Below are positions 1-64,000 of a stretch of DNA of 64,000 nucleotides, piece by piece. Location: the NCBI RefSeq assembly GCF_963853765.1, contig NC_088857.1, positions 38,812,001 to 38,876,000 of the forward strand. The letters are read 5' to 3'. A program made the position numbers and the translations under genes. The notes below the pieces were generated by a model that searched no databases, was not told where the DNA came from, and was given only the letters and a program-made list of their open reading frames with translations. Each line of letters starts with the position of its first letter. Within the stretch, counting starts at the first letter, position 1. The stretch comes from Magallana gigas (lineage: Eukaryota).

Positions 1-629
1 ATTTTGATCATTTGTTTTTATGTACAAAATTTTGCTTAAATTGTGCTCTTCTGTTTCCAAAAAATGATCAATTGTGTTTGTTAAAAATATTATGAAAACA
101 GTTTATATTGTTGTTCTTTTTTTATTTAAATCTTTCTTGTGTACATGACTTTGCTGAAGATTTTAGTGCAGAAAAATCAATTCTGTTCATACCGTTTGCA
201 GGCTATATTGAAGAAAATTTTTGCAATGTTTGAAACCATCATATTCCTATTACCCACATGGAAAGCAGTTTATTATTCATTTCCATTTCTCTTTGATTCC
301 CTCTGGTGTCTTATTTCTTATATTTTTTAGATTACTTAATTACTCGATCTGAATTATTTTAAAACAAAATTGTAAACACGGAATGCATGGACTACCGTCA
401 GTCCTCCACCGAATAGTTTTTGTCACTTATAGCTAATTCTTTAATGTAACGTACTTATGACAAGATTTTACTCATTTTTAAATAAGAATAATATAAGGGT
501 ATTTAAAGAACGGTGCAAATATGAGCTGTTTAAAAATTTGTTGTGGTTTATCCAGAATACGAAGGTATAAAAGCGCTCTTTGCAAAACAAACAAAAAATA
601 CATATCTCGCTATCGTAGGTAAAGTATAA

Positions 630-739
630 TGCATGATTGTGAGGGAAATGAAGATTTATTCCCCCATAAATAACCATATTTCCCGAGGGAAATATGATTT
701 TTCTGGGAGAATAGATCATATTTCCCTCGCAATCGTGCA
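630..739. repeat. Foldback (imperfect palindrome) MITE-like element
   Basis: Arm TGCATGATTGTGAGGGAAATGAAGATTTATTCCCCCA is the approximate reverse complement of TGGGAGAATAGATCATATTTCCCTCGCAATCGTGCA; the spacer contains an inner palindrome (catatttccc/gggaaatatg). Confidence 0.6.
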
Positions 740-929
740 ATGAATTATTTACTATATAGAACAAGTGATAATTTAAAATACACTGATAAATTTTAATCGT
801 ATTGAGGCATAATAAATGTTTATTTTTAGTAAAAGTTTCAATTAAATGTTGCTTTTGTCTGTTGATGGTACTAGTATTATCAACACATTGAATTAGTTTA
901 TCTTGGTTTGCCTTCTCATTTTGTCAAAA

Positions 930-2330
930 AATTGGATTGTATCGGTCCCACACTACTACATGTAAAACAAGCTTTGCCAGCTATTGCCGAACCACTATGC
1001 AAGTTGTTAAAAAATATTATTGATCCTTAAGTCTGCAGTCCCTCATCTTCGCTAGCCAAGGGTCCACTTCGCTCCCCATAAACAGCCAAGAGTTTTCGGT
1101 CTACTTCGCTCCCCATAAACAGGGTTTATGTTGAGTGGGGTGGACCGAAAACCCTTGGCTAGCGAAGATGACAGTCCCAACCCAATGAAAAATAGCAAAC
1201 GTTATCCATGTATTCTAAAACGGCGCCAGTAATATTGGCCACAATTATAAGCCAATATTTTTATTAAGTGTTCTTGATAAATGTACGGACGTGTATTTTT
1301 AAATATTTATACAACTTTATTCTCACCAATGATATTCTTACACCTCACCAATCTGGCTTTAGACCAAATGATTCTGCGGTCAACCAGTTAACGGTACGTT
1401 GATCAGGGTAAAAAAGTTAAGAGTTGTGTTTTTTCGATATATGCAATCTTGAAAGAGTTGGAATTCGGGGAGAAGCACTCATCAGTGCATGGTTAAGAAA
1501 TTACCTTCATGATAGAAAACGGTGTATCGTAATCAATGACAGCAAATCGACAATATTAAGGCTGGAGTACCCAAGGCAGTTTATTTGGTCCCTTTTTCAT
1601 TTATATATAAACGATCTGGTTACGAGCATTAACTGTATGTTTATATTATTGTCGATGATGCTGACACTTCAGCATGTTTACTAAATACATGTAACGATCC
1701 TGAACAAATCACTTAAAAACAGTGGCTTTTTTTTAATCCCACCAAAACGGAATGTCTGACCTCATCTAATAAAGTAAAGAAACCCTTTCATCCCTCACTG
1801 ATTTTCAATAACGTTCAACTGAAAGAAGATGAAACTCATAAACACTTAAGAGTTATTCTTAGTTGTAATTTGTCTTGGAATTTACATTTAGATCAAATAG
1901 TTTTTTTAAAAAGGGTTTACTAACATCTCAGTATGCTGCGAAGATTGAAAACATACGGTTTGAAGCAGCCAGAACAGTTACGGCAAAACAGACTGCCATC
2001 CAGGCATCTGAGTGTTATTTGAAACGGGATGGGAACCATTGTCAAAACGTAGGGAAAATCACTATCATACCAAACAGTCAAGGACATTCATTATTCCTGT
2101 TACAATAAGACGATGGAATGCATTACCTCAACATATGCAATTAAATCCTTCATTATATTGCTTTTAGACAAACGTACATACCAGAAATATTAAAATTAAA
2201 ACTTTCCACGCCAAATTAAGACTAGAATGCAGTGGTCTTAATCTTTATTCCTTTTTATCAAAGAAAATTTAACAATTCGCCTCTCTGTATTTTTGGCGAA
2301 GTTGAAAGTACTGACAATTTTCTATTACAC
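930..2330 (+). mobile_element. Degenerate CR1/L2-type non-LTR retrotransposon remnant (reverse transcriptase region)
   Basis: Frameshifted RT motifs in the expected order: AIAEPLCKL (~985), NY(K)PI (~1245), QSGFRPNDSAVNQL (~1350-1390), GIRG..AWLRNYLHDRK (ORF 1424-1684), a broken GVPQGS..GP and LYINDL, then EAARTVT (ORF 1875-2108). Boundaries are approximate. Confidence 0.75.
1043..1171. mobile_element. 129-bp MITE with 20-bp TIRs and a 7-bp target-site duplication, inserted in the LINE remnant
   Basis: TIR TCATCTTCGCTAGCCAAGGG (1043-1062) and CCCTTGGCTAGCGAAGATGA (1152-1171); flanking direct repeat CAGTCCC at 1036-1042 and 1172-1178; internal ACTTCGCTCCCCATAAACAG occurs twice. Confidence 0.85.
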
Positions 2331-4742
2331 TGTAATATTTTCTGAATATTGAATTATTGTTACATATGTATATGGTAACGGTAGTTTATCTGAAAATAAA
2401 AAATAACAATATTTTTTACCTTATCCAGAAGTTTCTTGTTAAAAGTAACAGGTTCTGAGTTCACCTGTTGTTTTACTATAACTATTATTAAAATTATTTG
2501 TGTTTCACTGAATATTATGTTTGTATGTACAGTATAGTAATACAGAGTACATATCCCGAATGTTCACGGATATTTTTATATAGACTAACTCAGTTACATT
2601 ATATTTCAATATTAATGTTGAGTAACATTAGTCGTTGAGTATAAATATCTGTTATCTGTTATTTGCTATAAGTGTCTCAATACTCATTCTCTTTTCGCCT
2701 TTTTAATTCTTTTTCAGTATTTTTTCCTTTCATTTTTCTTTATCAATGTATATATGTAATGTAATAATGTTATTGTACTTGAAAATATCATTCACCTCTC
2801 GTTTGTAATATGACAAGAGCGAGATTAACATAAGCCTTTTGGCTTCATTCTCATTTTTGATGCATTATTGTTTTAATATGCATGTATGGCACCAAGAATT
2901 GCTGAATAAATATTGTTTAAAACTAAATTAAATGCTCGGAATCCATGGACTGCCATCACACTTATAAATATTTTTTTTAAGTTATATTTAAATTTACAGA
3001 ATTTGCTATTCCTTCTGTATAACGTATTAAACGGCAATCACGATTTTACTTAGATATAAGAATAATTTGATAGATATTCAAAGATTTGCGTAAACGTAGA
3101 CTGTTTAAATTTTTATAGTTGTTGATATGAAAAGTGAGAGTAGAGATACAATTTATCATTGCAAAAAAAATTACATTACTCTCTGCCGCGGGTTTTGTAT
3201 GATGTGAAATAAATTAATTTTTTATGTGAAGAGATATTCTTATTCATATATGGGCACCTTATCTTACTAGTTTGAAAGAACTTTTACAATAGTGAATAAA
3301 AGTCGGGTTTCCAAGGAAATGATACAAGAAATGGTAGATGGATGTAAGCAAAATCACTTCAGGCCCAAAGAGCATTTAAGGTATTCGATATACAACGACC
3401 ACATTTTGTACCTAATAAATGAATGGTCCGATATTCCTTATCATGATATCATTGTGAAAGTGTTATAAAATACAAGCACTCCATCAAAGGAATTTTCAAA
3501 ATTTTGATTATGGTCCAACTAATTACACCTTGAATTTCAATAAAGTATATAATGGGTACCGTATGTTTTATTAAGATATTGTAAAAAGTAACTTATATAA
3601 AATTCGTAAAATTCTCTTGGTTAATACATGCATTGACTTTCTCTTTATTAAAATTGATTTAAGGTGCAAAATGACCGGCTTCTTATATGTTTTCAGTCGG
3701 GTGAATTTGGTTCATTTCACTTTCATTGTTATCTAGCAATACACATTTAACTAGTTTAAAATGATTCAAAATTGTTCAATATCCCTTCATTATACATTGA
3801 ATACCTTTAGATAATGAATTGATCTTTTTCTTAGTTTACACTGGTCATGCTGATTTGTTTCTTTTTAATACATTATCACATTTAAATTTGATAAAGGTTA
3901 CAAGGTTACTCTTTTAAACATTTTCATTTTCAGTTTAACTAGTATATATGTCAAATCAAGTCATGTTTAAAAATACGTGCAAGTATATAGATCACTGCTG
4001 CATGTAAAGTATTGATTTTATTTTCTGAAAATGAGATGGATTTAAGCATGAGATATATAAATATATATCGTAGGTATTACGTGTATAACTGTTTTACCTG
4101 TTGATTATCTTACGGACGGGTGGAGAGTTTGGGTGTTTCCACATAACCAGACTGAGTGTGTGTTTCATGTGGCCCGACACATATGATAAAACATAATAAA
4201 CTGACATGTATGTCATTTCCAAAATAAAAACAAAAACAAACACACAGTAACTAAAAACCCAAAATACACAGTAACAAAAACCTAAACAAAAATTCTCTAC
4301 AATATTAAATAACCGAGTTAACAATATGAAGGAAAAGATTCACTCTACCACATTTAATGGACAACAAACATATTAATAAGATCAGATATGGCTGTTTATG
4401 TATCATGTTCAACATGTGCATAAAGAAAAACTTCTGTTTTTTCTTTAGAAGATGTTTGGACACAAAAATAAGATCTATCTACAAAAGAGAAGCTTCTTAA
4501 AAACCATACAAAGACCTTGTGGGTTAGAGCTATTTGACTGTCATAATTTCTACCCTCGACCTTTCTTTGACCTTGAAGATAAGATTTAATATATCATAAT
4601 ATCAAAATAAAGATGTATATTCTTTAAATACTACAAAACAGATGTTCGATTGCCTGTACTAGACATGGAGTTGATATAATAATTTTTTTCCTTAGATAAT
4701 CTATTAAATTGACAATCTGAACCTTTTGCATTTTTAATATAA

Positions 4743-5118
4743 AGGGGCAAGGTCATGATTTTGGTCAAAAATTATTTTTCCGATTTTAATGTTTACAATG
4801 CCTTAGTAAGACATTTTTAATAGGCATCAAAATTTGAGCGTCATTCGCTGAGTTATAAGGGAGTTACAGAGCTTACAATTCTTTATGTTAACAAAGATTT
4901 TGTTTACATTTTGAATGTTGATGTGAAAATTCCAGCTTTAGACTTAAAATGAATGTGTAAAACGTTAGGAACTGATAAACAAATCAGCTTGAAACAGATT
5001 TTTACTGGTTATATTGAACCTATGTAAACAAGGACAGGACACGAGCCTTGTTTACATGACAAAGAATTGTGAGCCCTGTATCTTGCTAACATTTGATCAA
5101 AATCTAGACCATGCCCCT
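4743..5118. mobile_element. Non-autonomous TTAA-target DNA transposon (Kolobok-like), older, internally deleted copy
   Basis: Ends AGGGGCAAGGTCATGATTTTGGTCAA ... TTGATCAAAATCTAGACCATGCCCCT; internal sequence clearly homologous to 18891-19366; flanks ATAA/TTGA are decayed TTAA. Confidence 0.75.
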
Positions 5119-7812
5119 TTGAAAGCTGTAAATTAAAGCTTCATCAGACCGTGGCAAGTAATTTCGATAAATATGATTCACATTGGTAAATTTTACATTT
5201 TAACAAACTTTGCTTCATCAGTTGGGTTTTATGTCAAAGTATACGCATATCTGCTTGGTGTGTTGGCTCAAGACAGTTGTCTTAATGAAAATGTATCAAC
5301 TAAAATATATATTTTGGTGGTTTTTTATGGACCCCTAATGAATATGATTTTATTGAAAACATTTTAGTATATTCTAAACGGTGGAAAAGCGAAGTATAGA
5401 CTTTAGTTTCTGTTATGATGCTAAGCAATTGTTTGATTCAGCAAATGTTTCCATGTACATGATAAAGTGGAACTAAAAGATTTTTTTCAGTTTTTAATGT
5501 CTTTATGTAAACAGAGCTTGAATAATAGACCTTAACAAAAGATTACGATTTTAATTTTCTTTAACCAAAATGACACCTTATTCGAACAACAATTTTAAAA
5601 AGCCTCTTGTTTCGTTTCAAAGATTTATGAAATCTGTATGAATTAAACTCGACTTTTATTCTCTCCGTGAAGCATTAGATCTCTGTGAAGCATTAGCACC
5701 CTGTGAAAACCAAACTAAAATCGGGTTTGACAGAGTGGATTTTTTTATTTTTAAAAAAATTGAAATCGCATATTTGTATGTAGACCAGGCAAACACATTG
5801 TTATGAGTTTTTTTTTAGATAATGGGGTCAGAGACGTGGGTCTGCTTAGTGTGTTGTCATGACGCAATTGTTCTTAACTAGATCAATAGAGTATATCTTT
5901 ATATCCGACGAAATGCATTTAAAGTGCATTCTAAAAATAAGAAAAAAAGATATTCAAAAAACCTGATCGATGAATTTAAATATCTTTATTTTTAAAAGCT
6001 TCCACCATTGCACATTTTGTTTAGACTTACATAAAATTATCCGTCTTTTTTTTTGTCTAAGTGTTTATTGGTATACCTTTTAAATGGCAATATATATTTT
6101 CATATTTTTTAACTGAGAGTTTTTATTTTTAATCATATGTATGACATATCATGTGATATAAAAGAATTTTGCAAACTTATTATCATATCGATTGAACAAT
6201 ACTAGTATTGATTTTGTTTATTTGTTTATCCTTATTTTGTGTTTTGTATTTTTATAAACTTTGCTATTTTTTTTATTTAGACTGGTGACCAACTCTTTTG
6301 TGAACTAATAAGACACATTGTAATAGTAATGTACATTTTTGTCTATACATGTATGTTGTCTATACATGTATGATGTCTATACACGCATAATCAATAAAAG
6401 TGGTGACCTCCCTTTTTCACAGTTGCACATTCTATCATAATGACATTCATGTCTGGCAAAATGAATATAAGTACTTTGTTCTATTATGGAGATAAATCAA
6501 ACTATACATCGTAATATTTAACCAAACCGTATAGAATTATACATTTTACCAAGCACGGATGCTCCTTAGTTGCAAAACTATGTCGCTTTGATTTGATATC
6601 GAAAACTGTTAAACTAGATTCGTCTATTTTTGGTATGAGACAACGTGCATGACAAGTCCATTCTGTTGAAAAGGCCTTTTAAAAACTCAATTGATCTTTA
6701 ATAAATTTAGAATTTTAAATTCCAAGAGCTATTTTGAGACTTGAAATCAGCTTTATTTTTAATTTGTAAATATGATTTTCGAAAAAGAAATTTCAGTTAA
6801 GGTTTTTGATTGATTTCTGCAAAATTCAGTAAAAATTTGATATAAGTTTTGTCCATAATTTTACAAAGACGTGTTTAATAACGTTGTAAATGTCCGTTGT
6901 GGGTTAGGGGTTTATTGCAGCACACTGTACTTCCGTTTTATAGTCGCAGCTAGTGAAGAAACTGTTGACGCAAAATTTAAACGGTTATTTCAGATCTTAT
7001 AAATGATTGTCTTTGACGATTGTAGAATCAAATATCAAAGTCATATGTTTGCATATTAGATTTTGCATCGCCTTGATGATGGGTTAATATATATGGCAAT
7101 TCTGTTACAGGAGTGACTTCTTTTCAAAGTTACAAACTAAAGCCAATCCGCCTCTTCCTAATAAAACTGAAGAATATATTTTTTTTTTTGCTAAGCACAT
7201 TGTTGAAAATTATCAATGTTTAATGTATTTTCATTTTAAGGAATTCATAATACAACAGTAATGGGTTCGACAAAACAAAAACCAACAACAAAAAACAACA
7301 ACAACGAAAAAACAAATAGAAGAAAAAACAAAAAACCAACAAGCAAAATACCCAATGAAATAATCCTAAATTTTAACCCTTTTCTCTTACTTTTCTGTAA
7401 CTAAAGTCTGTACCAGAAAAAAAGTATTAAATGTTTATCTCTACAATATCATGTATAATGATCAAAATTCAAACAGAAAGTCGAATATTTGGAAATCTAT
7501 TTTACAAACTAGCCCATAGAACCGGGTAGCATACTCACGCGCATTTTAAATATAACTTCAGAATAACCAGAATTATGTAGGTTTTCAAATATACATATTT
7601 CTATTTTAAGATTTTCCAGAACTATTCCAAACTCTACTTTCTCTGGAATGTTTCCAGATTGGGGTGTATATATACCCGAGCCCGATTAGATTCTAACAGA
7701 AGGCATAACCGGAGATATTTTGGTAAGTAAATGATTTACTATTAAATATAAGCTATTTGATATAGAGTTTACTTCAGCAAGGCGACTTATTGTTTGAATT
7801 TTATTCTCTTAA

Positions 7813-8075
7813 GGTGGTATGGGACACCGGTCGAAATTGATGTTGATAAAAATACATTATAATCAAAATACTTTCAGTGGTTTAGAATTTTCAAATTTTC
7901 AATAGTTGACCCCAAAAATGTTTTAAAAAATTTCGGTAAGGTAAAAATTATAAAAACCCAATAAGTTTCGAACAGATTCTTAGTTAACACTCTAACCCAT
8001 AGCGTTACCCTGTTAGATGACTGTATTTTGGAAATAAAACATTTATAAAATTATTTTTGGTTTTGGGGGGTTTTT
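7813..8075. mobile_element. Truncated MITE (TTAA-GGTGGTATGGGACACC terminus family)
   Basis: TTAA followed by GGTGGTATGGGACACC; its internal sequence aligns by eye with 29600-29880, which carries the opposite terminus GGTGTCCCATACCACC. Confidence 0.5.
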
Positions 8076-8100
8076 TTTAATAGGAAGTACGTCAGAATAT

Positions 8101-8377
8101 TACCCACCCAGCAGATTAAAAAAATGCAATAGGGCAAAATCTGTGTTATTTTTGCGACTATCACAGTAACTTGAAAATCTTACCCTTCTTGTCAGTGTAC
8201 ATGCACTGTCATGATATAACATATGCATATTTCAACTTTAAATTGCATTATTTTAATACGTCTTTTGGCATAATGGTGAAAGGCATGCGAAGAGATGAAT
8301 TTTATCTTTTACAGCCCATAAAATCATGCACATTTCAGTTAACAATCATGTCATTTGAATTTTTGTGCACATCATTC
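8101..8377 (+). repeat. Dispersed ~280-bp repeat, copy 1 (direct repeat of 10612-10884)
   Basis: Colinear similarity from TACCCACCCAG(C/T)AGATTAAAAA through shared blocks TTTATCTTTTA and CATGCACATTTCAGT to GTCATTTGAATT...CATCATTC. Confidence 0.7.
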
Positions 8378-8763
8378 TACATATTCAATGTCTTTCATAC
8401 TACATGTATTTAAAAAAAAACCCATATCGATTTGATTTCTTTGCACATTCATATGAACATGTTTTCAGCATACTTTGCGGTTATTGTACATCAAGTAATC
8501 TAAAATGTTTTCATAATTCCAATTTATTTATTTACAATTGAATAGCTTGCACTTATAGTTTAAAATGGGCGTGAATCTTAAGCTTTCTCTATTTTGTTTT
8601 TATGCCGGTGTTTTTATGGAATAACGTCCAGATTTGTCATTTTTAGTCTCAATATTTTCATTGTTAAAAAATTGTTGTTGTTTTTTTCGTTTATCTTTAT
8701 TTCTCCCGAAATTTTCATTGTAGTTAAGAAAATCATCTTTGGTTATCTACGCATTCAACAAAA

Positions 8764-9561
8764 ATGGCTGAGATCACCGATCTTGAAGAAATGGTACAAG
8801 ATTACGCCTGGAACATTCATGCAACGACCGGAAATGAAAGATTAGATTTAAAGGAGGCTCGTTTCGACATCAATTGGGCCAGGACGAAGTTCGTGTCATC
8901 GACTCCAGAGTTTGAAGCTATAGATAGCAACAGCTATGTCAAACAGAATCCGAAAGGAAAGTCTGCTGGAAGGTTTGGCGAAGAACCAAATGCCCAGGTG
9001 ATTTATCAATCCACGTACGTCAACAATACGAACGGAGATCATGAACAAAACATCTCCATGCAAAGGAGTACCAAGAGTATCTGCAAAGCTTTTGTTACGA
9101 AAGGCTATACCAAAGGAATCAACGTTGGTCTCAAACTGGCCGTGCCAGGCGACGTGGCTAACCTCACCACATCTTTTGGCTACTCTGTAAACTTGACCGA
9201 TAACTCGGAAGAATCAACTGAGGAAACCATGACCTGGGGGTCCGACTGCAAAGTGAAAGTTCCCAAGGGTCAAAGAATGTCTGCAAAAATCTCTGTCACG
9301 GAGAAAGAGTACAACGCAACCTTCCGAATGAAAACAAGTATCTATGGAACCGTCCATGTCGCTATTCATAGCAGAGCAGACGACAGGCTTATAAGGTCTA
9401 TCGACGCGCCCATTACGGAAATCATGAAATGGTATAGTCAGAAAAGAGGGTTTGGGTCCTGCAGTATCAAGGGAAACAAAGTGGAATGGGAGGTCACCGG
9501 TGAATGTTTCTTCAGGTTTGGAGTAGAGCAAACGGTTGAGATCCAGCCTGTAAGATCCTGA
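8764..9561 (+). CDS. Aerolysin-family (ETX/MTX2-like, LIN-24-like) beta-pore-forming protein, 265 aa, single coding exon
   Basis: Uninterrupted ORF with AAAA-ATG-G start. Family-like motifs: YQSTYVNNTNGDHEQ, an alternating amphipathic hairpin (GINVGLKLAVPGDVANLTTSFGYSVNL), Ser/Thr-rich SEESTEETMTW, KVKVP, and C-terminal VTGECFFRFGVEQTVEI. AATAAA at 9563-9568 and 9853-9858. No signal peptide is seen. Confidence 0.8.
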   Translation: MAEITDLEEMVQDYAWNIHATTGNERLDLKEARFDINWARTKFVSSTPEFEAIDSNSYVKQNPKGKSAGRFGEEPNAQVIYQSTYVNNTNGDHEQNISMQRSTKSICKAFVTKGYTKGINVGLKLAVPGDVANLTTSFGYSVNLTDNSEESTEETMTWGSDCKVKVPKGQRMSAKISVTEKEYNATFRMKTSIYGTVHVAIHSRADDRLIRSIDAPITEIMKWYSQKRGFGSCSIKGNKVEWEVTGECFFRFGVEQTVEIQPVRS

Positions 9562-10611
9562 GAATAAAAACAAGTTTATGAAATCCTGATCACAGGAAAG
9601 AGGTCTTTATGACTAATGTTGTATTAATTGTATTTATGACAATGTTATGTTTATCTAATGGGTTTTAACAAGAAAAAAATAACCGGTGTTGAATAAGAAT
9701 TATTTGTAGCTTGTATTGATTAATTGTAAAATGAACTTTTCCCAAATGAATTAGTTGTAAAATGAACTTTTCCCAAATGAATGTTTTATGTATGATATTT
9801 ATTAAATATACATTTGTTTAAGAAGCTTTTAAAATGCCTGTTTTTAAGATCGAATAAAATATAAATCAATTTTTTTCTAGACTTTTTTTTTAAGTTTAAC
9901 GTAGTATATTACATTCAGTGTATATTTCCCTATATGTTTGCATTGGAAACTGGAAATCTACGACGTTCAATTTTCCATTAATACACTTTGCTAATTAATG
10001 CGCCATGAACACAACTATCAACGTCTTCATGTTTTTTTTAATAAATGAATCTTTCAATCTTACATAACCAATTTGATATTTACTTTTGAAAAATAATTAT
10101 TAAATTATATATACTCCTTAACAAAAAAGATTAATTTTTCTCTAAAAGGTTTCCGGCACTATATCTTTAGTTGCGGAAGCGAATTAAATAACGTGTTAAT
10201 CTGACTGTTCCATGTATGTTTCATATCCCTGCCTGAGAACGTATACAATGACAATGGCTAAACAGCGACAATACACATATATTTCATACAAATAGACATC
10301 AGGATGAATATAAATATAGGAATTGAAAGCTTATTTTTGCGACATCGCAAAATAAGCATTTAATGCTTAAATGATACAGTCCATAAATCATGCCAGATTC
10401 AGTAAATTTTAGACATTGATAATTATGACGGTGTTTAAACTTTACAAGAAAGAAAAATAAATCATGTTATTACCAAGAAAGCATTTAATTATACAAATCT
10501 GATGCATGATTACAAGTAATTGCCGTATTGTAACTTTGAATTTTACTGGGTGAGTGTAAATTTTAAAAATTACAACATCCAAACTACATGTACTTGTAAA
10601 TTTTGTATTAA

Positions 10612-10884
10612 TACCCACCCAGTAGATTAAAAATATACATTAAGGGCAAAATTTATGCTATCTTTTTGACTATCAGAGTAACTTGTAAATATGACTGCTT
10701 AATTTGTGTTGGGTGTACCTTCATAATGTAATATATTTCAACTTTGAATTGCGTTCTTTTTGTACGTGTTTTTGGATAATGGAGAGACGCATGCAAAAAG
10801 ATAAAATTTATCTTTTAGAAACGATAAAACCATGCACATTTCAGTAACTAATGACTGTCATTTGAATTCCTGTGTACATCATTC
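10612..10884 (+). repeat. Dispersed ~280-bp repeat, copy 2 (direct repeat of 8101-8377)
   Basis: See copy 1. This copy is also preceded by an inverted arm (TACTGGGTGAGTGT ~10545 vs ATACCCACCCAGTA ~10611). Confidence 0.7.
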
Positions 10885-11441
10885 AAATACTTTGTTTGTA
10901 TTTAAATATATTGATATCTCATTTAATGATTTCTTAGGACCACTCTACAAAAACATACTTCTGATAAGCACCAGCAACCACAAACATGTATAGATACATA
11001 GTAGTTTAAATTCTATTTCTAATCATATTCTTCAGTACATTAATTCTCCAGTGTAAATAACTCATGCTTAAATGAACATATAGTTTTTTTCACATCATGA
11101 CAATGAAGATGATTAGTAAATAAGTCTCGAATAAAACTGTGTCTCTTCTCGGTTGGAAAACCCCGTGCAAGAACTATGCCGCCCTGTCAACATGAAACGT
11201 TGATTTTTTGTTTTATAAGAGAGAGTAGATTTCATACAAATAGTATTCCCGAATACTATACTTTTGGTTTTTCAACAAACGAACCCACTTCAAAATATCC
11301 TGCAAATCTTGTTTTTAATCATTGACACCACCTTGTAACATTCTTTTTAGCTGTTTTGAATTCGGCGAAAAATTCCGTGTATAAGCTATCAGTCGCCGCG
11401 TTCTTTGAAAGGTGAAACGAATTACACATAATGATATTCCA

Positions 11442-14400
11442 TCAAGTCGAAATGTAGTCCATATTACAGACCACACCATTGCCTATATTGTCATCATTTG
11501 AGTTTGTTCTCTCCATTGCAATGTAGTCCTGGTTGTTGTGTGCCTCAACATGTACCTCGTTATTATTTTGATTATTTTCTTCTGTCGAAATACGAATTTT
11601 TCCATCGATTGAATCTATTCCTTCTGTTGAAATGTAGTCTAAATTATTGTCGACCTCACAAAATCTTTTGCTTGAATGTGTTCTCTCCGATTCAGTTGCA
11701 TACTCTGAAAACTGGTTCAGATCGTTTGCCGTGCAATAACTTGAGATGCTTTTTGTACTCAATCTTGCCCTTAGACTAAGCCCATCGTGGCAACAAGACG
11801 AATTATCTGACGCTGTTTCATGTGATATATTTTGGTTTAAGAACAATCTGGGAACAGCGCTTGTTGGTGTCAGTTCATTCGGTGACAAGTAACCCGGATC
11901 CGTTCCTGGATTTGAGCTATATTCAACTCCATCTGTATGTTGTTTGTCATCGATGACCATCGTATTAATGTTGGAGATGAGACTGAGTGGAGAGTTTGTA
12001 TTTTCAATATTAACGTTACCGTCGTAACCGTCCCTGTTTTGATCTGTGGAGGAGGTACTAGGTTGGTCTACAACAACACTGCAAACGTAGGAATCAATCT
12101 CCTGATGGGACACACTCGAAACTTCTGTACCGTCTGTGTGCTCATGGTCTTCTGAATTGATCGTCTGCATTGAGATCTGGTAAAAATTAGTTAAAATCAG
12201 AATTAGTCAAATAATTATAATGTCAGTAATTATATTATCATTACACCTTTTAGATATATAATAGATACTTACATTGTTGTTAACTACATATTGACACTTT
12301 TCTTTGATACATTTTCTCCTGTAAATGTATTAAATATAGTTCAATAAAATATATTTAAATGTACTATTACAAAGTGCCGGTGGTTTCCATTATGCGTGCG
12401 GGAAAAGAATTTATTTAAAGAAATCATGCATTTGAATTTGAAAATATAGGAAGAATTAATTCTTTATTTAGAAAATGACTGAGCAGATGTTTCAAGACTA
12501 TGATAACATTGACAGAAGAGATGTTTTAAAAAACGATCTTGTGTCCAAACCTTGAACATCCAAACATTAGGATAAACAGGATGACGATGCAAAAGGCACA
12601 GACAGCAGAAACAACAACAACAATAACACTTATATCTCCTGTGGTGGAAATATCATTAGAGTTGCTTTTTTCTACAAAAATAGATTTTTTGTTAGACATC
12701 AAGAGTTATTTTCAAGAGAATTATGTTGACAAAAATAGGATAACGGCAAAGATATATGAAGAGATTCAGACAAGTTGCACAAAACGAATCCTTAGAGTTG
12801 CATTGAAAAATGCAACGTGACATTTCCCCGTATTTGATGAAACATTGCTCAATGGAATTTTGAAAGAGCATAACGTTGTCGTAGATTTTTTCAAAAATAC
12901 TAATTTTAAAAGCTAGAATAAAAAGAGTTGTTAAGTCTTAAACAGGGTAGTTCATGTACAAGACCTAGTTGTGTTATGATTTAGGACAATGCAAATAGAA
13001 CAAAATCGAACACAATTTAGATAAAACAACCACAAGTATCAATCAAAATAGCGATGTCTTTCCAATTTTCTGTAATAGAGTTGCAAATTCAGTTTATACA
13101 TAACTATAGGTCGCCTCATTGCTATAATTCATGATTTGATGAATTCAGCTCCTAAATGTAAGTCAAAGCTTTGATAACAATTCTTTTGAAAAGACTTAAA
13201 GATATACATGTAGTTTTCTTATTACCATGTACAAAATTGGTATATATTAATTTACATGTCTTTCCCATTAAGGTGGAATAACACAACTGGAAAAAGCCAC
13301 TCAAATTAGCAAGAATTTTTTGATAATGAAAGATATAATGATAAATAAACTGTAAAAATGTCAAATAAGCAAAACATTTGCAGTTTGGGGATAAAAAATG
13401 AATATCTATAATAATTAATCCAGTAAAAAACAACAAAAGCCCCTGTGGGATTCGAACTCGGGATGTACGGATCACAAGTCCAACACTTTTTTTTTATCTT
13501 TTACAAGTCCGACACTTTATCCACTCGGCAATGGAGTAAGTTTTATGTTTCAGTCTATAAAATCCTTTTAATAAAACGAAATGTCGTTTCGATCAGCGGT
13601 CAGCCTTTTTGTGGTGATGTGTTATTTCACCTTAAGACTTTCTTTAAAATCAGGGAAATGAACATAAGAAAATAATAACAGTAGTACCTAAACACGTGTT
13701 CCAGTCTATGCCAGTGGTTTGGCCATTGGACCTGAACCCTAATCCTACATGCAAGCTGCCATTGTGGCTTCCACTGTTGATAGGTACTATAGCAGTTGAT
13801 TTGTTGAGAACTTCGTTGGACCACTGAATGAAATTCTAATAAAAAAAAATACATGTATTAATCGACAACTGTAAACAATGATTGTTTTTTTTTTTAATTT
13901 TTTACCTTTTATCTCTGTAAATCATGCAAAAGGGTGATCAAAGAACAAAGATTTAATTACTTCTGATAAACAAGAACTAAGTCAAAATATACCTCACACT
14001 CCACATGCGAGTCCCGTTTATATCCAACACACCAGAAAAGTGTAACCTCACAACTGTTACTTCCACCTGTGCTCTCTGACACGGGGTAGCCCTGTTCTGT
14101 TAATTTCAGGTTCACGTGGCTTCCATTCCCTTTAACCACTGAACAAACTATGCGATTGAAGCACCCTGTATTAAGAGGGTTAATTACTGCATTATAAACA
14201 TTGCCCTTTCTTTGCAATTTGTAAAAGTAACATGAAAAAGTCGTGATTTAATTAAAAAGAAACGGACACTTTTTATTAGCAGTCTTTTTATATGTAAGTC
14301 ATACCACAAGCATGGTCCATTGCTCGAAAGGACGTTGTCTGCGTTGTCATTCCATTGGTGGTCACTCCATAGACATTTATGTGGAATTGCTGACAGTTTC

Positions 14401-17400
14401 TAGTCTTATTTAAACGGATTGTAGCGATTGGCGAATAAGGAACTTCAAGCTCGAAAGATGTTTTCCTGTCTGATACATGTATCTTATACATCTTGATGAC
14501 ATTGCCGAGATCCTATAAAACATCACAAATGTTTTCATTTGACAATTAAAAAAAAACCATGTTGATGCCTTATTCAAACTGGCATGGTATTTCACAAAAT
14601 ATTTATCCATATTTTACCTTCCAGTACAAAATCAAACAGTAGAATCGCTCTTGACACGTGTACATTACGTAACCTTCTAGATCTGGACCAGCAAGCAGAC
14701 CACCAAGAGGAACTTTAATAACAAAGAACAGACACCCTTAACTACATGACATTGTAATATGTAATTATAAAGTAACTCATTACGTATGTCATTCTTTAAC
14801 AGTAATTAAGTTACCTTCAAAAGGCGTGGTAAGTGTTACAAGCTGTTCATCGCTCCAAACTTCTGACCCAATCACTGTACACTTTACAGCGATGGTATAG
14901 TCAGTCACTTGTTGTAGGTGATTTAGTTCCACCGTGTATAAAGTATCGTTGTTACAACTCTATTTTACAAAAAAATCTGTTTTAATAGTCTTCTGAAAAC
15001 ATGCGACCAAAGGACGTAAACAAAATAAATATCGGAAAGCAATGAAATAAGAATGGTCTGATAAGACTGTTTCATGTATAAGAAAACGGAGCACTTTTGA
15101 ATTTTTTCTCTCATGGTTACAAAATGTGGATAATTTTTTTAAAATCATAGACAGTTCTTATATCACATAAGAATCGTTAAAAACATATTCACCAAATAGT
15201 AGACTAAGTATTCACCTGGAACCACAATAAAGACAAAAATCCATTAAAGTTGTAAGAGTTCTAGTACATGTGAAATAATTGGTTGAATACCAGACTGAAA
15301 CTTACCCGCGTGATTATGACAGGAGAGCTCTGATTGGTTGTTACCTCACACTGTTTCATGCAATCACAGTTTCCGCTTACAGTTCCCAGAACTTCCCAAG
15401 CAAGGACCGGTCTTTTGCTCGAACTGTTTAGTCTTTGTACATTGGTTACGCGTAATTTTACTACAAAAACACACCAAAGAGAAATAGCACTGCTTGTTTT
15501 TAAAATAAATGTCAAATTAAATTATGTACATGTTTTTATTTTCAAAAACGAGTTTTCATTTACTCTGGACAAATCAAATAAAAATATACACTGTAGATCT
15601 CTAGTGTCTCAATAAATGTTAAAGTCATTCTAAAAAACATGAAATATTCAAAAGTATATTTACACGTATTGCATGATTAACTTATTCTTAATAACTGGCC
15701 ATTCATTTAACATGGCGAATAGTTAAATTCTAAGTATAAAGGACTATATATGATAAGGGCCTAAAATGGCCCCCTAAAATGAACATCATCATTTTACTAT
15801 CATTCTTTGTTTTCTTAGTACAGATATGTATGTGATGTGTTTACATAATATTCATTTTGGTTCAAGTGCCCACAATTTAGAAATATGACATTGTAAAGAC
15901 AACCTTTTCCCGCCATTTTTGCATTTTTAGCGTAAAACAGCTTGTTTTCAAACAGTTTTTCCTTCCGAAAACATAGAGCGCATTCTTGAACAAATAAAAT
16001 ATTTTAATAAGAGATGTATCTAGCCAAGACTAATAAGTGACAAAAAAATTTTCCTTGTTCATGCATGCGCTCTATGTTTCCCATTCGTAAATAGATAAGA
16101 AAAATGTCAATTTTTGGCTGATTTTGATTGAATTATAGAAATGGCGTCACTTCTGACGTCATATACTGACAGTGAGTGCACATAAATCAAATAAATAGAT
16201 GAAAAATATATTTTATATCAACTCTTCTAAAAAATTAGTTAACATTTTATTGTACCCGAAACACTTAAAAAATGACGAATTATGGGGGCCAAATTTAACT
16301 CTTATCATATATAGTTCTTTTTAAACAAACGTAACATAATCATTAATATACCATTCAAAGAGAGAATTGTACCTGATGAGCAATCAATGGTTTTATGAAT
16401 AATTCTGCTAGAAACTGAAGTTAACTTCCTTCCAGTTATTTTGAAATCTATCTGTTTTTGATCAAGGTTTGATCTTGGACATACTGCTTTCAACTTAACG
16501 TCAGAGCTATGCCTTGCTTGTACACAATTGGCTATAGGTGACAGTTCGGTACATGGGGTTGACACATTGCATGTGTGGTCAATAACGTAATAGCCGAGAT
16601 CTGAATTGACGCTGAAGAACAAAAAACAGAGAGAGAGAAACGTTAATCATATTATTTCTGGGGCATACAATTAGGGTACACCTTTAATTATATTTCAGCT
16701 GCTGAAATATCATAGGTTTACTCACATTGAAAAATCCCAACAGGTCGAATTTCTTCCGGTCCACTCGCAAATCAACGACTGATACAATTGATCATGATAA
16801 CATTGTACATCGTCCGGCAACACTACTTTTTCTGGTGAAGATAAAACAAGGAATAATTTTTTGTCAATTGTGTTTCTACAGTTTTGGATTTTTGTCATTT
16901 AAATTGACAATATATTATATTTTAAGTTTAGATATTGCACCATGGCAACGAAAGAAACATAAAGTTCCCAAATACATTTTGCAGTACACACCAATCTTAG
17001 GATAAATCTTTCAGGTGTGTTTTTTAAGGGGAGACAGTGTACGCATGTTGAAACTTTTTCCAGCGTTTGTTACTTTATGAGCAAACAATGAACAGATTTA
17101 TTTTGGATATAATCAGTAAATAAAAAAGATATGTTTTAATATTTACTGCTTACATAAGTTTTACTAAATAATACTACTAGTAGTTAAAAAATAATTACCT
17201 TCTATGTAAGTTATTTGCCTGTGATCTTTACCATCTTTTGCACAAAAATAAGTTCCAATGTTGTCTGGTATTTTGATGTCTTGAACTCGAGTTTCTATTG
17301 TATTCGAGTTTAGTTTTGTAGTATTGAGTTTATGAGCTTCACCCGGTTTGTCACGTGATTTGAACAGAAATTCAGCACCACTCGTATCGTTTCCACTAAA

Positions 17401-17652
17401 TATGCAACGGAGTACCAAGTTATCGTGTTCTTGGTAGCAAATGGTGGATGGATAAATCTCAATGTCTATAAAGAAAAAATTCAATTGGATTTTATGTATC
17501 GATGGTTCAAATAACAACTATCATGACTTTTGTTTACCATCGTATCAAAGTAAACTTAAAGATGATTTAATGAAACTATGCTCACCTAAGGAATGGAGAC
17601 TTGAGAGCGCCCCTATGGCAAGAAGAACAAACACACCTTGCATGATTTTCAT
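11442..17652 (-). CDS. Class I cytokine receptor-like protein (gp130/Domeless type): signal peptide, Ig-like domain, cytokine-binding module, 2 further FN3 domains, TM, Tyr-containing tail; about 820-830 aa, 13 coding exons
   Basis: GT-AG exons with consistent phases: 17652-17586 (MKIMQGVFVLLAIGALSSLHSLG), 17465-17199 (Ig: LVLRC...GTYFC), 16831-16726 (DVQCYHDQLYQSLICEW = C-x10-CxW), 16611-16373 (alt end 16352), 15460-15306, 14959-14815 (YTIAVKC...VWSDE), 14712-14618 (LILYWK), 14512-14305, 14186 (alt 14165)-13993 (VTLFWC), 13823-13688 (GIDWNTCL), 12638-12551 (TM ISVIVVVVSAVCAFCIVILFILMFGC), 12318-12273 (RKCIKEKC), 12176-11442 (cytoplasmic tail, ORF 11442-12170). Confidence 0.85.
13440..13535 (-). 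repeat. tRNA-derived (SINE-like) fragment in a receptor intron
   Basis: Minus strand has CGAGTTCGAATCCC (B-box/T-loop like) at ~13447-13460; no complete cloverleaf can be built. Confidence 0.35.
15740..16318. mobile_element. Non-autonomous TIR DNA transposon (probably TTAA-target, Kolobok-like) in intron 4 of the receptor
   Basis: Imperfect ~36-bp TIRs: AGGACTATATATGATAAGGGCCTAAAATGGCCCCC ... GGGGGCCAAATTTAACTCTTATCATATATAGTTCT; flanks resemble decayed TTAA. Confidence 0.7.
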
Positions 17653-18890
17653 GTTTATCATGCCTTTTACCGCTGCAAAATAACACAACGTTTTGTAAGC
17701 AATGGAAGAGAAGCGAACACTTATTTGATTTTTTATTGACAACTAAAATATGCTACTATCTACAAACAAGATTGATAACGATAGCCCTTGAAAAGACAGA
17801 AAACAATTATACTATGATGATGTTCTTTTTTTTTTACTTTTCGCCATTTACTTTAATAAAAGGCATTTGATTTTTATGATAACAAGAAAAAAAAAATAAC
17901 AAGAGCGATCGCCTTAACTATTAACTAAGAACATAAAAAGGTATACAAAGGTGCATTTATCACAAGCAAATATGTCGCCAAAAAATGGAGCATATACATT
18001 TTATTTGTAATTGCTATATCACTGTGAATCGTTATGTAAATCAGCGAATTTCATCACTTTTGGCCATTATGAAAATTCAATGGCGTTAGAAGTAGCTTCT
18101 TCCTGCAATGAATTCGGGCAAAGGGCTTCCAAACCAACTGTGATAAAAGCTCCTGAACTTTGACATCATTTTAGTGCAAACATCTTCACGTGTTTAAACA
18201 TACATCAAACGACTGTTAATCAAACAAACAAAAAGAGGGTGAAGGGGGTGGTTATAATCTAAACATAAGTACATAATGAATGTTTTTCAATGTAAAAATT
18301 AAGTGTAATTACCAGTTTAATCCGTTCGTTTTGTGTGCCTCTTGTTTCCCTTTATCTGTATTTGTTTATTTTAGATATCTTCCCAACACAGATTGCGTGT
18401 TGCTACAAGTGCGCCCTATATCTAGTATTCTAATGCTGTATAACAGCGGTGTAAACATCACTTTTTTGGATAAATATCTAAATGTACATTTGTAATTTGT
18501 AACATTTTGTTGGTTTTGGTTATCAATTATTTTGTTTTATCATCCGTTTGTCTACCCATATCTCTTCGTTTCATTTTTTTTCTTTGCAGCATGCACTTCT
18601 ATTAAAATTATCTTAAATGTGTTTGGCAACGATTTGCTTCAATTTTTTACTTTTCTAATTTTGATATCTACAACAATTACCCTAGGTATTTCAAACAGTC
18701 AGTCTTAATGCCAGTGCAGTTGTCAAACTTGTAAACGACAAATAGAGCTGGCAATTACGTATTTGTTATGTAAACAAGGCTTGTGCCATGTTTTTCTATT
18801 GTCATCTAGGTAAGTGGATAGAAAAATCGTTATTCTAAAACAAAATAAGGGGTTAAAAATTAGAAGCTCATACATTTTGTTAATACTTAA

Positions 18891-19366
18891 AGGGGCATGG
18901 TCACGATTTTGGTCAACAATTATTTTAATGTTTATTATGCTTCAGTAAGGAATTTTTAATAGGCAACCAAAATTTGAGTGTCATTTTATAAGCAACTTAC
19001 AGAGCTTACAATTCCTCGCTATGTAAACAAAGCTTTTGTTTAAATTTTGAATGTTGAAGTGAAAATTCCAGTTTTAGACCTAAAATGAGTGTGTTAATCA
19101 TTAGGAACTGTTTATTTATGCTTAAAATGAATAACAATATAGACAAATCATCTTGAAAAAGATTTTTTACTGGTATATTGAACCTATGTAAACAAAAAAG
19201 GGCACGAGCCTTGTTTACATGACGAAGAATTGTGAGCCCTGTATCTTGCTTAAAACTCATCGACGGGCACCCAAATTTCATTTGATCATTAGAAATGCAT
19301 TCATAAAGCATTGTACATAATAAAAACAGAAAAATAAAATTTGACCAAAATCGTGACCATGCCCCT
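18891..19366. mobile_element. Intact 476-bp non-autonomous TTAA-target DNA transposon (Kolobok-like)
   Basis: Perfect 26-bp TIR AGGGGCATGGTCACGATTTTGGTCAA / TTGACCAAAATCGTGACCATGCCCCT; TTAA on both sides (18887-18890, 19367-19370). Purine-start termini fit Kolobok better than piggyBac (CCY termini). Confidence 0.85.
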
Positions 19367-21984
19367 TTAATTCACGATAGAAAAAAAAATAACGCAAAGC
19401 AAAGCTTTAATCAGCATAAACAGTCGATAGATGTAAAGAAAAGCATGACACTAGTTTAGTTTACATACCTAAGAAATGTGAGCTCTGTAATTCGCTTATA
19501 ACTTTAAAACTGTATTGAAATTTTGGCTGACTATAACAAATACCTTAATCAAGCATTGTAAACATTTAGAATTGAAAAGTACAATTTGAAGGAAAAATCA
19601 CTATTGTGCCACTTTAACCTCCTGCCACCTCTCGAAGTCTTCGGGGTTACTACCTTTTCCGTTACATTAAGAGCTCAATAAAAAACAGAAAATCTTTGAT
19701 AATAAAAATGTCTGTTGGCATGGCATTTGCTCTGTTGGCAAGTTCAAAGCATTATTGCATCATCTTAAATGTGTCATCAGTTCACACCACCACAGTCACT
19801 GGAATAATTTGTTATCACTTTAATCTTTTTTATATATGATATAATTTTGAAGGGGGCAAATTTTGTGTGGGTTGGGGTTATGACAGAAACGACGCACTAA
19901 CCATTTTTATCGTGCATGTACATGTGCGCCTCATATTTTAAAACAGTTAAAGCATGGTTGTTTGGTATATAGAGTTAGAGTGCAATGGGTTCACAAGCAT
20001 ATCATTATGTGATTATAATTTCTGGCCTTCAGTTATCAATGTTCTTTCAAAACGTCTGTTTAATGTCAGATTATCTATCCAATATTGTTTACATAAATTG
20101 AACAATAATCTAGAAAATCAATAATCTAAAAACAATAGTATAGATTTCAATTACCTGACAAATACTAACGCGTAACATAGGACAAGACTATCAGATTTGC
20201 TTTTTATTAACCATTTATTGAGTGAAAAAAGAAATATCTGAAAGACGATCATGTCATCACAATTATATATAGTCAATCTTGTATTTTTTTTCTATTTAAA
20301 AACATCATTTTGATCGAGGCACCTTTTCATGAATACAGAATACAACTATAAGATTTACTTATTCCAATGTTCACAAGTATCGGTTACCAAATTAATGGCC
20401 ATTTAAAAGGTGAAAATATAATATTAAATTCATCTTTTTGTCCTAGAGTTATATAACGCAATGGAAAACAAATTGAATATCATAATTAGTATTGTATACA
20501 AAGCAATTAGTGTTTCGACAGAAAGGAACAAAAACATATATGACTAAAATCACAAAATATGTTTTACAAAATATAAGTGCAGAATTTTGACATTATATTC
20601 CAATGATCAACTTCTCAATTGTACCAGGAATTTACCTAAATTATTAAATTTTTATTTATTATTTCCACTAAGTGCCTCACTATCTATAACCCATAGGTTT
20701 ATTGCATGATATTAACAATTATTATATCTCATAATTCGTCGTAAAATTGTCATTTCAAAAAAAGATGAACTCGTCCCCTATATTATTTTGAGAACCCAAA
20801 ACAAAGACCACAGACTTTTCAATACAGTATTAATTGTGCTTTTTTTTAGGCTTCAACGTGTGAAGAAGTTCTAAATTTTTAATATATATTCCCTATTATT
20901 ATTAATAAGTGTATTGAGATAAGATTGAATACATAAATGTCTATTAAATGTTGATATATAACACTTTATGGAACTTGAAAAGGAAGACATTAGACATCTC
21001 TTGTAATTTTCAAATTGATTAGTACTCAGAATATCAAATCATTTTAAGTTAATTTGTTTATACTTACTATTTTTTTTACGAAAAATAAAGTGTGACTTTT
21101 CATTACTTGGTGCTTTAAGAAAACCCATTATTTTCACAAGTTAAGAGCATATAATTTATGTACATATGTGTCAAATATAAAATAGTGGAAATCCATTCTT
21201 CTATATTTGATTCATATGTACATATTCTTCTTTCTTACACTTGTGAAAATAAAAAGTGTTCATAAAGTACCAACTAATAAAAATACGCACTTTATTTTTT
21301 TGTAAAAAAAAATGTTTATTTTTTTTTCTTTAAAGTGAGCATTGGATATTTCAAAAGGTACTTTATGACATTGTTCTGCAACGTGTTTTTGTTTTTAAAA
21401 AAAATAGAATTCATTAAATTTAAATAACATACCAAGCTGCTTTAATGCATTTGCATTGTACATATGTTGCTTATTCAGTAACCCTTATATATACTGTAAT
21501 TATCCTGCATTGTTAATGAATGGGTTATCTTTCATGATGCAAACTGAATACAACTGTACGTTTCCAGCTGTGAACAGATTTTGCACACTACAGAATCGCT
21601 TCCAGTTCTACTTTGGAATATTGGCTAGGAATTGGTCCGTTGTACGAAGTAGATGAGCGTTTTGCATTTACATAATATCTAGATCTTTTAAGGTTAACGA
21701 GGAGAAAATTCCATACATTTATTTCAATGTCACTGACATTATTTAAAAAAAAGGTGGTAAACGGCTGTTTTCTCTTTTATAGCAAAATCTCATTTCGGGG
21801 CAATATTTCATTTATCAGAGTATCGATACTTCTTCCTTTTTCCCCATAAAGTTTCAAATTACAGTCAGTCATTACTATGATGCACCTTAAAAACGAAACA
21901 TAACAGTCAATAAAATCTAAGAATGTTCAATTCCTTTATCAAATTAAAGCGAACGTTTTAAGAACGTTCTAACAACGCATCGCC

Positions 21985-22003
21985 AGAGAGAGAGAGAGAG
22001 AGA

Positions 22004-22035
<32 letters not shown>
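21985..22035. repeat. (AG)n microsatellite
   Basis: Directly visible; one interruption. Confidence 0.95.
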
Positions 22036-22758
22036 TGCTGCTACATGTACAATGGTGTTATACTTCTCTTTGAAAGTTCAAAAATTAGTTAATTAATGAT
22101 AAGCATCCCTTTATATTCTTTTCAAATTTTGATTATTACTAAGTATATACACTTCAAAGGATCTACTGTAAAAATAGATAAAATATTAACGCCAACATTA
22201 TCAGTGAATATATTAACCTTAGCGTAGGCAAAATTTTATTACAACCTTCTAAAAGCTATAAATTATTGATAATCATTTATTGTATTTGTATGTATAGCTG
22301 TCTTTACACAATGGAAGGATAATATTAAAGTCTGAGTCGTATGGTGTGAAAGCGTTTAGACTTATAATAAATAGATACATTTTCTGGAATATAAAGAATT
22401 ATGGAATGAAATTTTTATATACTGTAGACTTTTATAAATGCTAATATATAAGGATGTACAAAATACCTTCAATGCTAGGCACACTTATGGTTAAGAAATA
22501 TGTTTTAAAATCGAGAGGTTACTGACTTTAACATTTTGTAAATGAACAATACAATATATAAATTGAAAAAAGCTATTCATTTAAAATATTTGTTTATAAA
22601 AAAGTCACATGATTTAACCGGTATACAAAACAAAATTAACATATACAAGTCACAATATAAGCAATGAATATATATATTTACAAGAAATTGTTAATAAAAT
22701 ATACGGCGTCTAATGACATATATGACTGTCATATCTTACAAGGAACATTTCACTAATT

Positions 22759-24183
22759 TCACGTAGCTGACTTCAGAGATTTCTCTTGTTCCGTCTTCCA
22801 AAACGAACGATATAGAGAAAAAACCTCTTCCCGAAATTTTACATCAAAGAAAAAATAAAATATGGGATTGGCCATATTATTGATATTGTACAACCGGAAA
22901 GCAATCAAATAGAAAGTAAGTTGCGATGACGTCATATTGTTTTCGTAATCAGGATTTGTGATATAAACAATAACTATGATGACATATGGAAAGAAACTTG
23001 CAATAAACAGCAATGTGATCGCCACGAGAACTTTCGTAATCTTCTTTTCCTTTCTCTCTACAGGAAACATTTTCTTCAGATTTTTCAGGTCGAATTCTCT
23101 CGGGTTTTTTACACCACATGTATCAGGAACAATTTCCGGTTGAGTGACTTTTCTATTAACGTTTTCTGCCAACTGGTTCGTTTCTTTTTGACCATCATTA
23201 TCGTGTTGGTTTATCCCGTTTACATTTCTCGATCCAAGCTTTTGATCTCTGACGTTACTAACATCTGCTTGTTTCTTTTCGATATCAACTGTTTTTGTTT
23301 CACTTTTAAAAAAGTTTTTCTTTGGAATTCTCTTGAACAAACTTTTACTGATATCATCTTGTTGTCGTGTATTGGGATCGGGTAATTCTTCGCAGCTGTG
23401 AGATAGACGAGAAACATGTTTAGGCTGTGAGGAAAATTTATGTTTAAAGAGGTCAGAAGATGAACAGAAAGAACGATTTAGTTTCACTGAATCGCAATGA
23501 TTTTTATCAAGTCTTGCTCTTATCCTACGCTCGTGTCTCTTTAGGCTATAACCAATAATAGCGTATATAACAGAGAGAGAAATCATGCAGACTATGATGA
23601 GGAGAGTTAGGAAGCCAGCGTACGCGTATCCAAAGAGAGGACGATCCTTCATGTGATCACCCCATGTGCATTCCTTCCCCGTTTGTACTTCATTAAGTTC
23701 AATTGTTTTCGTACCATATATATAGAGTACTGGGAGAGACACCACAACTGTCGAAATAATAACAATTACGACATATTTCTTGGCTCGTATTTCAGTCATC
23801 TGAATTCCATAAGGCTTGCAGATTTTTCGGTAGCGTTCTGAAGCTATAAGCACTAATGTGAAAGCACATGACAACGCTACACAAAAATTCACAAACCGGA
23901 ATATCTTGCAGGACATGGTATCACTGTAACTATAAGGCAGGGACTCGTCCACAATTTCAAATGGCATTGACACACAACATCCAATCAAATCTATGACAGC
24001 CAGTGACAACACGAAACACCGGTAAGTTGTCTTTTTAAAACGCGCATAATACAGAAACAACACATGGCAATTTCCTATTATACCAAGAATGGCAATCACT
24101 CCAATAAAGACTCGAACCGGGATTCTGGTTATCAAAGCCTCTGAAGTAAGTTCATCAATAGTTTTGTTCGATTCGGAATTCAT
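22759..24183 (-). CDS. Orphan rhodopsin-class (class A) GPCR, peptide-receptor-like, single coding exon, 474 aa
   Basis: Seven hydrophobic segments; TM1 GIIGN, TM2 LAVID, TM3 ERY, TM6 FIASFFP, TM7 NNMANPIFY, helix 8 FDVKFR; long hydrophilic third intracellular loop. Confidence 0.92.
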   Translation of the reverse strand: MNSESNKTIDELTSEALITRIPVRVFIGVIAILGIIGNCHVLFLYYARFKKTTYRCFVLSLAVIDLIGCCVSMPFEIVDESLPYSYSDTMSCKIFRFVNFCVALSCAFTLVLIASERYRKICKPYGIQMTEIRAKKYVVIVIISTVVVSLPVLYIYGTKTIELNEVQTGKECTWGDHMKDRPLFGYAYAGFLTLLIIVCMISLSVIYAIIGYSLKRHERRIRARLDKNHCDSVKLNRSFCSSSDLFKHKFSSQPKHVSRLSHSCEELPDPNTRQQDDISKSLFKRIPKKNFFKSETKTVDIEKKQADVSNVRDQKLGSRNVNGINQHDNDGQKETNQLAENVNRKVTQPEIVPDTCGVKNPREFDLKNLKKMFPVERKEKKITKVLVAITLLFIASFFPYVIIVIVYITNPDYENNMTSSQLTFYLIAFRLYNINNMANPIFYFFFDVKFREEVFSLYRSFWKTEQEKSLKSAT

Positions 24184-24290
24184 TGTACTTGAATGCTGCA
24201 GAAATTAGACTGAATCAAGGTGCACACCTCATGGTAGGTTGGAAACGCAATGAGTGCGGTTAATGTCGATTTTACAGCGAGCTATTATGT

Positions 24291-25079
24291 AGTTGGCAGT
24301 CGATATACACAGCGTGAGTCTGTAAAGCGAAATGTCTGTAGAGAAAGTTAACTCTTGGAACAGAGATATTTTCATTTTTTGAGGAAATAACATTTATTAA
24401 CATACAAAGAATAGAAATTGTACAAATTTTTAATTATTTTAAAAAGATTTGCTCATTGTGTTATTATCGCCTTTTTTTTTTGGTGTCCCTGGAATTCCAA
24501 CGATAGTAACTTAATAATTGTTAACAATTGTCATGAAAACTTCCACAGAGAAATGGGTTAATTATCGGTTAGCGAGGGCTCGTAGTACATCAGTTCTCAG
24601 AGGAAGACGGTGAGTGGTTTGTAACTCTTGTTAAAAAAAGGAAAAATTCTGTAGTTCAGATATTGTAAACATTTCCATTTTTTTTTTCAAATCATCTCAG
24701 TTAAGAGAACAAAATTGATCGAAAGTAAACTTAAAAGTATCAGACAGCGGCAGATTGAGACATTATAGATACTTCAAAGTGTAATAACTTTTTAAAATGC
24801 ATATTATAGTCAAATATTGTACGATTTGTAAATACAAGTATTAAACAGGAGATACCTCGTTGAATATGATGTACATTTATCAGCATCGATATCGCAAATT
24901 GTCCCTTATATAACATTACGTCAGTAGATGTTTATAATACGTCCCTGGTCCCATACAACCGCTATCATGTAAGTAAAACTTTTATATCGTTGATACTGAA
25001 CATTTGAAAAAGTTAGCAGTCGATATACACAGCGAGAGTCTGTAGAACGAATTGTCATTAGAGAAAGTTAACTTGTGAA
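24291..25079. repeat. Pair of ~70-bp direct repeats (24291-24358 and 25011-25079) upstream of the GPCR
   Basis: AGTT(G/A)GCAGTCGATATACACAGCG(T/A)GAGTCTGTA...AGAGAAAGTTAACT occurs twice, 720 bp apart. Confidence 0.75.
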
Positions 25080-25316
25080 GCAGGTTTTTAACAAATAAAA
25101 AGAGATACAAATTCAAAATACAAAGAAATACGTAAAATTCAATAAAAACCGAATAAAATCATTTTCTAATCAAATACTATAGTAATGAAAGCTCGATCAC
25201 TAGATCAGATTTATTGTCATAAGATTAGAGAGTTCAGTTCTCTTCATTCTAAAGATCGAATACCAGGGCATGTATTATTCACCTTTATCCTGAACTATAA
25301 CTGTGCTTCATCCTTC

Positions 25317-25862
25317 GTAATGAATTGTGCAATGGTGAACAAAAGTCCATTAGAGTAAATGATTCATGCATCTTGTGTCAATCTTTGAATGCAAACATCA
25401 GACATCAGCTTCTTGCATATCCGACGCTTCGGCGATAGAGATACAAAAGTATCCATTACAAAATGTTATAACGAATATAACAATTGCATCATTGTCCATT
25501 TTAAAACATCAGACCCCAAAAATCGTGTATATATTTTTTACTTTTCGTCCGCGTTAAATTAAAAAAAAAAACACCTTGTGAAACTATCCTTAGTAATGGA
25601 TTGCGCAATGGTGAACAAAAGTCCATTAGAGTAAATGATTCATGCATCTTGTGTCAGTCTTTGAATGCAAACATCAGACATCAGCTTCTTGCATATCCGA
25701 CGCTTCGGCGATAGAGATACAAAAGTATCCATTACAAAATGTTATAACGAATATAACAATTGCATCATTGTCCATTTTAAAACATCAGACCCCAAAAATC
25801 GTGTATATATTTTTTACTTTTCGTCCGCGTTAAATTAAAAAAAAAAACCTTGTGAAACTATC
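25317..25862. repeat. Near-perfect tandem duplication, period 276 bp
   Basis: ORFs 25366-25557 and 25642-25833 differ by one residue; the unit runs from GTAATG...GCAATGGTGAACAAAAG to CCTTGTGAAACTATC. Confidence 0.92.
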
Positions 25863-26689
25863 GAAGTCATTAACATGTTTTCTGATATTCTATTATGTAA
25901 TTATATGTCATTTTTTGAAATTCATTTCTTGAAGACCGCGCCAATCCTCTCCACAATACCATCATTGTGTTATGGTTAGTGCAAAACAAGGGACAAGGAT
26001 CTATGCAAACAAGCATGCTTGTATAACTCAATTTAATCTACATGTTAAAAAAGCAGATTTCAAAAGAAATCTTCTTATGTCATGAGTCTATTAAGCACCC
26101 ACTTGCTAGCACGTACAAGAATGTTCTTGTAGTGTGTATCGAACGTTGTTTTTTATTCATCCCCTTTTTGTTTCGTTTTCTAATACCGATGTATTTACAT
26201 TTTAAGCTTGGTGATTAAGATCCAATTAGTAGCACATGCATTAATTTCTCTGACAGCGTGTATCCTTCAATCTTTTGATGGGGCTTTTTTTTTTAGTTTG
26301 AGTATCGCCTCCAGAAAATACAACTTGGCTGATTGATGAAAGCAGCTGAATCATCGAAACATACCAGAGGCCATCTGAAGTGTCAAAATAACTAAATATC
26401 GATCTGTTGAGGGTTTTTTTGCCCTTAAGAAAACATTTATCTCTCTTTTTTAAAATGATTGAACATTACGCGTCAAATTATGGTTATTCGATAGGGATCG
26501 AATTTCTGAATGAAAAAGAGGATAATTTTTTTTTTCAAAGTGCGATTTTCTTTTTTACACAAGAGCATGTCAAGGCGAGGTATGCCGAGATATATTTGAA
26601 TTTTCCTGTACATCTAGGAAAATGTAAACAATTCATTTTCTATTTCTATTTCGAGTGAAGGGTAATAAATTTGCCCTTATCCTACTATG

Positions 26690-28973
26690 TTAACAGTCGA
26701 TGCAATCAGAGCTGAATGAAGCTCTCAGCATGCTCTCCACTGAAACATTATTTGATGAATTATCTATGTGGGAGGTCAAGTAAAGGAAACGTGGAGAAAT
26801 TAAAAGTTTTGTGTATCTATTTATCTAGCTTTCATTTTCTAAGTTTCTTTGGCAAAATATCAATGTTAAACTAATTAAAAGAACAAAAAAAACCCTTCAA
26901 CACTGCGTCATCGAGTACTAGACTAGTATCAGTTGCAGTACGAAAAATGTATTAAAACATTTTCAAAATATCTAAACCATAGCGACATTAACGATACAAA
27001 AGAAAGAATTTTAAAATTGTGTCTTATATCCGGCATTACAGTATGATAAAGTGTATTGTTGACACCGTTTTTCTGTACTTCCATTCAGGAACCTTACCTT
27101 TGCTGATCATTTCGATGGTGGTGCACTGGTGGTTTTTCTCCAACTTTCTTAATGCCGGATATTTGGGATATATCGCCAAGAGAGGCGTAAATGTTGACAA
27201 CAGATACCACTTCAACCACATCACCGATTTGTTCACTTTATAACATTACAGAATGAAATAATTTTCTGAAACAATTTTGTTAATGTCTTGACAAAATATT
27301 TAGAGAATACGTCATTTGTTACCTTTTTCATTACCTTTTTCGTCAGAGCATAATTAACATACACATCCTTCAGCAACACTGAACTCGTTCACTGGAAGAG
27401 ATAGTCTCTGTAAACGGATCATCATCACCTGAGGAAATACATAACTATAATTGTTGTCTGAGATACATTTTATATGATTAATGAAAAATGTAAAATGTAG
27501 CATTTCAGTGAAGAAAAATATATATTCTGAACTATATAGGGTTCCTGTCGAGAACCAAAGAAAATAACAGACTGCAAGAAATGACGTCAAACTAAAATTC
27601 CCATTCGTACTATTTCTTCTACCGAATGTACTGATGTACATCAACAATACCGCTAAAATACATGTAGTTACATTTATTTTATACCTATTTTTGATTTATT
27701 AAATTTTGTAAAGGTAAATAAAAATAATAGATTACTTTTTTTTATGATACATTCATTTAAAAAGCATTTGTAACTGGCAATGTCACACCTTTTTCGTGAT
27801 CAACAGAACACTACAAAAGATATAAAGCTGAACTTTATATAAAAATTTATATGTGTGTCTATCTTTTTTATGAATGTTATTTTTTCTCTGATGCTGATGG
27901 ATTTGCGTACCTTGTTGTCATAATTATGTTAAAGACATTTCAATGGTTAAATCATACTTTGGTTGTAAAATATCAAGGTTATCACATTCTTAAACTGTAC
28001 GACTCACTGTCACTATGGCCTTTGACCTTTATTGTTTCATTCTCTTGAGGGTTCTAGTTGCTGTTAGATTTTATTATAGCCGTTTGATCCAATCTAATGA
28101 ATTAACTTTTTAGACTTGGAAAAACAGTCCGACTTTTTTCCCCCATACTTTTGGCATTCGTGAAGATATTAAAGTTCTGATTATTGTATAATTTATATCG
28201 CCATTGATAGCAGAACTTAAAAAGGGTAAATGCATTATGGATGGTCCACAATATATACAAAGAATTGAAAAGAATAACTCGGGCACATGGATAAGATTGC
28301 TGGTGTGTTGGTGTTGTTCTGCCTGAGAACAATTTAAAGCAACTGCAAATAGAATATTGGGTTAAACAAGTTGGGAATCAATGCTCTTGAAACCGGGAAT
28401 TCATTGTAGTTCACATTAAATATTAATGTTTTACAAGCTTTAAAATATTTCATTACATTGATTGCTCTTTGTCCTAATTTGCAGATTGACTTTACTTTTT
28501 GCGTTAGTTATACATTAATCATGACTGAATAAAATTTATTTGCTTATCAATCAAAACCAGACAATACAGTTTTAACTGAATCAAGTCTCAAATATCAATT
28601 TCAAAATATCTTTTCTGGTATTATAATAACGAAGGCAATATCTCTCTAGTTTGAGCTTTCAGCATTTTTCCGTTTAGGGGAATTTTATTCATTAACCCTA
28701 CTTTCCAATCTTTTGGGATTTCCTGTGCTGAAAATATTATTTAGGATCCACACAGTAGGTTAAACAAATCAATAGATTTTTCATTGTCAGCGTGAGGATT
28801 AAGCTATGGTACTGTAAATACCCGCAAGTTGTTTGTTTTTAAGTTCGACTGACCGCTGAATACAACTGCTTTCCTATTTGGTTCACAATCATATTCCATT
28901 ACGTCTCTAACTTCTTCGTGTTTGTCAGCAGTTTGTGTCGATATCAGCTTGGTCAGTGGTTCTTGAAAGTGAT
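26690..28973 (-). other. Putative chain of short spliced exons; unidentified gene, pseudogene or lncRNA
   Basis: Phase-compatible GT-AG segments 28973-28822, 28322-28149, 28053-28008, 27652-(?), 27428-(?), 27235-27098, 26763-26690. The translation resembles no family I recognise. Confidence 0.3.
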
Positions 28974-29599
28974 CTGCGAGAAATGTATAATTAAATGTTT
29001 TTTTTAAAGATGTTTTAGCGTCACATTTTGTTAAAAATTTCATTTCATTAATTCATTCATTCACTAGAACTAGACTAACGAATACTTCTCTCTAATTTAT
29101 TCATCCATTGCCCAAAATTACATAAAACAAACATTTTTAAAAAATCAGTCTTGTATTATATATGTAGAGGGTCTGATTTTTTTAAAATTTGTTTTAGGTA
29201 ATTTTGGGTTATGAATGTATAAATTAGATTAGAAATATGTCATAAAAGAATAATTTAATAATGAAATAATAATAAAGTCCCGGGGGTATCTAATCTTGGG
29301 GGGGGGGGGGGTGGATGGGGGGGGGGGGGTCGATCCTGTCCTCAAGCGCCTGTGACAGCTTTGGGACCTTTTAATTTCTGAGTTGAAGAAAAATTCCTAA
29401 ATATTTTGTTGGAATGCAGTGGCGTAGCTACATTGAAGCAATTTTAGCATGTGCGTACAATTTTTTTTCTGAATCTATTTAAAAAAAAAAACCAGAGATA
29501 TATTTTCAGTGCAAATCACGACAAAATTTTGCATTTGTGCCAGAACTTTCCTGAAGCATCCCGAACTTCTTGTTCTTATACATGTAGTCGCACGGAGCA

Positions 29600-29899
29600 T
29601 CTGTCGATATTAATGTGGATTTTAGTACATTAATTATAATTGAAATACTTTCACTGGTTTGGAATTTTCCTTCACAATATCTAACCAAAAAACACGTTTT
29701 AGAAAATATTGGAAAGGTAAAAAAATAAAATACCTAGTGGGATTCAAACACATGATTTACAGGTCCGTAATAAGCCCTCCAACCCACTGTGCTACGCTGT
29801 AAAATGAAAATAATGGGGGGAAACCATTTTAAAAATTATATATATTTTTTTTTATTTCGATAAATGATATGACACAAATTGATGGTGTCCCATACCACC
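29600..29899. mobile_element. Truncated MITE of the GGTGGTATGGGACACC-terminus family (right end intact)
   Basis: Ends GGTGTCCCATACCACC-TTAC at 29884-29903; internal similarity to 7829-8070. Confidence 0.5.
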
Positions 29900-31257
29900 T
29901 TACATGTAAATAATGAATTTTCCAATTATCAAATTAAATCTATTCAGTTAACAAATTTTTCAAAAGAGCAGTCCTCATGCAATTCACCTCACTTTAAATC
30001 TGCCAGTACCAGAATAACATGCTTCCAGATTTACTTTTTGCGTACTGCGTCATCAAAAAGTGGTGTACAGAGCCACCTTAATTGTTGTCATAATCAGAAG
30101 TAAAACATCTATTTTGACTCATCGTGTCAATTGAATGATGGCAAAGGGTTTTAAATATCGAGATTACATGAATTTCCAGAGGTTCCCAACAGTTAAACTG
30201 GAGATCTTGTGATAATTCTCGTAAGAGATTGATGAAAAGTTATCGTGACGTGGACGTGAAGTTTATTTGCACACAACAAATTTCTAAAATGCGTCAATAC
30301 CGATATCTTTTTTGATGGGTTAGAAACTGCCTTTGGTTATAAAGCATTAATACAATGTAACTAATATAAATGCTATGTGAAGCATCAAATTCTTAGTTTA
30401 GTGTAGTATTTTAACATGAATTGATTCTAAGTATCATTTTGAATACTTGGTTTAAAATCATGAAAGGTGAACTTTGTAAGACATGGAATGTTCACTTTGT
30501 TATAAAGCATCCTTTTGTTGTTTTTTTATCATTATGAAATTTTGGTAGATTAATTAGAATGAAAAGTTTCTGCAAACACAACGGAATTTGATAATAAATC
30601 ATTTAAGAATATCTTATTTCCTGTATTTGATGACAATGCCCATTATTGATTAGTAGTTAGAGCCATCTAAAGGTAAAATCATTTTCCATCAAGTATTAGC
30701 TGTGACACAATAGAAGCTCTCATTTCTGACTCAGTTCATTCATTAATATTTCACAATATCAAGCGACTTTCTCGGGCAGAGTTTGGAAAAACACATCGAA
30801 TGTATTAACAATACCGGATGTTAGAATTTTACACAACATAATAATAACATTATAAGTCATTTGATCATTTTCCAACCCAGATCTTGTCAGAAATCGTTGC
30901 ATGGAGAAATTGAAGAACGTTCAGATTACTAATTTTAATCATGTTTTTTTTGTCTTCGGGAACAAATAATAAAGAACTCCACTATTCGACAACCGGACCC
31001 CTGTGGTGCCTTCACTTGTAGAGTGTATTTACATGTGCATTTACTGTGTCATTTTAAATCAGAATGCATTGCATATGTTCGAAAAGAGGATTTGCAATTT
31101 TAAAGCAAGTGTCAAGATTGGATTATCATTTGAAGGAAAGAATTGAAATTGTTTAATGAACAGTTGAACACCTTTTACAATACTGGAAAATTCCCTATGC
31201 ATTAACACAACATCAAATGTATAAATTGCCACAACTATAAGCAATTCAGACTAGCAA

Positions 31258-32216
31258 TTTTTTTACGGGCCGCCGGAAGGCGGTCCGTTATTTGATACAC
31301 ATTTAAATATTGTTACTGCGTTTCTGCGGGATAGTTCTTTTTTATTAGAATTAATACTATGCTTATTTTTATGAATTAAAAGTCAATTTGCATGTAGAAA
31401 TATGTTTTATGCCTTTTAGAAAATATCACATATTTTTTCTTTTACTCGTAAATGAAAGGTAGGTCAAACTTAGTAAATTGTCGTATTTGGCGCGTTTTTA
31501 TCGAGACTATAATCTATTCGGAAAATATCGGAGTTCTTCATTCTTTTCAAAATCGGTATGCGGGACATACTAAAGACCTAAAATATTAAAGACCTGAATG
31601 TCATTAAATTTTATATGAATGATATTTTTGAATTTCTATGTGCCGTGTCAAATAAAAAGAGTTTGTGTGTGTATTTATTATATTTCCATGTAAAATGTGG
31701 TAGAAAATTTCATGAAATGACATTATATCAACTATTTACGCAAGAATATGACAGAAATGAAAATTTGAATTGACTGAAAAATTTGAACTAATAAATTTTT
31801 ATTTTATTATGAGGTCCCTTGAAATCATGCTAATACATTAAGTTTTCATTCAATACAATGCAACCAAAATAACCCAAAATGGTTTGAAATACATAATCTC
31901 CAAGAGAAAAATGATGAGTTGCACTTTGTATTAGAGTAATGTACAAATCAATGTGTTCTCCATTACTTTATACTATGGCAATGATCATACAATTTCCGTT
32001 AGAAATGCTTACAGTAACGAAATCGATTCTTTAAGATAATAGTAAAACTTCAAAACAAGTTGCTGAAAGTATGTTAAAATTTACCATAAAAATTAGAACA
32101 ACCAACTCTTATTTTCTTCTTTGTGGTGTGTTTTTATGTAAACGACCAATGATTCATACAACAATTATATTTTTTGCGGCCCATTTGACGCTTGCGTCAA
32201 TATGATTTCTTGTTTT
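31258..32216 (+). mobile_element. Helentron/HINE (DINE-1-like) non-autonomous element
   Basis: 5' T-run, then hairpin ACGGGCCGCC-GGAA-GGCGGTCCGT (31265-31288). 3' subterminal inverted repeat GCGGCCC (32176-32182), palindrome TTGACGC-TT-GCGTCAA, and terminal TCTTGTTTT. Confidence 0.6.
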
Positions 32217-32866
32217 ATTTATTATACATGACTAGTACATCAGTGTCTAATCACCCACCGATACAATGTAAAACATTATATATTTGTATCATTAAAAATA
32301 TACATATACAATGAAAGTTTATATAACTTTTATCGTAAAAATTATATAGATTTTTTTTCATATAAACCTTGTCTCAAGCAAAAGGTACTTTTCGCAGCTA
32401 GTGGTATATTACTCAAAGGTCCATAACTCATTATAAACATTCAACATTGATTCCAAAATTGATAAACTTCTCACTTTTTTATCTAAGTGAATTTTCAGAC
32501 TATAGTTCTGGTGGTCTTTGTTACCTTAAACTGTATATCATTCATGTTAAAATTTTATTTCTAAAATTTGAAAATAAATATTTCCAGCCAGTTTACAAAG
32601 ACATGATTGCCGTATATAACGTGATGAAATAGCACTTTCTTTCATTAGATATAAATTTTCCTACGAAATATTTTATTTTTAGTGATTGCTAATGACAAAA
32701 CCACAAAAATAATTTCAAGTTCTCTGCTGATGGTGACAGAGTTTGTGTTCTCGGGGATATATGATTATTGGGAGGAGGGGGGGGGGGAGCTTTTCACTGT
32801 ACATGATAAAATGCGAGTGATGGCCCATTGACCATATATATTTAGAGAACAATAAGATCAAAGATC

Positions 32867-32869
<3 letters not shown>

Positions 32870-32947
<78 letters not shown>
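32870..32947. repeat. (AG)n microsatellite
   Basis: Directly visible perfect run. Confidence 0.95.
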
Positions 32948-32950
<3 letters not shown>

Positions 32951-34362
32951 CAAAGTAATATCCAGAAATGATATAATATTTTACTACAAACATAAAGGTT
33001 CTTTCATCTGCAAACTGATATAAGAACAAACTGGAATAAGAGATAGCAACTCTAGAATATCTTTAAGCTAAAAAAAATTTATGATTATTTTGATCTAAGT
33101 CTTATTTTTTCATAGTTAACTCAATTTGTAAAATTGAAATTGGGGTTACAAATGGGTCCGTCTACGTTCGTCAACGTTTTATAGCCTCGGAGCATGAATT
33201 GATATTATATGCAAGGACTTACGTCATATTGTAAAAGTAGCTACTTGCGTCGTAGCCGTATACTGGTTCATATTTACTCAAATAAGCTATGATGTTCACT
33301 CCCCTGTAATTAATTTCTTAATCATTTTATGCCTTCCCACTCCTACCTATTCTATCAAATGCAATTTACAATCATATCAATCTTCATGTATTGGCAGCAT
33401 TAATTGATTTTGAAATATTCACCATTGAATTAATCACAATCCTTTTCAAACTTTTTTCTATAAACCCCTTTAAACCCCTTTTCGTAATTGCTGATGAGCA
33501 TGTTTTTCAATTAAAACTCTATTGTGACTTTAATGGGAATGATCACAATATTTAGATAGGCACCCATTCAACTTTAGAATATTGCTAAATTAAAGGATGT
33601 TTATCAAGGAATCACAATAATGTGTGGAAAACTTTTTGAGTTCGAACTCATTTGATATACCGATACCACTCTGATAACAGTAAATTACACAGTTTCGACT
33701 TTAGATATTCAGTTTAAGTTTACCTGACCCGAATGAGATTTTTACATCGTTTGACGTCTGTCGTCGTTGATGTTCTCAGACTATTGATAAGAAATGATCT
33801 ATAATATAAGTTTATCGTTAGAAATTAATGAAAGTAAGTTAGATAAGTATTAATTTGCAAATCATAAGGTATGGATTTTTTAAATTTACAAACGTTATAG
33901 TTTTTTCGGATGGAGAAGACATTGTTACTGTTTTTGCCTTGACAGCTATAGTTAATGCTAAATGTCTTGTCACATACAAAATATAAAAAAGAACATGAAA
34001 ACATAGTTGTTGGGTTTTTTCCATTTTTATTCGTGCAATTTAAGAATTTCAAATCCGTTGAAATATAGAATCGTACGCAAACCATAAGGCTTAAATCTTA
34101 ATAACAGACAGCATTTAAAGAAAAACAAAATAGAAATAAGTAAAGACTCGCGTTTCCGCGACCCGATTGCCCCCAACCTATAGGTATCATATACATATCT
34201 GGGAAAAGCATATAGTCAAGAGGGGATCCTTCCAAAGTTTATCTGTTTACGTCTTATCACGAGAAAATTTTAAATGAATGAATTAGATAGTTTGATAATT
34301 TTGTTATTCCTAGTATAACAATAAACGGAATTTAGACGGGTAATTATTAAAGAACAATCTGT

Positions 34363-36113
34363 TCAACTCTAGACCATATAATAACACTACAATTTTTATC
34401 CCATACTCTTATGTCCATGAAGAAAAAACTTTTTTGTGCTTTTGTTGATTTTAAACAGGCATTCGACACTGTCTGGAGAAATGGTCTTTGGAGTAAGTTA
34501 ATCAAAAATGGAATAAATGGGAAATGTTTTAATTATATCAAAAACATGTACATGGAAGTTAAGTCAAAAATTAATATGAATGGCTTATCTTCCGAATTTT
34601 TCAGCTGTAATGTTGGAGTACGCCAAGGTGAAAATTTGTCGCCATTTTTATTTTCGTTATATATTAATGACTTAGAAAAGTTCATGATTGATAAAAATAT
34701 AATTGGGTTACAGAGTGTTACCAAACCTTTAGAGGATGAACTGTTTATGTATTTTAAACTATGTATTCTTTTTTATGCTGACGACACTGTAATTCTTGCT
34801 GAAACGCCTGATGATTTACAAAATGCTCTGAACGAGTTTCATTTATACTGTGAGCAATGGAAGTTAACGGTTAATATAAATAAGACAAAAATATTGGTAT
34901 TTTCTAAATGTCCAATGATAAAAAGGGAATTTTACTTTAGAAATGAAATAATTGAAAATGTGAAAGAGTTTAAATACCTTGGAATTGTTTTTTCACGTTC
35001 AGGGTCTTTCAGAAAAGCAAAAACACATCTCTGTGAACAGGCACAGAAGGCTATGTATGGGGTCATTAGGAAAATAAGGCAATTTAATTTACCTGTCGAG
35101 TGTCAGTTAGACCTTTTCGATAAAGTAATAATGCCGGTATTATTATACGGATGTGAAGTATGGGGCTTTGAAAATATAGAAACTATAGAACGTATTCATT
35201 TGAAATTTTTGAAACATATACTGAATTTAAAAAGCTGTACCCCATCATACATGGTTTATGGAGAAACCGGAAGGTTTCCGTTATCTGTTAATATATATAC
35301 TAGAATGGTTTCATACTGGGCAAAATTGTTCACCGGGCCAGAAAATAAAATTGTTCATATACTTTACAAATACTTATTGAATCAATATAATAAAGACTTT
35401 TCTAAAAACCCATGGATTGATTGTATACATTCTATTTTTAATAAGTGTGGTTTTTCAAACATTTGGAATGAACAATGTACTGTAAATGTTAATTGGATTA
35501 CAAATGCTGTCAAGCAATGGCTTAAAGACCAGTTTGTGCAGAAATGGTCGGCTGATATTGCAAATTCTTCAAAAGGTCATATATAAAGAACTTTCAAATT
35601 TATTTTTGGATATGAAAAATATTTGAGTATTCTGCCATCAAAACTTTGAAAAATTCTTGTTAAATTCCGTACGTCGAATCACCGACTTCCTGTAGAAACT
35701 GGTAGATGGTTAGGCATTCCTCTTAATGAAAGATGTTGCACATTATGTAATAAAAATCAAATAGCCGATGAAATGCACTTTATATTAGAATGTAATGCTC
35801 TTTCATGTATTAGACAAAAATACTTGGAACCTAGATTTTGTGTAAGACCGAACACTTTTAAATTTTGTGAATTATTGTCTACTTTAAAACTTAAAAAACT
35901 CAAAAAACTCTGTTTATTTATAAATGAAATTTTTGAATCAGTCTGTCCTCCTTGAACATTTGTACTTTTTTCTCATATTTTTTTTCTCTCTAATTTGTAC
36001 TGTACATGTACCTCTGACTCTATACATACATTTGTAAATATTTATATATATATATATATGTGTACCTCATGTACCGTCATGTTGACGGTTTGAGTGAAAA
36101 TAAATTGAATTGA
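34363..36113 (+). mobile_element. 5'-truncated non-LTR retrotransposon (LINE; RT plus C-terminal Cys/His motif), inactivated by two in-frame stops
   Basis: STLDHI, FVDFKQAFDTV, GVRQGENLSPFLF, LFYADDTV, FKYLGIVF. The frame continues past TAA (35584) and a TGA (~35647) into KFRTSNHRLPVETGRW and CTLC...EMHFILEC. 3' end is AATAAA-TTGAATTGA. Confidence 0.92.
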
Positions 36114-36405
36114 TCAAACGAATTTTAAACTCGAAGAAGATCGTGTGCCTATATTACTTAAAATTCAAAATTCACTGAAACGATTTGTCTGTTTATATTG
36201 TAAAGCCAGATAGGAATCTGGTGTATGAATGTTGTTGTTTTATAAAATGAATGTCACGAAATTGATTGTAAGCCCATCAAATCTAATATTGTTGCACTTA
36301 AGTGCACATACAAAATATCAGAATCTGCAGATGGGTGCATCACAAATAATATGTTGAACCTTTAGTCGATATCCAAGGATTCAAGAGAGTTCAATAGGCT
36401 TCATT

Positions 36406-36408
<3 letters not shown>

Positions 36409-36456
<48 letters not shown>
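36409..36456. repeat. (AG)n microsatellite
   Basis: Directly visible. Confidence 0.95.
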
Positions 36457-36460
<4 letters not shown>

Positions 36461-36647
36461 GGTTGTATAATCGCTTCGTTCGAAATGGTTCACTTATCGT
36501 GTGACTTCAGTATTGCATCAACGAAACATTAAACTCTTTTGTCTATTCTGAGAAATGGTTTCCAAGCCTCGTCAGTGTGTTTTACCATTGCGACTAGGGA
36601 GTAAAACTGCATGCGTCTTTTTCAAAGAAATTGTAAACAGTAATATG

Positions 36648-36826
36648 CAGTAAAACATGCTAATAACGAAATGCCAGGGACGGGCGATTCGACTTCTTTG
36701 TAAGCGTAATTTGTCATATCCGTCAAGTTCACCACAAGTAAAGAAGTCTCGGGGAATGAAAATCACTTTGCTGCATGTAAGCGTTTATTCCATGTAAGCG
36801 TGTTTTGCTATAACCGTGTTTTACTG
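36648..36826. mobile_element. Tc1/mariner-type (TA target) MITE, family shared with 49831-50008
   Basis: CAGTAAAACA ... TGTTTTACTG-TA termini; the first ~65 bp align with 49831-49895. Confidence 0.65.
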
Positions 36827-38527
36827 TACCATATGTTTTGTTGCATTACGAGTATATAGAACGGTATTCTATACGAAAAGGCCCGAGTCATTTGTCTATT
36901 CTTATTAACGTTTTTTACAGGTAAATATTACGCGTATACTTATCATGAGAACGGATAAAGATTCCGTTACCAGTAGCTGTATAGTTAGTTAGCCTACCGA
37001 TAAAGAGAATATGAATTTTTATTAGAAATACATGGGGAAGAAAGTGCAAGAGTGTAAGAGAAAGATACGAACGATTCAGTCCGTCTCGAAAGACTTCAAA
37101 TTGTTTTTCTACAGAGATAAAAGCCCAGTTACCAAATTAAAGGATTGAATATGTCATGGATAGTGGAGTGGATGTATGCAGACCATGCACGTGGAGGTTG
37201 TTAAAATATTCTTTTCCTTCCCTTTAACAATAATATGTCAGAGTAAAATAAAAGTTAACAATTACAAATTATACTGCTTCATTTTCATGAACTCGATTAA
37301 TTGATATTTTTTCGCATCTATTCTCGGTCAATTACTGTCTTAATTAAGAACTACGACTACTAAGTATTAATTTCCTAATCACTGTTCCTAATTTGATCAG
37401 CATCAGTAATTAGAGAACCGTTTAATTTAGATCAGATAAAGTTCCCTTTAATGCGGTTTTTTTATTCTTTCAATACAAAATATTTTTGCGATTAATCAAT
37501 ATCAGTGCTCGAATAATGTTTACTTAAAAAACATAATGTGAACTAGAAATCTATTGGTAAAATCCAATATTTCAATAAAGTTGTTGTCTTTTAATTAATT
37601 TTATTTACTGACTTTTATCCTTCCATAAAGAAACTATGTGCATCATTTATGAGATCGTGGCTAAAATGCATATATACTACATATACATGTTCAGCAGTAA
37701 GCTTTAGAAAAAGCAAACTTTAACCGCGTTTTTTCGAATGTTGTCTTCGAAACAATCAAGATCCCAGAACAAATTTTCTTTGTATTTTTTTTAACGCAGT
37801 ACAAGTAAGAATGTGAAGGGTCTTTCGACGAGAAGTCCAAACAAGGCATTTCAATCAACATCATGCACTTGATAGATTGACGCACAAGTCTGAGCATTAA
37901 TATTTAACCGCGCCTACAGTGGGATTTTAAGAACAATATAAGCCTGTCAATTAATAGCATAATTGGTAGAGTTCGCAGTTTTGGCCAGATACCTGATACT
38001 TGCACAAAGTAATGGTCGCTTGATTGACTGCCTCTGTTAGTTCAGATGTTAACAAAGATATAGTTCATAATGTAATACCTGTGCGTTAATAGTTTGATTT
38101 GCTTCGTTGGAAATCATTTAATTGCAACAGTTTTAGAAAGTCACGACTGATCTTCAATACACGCATGCGCAATGATGGATTTTGCACCTTTGATTCATAT
38201 GCTTTGAAGACTTCTCTTGGGAAACAACCGGCAATAGGAACGGCCCTCCGTATACTACAACAGTTGATTAATACCTGAATACCTGCTCTGGTCAAACGTG
38301 TAATACCTTTAATTCTTGTGTAGTCCGAAAGAGTGTGAAAAATTCAATAGATAAATAAAGAGTTCGCGTCTTCGAAGCACAAAAGAAAATTAAGAAGATG
38401 GCAATACTTGCGATTTAAAACCAACCAAAAAAGATTAATCTGCTTGAAGGAGTTCAAACCAGACAGCTATTCATGCATACAGGTGAACCTACAACAAAAT
38501 AGGTTAAATGACACTCAATTGGGAAAA

Positions 38528-39757
38528 ATGATGAGGATTCATTGCTTCGTACTGTGGCTGATGTATCTAGATGGTTATTTCTCTGCTGATCTCACAGACG
38601 TAGAAAACCTGTACAGTACTTTATTAACAAACTATAACAAAGACGTACGACCACTGACCACGACGGACGCGCCTGTTTACGTGAATGGTACGTTTAACCT
38701 TGTAGGGCTCAAGGAATTCGACGAAGTAAACGGCAAGTTTTCATTGATCGGCTTCTTTACTTTTACGTGGGTTGATTCACGATTGTCTTGGGATCCGAGT
38801 TCGCACAATTCTATTTTCACTATTGAGCTGCCTGAAACAAAAGTATGGATTCCAAATTTGATGATTGGGAATCCGTATGACAAAATTGGAACTTTAGGTA
38901 AAGGAATATTACCTGTCACATACGTCTACAATGGATTGGCTTATTGGTCACCAGGTGACGTCATATCCAGCGGATGTGAGGTAGATGTGACGTATTACCC
39001 CTTTGATACGCAAAATTGCAATGTGATGTTTATGTGTTGGGGTTACACTCCAGAAGCAGTCATTACAACTGCTCAAACTCCTGAAATCAAGACGGCTTAT
39101 TTTTCTGAACATGGAACCTGGGACATAATCGAAAAAGAGTTGAAGTCCCATTTAGACTCCACTATGTCCTACATAAGCGTTGATATAAAAATGAAAAGAC
39201 GCCCAGCCTTTGCTGTTATCAACATTGTCCTTCCGATGGTTTTCATGGTGATTTTGAATTTATTAGTTTTCATCTTACCAGTGGATAGCGGCGAAAGGGT
39301 ATCTTATTCCATCACTGTGCTCCTGGCCATAGCGGTGTTTCTAACTCTGGTTGGTGACAATTTGCCCAAAACATCCACACCGACAGCGCTGTTGTCTTAT
39401 TTCCTTCTTGGGGATCTGGTTCTGAGCTCTGTGATTTGTTTGATTGTGATTTTAGGCTTGACGTTCCACCATAGGGATGACTCTGAAAGTCCCGTACCAA
39501 ATCGTGTCGCAAGAGCAGTGAAATTTTGCTGTTATCGAAAAGTTTGTCGTTTCAAGAACAAAACAACCGTAGAGGCCTTTAACGAAAACGCGGGAAAGAA
39601 ATCAAAGATTCCAGATGATGATGACGACGATGACGACGACGACATAGTTGTGACGTGGAAAATGGTGTCCAAGTGTTTTGATAAATTCATGTTGATGTTT
39701 TCCCTTTTGGCAATTACCGTACAAACGGTGTTGTTTTTTGTAATGACTATGCAATAG
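38528..39757 (+). CDS. Nicotinic acetylcholine receptor-like Cys-loop ion channel subunit, non-alpha type, single coding exon (~409 aa)
   Basis: Likely start MMRIHCFVLWLMYLDGYFSA (signal peptide, ATG 38528). YNKDVRP, WIPNL, Cys-loop CEVDVTYYPFDTQNC, four TMs, M2 SGERVSYSITVLLAIAVFL; no vicinal CC in loop C. AATAAA at 39861. Confidence 0.95.
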   Translation: MMRIHCFVLWLMYLDGYFSADLTDVENLYSTLLTNYNKDVRPLTTTDAPVYVNGTFNLVGLKEFDEVNGKFSLIGFFTFTWVDSRLSWDPSSHNSIFTIELPETKVWIPNLMIGNPYDKIGTLGKGILPVTYVYNGLAYWSPGDVISSGCEVDVTYYPFDTQNCNVMFMCWGYTPEAVITTAQTPEIKTAYFSEHGTWDIIEKELKSHLDSTMSYISVDIKMKRRPAFAVINIVLPMVFMVILNLLVFILPVDSGERVSYSITVLLAIAVFLTLVGDNLPKTSTPTALLSYFLLGDLVLSSVICLIVILGLTFHHRDDSESPVPNRVARAVKFCCYRKVCRFKNKTTVEAFNENAGKKSKIPDDDDDDDDDDIVVTWKMVSKCFDKFMLMFSLLAITVQTVLFFVMTMQ

Positions 39758-40646
39758 AAATTTATGATAATGAAAGTATGAATTGCATTGATATCTTGTT
39801 GCCCAAAGCAATCTATCATTTACAGTAATATTCATTCTAATTTCATCATCCTACCCTGATAATAAATACTTGCAGTTTTTCATGTCATTTGGTAGTATTC
39901 TTCATGATAACAATTTGTTTTCAAAAACATAGACAACAAACTGTATCTTTTAAAGTTTTAAAAACTTTTTTATGGAATGCAAATTAACATTGATTATTTT
40001 GTATTTGATTTCTAACAGTTCCACGAACGAATTGGACGAGAACACCGGATACCATATCAGCAACTTAATGTCAGAAAAATTTTATTTAGTTGAATATGTA
40101 CGGTTGAAGTCTTTAAAACCGCACATTATCATAATTAACATGTCACATGTATGTGGTTTTCTTTTTTGCAAGCGATCATTTATAAACCTAAAAAATATGT
40201 TCCGGGAACTTAATCGAAAAGACAAATAGTATAATCTCATCAAAGTTGTGATAAATATTTGTTCGATCGTGCAAAGGAAAGCCGCATATGCTGTTGCGAT
40301 CAGTTTCACTCTCACGCGGTCACCTGACGTTAGAAAGCCGACGTTATTTTAATTGATATCTTGCATTCGTTTACTCATTTGGCATTGCAGACTCTAAGCT
40401 ACTTTCAATCCATTGGAAATAATGTGTACTTAATTGTATTTGTAATTGTATTACCAGTAGTTTTTTTTTTATTTTCTAAAGAAGAAATCTATAGTTTTCA
40501 AACTGAGTTAGAAACTAAACTAATTACCCTTCATTTGTATGGCATTTATAACACTGATTCAAGTACATGTATCTGCTTCAGACAGGATAAATATAGAGAC
40601 ATCAAATGGTTTATGTTGCATAAATACAGATCATTAATGTACAAAC

Positions 40647-40649
<3 letters not shown>

Positions 40650-40733
<84 letters not shown>
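40650..40733. repeat. (AT)n microsatellite
   Basis: Directly visible perfect run. Confidence 0.95.
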
Positions 40734-40736
<3 letters not shown>

Positions 40737-41477
40737 CATGGTAGAGGCTGCTTTACCTTACTTTAGGTCCACAAAATTAAAGACACACAGTGTGTTGTTG
40801 AAGTGTACTAGTAGAATGTAGTTGTTGCAATAAAGTATAACAACTATTATTATTTACTTCTTTATCTTTTTTTAAGTGGTAAAGGTACTACTCTTGTTTG
40901 TAAATTATTTTTTTTTTATAAAATTCTGTTACAAAAATAATTCTATGCAACACATTTTTTGAAAAGTGAAGTTATATAATTGGTAATATAATTGACCCCC
41001 GATAAGTCTTCGTTGCGCGATCTTTTGTTTTCTCTATTGTATGTGTCTGAATTCTCTGATTATAGTGATCATTACGTAATTTTCTTTATTGAAGTGCCTG
41101 TATGTAGTTTGTGAAGGGTAACGATCAAATACAATTAATATTTGTTATGAAAAAGATGCGCCAAAGTTTTCAGTGTAATGAATTGACAGAATTCACAATG
41201 GTCGAGACAGGTTCGTTAGTTTTAATTACATCTGTACCGATGTAGGCCACAGAATCAATTGAAAGCAAATGAACTTTGTTGTCTCAATTGATTTTTTGCC
41301 GTGCGTAATCTATTAATGAACTAAAAATTTGGGTTGGTATTGGTATTAAACGAATCGCATGGAAAACAGAAGTGTTTAACTTTGGGACATTTTATGACCT
41401 TTGCTCGTGTGCTGGATTTCGCTGATTAGGCCGAGGTTGTTATGCACTTTGTGTATATATATTTAAACCAAAAAAAA

Positions 41478-41630
41478 AATGCTTTCTTTGGCGATTCATT
41501 CGGGATATGAAGGTAGCGACATTGCAGAAAAAATACATAACCCGCGTTAAAAAAAATCTGCATTGATTGCTAACTTCATAACCCGCATGAACCCGCATGA
41601 ATATTAAAGAAAGCATTTCATTGTTTATAT
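41478..41630. repeat. Foldback palindromic MITE-like element, family shared with 60740-60899 and 59597-59660
   Basis: ATTCATTCGGGATATGAAGGTAGCGACATTGCAGAAAAAATACATAACC arm; the decayed right arm ends CCCGCATGAAT..AAAGAAAGCATT. Confidence 0.75.
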
Positions 41631-42563
41631 TATAGCTAGAACTGTTTCTACAGAGCTATGAATTAAATTTAGTTTCCGTAAGAAATAGAGGGAATAATAC
41701 TAGGTAGATTTAAATATGAGTCACTAACTTCGGTGCTCCCGATAACACTACTGGGGTCCGTTGTAACATTTATCAATGTGTATTTATTCAAAACAGGTTA
41801 CAAAAATACAAATAAAATTTACACTTGATTTAATGCTTTAAATTTGTCAGTTCATGTTCCTACTACTAAAATCGGATATCTCGATTGTAATTTGCTTAAT
41901 CAACGCAATCCACTTAGTTCATATTTGCTTCCACTGTAGAAATGTATACCTTTTCCACACTGGCGCCGCATCTTCTTAATTCTATTTTTCATCTTTATAC
42001 TAAAATTATTTCTAAAATATCTGAATATGTTTTAAATTATCAAACTTGCTGAAGCTTTTTCCCATCATATATACTAATAATCTTTGACGAAGTTATTTTT
42101 ATCTATTTCAATGAACGTCTTTATAGTGTTTTTCCGAAATAGCGTAAATATATTTTTCGACTTTTTTTAATAGCTTTGCTAAATTTAGCATGGAAGATTG
42201 ATGCAGTTCTTCTATTGAAAAAAATAATACAAAACTACGGGCCCATCCACATCCAAAGTAATTCATATTGTCCTTTCTGATATATTTCATTTTATCAAAT
42301 GAAATATACAACATGACTAAAGTAGTCATGTTGTATATTTCATTTGATAAAATAAAATATATCAGAAAGGACAATATAATTATTAGCATCAAGATTAGAG
42401 TATGGTTCTTTGCAATGGTATAACCATTAAATTAATATATGTCTACAAGAGTTGTCGTTCTCTGTACCGTTATAGACACGGGGGTTTAAAGAAAAGAGAA
42501 CTTCGATTCAATAACAGACTGATTTATTCTACAAAGCTCCGGTACTTTGTCAAGTACAAAATC

Positions 42564-42693
42564 NNNNNNNNNNNNNNNNNNNNNNNNNNNNNNNNNNNNN
42601 NNNNNNNNNNNNNNNNNNNNNNNNNNNNNNNNNNNNNNNNNNNNNNNNNNNNNNNNNNNNNNNNNNNNNNNNNNNNNNNNNNNNNNNNNNNNN
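42564..42693. other. Assembly gap (130 N)
   Basis: Run of n characters. Confidence 1.
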
Positions 42694-43730
42694 TCTTGGA
42701 CGGAATTTGATCACAGATTTTAACAAAACATGTTGCACAACCTAATAAACACCGAATGAAGGCACCAAAACACAAACGACATAACTGTAGGCGATCCAAA
42801 TGGAATTGTACATGTATTTATATATTCAGTAATTACTTCATTATTCATTTTTGAAATATATTTTCACTTACATACCTATAATTTGAACAACAAAACCATA
42901 TTATTTTCTGTATAGTAATTAACATCCCAAAATATATACATATGTATAATTAATAAACATAAATATACATCCTAACAATTAATTAGGATGAGTTTTTAAT
43001 TAGAAAGTATCTATGTTAGATATTAGTACTGAGCAACTTACATGCAAGTTAAAACTGTTACATAAAATGTCAACAATACAAATAGCACTATCACAGATTA
43101 AGCCACGTCACTTTCTATTTCATGTACATGTGTTACTACCCACCACCCACCCCTTTTGCAGCAATCTTCACATAATTTTTAAACGCGCGATTTTAGACTA
43201 AATAATAGACCAATGCAACAAAAAAATAAAAATTTGTGGAGGAACAATACGTTGGCCGCTGCCCTATAAACACAAAGAAATATACAAAAAGCTATAATGG
43301 GAGGAGGGTTTACAATAAACCCTGTGGACATCACTATCGCAATTTTTGATTGCGTACAACTTTGTTCATGTTTTAACGTGAGATTCTACAATGCCGATTA
43401 TGAAGTATACAAAACCTGGAAAAATACCAGAAAGGGACTAGTTTAGTAGTATATTACTAATTTTGGACAAAATGGCTACAGATAACACTTAGTCTAAAGT
43501 TTGTTACTCCAGGTATTAAGTACTCAGTATTGCATGGTGGGTGTATATTTATTGACAGAATTGCAGTGAGGCGATGTTTTGTTACGACTGACCATGACAA
43601 CCATAATATATAAACCTAACTTCTAATACTGCACTGTTCTACAAGTAAAAATCTCTTGACTATAACCAATAAAAGGGAGAAAGAAGCAGACCTAGAAGAA
43701 CAAGTGGACATTTATGCACCTAGAAGAAAG

Positions 43731-46700
43731 TTAAAAATCGTCGTCAAGACTAGATGTGATCAAATCCTTTTCACCCGAATTTGCAGGGTCGTCGAGTCCA
43801 GATCTGAAGCTTTCTTCGTCCGGTGTTTGCGTGTCTGTACTCCACTCTTCTGTTTGGAACACCTCGGGAGCTTCGTTAAACGACACTCTTTTGCTACTTC
43901 GAGTCGTGTTTTCGACGTCCAAAGTAAGAATATCTACATTTTGAGAACTTTCGGTATCATTCTCTATTGTCTTTGAGCTAACGGCCTCTTCTTCCTCCTC
44001 ACCCTTTGTTTCTTCCTTCTCACCCTTTGTTTCTTCCTTCTCACCCTTTGTTTCATCGGTTTCCTTTTCACTTTTCGTTTCACTGGTTTTGTTATCGTCT
44101 ACCACTGAGTCTTTAGCCTCTTCTTCTGAATCATCTTCTCCTTTTTCGTCAACCTTTGGAAGATTTTTGTTTTCCGTTTTATCGCCATCCACTTCATTTG
44201 AATTTTCCTCTTGATCCGATACATTATCCTTCTGAGAATCCTTCGTAAAATCTAAATCAAGTTTTTCGATTTCAGGAGTCGCTTCAACATCTTCTGTCTT
44301 TTGATTTGCCTCCGAATTGTCATTCACAATTTTGTTTAAATTATCAACTGAGCTAAATTGAGTCATAAACACTAAATCTTTTTCAGAATCAACATCGTCC
44401 TTTTCTTCTCGCTCTTCCGATTTCAATTCATTGCTGTCGGTTCCGTCTTTTTCATTGTCATTGCTTTCCTTTTTCCTGGCTGGCTCTGGCTTATCCCCAG
44501 CGTCACTTGCTGGTGGACTGGTCATACTCACACACGTAGCTGGATCTGGAACATCGCTACCCTGAGGTTCTGGTCTCTCCTCACTCTCCAACCTTTCCCA
44601 AACCTGTTCCGCAAACAGCTTCCTCTGTCTGGAAGCTACGTGCTTTGGGACGCCAGCCTCTGGAGGAAACGGGAGCTGGAACGGATTAGACGTATTCTCT
44701 TCATTCATCACATCCTCTAACTTCGGAACCACGGCCTGACGAGGTGATCCTGAGGATTTCTTTGGGGGTGGAACCCTGCCAGCTGGAGCTGTTTGGGGCC
44801 GCCTTGCACCAGATGGAGGACGTTTAATGGCGGTTCCTGAGACATTCATCTGACCTGATGTGCTTGGTGTGGTGGACCTGTCAGATTCCAAACGGTAAGA
44901 ATATCGAACTTGTTCATCGGCTTCTTTCTCTTGTTCTTCCGATTTAAAATCTCCACCTCCAAATTTTTTGTTCAATTTATCATCAATTCGTTTAACTCCA
45001 GTATCGATCCTCTTTTTGCCCTCCAGAACGTTGTGTACCCTTTTCTTGGCGATATCTGGAATAATCTTGTTCAGGTCGGGGTCTGACTTGGACATTTGCT
45101 CTTTCTTTTGCAGTTCTTCCAATTCCTTTTTCTTTTGGTCTTGTTTTCGCTTCTGCGTCACCCATTGGTCGTATGACATTCGGTTTCCCTCGGCACTCCT
45201 TGATCGTGACGATGACGCTGTTTTGGGTCTCTCTCTGTCCGTATTTTGACTATCTGGGTTTTTACCATTTACGGCGAGTTTAATTCTCCCTGCAACGGGT
45301 CTTTTGTAAATGAATTTCGAAGACGGTGGATGAGGAGTGGTCGTTAACGTTGATTCGTTTCCTGATTTCTTCGATTTTTCCCGTAGATTGACATTTGTTT
45401 CAGCTCTTCCTTCCACTTTCACACCACCAGTAGAGGTTTCTCTACGTTTGAGAGGTGCAGACTCAGGGCGTATATTCTTCTTTTCATTTTTTTCTTCATA
45501 TTCCTTCAGAATACGCTTGTGTTCCCTCCTCTCTTGTCTTTTCATTTCAGAAATCTCCTTATTCTTCTGTTCAGCCCACTTTTTGTATACCTTCTGAGCT
45601 TCCATTCTCTTTTCAAACTTTTCATTGGCCTCCAGCACCATCTTCTCCCGCTCTGCCCTCTTTTTCGCCTTCTCTTCTTTCACTTTCTTTCTGTGGAGCT
45701 TGTCTTTCTTTTTCAGCCACTCGCGTAACTCCTCTTTACTGGAGTATTTGATGTGGTAGTTCAACTGCTCTTGCTCCTGAAGGGTCCTCGGTGTTGACAA
45801 TGGCGTCGAGTGGTCAGTTTTCAATGTAGTGGCAGTGGTTTGGGAGTGGAATGAAGAGTTGTCTATCGTAGACTCGGAGTTTTTGCGTTTCGACTTTCTC
45901 TTTCGTGGTTTAGATGGGGGATATTCGTGATGTGGGTTTTGGGAGTAGTGGATAATGTTTTGCATGGATCGGTACGCCATATCTGTGGATTTATTTGATA
46001 GCTCACCTACAAAACCAAATAGCATCACATCCTTAGTGTTCTATATGTGTGTAAAGGTTAAAGTATTTTGGTGATACTAATAAATACCAACAGAATTTCA
46101 TTTAGACCATTATCAATATCTACATACATATAAGTAAAAAACACTTTTATAACATCATAGTAATTTCTATCTGCCATTTTCCTCAATTTTTATTTTAAAA
46201 AAAAATACTATAATCCTCCAGATCAGACTCCACATGAATCTTAGAAATGTGAAGCAGAATAAAACTTTAAAACACCTGGTTTCACTTTTCGTTCCCAATT
46301 ACTAAGTCCTTTGTCAATATTTCTGTCCAAAACCATTTACATTTGGCTGTGTGATCAAGATAAAACACTACTGGTAAGCAACATGGCAAAACCTCAAAAC
46401 TTCACACAACCAGTGTTTTTAAAAGGGACAGAGGCTTCATTCCACTATATCAAAATTTGCTGTCCTTTTGTTTACTTTCTACTTTAAAAGCCGTCTCAAT
46501 TTGGAGCACCAATTCATTGGTTTTTACATTTGATTTAAAAGTCAAACAACATTAGTGTTATTAAACACTTCTAAGTCATCCAAATGTCAAAATGAATTTT
46601 TGACTAAAAGATCTTTAAAAACGTTTTGAAAAACATGCTAATAATACATGTATCTTGCAAAAAATATTATAAAATACTTTCTCCTAATAAACATTGCAAA

Positions 46701-48340
46701 TTTACTTTGGTAGTGTTAATGAGCCTTGGTGAACATATAGCTGTCGAAAATACATGCAAAATACTAAAAAAGTCCTTCCTATTGAGCATACTCATTCTCC
46801 ATTATTACCATTATGTACATACTATAGAATCTATAGTATACATAATGATAATAATGATGTAGTAGTATTGATGTATTTAACCTATTAAACAATACTTACT
46901 GTTAAAGCTTCCTCCAGACAATGGCCTCCTCTTGCCATGTGAACTGTGATCCAGGTGACCTTTGATCCTCAGCTCCTGAGACATGCTTCTAGGCAAAATG
47001 ACTCCAGGAGGAGCTAACCCATGACTCACCATGTGGTACTGCTCACGCAATGTTTCCATCTGACCAATATATTGTCTAGTTATAGTGTTTGTCTTGACAG
47101 TCTTTCCCTTCATTATTTCCTCCAGTTCCCGATACTTCTGTTGTAGCCTTTCTTCAATAAATATATCCGGATTTATTTCCATTGATTTGAATTTCCTAAT
47201 TTGTTTTCTCTTCAAAAGTTTGCCTTTCTTCTGGCCTGAGGGTGGCTTTTTCTTGCTGCTACCCCCACCAATATCACTCATCGTGTCCTTATCTTTAACT
47301 TTCATTGAACGAACTGGTAGACTTTTCGTTGTTGATTGTGATGGCTCCTCAGGAGATTTGGATCTTAATGTTTCTAATAAGGCTGATCTAGACCTTGACC
47401 TTGATCTAGATCTTTGTCTTGATCTGGGTCTTTGTATGGGTCTGGATCTAGATCTAGATCTGGATCTTTGTCTGGATCTGGATCTTGAACTCGAACTTGA
47501 ATATGACCTTGATCTAGATCTTTGTCTGGATCTGGATCTGGATCTAGATCTTGAACCAGAACTTGGTGATTTCGGTGAATATCTGTAACTGCTACTAGAA
47601 TTAGAAAATGACCTTGATCTAGATCTTGACCCGGATCTGGATCTTGATAGAGACAGGTTTCTTGATCTGTCACTAGATGGGGAAAATGACCTTGATCTAG
47701 ATCTTTGTCTGGATCTTTGTCTGGATCTGGATCTAGATCTGGATCTAGAACTTGGTGACTTCGGCGAATATGACCTTGATCTTGATCTTATAGGCTCCTT
47801 TGAATCTTTTCCATTAGACCAGAAGCTGGATGACCCGGAGTTAGATCTGGATCTATTTTGAGAACTAGCTTTAGGAACAGAAATAGACTTGTAAAAGTTC
47901 TGGCTTAGTTCCTTTTCTTTCTTGTCATTTTTAGACTTTCTGGTCCTTTCTCTTCCTCTCTCTTCAAAACCATTTTGATTAACATCTCCATTGGGTTTCA
48001 TCTTTTTGTCTTTATCAGATGTTTTCCTATAATGGAATGAAGTACGGTATGAATTAATAGCATTTAGGTCTTTTTTCAAATTTTCTTTCAAATTTAAGTA
48101 GCAACATGACTCAATTTAAAGGAAACAACTTATACCACTAAACTATGAATTATGTTATTTGTTGGTAGTTCATGAACATGTATGTCAAGAAGTGCTAATT
48201 GAAAAAACAACACACTTTGTTTTACTTTCTGCTGTTTCCCCCTTTTCCTCGTCTGCAAGCACCTGATCTCTCACAATCTGTTCCAGTATATTGAGCGTTC
48301 GTTTGGATCTCTTGGAGTGTGAAGCTTTCACATTTGACAT
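43731..48340 (-). CDS. Large low-complexity protein (~1175 aa): N-terminal RS-rich region, charged coiled coils with MAP9/CCDC34/CCDC181-like W-containing motifs, acidic tail; 3 coding exons
   Basis: Phase-consistent join 48340-48216 (ATG, MSNVKASHSK...; weak GTGTGT donor), 48026-46900 (RS repeats; GTAAGT donor), 46006-43731 (LREWLKKKDK, YKKWAEQKNKE, SYDQWVTQKRKQ; 3 copies of ETKGEKE). An acceptor at 48362 implies an upstream non-coding exon. Confidence 0.75.
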
Positions 48341-49830
48341 TCTCCAATGTAGAATAAACTACCTGATGAAGAAGAATGGTCCCATGATCATGCAAGAATT
48401 ATTATTTGTATGGATTCATCTCTCATAATTTAAAATTCAAAGCTTAAGATCAATGAGTTTTACTGTTCTTGTTTATTAAACATTATATATTCATTACTAA
48501 TACACTATAAAATAAATTGCTGTAATTTTTTTTTATCAGTCCTATCTATGGATTTAAAAATAACTACTTAGATAATAGCTGAAAGAAAGACGTACTTATT
48601 GCTACTGTGATATTTACAATTTTGGTACTATATAATTTGTTAATTAATAACAATAATACAAATCATGCATCTTAAGAATTTCCATTAAATCAATTAGTTT
48701 TAAATTTAATCGGCATGCCAGCACACTATAATTCTAATCTAGGTCTTGTCAGCAGTTTAAATACCAGATCTTCTGATACAATTTATCAACACCGAATATT
48801 TAAAAAAATACTACTACTGCTACCATTCCCTCCCTTAAAAATCTTGTCAATTCTTATCCAATACAAAGATCTTTGTTATGCATATTTAATAGATCTCACT
48901 GTTTGTGCGCTTAATAAATAAGATCAAATTATCAAGCTTACAGAAACTGTCAAAAGATCAGTTTGCAATAAATATATCCAAGCCATGAGCAAATTTTTAA
49001 AAGAAACAGAATAACAATATAAATTTTAGGTGTGTTTGCTTTTCGAGATTTCAACTAACTGAATATATTCTATTCCATGCTCATTTTTCTGTTGCTGAAA
49101 AAGCTACATTATGTAAATAGAATTTTAAAATTCCAACAAACAAAATCTCCACACTGCAAATATATGTTTGTATATATAAAGGTGAATGAATAGATTTAGC
49201 TGGCAACAATTCTCTCTCCTCATCAAACACTTGTCCCTTATCCTTAATCCCCCCCCCCCCCAACACCTTGCTCTTAACCTACCCCAGAACACACTGCAAA
49301 CACACAAAAATATGGGAGGTAATATTTCAAGTTTGTTAATAACAAAGAAAGCAATACCATTGACTGTAAGCTTAGAGTATGGGTATCCATGTGACATAAT
49401 TAGAATAACTTTGTACTTAAAACTAGTGAGCATATAACGTTTATCAAAATTCTTAAAAGGTCTGTATTTAGATTTCATTTAAGTTTAATCAGTTCTATTG
49501 TACTCTCTATCTGCAATGGATATTACAAGTGATAGCTAGCTAGCATATCCAGATCCAAAAGAAATCCCCTACAATCATTGTTTGCGAGCTATTGAGGAGT
49601 GTCAGTCGAGGTATTAACTGGATTCATATTTTACAAAGTGTACGAAAAATTACAATAAATACGATTTTAATGCATACTCATTTTAATCTTAAAAGATATA
49701 ACATGATCTGTATCCACTTGTTCCACCTTTGTTTGATAAGCAGTACATGTATTGCAAAGTTGTTCTGGATACAATATTTCTTGGTTTCAGAAGCAGTAAT
49801 TCTGAACGTCTTTGACTAATATTGCAAGTA

Positions 49831-50008
49831 CAGTAAAACATGCTTGTAACGAAGTAGCAGGGACTGGTGATTTAACTTTGTTATAAGCGTAATTTTATAT
49901 TCGTCAAATTTACAACAAGTAATTAAGTCTTGTGGAATGAAATACACTTCGCTGTAAGCATCAATTCATTTTAAGCATGTTCGTTCTTAATGCAACCTTA
50001 GTTTACTG
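49831..50008. mobile_element. Tc1/mariner-type (TA target) MITE, decayed copy
   Basis: TA-CAGTAAAACATGC ... GTTTACTG; homologous to 36648-36826. Confidence 0.6.
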
Positions 50009-50453
50009 GCTTACTTAATACAGATCATTTTATTAATAATATACTAATCTAATGACAAACTCAAATCACAAATGAATCAAAATGCTCATCATTTCTATTA
50101 AAATTTGTCTTTGACTGAACCTGACTGCAAAAATTAGTAAGAAATTTTAGCTCGATTAATTGAATCATTAATACAGCTTGAATAATGTTTTAGTCTTCTG
50201 CCACCAGCCTTTCATAAAAATCGATTAAAGCAACAATAACTTGATTAATAGACTTTAAAAAGTTAACTTAATCCCATTATTATTACAAACCTTAGTGTAA
50301 TCCTACATAACATGCACTGTAATTTTAAAATTAATGGCAGATAAAGTAAATTTCCAATACACTATGGGCAAACTTTTTATTTTATCAAGCAGCTGCTTTA
50401 TACTTAAAATGCAGAGGAAAATGGTCGCCTGAGAGTCTATAGGCATGAAATTA

Positions 50454-50467
50454 GTTGTCATGGCAAC
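50454..50467. promoter_or_regulatory. RFX-binding X-box
   Basis: GTTGTCATGGCAAC matches the X-box consensus GTYNCY-AT-RGNAAC; lies in the divergent region between the coiled-coil gene and the TEX52-like gene. Confidence 0.6.
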
Positions 50468-51025
50468 TACAACATACTACTACACCACAATACAATTAAC
50501 TCTCCAGCCACCTCATTTTCAACTCCAAACGAAGAAATTTCTAATCAATAATCATCCAATATCCATATGTACAGTATAAAAGGGAAAAAACTGTTCTTCA
50601 ATGCCATCACATTATGATTAATTTTATAGAAACATGCCATTGGCATTGCTCAGAAAATAGTTCAAAGTTTTAAATATGCATTGTCTTGCACTAATTAATC
50701 ACCTTTCACAATAGCTTAATAATCTGATGAACCCTGGTGCTATGGCTAAATAATGTATTTACCAGTAACACATTCAATTCCTTTCTTTAAACTCTAAAAA
50801 TAATTTTTAAAACTGATCATTTGCACGGAATGTTGCAGTTGCATTTGTTATTCTAACATTCTTTATTTTTTTAAAGGAGCCTCCAATCATTAATGAATAA
50901 TTAATGATTTAAATTCTTTGCATAATGTATAATACAGCTTGTACGTTTTGTTCATTGAGATCTGCATTCTTTAAATCAGTTTTTAAAGAGGAAAACAATT
51001 GAATAAACCAATATCTCCTAAAGTA

Positions 51026-51193
51026 CAGGGTTGTCTCTGAGACCCAGGGGGGCGGGGAATTCCCCCGCTTATAATTACTTACTTACCCGGCTATTATTGC
51101 ATTCCAAACACAATCTAGCTATAAGCTAGACCCCCAGACCCCCATCTACTTATTTACTTCTTCCTTCTACTTCAATTTTTAGAGACAACCCTG
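51026..51193. mobile_element. 168-bp Tc1/mariner-type MITE
   Basis: Perfect 13-bp TIR CAGGGTTGTCTCT / AGAGACAACCCTG with TA on both sides (51024-51025, 51194-51195). Confidence 0.8.
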
Positions 51194-51424
51194 TAAGTAT
51201 GTCTTACAGATTAATCAACACTCCTTAACGTGCAAGCTGTCACTATAGTTGGTCTAATCATAGACACGTACAGATATATTGGGTCTAAATAAAGAATTGC
51301 TCTACATCATGCTTGTAGAAATAATACCATCTCAATTTTCTTAGCTTCTTATTGATATTTATTGAAATAGAAGAGGATGGGATAACAATTGATTACATTT
51401 CCCCTCTTTTTCAAAGGAAAATGG

Positions 51425-51568
51425 AATTATTGTCTGAGTATTATGAGGTGATCAAATATAGTCAGGTATGATCAAATCCATTAGTTTAAGCCTGATGGGC
51501 TAAATGATAGATTTGATCAAGCTTGACCATATTTGATTACCTAGCTCATAATATTCAAAGAATGATTC
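51425..51568. repeat. Foldback (imperfect palindrome) element
   Basis: Arm GAATTATT...TATTATGAGGTGATCAAATATAGTCAGGTATGATCAAATC vs GATTTGATCAAGCTTGACCATATTTGATTACC...CTCATAATA...AATGATTC. Confidence 0.6.
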
Positions 51569-52267
51569 CTTAGTAATATATATATATATAAATTTCAGCA
51601 ATTGTATAATTAAAAATAGTCATTGATGAAAAGTATTGGACTATGTATTACAAAATTGATTTGTATAGTGTTATACGCAGACAAAGACACTGAAAAATGC
51701 AAATATTTGTTAATCAAATAAATTGAACATATTACACTGTACAAATGGGTCCATTCAATGTTAATGTAATTTGTTCATGTAGGTTTTATGAAATATAAGA
51801 TGTCTTTATACTACCAGTTCCTTACTAACTGACTCGAATGTCAGCATGCAAGTAATTCAAGTTCTATATAAAAATCCTAATATTACATGTTATTAATAGG
51901 GTGAGATACATGCACATAATAAATTCCCTAATAGTTAGACCTGTATGTTGAGCCACTATGAATTCATGATTAAAGTGAATAGACAATATTAAATTACCTT
52001 GTTCATTTATGGGGTGAACACAATCAAGGGGAAATACTCTGCTGGTGTATGAAAACATTCAAGGGGAAATACTCTGGTTAGGTGATTCATACAATAGAAA
52101 CAGTCTCCAAAGCAGTGAAATCAGACTACGTATATAACTAATTGTTCCGGCTTTTAAGATCAATTACTCATGGCAGAAACAAACATTTTTAGGGGGTGTT
52201 TTGAGGTCCAGGGATTAAAATTGAATGATATCATTAGTTCTAAATCAAAAAAAGGAGGACTTCTACA

Positions 52268-52271
<4 letters not shown>

Positions 52272-52323
<52 letters not shown>

Positions 52324-52376
52324 AGAGAGAGAGAAGGAGAGAGAGAAGGAGAGAGAGAAGGAGATAGAGAGAGAGA
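52272..52376. repeat. (AG)n / (AAGGAGAGAGAG)n compound microsatellite
   Basis: Directly visible. Confidence 0.95.
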
Positions 52377-53239
52377 TTATTATCTTGTTTAAATCACATA
52401 CTATATTACACATGCACCTGATGTTATATGGGTTTTTTTTTTCATTATAAAAATATATACCTGGGGTCTGCCTATTACTATAGGTGGAGGGTATATATTT
52501 TTATTATAAGGAAAATAAACGGTGCAGGTGTCTGTGTATTACTATTTGATAATCTAATGTTCGTTATAATCATCAATCAGATATTCATTCGTGAATTCAT
52601 GCATTTATAAGTATAATATACACATGCATGTATGTCATAATTTTAATACTGAGTATAATGATCAGCGTTTCAAATTGACACTAGCCTACGCATACACAAA
52701 TGATACATGTGTCAGTCTATCAACATACCGAACCACGTGAAAATTCTACTTGTCAAGCAAGTTTCAACTCGAAGATCTTACTCTGAAACAATGTAAGTAA
52801 TTCCAATGTATTTATCATTCAACATGTATGGTCATCTTTAATAATAACCCGATGTTTTGTTCAGGTTTTTTTAATTAATAGGATACTTACATTTTATCTG
52901 GTTTGCTTCCATTGCGCCGTTACTACATGAAACTAGATGTAAATAATCCATTGCAATGCCGACAGACTCGTGTTTACAATGCTCCGGTGACTGTTGACTT
53001 AATTTTACACACACCCTGTGTTTATACTGGTAAAAGTATTATATCTTTTTATTCACTTTTTCAAAAATAAAGTTAAGAAATAATGTTACAAGTAGAAAAA
53101 TATTTAAATCTTTTTCTTGCAAAATGTTTTATTGCCAAAGCGGGTTTTTAAGTAAAAACACTTTGTTTTAAATCAATCATACGAGGGAGGTAAAAATAAG
53201 ACACAGCCAGGTAAACGTCTGCGAGAATGCACGAGACCA

Positions 53240-53310
53240 TAACTGTGTCATGACAACGTTGACACAAACCAATATGGCTGAATATATTTACATTTAGCAA
53301 TACAGGTAAC
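53240..53310 (+). promoter_or_regulatory. Candidate promoter of the TEX52-like gene: X-box-like motif, CCAAT box and possible first-exon donor
   Basis: TGTGTCATGACAAC (~53244-53257), CCAAT (~53269-53273), CAG|GTAAC (~53305); the coding exon is preceded by an acceptor-like tract near 54110-54121. Confidence 0.4.
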
Positions 53311-54131
53311 GTTAGCATTTTTTAATTTGTTTTAGATATTAGTTTTGATAGGAAGCAAAAATAATATAAATATGGATTTTTAAAAAAGAAACGCAAAGAG
53401 CAAGACAAGTGCGTTCAGTTATAAATACACGTGTTTACAGGAGCAGGTGCCCGCTAGATTACAATACAATAGGCATTTATAATTAATTATTAATCTTCTA
53501 ATTTGCGGAACCTGTGGTATTAGATGTTTATGTACTTTTTAAACCAAACAAGGTATTTAGATATATCAATAATTAATTAAACTGGTAATTAACCGTGACA
53601 TCTTACCCATGATATCCCCGTATGTATCCTTTCTCATTTGAAATCATATATGAATCTGGTTACCTGTATATCAATACATTTAGATTTTTTAATGTTAATT
53701 GTTGACTTTTGGGATAAGTTTTAATTTCAAAGACCATGAACACGCTCATATTTTGACGTTGGTGTAACAAAAGTTTTACAATAATTTCACAAAATATGTG
53801 AATTCTCATTTTTAAATTCTGAGAAATTTTTCTTAAATCATCATTACATAGCATCTTATGTTAATCAGTTTATATGCAAGGTACATAAATATTTTCTCAA
53901 AAACATTTATAAAAAAATATATTTTTCAATTTCATTATCATTTTTGATTATTGTCATAAAGTGTCAAGTGCCTGTGGTTCACCATAATTTACACGTATAT
54001 AGATATTAAACTCCTTTTAGCTATTAACAGTGTGCTTTATGTGTATATGATATAATTACTTATTCTATATGTACATGTATATATATTGCTTATAATATAA
54101 CTTTGATTTCTGTCAGTGTAGATTTTGAAGG

Positions 54132-55351
54132 ATGTCTGTGGTAGCAATGCCAACCATAGAAGAGAGGGAGAATCTTATGAAAGATAACCGGGTACCATTA
54201 TCTGGATTCAGTCCCCGGCCCATACAAAGACTAGCCAATAGGAAGCAGCCCAGATCTGTGCTAAATATCGAGTGTAATCACTTCTTACGGACAGAGACAA
54301 AAGACTTCACCCATGGGCATGCCCCCATGACCTATAAATTATGGATGGAGGCCGGTAAGCATGACCCTCCCTATCCGAACACCCCTGACCCAAATTTCAA
54401 CAGTAACGTGTGGAGAAACTTTCGTAAACAGTACGGATTCAACACAACTGCTGAAGGCAGGAAAATTTCTGAAGTGTTGGCTACTATGTATCCATTGAAC
54501 ATTCCTGCACCTTCAAAAGTCGGGGACCATACGTTTGAAAAGTACATCAGAGAAACAAAACTGTTTAATGACGAGAAAATAGCTTTTCTGGCAATGAATC
54601 GGACAAAGGCCGATGTGCAGGAATTCAAGAGGTTGCGTTGTCGAAGTGAAGCGAGGAACCCGCCTATTGACGAAAGTGGTGAGTAACTGCAAATACATCG
54701 CATATGTGCTGCACAAAGCTTTATCTTTTACCTTATCTTAAAGACACCACCCTTACTCCCGAATTATGTAATCTATATCAAAAGCATCCTAGTGATACAA
54801 AAAGGCACAAACATAGCTTTACTTTGTCTGAACTGTTTATTGGATAGTAAACCCTAATTATTCATTGATGCACCGCGTGCTCTATTATATGGTCTGACCG
54901 ACTAGAAACGTAAATATTTCACAATGCGAAATCAAAATGTTTCCAGTATAATTATCTCAGTTGATCCGACATTTACCAAAGCAGTTATCATACAATGCTA
55001 GGAGCAAGCAAAGTTTGTATATTACAGTTATATGGTCCATTAATATTTTGTTCTCAATATTTAATATTTTCAGGTAATATCTTACCTCCAGAGAACTTCA
55101 AGAAATACGAGCACCGGTTTGTACCTCCCCCGCCACTGCCTCCGACCCCACCCCCGTCAAACCAGAAGATTGACTCCCTGGGTCAGCGCTACATCCCCCG
55201 CTCTGAGCCCCACCTGTGGAAACTGTCTTACAAACTTTCACACCCCCAGTACGAGAGTGTTCGAAAGGAAATCAAGAGGAGACAAGAACTTATGAGGAAC
55301 CAACCCATTGGGGTCTCCCCCAAAACCTTTCCTTCTCCGCTGGTGCCATGA
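54132..55351 (+). CDS. TEX52: Testis-expressed protein 52-like (DUF4532), 274 aa, 2 coding exons
   Basis: Exons 54132-54678 (G|GTGAGT) and 55074-55351 (TTTCAG|G) join in phase 1. Motifs PDPNFNSNVWR and [28 protein letters not shown] match my recollection of vertebrate TEX52 ([37 protein letters not shown]). Confidence 0.8.
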
Positions 55352-56480
55352 AATTTTATTGCATGCGTATGCATGTTTTTATTTAAATAACTGTGATATT
55401 TTGGAAATACCGTTATAGATGATACTGATGGTCATTCTATACTTTTTGATTTAATTTTGATTGGAAGACATCATTATCTTATGTCAGACTACTAGGACTA
55501 ACAATTACATGCAAGTGCTCGACAAATGTCGTTCATCATTTAATGTTAAACCACCAAAAATATGCTATACACGGGATTTGCCTTATTTTCATAAACAATT
55601 TCTATGTTTGTATTATTTATCACTGAAAAAAAAAACCGTTGGCCAAAACTCTGCTAACCTTTATAAAATCTTTTGATCCTTCAATCTTTCGACTTTTTAA
55701 GGATCAAACGAAGGGTGTCGTAATAATGTCATTACATGAATGTAGACTGTGATATGGTACATGCATTTGATGCTTTATATTTTTTCATGATTATCTTAAT
55801 TTTGTAATGACGGCCTTTGAACTTTACGTGACGTGTATATGTATAAATGTAATCAGTATTTGGTATGCGCCAAAAATGTTGTGTATAAGTTTTGTATACA
55901 AAGCATTTCAAGAATTACTTCTATTCAAGTCGTAATGTATTTTCAAACGATAGAAAGACTTTAGATGTCATTTTTTGCGCCTATTTTCTGTTGTCATATT
56001 TTCTTGATTTGTTTTAAGCATTTGTTACTTTGGTTGTGCAATCACTGAATGTGTAATAAAATCTTAAAGAATTTTTCTTTCAATGCCTTTTGAAACTAAT
56101 ACATTTTCCTATAAACAATTGACTACATATAATACACGTACACTCTAAGTAATCAATTTGTGATATACAGACAACGTTTTCAGAGAATAGTATCATCTTC
56201 TTTATAGCAGCTTTCAATTTATTTATTGACGTACATATACTAGTAAACAGTTTTTTTTTTTGGTGTTTAAGTGGTTCAAGAAATACTAGTAGGGAGGGAT
56301 TAATTACTTATCTCGAGTCATAGCTTATTTTGTGGAAAAGCCTTCGGTACCAGTATTTACAAAGAAAACATTTCATGCATAGTAACACGATTTTAATTGA
56401 ACATATCTGTTCCATAACAAGAAAATTGCAACAAAACCTCCAAAATATTGTCGTCTACAGTAAAGTTATAAAATTTTCTT

Positions 56481-57686
56481 TCATTGAATATATTTGATGA
56501 TCTTGATTTTACCCGTTCTGAATTCGCCAACATACAGATTGTTGTTAATTGTGTTCACTTGAACTGCTCTTGGGTCTACCAGTCCGCAGCAGATAAACTT
56601 CATAAAATGACCATCTACATCAATACAGTGAATTCGATTATTTTCGGATTCTGCGATTAAGACTTGATGAAGCCGGTCTGTAGTTATACCGTGCGGAGAA
56701 AATTTATTGGAAGTCGAAGAATCCGTGTCCCCATGGTAACTATACCGGAAGTCGCCGACATTGCTCACCACCTGGACAGACCTATGAGCAGGTAGAGACA
56801 CACATATATCACCATTTCCATTTTCTGCTAAAAAGATGTCTCCTCCTTTGTGATGAAAAATAGCGTCTCCACTTTCGTCAAATTGAATTTCCTGTACAAT
56901 GGATTTACCGCTATATTGGATGATCTTGCACTGGTCATTATAGTGAACTGTCATACAAACCAATAAGTCACCAGATTTTGAGACACAAATGGCGCGCGGT
57001 GTCCATTCCTCCAATTTTAGTACTACATCAATGTCCCTGTTTGTTGAATTCAGATTCTGCTTTTTAATTGTTCTGTCTTTCCAATCACAGAAATAAATTT
57101 CTTGTTCATGAGTAACGTAAAGATCAGCTGGATATTCACCAGAAGTAACACTTAAACTATCGTTGATCTCACCGGAAAAATCTACACATGACATGGTGCA
57201 TTCGTACATAAAAGATGTCCATATTTTATCTGGATGACAAATACCAATGCGATCTAAATCTCCACTGTTTGAATCCAACTCCAACACAACTACTGGATCG
57301 CGAAGAAAATTGAACGATTGCGGAATATCACAATCACTGTTTGCAAAAGAGTCCAAACCACCCAATTCATCAGAAATGTCCGTGAAATCGTGATTTTTGT
57401 GGAGTCCAGATATAATGCATCTTTTACAAACAGGGATCTGGCATTGTTGACACCTCATATCGCAATTTTTTCCTGAATGAATGTCGCACATCGTGTTCGA
57501 ACCGTGATACGCGTACTCAACCATATCATGTGACCTATGACCCTGCGACACGTGACTTGGCATGCAGGATTTACAGAGCTTTACGTTGCAAGTGTTACAG
57601 TAAACCTTCACCACTCCTGTGGACATGGTACACAGTTCACACCGGACAGGCTCCTGGGCCATAACCAGCGACCTTGCGTGAGCCAT
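56481..57686 (-). CDS. TRIM-like B-box/NHL-repeat protein without RING or coiled coil, ~401 aa, single coding exon
   Basis: Likely start MAHARSLVMAQEPVRC just after an acceptor (TTACAG|G at 57694). B-box1 CELC..YCNTCNVKLCKSC..H, B-box2 CDIH..C..C..CQIPVCKRC..H..HDF, then NHL-type repeats (PRAICVSKSGDL, PHGITTDRLHQVLIAE, PRAVQV). A possible 5' UTR donor lies at ~58949. Confidence 0.88.
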   Translation of the reverse strand: MAHARSLVMAQEPVRCELCTMSTGVVKVYCNTCNVKLCKSCMPSHVSQGHRSHDMVEYAYHGSNTMCDIHSGKNCDMRCQQCQIPVCKRCIISGLHKNHDFTDISDELGGLDSFANSDCDIPQSFNFLRDPVVVLELDSNSGDLDRIGICHPDKIWTSFMYECTMSCVDFSGEINDSLSVTSGEYPADLYVTHEQEIYFCDWKDRTIKKQNLNSTNRDIDVVLKLEEWTPRAICVSKSGDLLVCMTVHYNDQCKIIQYSGKSIVQEIQFDESGDAIFHHKGGDIFLAENGNGDICVSLPAHRSVQVVSNVGDFRYSYHGDTDSSTSNKFSPHGITTDRLHQVLIAESENNRIHCIDVDGHFMKFICCGLVDPRAVQVNTINNNLYVGEFRTGKIKIIKYIQ

Positions 57687-60013
57687 TGCAAAACCTGTAA
57701 CATGAAAAATAAGTGCTGTATTACAAGCGTTTGGCGTTTTTTCAATAAGTAAAATCAAAATTCTACTCATAGTATGATATTTTACATTTTAAAATGCTTT
57801 AATAGACACTAAAGAAATAAATACCAATTTAAGGCTTCACTATGATATTATACTAGTATTTCATCAATGGAGTATTTGCTGAACGATTATTATTTATGAA
57901 CACTTCCATATTATTAAAAATTATCAAAAGTAATTAATGTTATAGAATTTCAAAGCCAGGTGGTATTATATAGTTGAACTTAGTTGGTTCCAGAAATGGA
58001 TACAAGGGAGTTATCATTGCAACAAATTACAACTCGCTTGGTACGCGGGTTATGTATTTTTCTTCCATGCATGCAACCCTTATACTAATAAGAACCTGCA
58101 GCAGAAAGCATTTAATAAACACTGTAATCAACTGGACCCGCATGGATATAGAGGCTCTATATGATTTGGTATATGTTTAGGTACATGTAAGTTAGTGATA
58201 TCATCAATATTTACCAATTACGATGAACTTGCGAAATACTGACCTGGCTCACATATCGTTCCATTAGGGTTTTTTTTTTTTGGGGGGGGGGGGGGGTACA
58301 TTTCAAGGTTTATCTTAAAAGCTCTGACAGAAATAACATCTTACCTATCTATCACTAGGCAGAAGGCAAATGTCAACATGACGTGAAACTTTAGAGAGAG
58401 AGAGAGGGGGAGAGAGAATGCACTGAAAAAAAATGCAACATATACAGTCTGCGCACGCATTTGCAGTTGGGACAACGTAACAATCTTGTAAAGAAATGAA
58501 TAAGAAATGCCAAATAGTGCAATGACAACAGTACATGGAACCCAACAGGCTATGTATGCCAAATCTCTCGTTCATTTGTTACATACAAAATTGTTACAAT
58601 GCCCCAACCAGTAATGCATGCCCCGGAGTGGGTCGGTGGTTCAGACCTCCTCTCCCTTAGAATCTGATGAACTGGTTGACCCCCCCCCCCCCCCACGGAA
58701 GAGCATTTAAGGTGAAATTGTTTAGGGGTAAGAATGGACCCTGACCTCTATTTAATCTAAGCATCGATATTTCATCATCACTGATTCTACCACATTGCGT
58801 ATTTACGTAAACAATTTAGTTATACATGTACATACACGTATGGATGTCTGATTATAATGTATTAATTTGGTGTCGTGCGCTTTAACTGTGGCATAATATC
58901 AACCCTGTCTTAACATTTACATCTTTATATAAAGGAGAAAATCCCTTACCTTTGATGAAGAGATAAGTTATATAAGACTCTTCCTGATGAAGACAAACGT
59001 CGACTGCTCGTGGAACTCCGTGCCTGTTTTATTTTTCACAGTTGAGCTAGTGTCACATTGTCCTTCTTGCAGATTTACTACGGTACCCTAGTGGTAGGTT
59101 AATCATTTAAAAGAAGTTTAACTTCTTGTGTGTCTGAGAATGGCATTTAAATTGCTTTGATTAGTATCATTTAAAAATATATTTGAATGATCCAATCAGA
59201 TTATTTTCTTTTAAACGATGATTTGTTATACGTTATGTTATGAAATATATCAATTCAAATCAAACCTACGAAACTTTACATCCAATGACAAAGTTCTCTA
59301 AAATTAGAAAATCTACTGCTAGTATACCAAACACACCGTAATGACGATTGTCTTTCTTGGTTATTCATGTTGGTATGATGGTAGCGAGCAGTCCATTGGA
59401 ACTGGTTCGAAGAGGCATCGGAACTGGTTACTCCGTGATTCGGTTTTGCTAGAAGCAGTATGAACGCAATACTCAGTATGTAAATAGAACCGTATGGTAT
59501 ACGTGATATTGTTCCAATAGAATTCGATTTCAAAAACGGCCGGTCGTTTCCAACCCAACATGTAGCGACTCAATATTGTTCTATCAATTAACAAAACGGG
59601 TTATGTTATTTTTTCTGCAATGATCGCTACCATCATAGCCCGCCTGAATCATCAAAAAAGTATAGGTATTTTTTAAAATATATCTTTTACATCTTTCCTT
59701 GAATTAATCATAAAGAGGAATTGAAATTTTGTAAATCATTGTTAACGTACATGTACATCAATACGTTAGATGGAAGAAATATAATGGGAATTTGGTTCGA
59801 CATCAACACGATTATTTTGTGCAGTTCTTTCTTTTTTTTTCAGGTTGCTGAATGTTTCGACCGATCAATAAACTGATTAAAACTTGATCCTGCAGATTTC
59901 AACCCTGTCAGTTTCTATAGAGCTATGAATCACAAACGGTTTGACCAAGAAAAAGAGAAATATTCAGGGATGTAGATATTTAAACAATAAAATGTTGTTT
60001 TGTAGCAGAATTG

Positions 60014-60330
60014 TAAATATACCAGGGATGTGCATATTACTTGAAATTTGATTTTTGGTAATTTATAAATTTAAAAAAATACCAGCTGTTGAACTTAGTC
60101 ATTTTTTTGGGGGGGGGGGGGCATAATATGGTAAATAGGGTACCCCTATTGTACGGATAACTCCTAAAGTTTTCAAGATAGGAAGTTGTTGTCTTGCAGA
60201 CCAATGGCGTGTATAATACATGTACATGTACTTAGATTTTGATAATTTTTGGGGAAAAAAATATCAGCTGTTGAACTTTGTTAGTTTTTTTTTTTTTTTT
60301 TTTTGCAAAACGTACCATATTTCTCAGGAT
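60014..60330. repeat. Interspersed repeat fragment with internal duplicated unit and palindrome (possibly Helitron-related)
   Basis: AAAAAATA(C/T)CAGCTGTTGAACTT occurs twice (~60075, ~60255); central palindrome ATAGGGGTACCCCTAT (~60135), partly repeated at ~60967. Confidence 0.4.
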
Positions 60331-60739
60331 GGTTAGTGTTTATCAATTCAGGGTTGACATGGATACTGTTCATACAAAAGAAAACCCGGTTTACTGACAT
60401 ATTGACAGCTTTTCTTTTGTTCATGAATAAAACGGGACTTTGCTTGCACAATTGTTTATTGTAATATAGAAACAGCCAGACTGAAATCTACATGCCCCAT
60501 TTATCGATTGGTCGAAATCTAAAGCGGCTGAATAAATTGACAAGCCCTGTTTATCGATTGGTCGAAATCTACAGCGACTAAAAAAAGTCACGGACCAAGA
60601 AATAATCATGATGATGCCAGACTCAAAGTCTCACAGGAGACGATTTGGCTGTTTCTTTTAGCTAACGTTTTTATGTACGTTAACAGTAATTCAGTGAATT
60701 TTACTAAACTTCATAACCAATTTATTAATTAGTTTGATA

Positions 60740-60899
60740 ATTCATTCGGGATATGAAGGTAGCGACATTGCAGAAAGAATACATAACCGGCGTTAGCGGG
60801 TTATGTAATTTTAACGCGGGTTATGTAATTTTTTCTGCAATAATCGCTACCTTCATAACCCGCATGAATCATCAAAGGAAGCATTTTAATGTGTATATT
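60740..60899. repeat. Foldback palindromic MITE-like element (most complete copy)
   Basis: ATTCATTCGGGATATGAAGGTAGCGACATTGCAGAAAGAATACATAACC ... GGTTATGTAATTTTTTCTGCAATAATCGCTACCTTCATAACCCGCATGAAT, with a small internal duplication. Confidence 0.8.
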
Positions 60900-63800
60900 A
60901 CAATATGTAACATCTTTGTTTTAACTACTTCTTTATTTTGAAACCTGTATGAGGAGTTATCCTACAATAGGGGTACCCTTTTGGCAGCCGCCCGCCCGAC
61001 ATTTCCTTTGGAAAACCCGGTTAATGAATGTTGTTTTGTACGCGAAAATAATTTTTTCAAATATCCTTGTGACAAAACAGCTGCTTCGTTGAATTAATGA
61101 GAATCAAGGGTCTGAATATTGCTGAACAAAGTAGAACGTCCAAAGCGGAAACAACTCTCCAGTTCACACCTGATAATGAAAATCTTACAAGTAAAGATGT
61201 TATTGTGACTTTTATTGATAACAGAATTTGTGGAGTAAAATTAATGCTGAAAATTAAGCCAAGGAACATATACATCTTCTACTATTATAAAAATGTGGTC
61301 TGAAAATCAACATGTTGAGTGAAATGGTAGAAAACGATAAATGGAGAATTAGAAAAAAAATCTGGTAAGAATTATTTACAACCAAACACTGAAGTCCAAA
61401 CATATCATCTTACTTATGCTAAAGTTTTCAAATTTTCTTATCAATTAAAAAATGAGAATAATGTTTGCTTTTATACAAATTGAAACAAATTTACTGGCAA
61501 GCTTTTTATAAGAAGAAAATCTTTTACATTTCTAAGAGCAGAATAACTCTACATAAATGTACATCTAGCCATTCTAATGTATTAAAGTTTAAAACACACA
61601 AGCAAGCCTGTTGCTATCCTTCTTTTAAAGAAAAAAATGTTACAAATTTCACAACAGCAGAAAAGCTCCGTAAAATGATAGTACAAAATGAAAATGTACC
61701 ATCAAGTAAAGATTCAGTTCCAAACAAATATTAATACCCGTTTAATGTCAAAGTTCACAATTCATTATGTGTAAGCACACATTTAAATTATGCAAGAAAA
61801 AAATGACCTTTTACATGAACATTTGGCACTTTGAAAAATAAATCATAACAGCTTTTAGTGATATTCTTCTGAAAATAAAAGTGAAAAATTGACAAACTTT
61901 GAATTCCCTGAAATTGTTTTAGTTACCCAATCAAGTTTCTGTAGATGATAGAAACTTGATGACGTGATGAGAAGCTAAAATGTATCTTTTAAACATGCAC
62001 CAAAGACAGAGGTAGACACAAAGGTTAAAGGGAAAAATTGAGTTCCAAAAAAGAGTTCCCACTTGTTCACAAACTACCCACCTACTGATGAACATACAGG
62101 TGAGTAATATGCATCATTACACAGGTATATATATTCTTATCACCTGAGACCAACCAAAGAGGTGTGCTTATCCAACATGCTGCCCCATATGTACTTTATC
62201 CTTTCCATGGGGGCACTACTTAATCATGGGGGCACTACTTAATGATACAACAAACGTCTGAGAAACAGAAAGAGACATCATAAACATGAAAATGGCCTAA
62301 GAATAAAGCACTATTTTATTCCTACATGTACATGTAAATATCTTCAATACCTAAGTTTTCAAACTAATTTTTTCAAATATTAATATTAGCCAGGCCTTGA
62401 TTTAGACCTGAAGAACCCTCACAGTCAATGGCTAGCTGGATGAAATATTGCTCTCTAGTTTTTTGTTGTTGTTTTTTTTGGCAATATTTGCAATTACACA
62501 TGTATTATTTAATAGACTAGAAAAACTTGATTTTTATGACTACAGGAAGTACATGTACATGTCCTTGCTAAAACCATACAAATCCAAACAGAATGACATT
62601 GTTCTAAGTTTCTTCAAGAACGTATCTAAATAGAGCATAAAAATATGCAGTATATCAATTTCAGTAAATAAAAAATATTTATAAAATTTTAAATGAATTA
62701 CTAGTGTATATATATCCCTTAAGAAGTTTACAAAAAAATCTTTTATATAACAGCCCCCCCCCCCCCAAAAAAAAATGTACACTGTACATGAAAAGGAAAA
62801 AAAAAAATAAGTGAAAAAAGAGGATTGAAAGCACTACAGATATAAGATAGCTGATGTATCACTCCAGAATTCTATTCAGAGTGTTGCCTACAATATTAAA
62901 AAGCTCACTATCAAATAAACACAGCCATGAAGATATTGAGCTAACAAATAAACACCATGTATGTAATTCAAGCACTCTAAACAGCACAAAATAATAACAG
63001 AAGACTAATGACGTAGACTATAACGTATAAAATTCTTTTTAAAAAAAATGGGCTACACAGACATGTAGTTTTTTTTTTTTATAAAATAAAACAAGTGATT
63101 TCTCTATATACTATACAATATATGGCACAGTTAAAGGTTGTCAGTCCCTCACTTCCTGATTTGGCATCAATCAAAAATAGAAACAATTTCAATGTGTCTA
63201 CTTAATTGTGCTTTACAACCAATCGGTATCATTGTAACATCTACATACAGATCCATCTATTGTTTAAGGTTGGTTTTTTTTTGCACATAACGGATCTAAA
63301 AGTTCTATAAACTCAGTCCACTTCATGGCAAAAAAATTAATATTTGAACTATGTCACAAAAAATGTCTTGCTAGAAAGAAACTTTTGTTTTCAATATTTG
63401 TATTAACTTTAAAATTTTAACATTGCAATTTCTAATGGTTAAATCATTAAAAAAAACATCAGTTGATCTAATCATGAAAATCAATTCTTAAAAGTATCTT
63501 TAAGTTCAGTAAAAAGCTATCACTGTTTTAGTTGAATTGGAAACAAAAAATCCAAGAGATTTGCAAACACCGGCAGTTTCCATTTCACTGATAACAAACT
63601 ATGTGGAAACCTGGATAAAATCTACTTGAGCATAAAAAATGAAAATTAGTTGATTTCTAATGATATGAAAACCTTGGTATCTAAAGAATATTGATCTTTG
63701 AAAGTTCAAAAATATTCCCTAAAAGCACCTTCATAATAGCTGAACTAAGCTCTGAATCTGTGAATGTTTAATTGCTTAAAAATAAAACAATTTGATCCGT

Positions 63801-64000
63801 GATTTGCAAGAGACACTTTTTGCCTAAACAATAACATATCAATACAAACTCCACATTGTATACAAGAAAATATGGAATAAAAGCATATGGATAATATGCA
63901 TAATGACACATTTAATATGACAAAGACAGTCAAGTAAAAAACTGGCCATGTACTGTTGGTTCAAAATAAAATCTGAATGAACAGTAACACACACTAATTT

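Follow-up and report, generated by a model that had tools for sequence, protein, structure and literature searches.

Gene structure and expression

Does the interval 11442–17652 of the window, the 64,000-nucleotide stretch of Magallana gigas DNA analysed here, contain a split gene for a gp130/Domeless-like class I cytokine receptor, as the initial annotation proposed, and would such a receptor signal as its known counterparts do? The gene is real and expressed. As claimed, 13 minus-strand coding exons join in phase; the resulting single open frame spans 834 aa and has a lone terminal stop, and all 12 coding introns are bounded by GT..AG (Table 1). RNA contigs from runs X4, X8, and X12, which belong to three different studies and were aligned to window positions 11660–17659, contain 12 of the 12 predicted junctions with base-exact borders, seen as CT..AC on the plus strand. 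The junctions are 12176/12273, 12318/12551, 12671/13688, 13835/13993, 14165/14305, 14512/14618, 14712/14815, 14959/15306, 15460/16373, 16611/16726, 16831/17199, and 17465/17586. The same junctions are used in a spliced transcript of a sister species (L019, 90% nucleotide identity), and one raw stranded read from X21 provides further junction support. The first mates of X21 lie on the plus strand only, which fits RNA transcribed from the minus strand. Expression of the gene is low in the RNA runs examined. The share of sampled words of the 6.2-kb stretch present in the RNA runs is 0.38–0.53, and coding exons account for 0.40 of this stretch.

The gene extends further at its 5′ end than proposed. 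The first in-frame ATG past the exon 1 acceptor is at 17661, nine nucleotides upstream of 17652, and the open frame of the sister-species transcript starts at the same ATG. A non-coding 5′ exon, added here, has its last base at 18313, followed by a GT donor, and the AG acceptor of coding exon 1 precedes 17672. With this addition the gene comprises 14 exons or more and reaches past 11442–17652. Intron 11 is retained in one X12 contig, and the encoded protein would stop nine residues past the transmembrane helix, giving a tail-less form. An in-phase alternative acceptor 21 nucleotides upstream of exon 9 was ruled out by the RNA junctions and by the length of the orthologue; exon 9 is equal in length to its Saccostrea counterpart. 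ARAGORN detected no tRNA in the gene region.

Table 1 Features of the receptor gene, in window coordinates
Feature	Position	Strand	Remarks
5′-UTR exon, 3′ part, non-coding	18313..18342	-	GT donor right after 18313; 5′ end lies beyond; L019 nucleotides 1–30 match 18342–18313, then jump to 17671
Coding exon 1	17586..17672	-	Signal peptide; ATG 17661; junction 17465/17586 in X4, X8, X12
Exon 2, Ig-like domain	17199..17465	-	Cys43...Cys97, D-x-G-x-Y-x-C motif
Exon 3, start of domain 2	16726..16831	-	C-x10-C-x-W at 16761–16802
Exon 4, remainder of domain 2	16373..16611	-	Junctions in RNA contigs
Exon 5, first half of domain 3 (FN3 fold)	15306..15460	-	AF2, VIA, RNA junctions
Exon 6, second half of domain 3	14815..14959	-	Y-x-I-x-V-K-C, then VWSDE (14846–14860) at WSXWS position
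Exon 7, first part of domain 4 (FN3-like)	14618..14712	-	RNA junctions; fibronectin FN3 profile match
Exon 8, remainder of domain 4	14305..14512	-	RNA junctions; profile match
Exon 9, first half of domain 5	13993..14165	-	Contains TLFWC; junction 14165/14305 in X4, X8
Exon 10, second half of domain 5	13688..13835	-	Ends in GIDWNTCL; RNA junctions
Exon 11, stalk and transmembrane helix	12551..12671	-	Helix at 12559–12633; weak donor GTTTGG
Exon 12, basic juxtamembrane stretch	12273..12318	-	No proline-rich Box1; RNA junctions
Exon 13, coding part, S/N/D/T/E-rich tail	11442..12176	-	Stop 11442–11444
Three NxDYI motifs (exon 13)	11625–11645, 11514–11534, 11445–11465	-	Last motif is the C-terminus

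Distribution and conservation among oysters

The positional orthologue in Saccostrea cucullata is the uncharacterized protein LOC134269710 (P0007, 885 aa). Its ectodomain is 44–49% identical to that of the window protein, its gene (L007) has introns at identical protein positions, and the order of a GPCR gene, the receptor gene, and an aerolysin-like gene is common to the window and Saccostrea. The Saccostrea tail is longer by 50 aa and shares only about 23% identity, with the DY[IV] motifs kept but partly moved. The receptor gene is under purifying selection, with a dN/dS of 0.24 over 481 codons relative to the sister-species transcript. Alignments A3 and A7 were used, and alignments A1, A2, and A4, in which MAFFT had misplaced exon fragments, were set aside. 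Downstream in Saccostrea, part of the tail is present a second time (L007 26909–27373).

The receptor gene is single-copy in M. gigas and is known so far only from oysters. Its description as a divergent paralogue is unproven, as no other locus in the M. gigas genome, or in the window, matches the family profile; the sole match of exon 4 in the genome is exon 4 itself. Full-length searches of a set of 5.8 billion proteins yielded nothing beyond the Saccostrea protein and an ORF from a Logan transcript; they recovered no full-length M. gigas model of this protein and no relative outside oysters. The suggested handle on lophotrochozoan cytokine signalling is therefore a weak one for lophotrochozoans in general. 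Two proteins from an exon 4 search of representatives, P0006 and P0009, were rejected as spurious repeat proteins; their scores are summed over 8–12 stretches, and they contain bacterial Ig-like or SUMO-like repeats. A scan of the M. gigas genome with IL6Ra-bind and Lep_receptor_Ig gave no match; the controls were silent too, and the scan is uninformative on a canonical receptor.

Sequence profiles of the ectodomain

The product, 834–837 aa long, is predicted to be a glycosylated type I membrane receptor. Its ectodomain would be composed of an Ig-like domain (D1), a two-domain cytokine-binding-type module (D2–D3), and two FN3-like leg domains (D4 and D5). The proposed order of signal peptide, Ig-like domain, cytokine-binding module (CBM), two FN3 domains, transmembrane helix, and tail is supported by profile searches, ESMFold, Foldseek, and hydropathy. 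Pfam searches, AF2 modelling, and protein searches used as queries P0010, which is 88% identical to the window protein, and the Saccostrea orthologue P0007.

Even at E ≤ 10, the Pfam models fn3, IL6Ra-bind, and Lep_receptor_Ig match neither the complete spliced P0010 and P0007 nor their separate domains, and the single window exons yield no fn3 or cytokine-receptor domain, with a sub-threshold Ig_3 alone. The initial annotation had named two outcomes that would speak against it, unsupported junctions and a joined protein lacking FN3 or cytokine-receptor domain hits, and the second was observed with Pfam on the spliced orthologues. D1 is matched by Ig_3 with E-values of 0.011–0.017, below the cut-off (window exon 0.017), and its profile matches a TCR V-alpha domain from the PDB across the whole domain (E 0.013). 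A D2–D3 profile built from four oyster lineages and compared with 177,635 PDB sequences has IL-31RA (E 0.0014 and 0.0017) and LIFR entries (E 0.017, 0.19, and 0.23) as its top five matches. The profile of D3 by itself recovers the identical top five at E 0.0015–0.03 (IL-31RA 0.0015, LIFR 0.02), and the D2-only profile gives noise and no cytokine-receptor match in the PDB. The domain 4 profile matches a fibronectin FN3 domain with an E-value of 0.09. A phmmer search of the PDB with the Saccostrea ectodomain found nothing useful, and the profiles alone were informative. Judged by these profiles, D3 specifically resembles the membrane-proximal CBM domain of IL-31RA and LIFR. The sequence evidence for kinship with cytokine receptors comes from D3 only and is borderline, with E-values near 1e-3.

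The HMMER alignment places VWSDE of D3 on WSDWS of IL-31RA and LIFR, and Y-x-I-x-V-K-C on YVIALRC. The P-x4-C-x10-C-x-W motif encoded by exon 3 is placed on the start of the CBM, in the P..l.C...l.C.W stretch of the same receptors. The motif at the WSXWS position noted in the initial annotation thus aligns as claimed, but only its first W-S is kept: the sequence reads WSDEQ in the window protein and P0010, WSDDV in Saccostrea, and WSNRE in L006. The first fold of class I receptors follows the pattern C-x(9-10)-C-x-W-x(26-32)-C-x(10-15)-C (Liongue & Ward 2007, PMC1963337). The corresponding pattern in D2 is C122-x10-C133-x-W135-x25-C161-x14-C176, in which the spacer between tryptophan and cysteine is one residue short of the published range. 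This spacing is identical in the three lineages represented by the window protein, P0010, and P0007. D2 contains eight cysteines, all kept in Saccostrea, four of which are beyond the class I pattern. The four strings listed as hallmarks, C-x10-C-x-W, VWSDE, TLFWC, and GIDWNTC, do occur in the protein and are retained in that of Saccostrea, but TLFWC and GIDWNTC are conserved residues of this family and not hallmarks of cytokine receptors.

Structure models of the ectodomain

ESMFold modelling of the Saccostrea orthologue gave ten neighbour families for D2–D3 (residues 112–336), every one of them cytokine receptors, with TM 0.57–0.67, the best being a gp130 homologue (0.67) and OSMR (0.65). Nine of the ten ESM Atlas neighbours of D4–D5 are tall cytokine receptors (TM 0.55–0.76). 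Among the Foldseek matches of an AF2 model, cytokine-receptor CBMs make up about 45 of the best 50 in the PDB and 29 of the best 30 in Swiss-Prot, at TM of about 0.3 and from a low-confidence model. AF2 model 1 (pLDDT 44) was set aside, and model 2 is reliable in D3 alone; the Foldseek lists obtained with model 2 are therefore supporting evidence only. D3 is built of seven strands in the AF2 model with pLDDT of 65–86, and D2 has pLDDT below 50 in both models. VIA superimposes D3 on FN3 domains with Z of 9–10 and rmsd of 2.4–3.5 Å over 87–105 residues. The matches include TSLPR, the IL-27 complex, LEPR, and PRLR, and Robo and other non-cytokine FN3 domains are level with the cytokine receptors at Z 9–10. 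[quoted passage not shown] The protein also has the topology Ig–CHD–FN3 legs–transmembrane helix of gp130 and Domeless, with two legs, although each single line of evidence for it is weak.

Oysters have many lineage-specific families of surface receptors. The protein might be a generic oyster-specific IgSF/FN3 recognition or adhesion receptor with no kinship to cytokine receptors in descent or function, in which the likeness of D3 and the C-x10-C-x-W motif arose by chance or by convergence within the FN3 superfamily. The missing Pfam matches, the D2-only result, the equal VIA ranking of Robo, the absence of Box1, YxxQ, and a full WSXWS, and the restriction of the gene to oysters are all in line with such a receptor. 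However, CBMs of the gp130 family are the only above-noise PDB matches of two separately built profiles, and the W-S sits exactly at the WSXWS position. Moreover, two structure predictors yield cytokine-receptor CBMs and not the abundant tandems of titin, contactin, or fibronectin. We consider a generic recognition receptor unlikely. The protein is probably a single-copy membrane receptor, known so far only from oysters, whose ectodomain has strongly diverged from the tall gp130-family design; it would either signal non-canonically or accompany another receptor as its partner or modulator chain. A secreted protein ligand would bind at the elbow between D2 and D3, as in class I receptors.

Transmembrane helix and cytoplasmic tail

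The hydropathy maximum at residues 548–572 marks the transmembrane helix, which is followed by a cytoplasmic tail of about 260 aa. The cytoplasmic parts of the window protein and P0007 contain no Box1/Box2-like P-x-x-P-x-P or hydrophobic-P-x-x-P motif, and every YxxQ match in either genus is extracellular. The juxtamembrane region encoded by exons 11–12 is not conserved, with 12–31% identity between the window protein and Saccostrea. In contrast to these missing motifs, three NxDYI motifs are kept in four oyster sequences, and DY[IV] in Saccostrea. Because the tail has neither Box1 nor YxxQ, JAK/STAT signalling of the gp130/Domeless type is not indicated, and we infer that JAK and STAT are not recruited in the canonical manner. 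We hypothesize that tyrosines Y771, Y808, and Y831 of the three NxDY[IV] motifs, when phosphorylated, could recruit SH2 or PTB adaptors. Alternatively, the protein may serve as a partner or modulator chain for another receptor.

Comparison with known receptors

The oyster protein shares with the tall vertebrate receptors IL-31RA, LIFR, gp130, OSMR, G-CSFR, and LEPR its type I topology, Ig-like domain, two-domain module, and FN3 legs, as well as the Y-x-[IV]-x-[IV]-[KR]-C motif followed by WSD in D3 and P-x4-C-x10-C-x-W in D2. In contrast to them, it retains only WS-D of WSXWS, has eight cysteines in D2 instead of four and two legs instead of three, and its D1 is V/I-set-like and not of the Lep_receptor_Ig type. 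It also lacks Box1, Box2, and YxxQ and is matched by no Pfam model. Its designation as a gp130/Domeless-like class I receptor thus holds for the likeness of the ectodomain to IL-31RA and LIFR, but not for the WSXWS motif, which is incomplete, nor for the tail.

Domeless of Drosophila is an invertebrate receptor with a CBM and FN3 repeats that has strongly diverged from the vertebrate receptors. It signals via Hopscotch and STAT92E and has the topology Ig-CHD-FBN-TM-Box1 (PMC1963337), whereas the oyster protein lacks both Box1 and YxxQ. None of the searches recovered sequence similarity to arthropod receptors. Molluscan "IL6R" homologues are described as having a signal peptide, Ig, IL6R, and FN3 domains, a transmembrane segment, and a tail (Yu et al. 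2026, PMC13203501). The oyster protein is likened to them by description only; they can be recognized with SMART domain models, whereas it is missed by Pfam.

Drosophila Latran, also named Eye transformer (CG14225), has a CBM-type ectodomain and no consensus STAT-docking site (PMC2914635). The oyster protein resembles it in both respects, and like Latran it has no JAK-docking motifs. By analogy, it could be a modulator without signalling activity of its own, like Latran or the short and decoy receptors of vertebrates, pairing with a canonical Dome/gp130-like oyster receptor or sequestering ligand and so dampening JAK/STAT; the tail-less form expected from intron 11 retention would suit such a role. 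However, Latran has a short tail, lacks FN3 legs, and arose by tandem duplication of dome, whereas the oyster protein has two such legs, and no paralogue of it was detected beside the gene or elsewhere in the genome. Furthermore, the long, constrained tail, with three tyrosine motifs kept between genera, argues for a role in signalling or trafficking, and we regard a non-signalling modulator as improbable. A canonical JAK/STAT cytokine receptor, docking JAK at a cryptic non-proline juxtamembrane site and STAT on the DY[IV] tyrosines, would agree with the gp130-type ectodomain, the conserved tail tyrosines, and the presence of JAK and STAT in molluscs (PMC13203501), but it is very improbable given the absence of Box1/Box2-like proline motifs and cytoplasmic YxxQ in either genus and the unconserved juxtamembrane region.

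The gp130-family-like ectodomain of the probable non-canonical receptor is missed by standard models, which suggests that Pfam and SMART surveys undercount such receptors. To our knowledge, the receptors and ligands upstream of JAK/STAT in molluscs are poorly defined. The oyster receptor is a candidate partner for IL-6-like oyster proteins. We speculate, with low confidence, that a cytokine-receptor-fold protein of oysters lost JAK/STAT docking, came to use a lineage-specific NxDY[IV] phosphotyrosine module, and may be the receptor, or one receptor chain, for IL-6-like helical proteins; if the latter were true, lophotrochozoans would have their first ligand-receptor pair of this class. The NxDY[IV] motifs, which stand in place of Box1 and YxxQ, offer a mutable handle on signalling by a cytokine-receptor fold without canonical JAK docking.

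Gene structure and transcription

The receptor gene is located on the minus strand and is composed of 13 coding exons, which join in phase into a single 834-residue frame with one terminal stop. All of its 12 introns are bounded by GT..AG, in agreement with the exon chain of the initial annotation. Each of the 12 junctions is recovered at the predicted base in contigs from three RNA runs of three studies, complemented by raw poly-A reads and aligned over 11660-17659; the spliced 13-coding-exon gene is confirmed. An RNA junction fixes the exon-9 acceptor at 14165, and not at the in-phase site 21 nt upstream of it. First mates of the stranded raw-read run map over the exons to the plus strand only, which is the usual signature of minus-strand RNA. 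Of the words sampled from the gene stretch, 0.38-0.53 occur in the RNA runs; coding exons occupy 0.40 of the stretch. A spliced transcript contig of 1,724 nt from a sister species (L019; 90% nucleotide identity) has the same junctions and supplies an additional 5'-UTR exon, whose last base, 18313, is followed by a GT donor; the AG acceptor lies ahead of 17672. This places the first in-frame ATG of coding exon 1 at 17661 (MINMKIM...), 9 nt upstream of the start assigned initially, and the sister-species reading frame begins at the same ATG.

Coordinates of the receptor gene, its intronic features and its neighbors in the window
Feature	Position	Strand
Coding exon 1 (start as annotated initially)	17652-17586	-
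Coding exon 2	17465-17199	-
Coding exon 3	16831-16726	-
Coding exon 4	16611-16373	-
Coding exon 5	15460-15306	-
Coding exon 6	14959-14815	-
Coding exon 7	14712-14618	-
Coding exon 8	14512-14305	-
Coding exon 9	14165-13993	-
Coding exon 10	13835-13688	-
Coding exon 11	12671-12551	-
Coding exon 12	12318-12273	-
Coding exon 13	12176-11442	-
MITE-like element, intron 4	15735-16323	
High-depth repeat, intron 10	13260-13659	
Intron 11	12319-12550	-
7TM receptor gene	22774-24171	-
Putative aerolysin-like stretch	8986-9548	-

Conservation and copy number

The sole full-length relative among 5.8 billion proteins is the 'uncharacterized protein LOC134269710' of Saccostrea cucullata (P0007, 885 residues), and protein searches including this set found no relatives beyond oysters. 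P0007 is collinear with the window protein without indels at the ectodomain junctions, and its gene has introns at identical protein positions. P0010, a transcript-derived ORF from a sister species, shares 88% of 482 aligned residues with the window protein, with dN 0.057, dS 0.239 and a dN/dS of 0.24 that is similar across all domains. A third oyster lineage (L006) carries exons 3-6. A family profile search of the oyster's own genome matches only the exons of the receptor gene, which is thus single-copy without a detectable paralogue; the search finds no second locus for the divergent paralogue envisaged initially.

The order of 7TM receptor, receptor and aerolysin-like genes is common to both genera. 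The intronless 7TM gene, which lies on the upstream side of the receptor gene in each genus, shares 61% identity with its Saccostrea counterpart, and the Saccostrea neighbor matches Pfam 7tm_1. The putative aerolysin-like stretch is 74% identical in DNA to positions 21033-21597 of the Saccostrea genomic sequence (L007). In each genus it lies on the downstream side of the receptor gene, so its position is conserved. Some 8 kb beyond the Saccostrea gene, on the downstream side, L007 26909-27373 is a partial tandem copy of the tail, with 57% identity to its last 150 residues and without a counterpart in the 64-kb window.

Ectodomain

We lean towards the view that the gene encodes a diverged receptor of the cytokine-receptor fold. 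Beyond the likeness in fold, we infer that a secreted protein would be bound at the elbow between domains D2 and D3, and that the signal would pass either via tyrosines of the tail or via a partner chain. As read from the sequence, the protein starts with a signal peptide, and its ectodomain contains 26 cysteines and 11 N-x-S/T sites. A single transmembrane helix spans residues 548-572. The Ig-like domain D1 has Cys43...Cys97 and a D-x-G-x-Y-x-C motif; it matches Pfam Ig_3 under the cut-off (E 0.011-0.017) and a TCR V-alpha in a profile search (E 0.013).

A profile of the cytokine-binding-type module D2-D3, built from four oyster lineages and searched against 177,635 PDB sequences, has IL-31RA (E 0.0014, 0.0017) and LIFR (0.017, 0.19, 0.23) as its top five matches. 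A separately built D3 profile finds the same five entries (E 0.0015-0.03). Y-T-I-A-V-K-C...V-W-S-D-E aligns with Y-V-I-A-L-R-C...F-W-S-D-W-S of IL-31RA, and P-D-D-V-Q-C-x10-C-E-W with P-E-N-I-S-C...C-T-W. A D2-only profile has no matches above noise in the PDB, so the assignment of D2 rests on its N-terminal motif, cysteine spacing and predicted structures. The FN3-like domain D4 matches fibronectin FN3 (E 0.09) and has the canonical W, Y, Y-x-V pattern. The initial annotation made its reading depend on FN3 or cytokine-receptor domain hits. Neither Pfam fn3 nor a Pfam cytokine-receptor domain is found in P0010 or P0007, whole or per domain, even at E≤10, which formally counts against that reading at the Pfam level, whereas the results of more sensitive approaches, the D2-D3 and D3 profiles and the ESMFold neighbors, are consistently cytokine-receptor-like.

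In the ESM Atlas, the ESMFold model of P0007 residues 112-336 has cytokine receptors as all ten neighbor families, including a gp130 homologue (TM 0.67), OSMR (0.65), IL-31RA (0.63), IL-6R, IL2RG, IL13RA1 and EpoR. Tall cytokine receptors account for nine of ten neighbors of residues 329-532, with TM reaching 0.76. Both AF2 models are weak: the first has pLDDT 44, and the second is confident in D3 only (pLDDT 65-86). D3 has an FN3 fold (VIA Z 9-10), for which Robo and many cytokine-receptor domains score level; a generic IgSF/FN3 receptor with a chance likeness to cytokine receptors is a less probable reading. Foldseek matches of the whole second model in PDB and Swiss-Prot are almost exclusively cytokine-receptor binding modules, including EpoR, EBI3, IL-31RA, gp130 1bqu, LIFR, gamma-c and TpoR (E 6e-6 to 1e-4, TM only ~0.3), a list of model-based matches that provides support, not proof, for the cytokine-receptor fold.

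Class I features and the tail

The tail of 260 residues is rich in S, N, D, T and E. It is fast-evolving: its identity to Saccostrea is 23%, as against 40-60% in the ectodomain. Three D-Y-[IV] motifs are kept despite the divergence, the last forming the C-terminus; in Crassostrea-type sequences all three read N-x-D-Y-I. SH2 or PTB (NxxY-type) adaptors are candidate binders of these motifs. For a protein with such a tail, a role as a modulator resembling Latran (PMC2914635) is improbable.

Measured against the class I definition of PMC1963337, the cysteine signature C-x10-C-x-W-x25-C-x14-C is one residue off and is kept in three lineages; only half of WSXWS is present, and Box1, Box2 and YxxQ are absent from the window protein and from Saccostrea. 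Therefore, the ectodomain is predicted to work as a gp130-type one and probably descends from it, and the receptor is not to be grouped with the canonical class I signalling chains. Of the gp130/Domeless-like proposal, the gp130-type fold likeness stands in profiles and predicted structures, but a canonical JAK/STAT receptor is highly improbable without Box1, Box2 and YxxQ. Our literature search found no paper on this gene. Molluscan 'IL6R' homologues are recognisable by domain models (Yu et al. 2026, PMC13203501), and a canonical receptor is therefore probably encoded elsewhere.

Splicing variants and intronic repeats

The donor of intron 11, GTTTGG, is weak, and one otherwise partly spliced contig of RNA run X12 (record 1) keeps this intron. 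Read-through would reach a stop 9 codons past the transmembrane exon, predicting a tail-less membrane form; the contig may represent an isoform or unprocessed RNA. In L019, the exon-10 acceptor lies 10 nt upstream (window 13836-13845), causing a frameshift and a premature end of the ORF, and the exon-7 acceptor lies 9 nt downstream (window 14705-14712), with the in-frame loss of three residues. Both shifts are possibly alternative or non-productive splicing.

The 589-bp MITE-like element of intron 4 has 40-nt terminal inverted repeats (80% complementary). On both strands, its RNA depth exceeds that of the exons by a factor of tens to thousands, and loose read ends accumulate exactly at 15738 and 16320, which indicates transcription of many copies at other loci. 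The Saccostrea orthologue carries a related copy, but in a different intron (L007 12845-13308). ARAGORN finds no tRNA in the intron-10 repeat, which has a contig word depth of 400-2,000, compared with ~20 on exons, and its own internal joints in X12.
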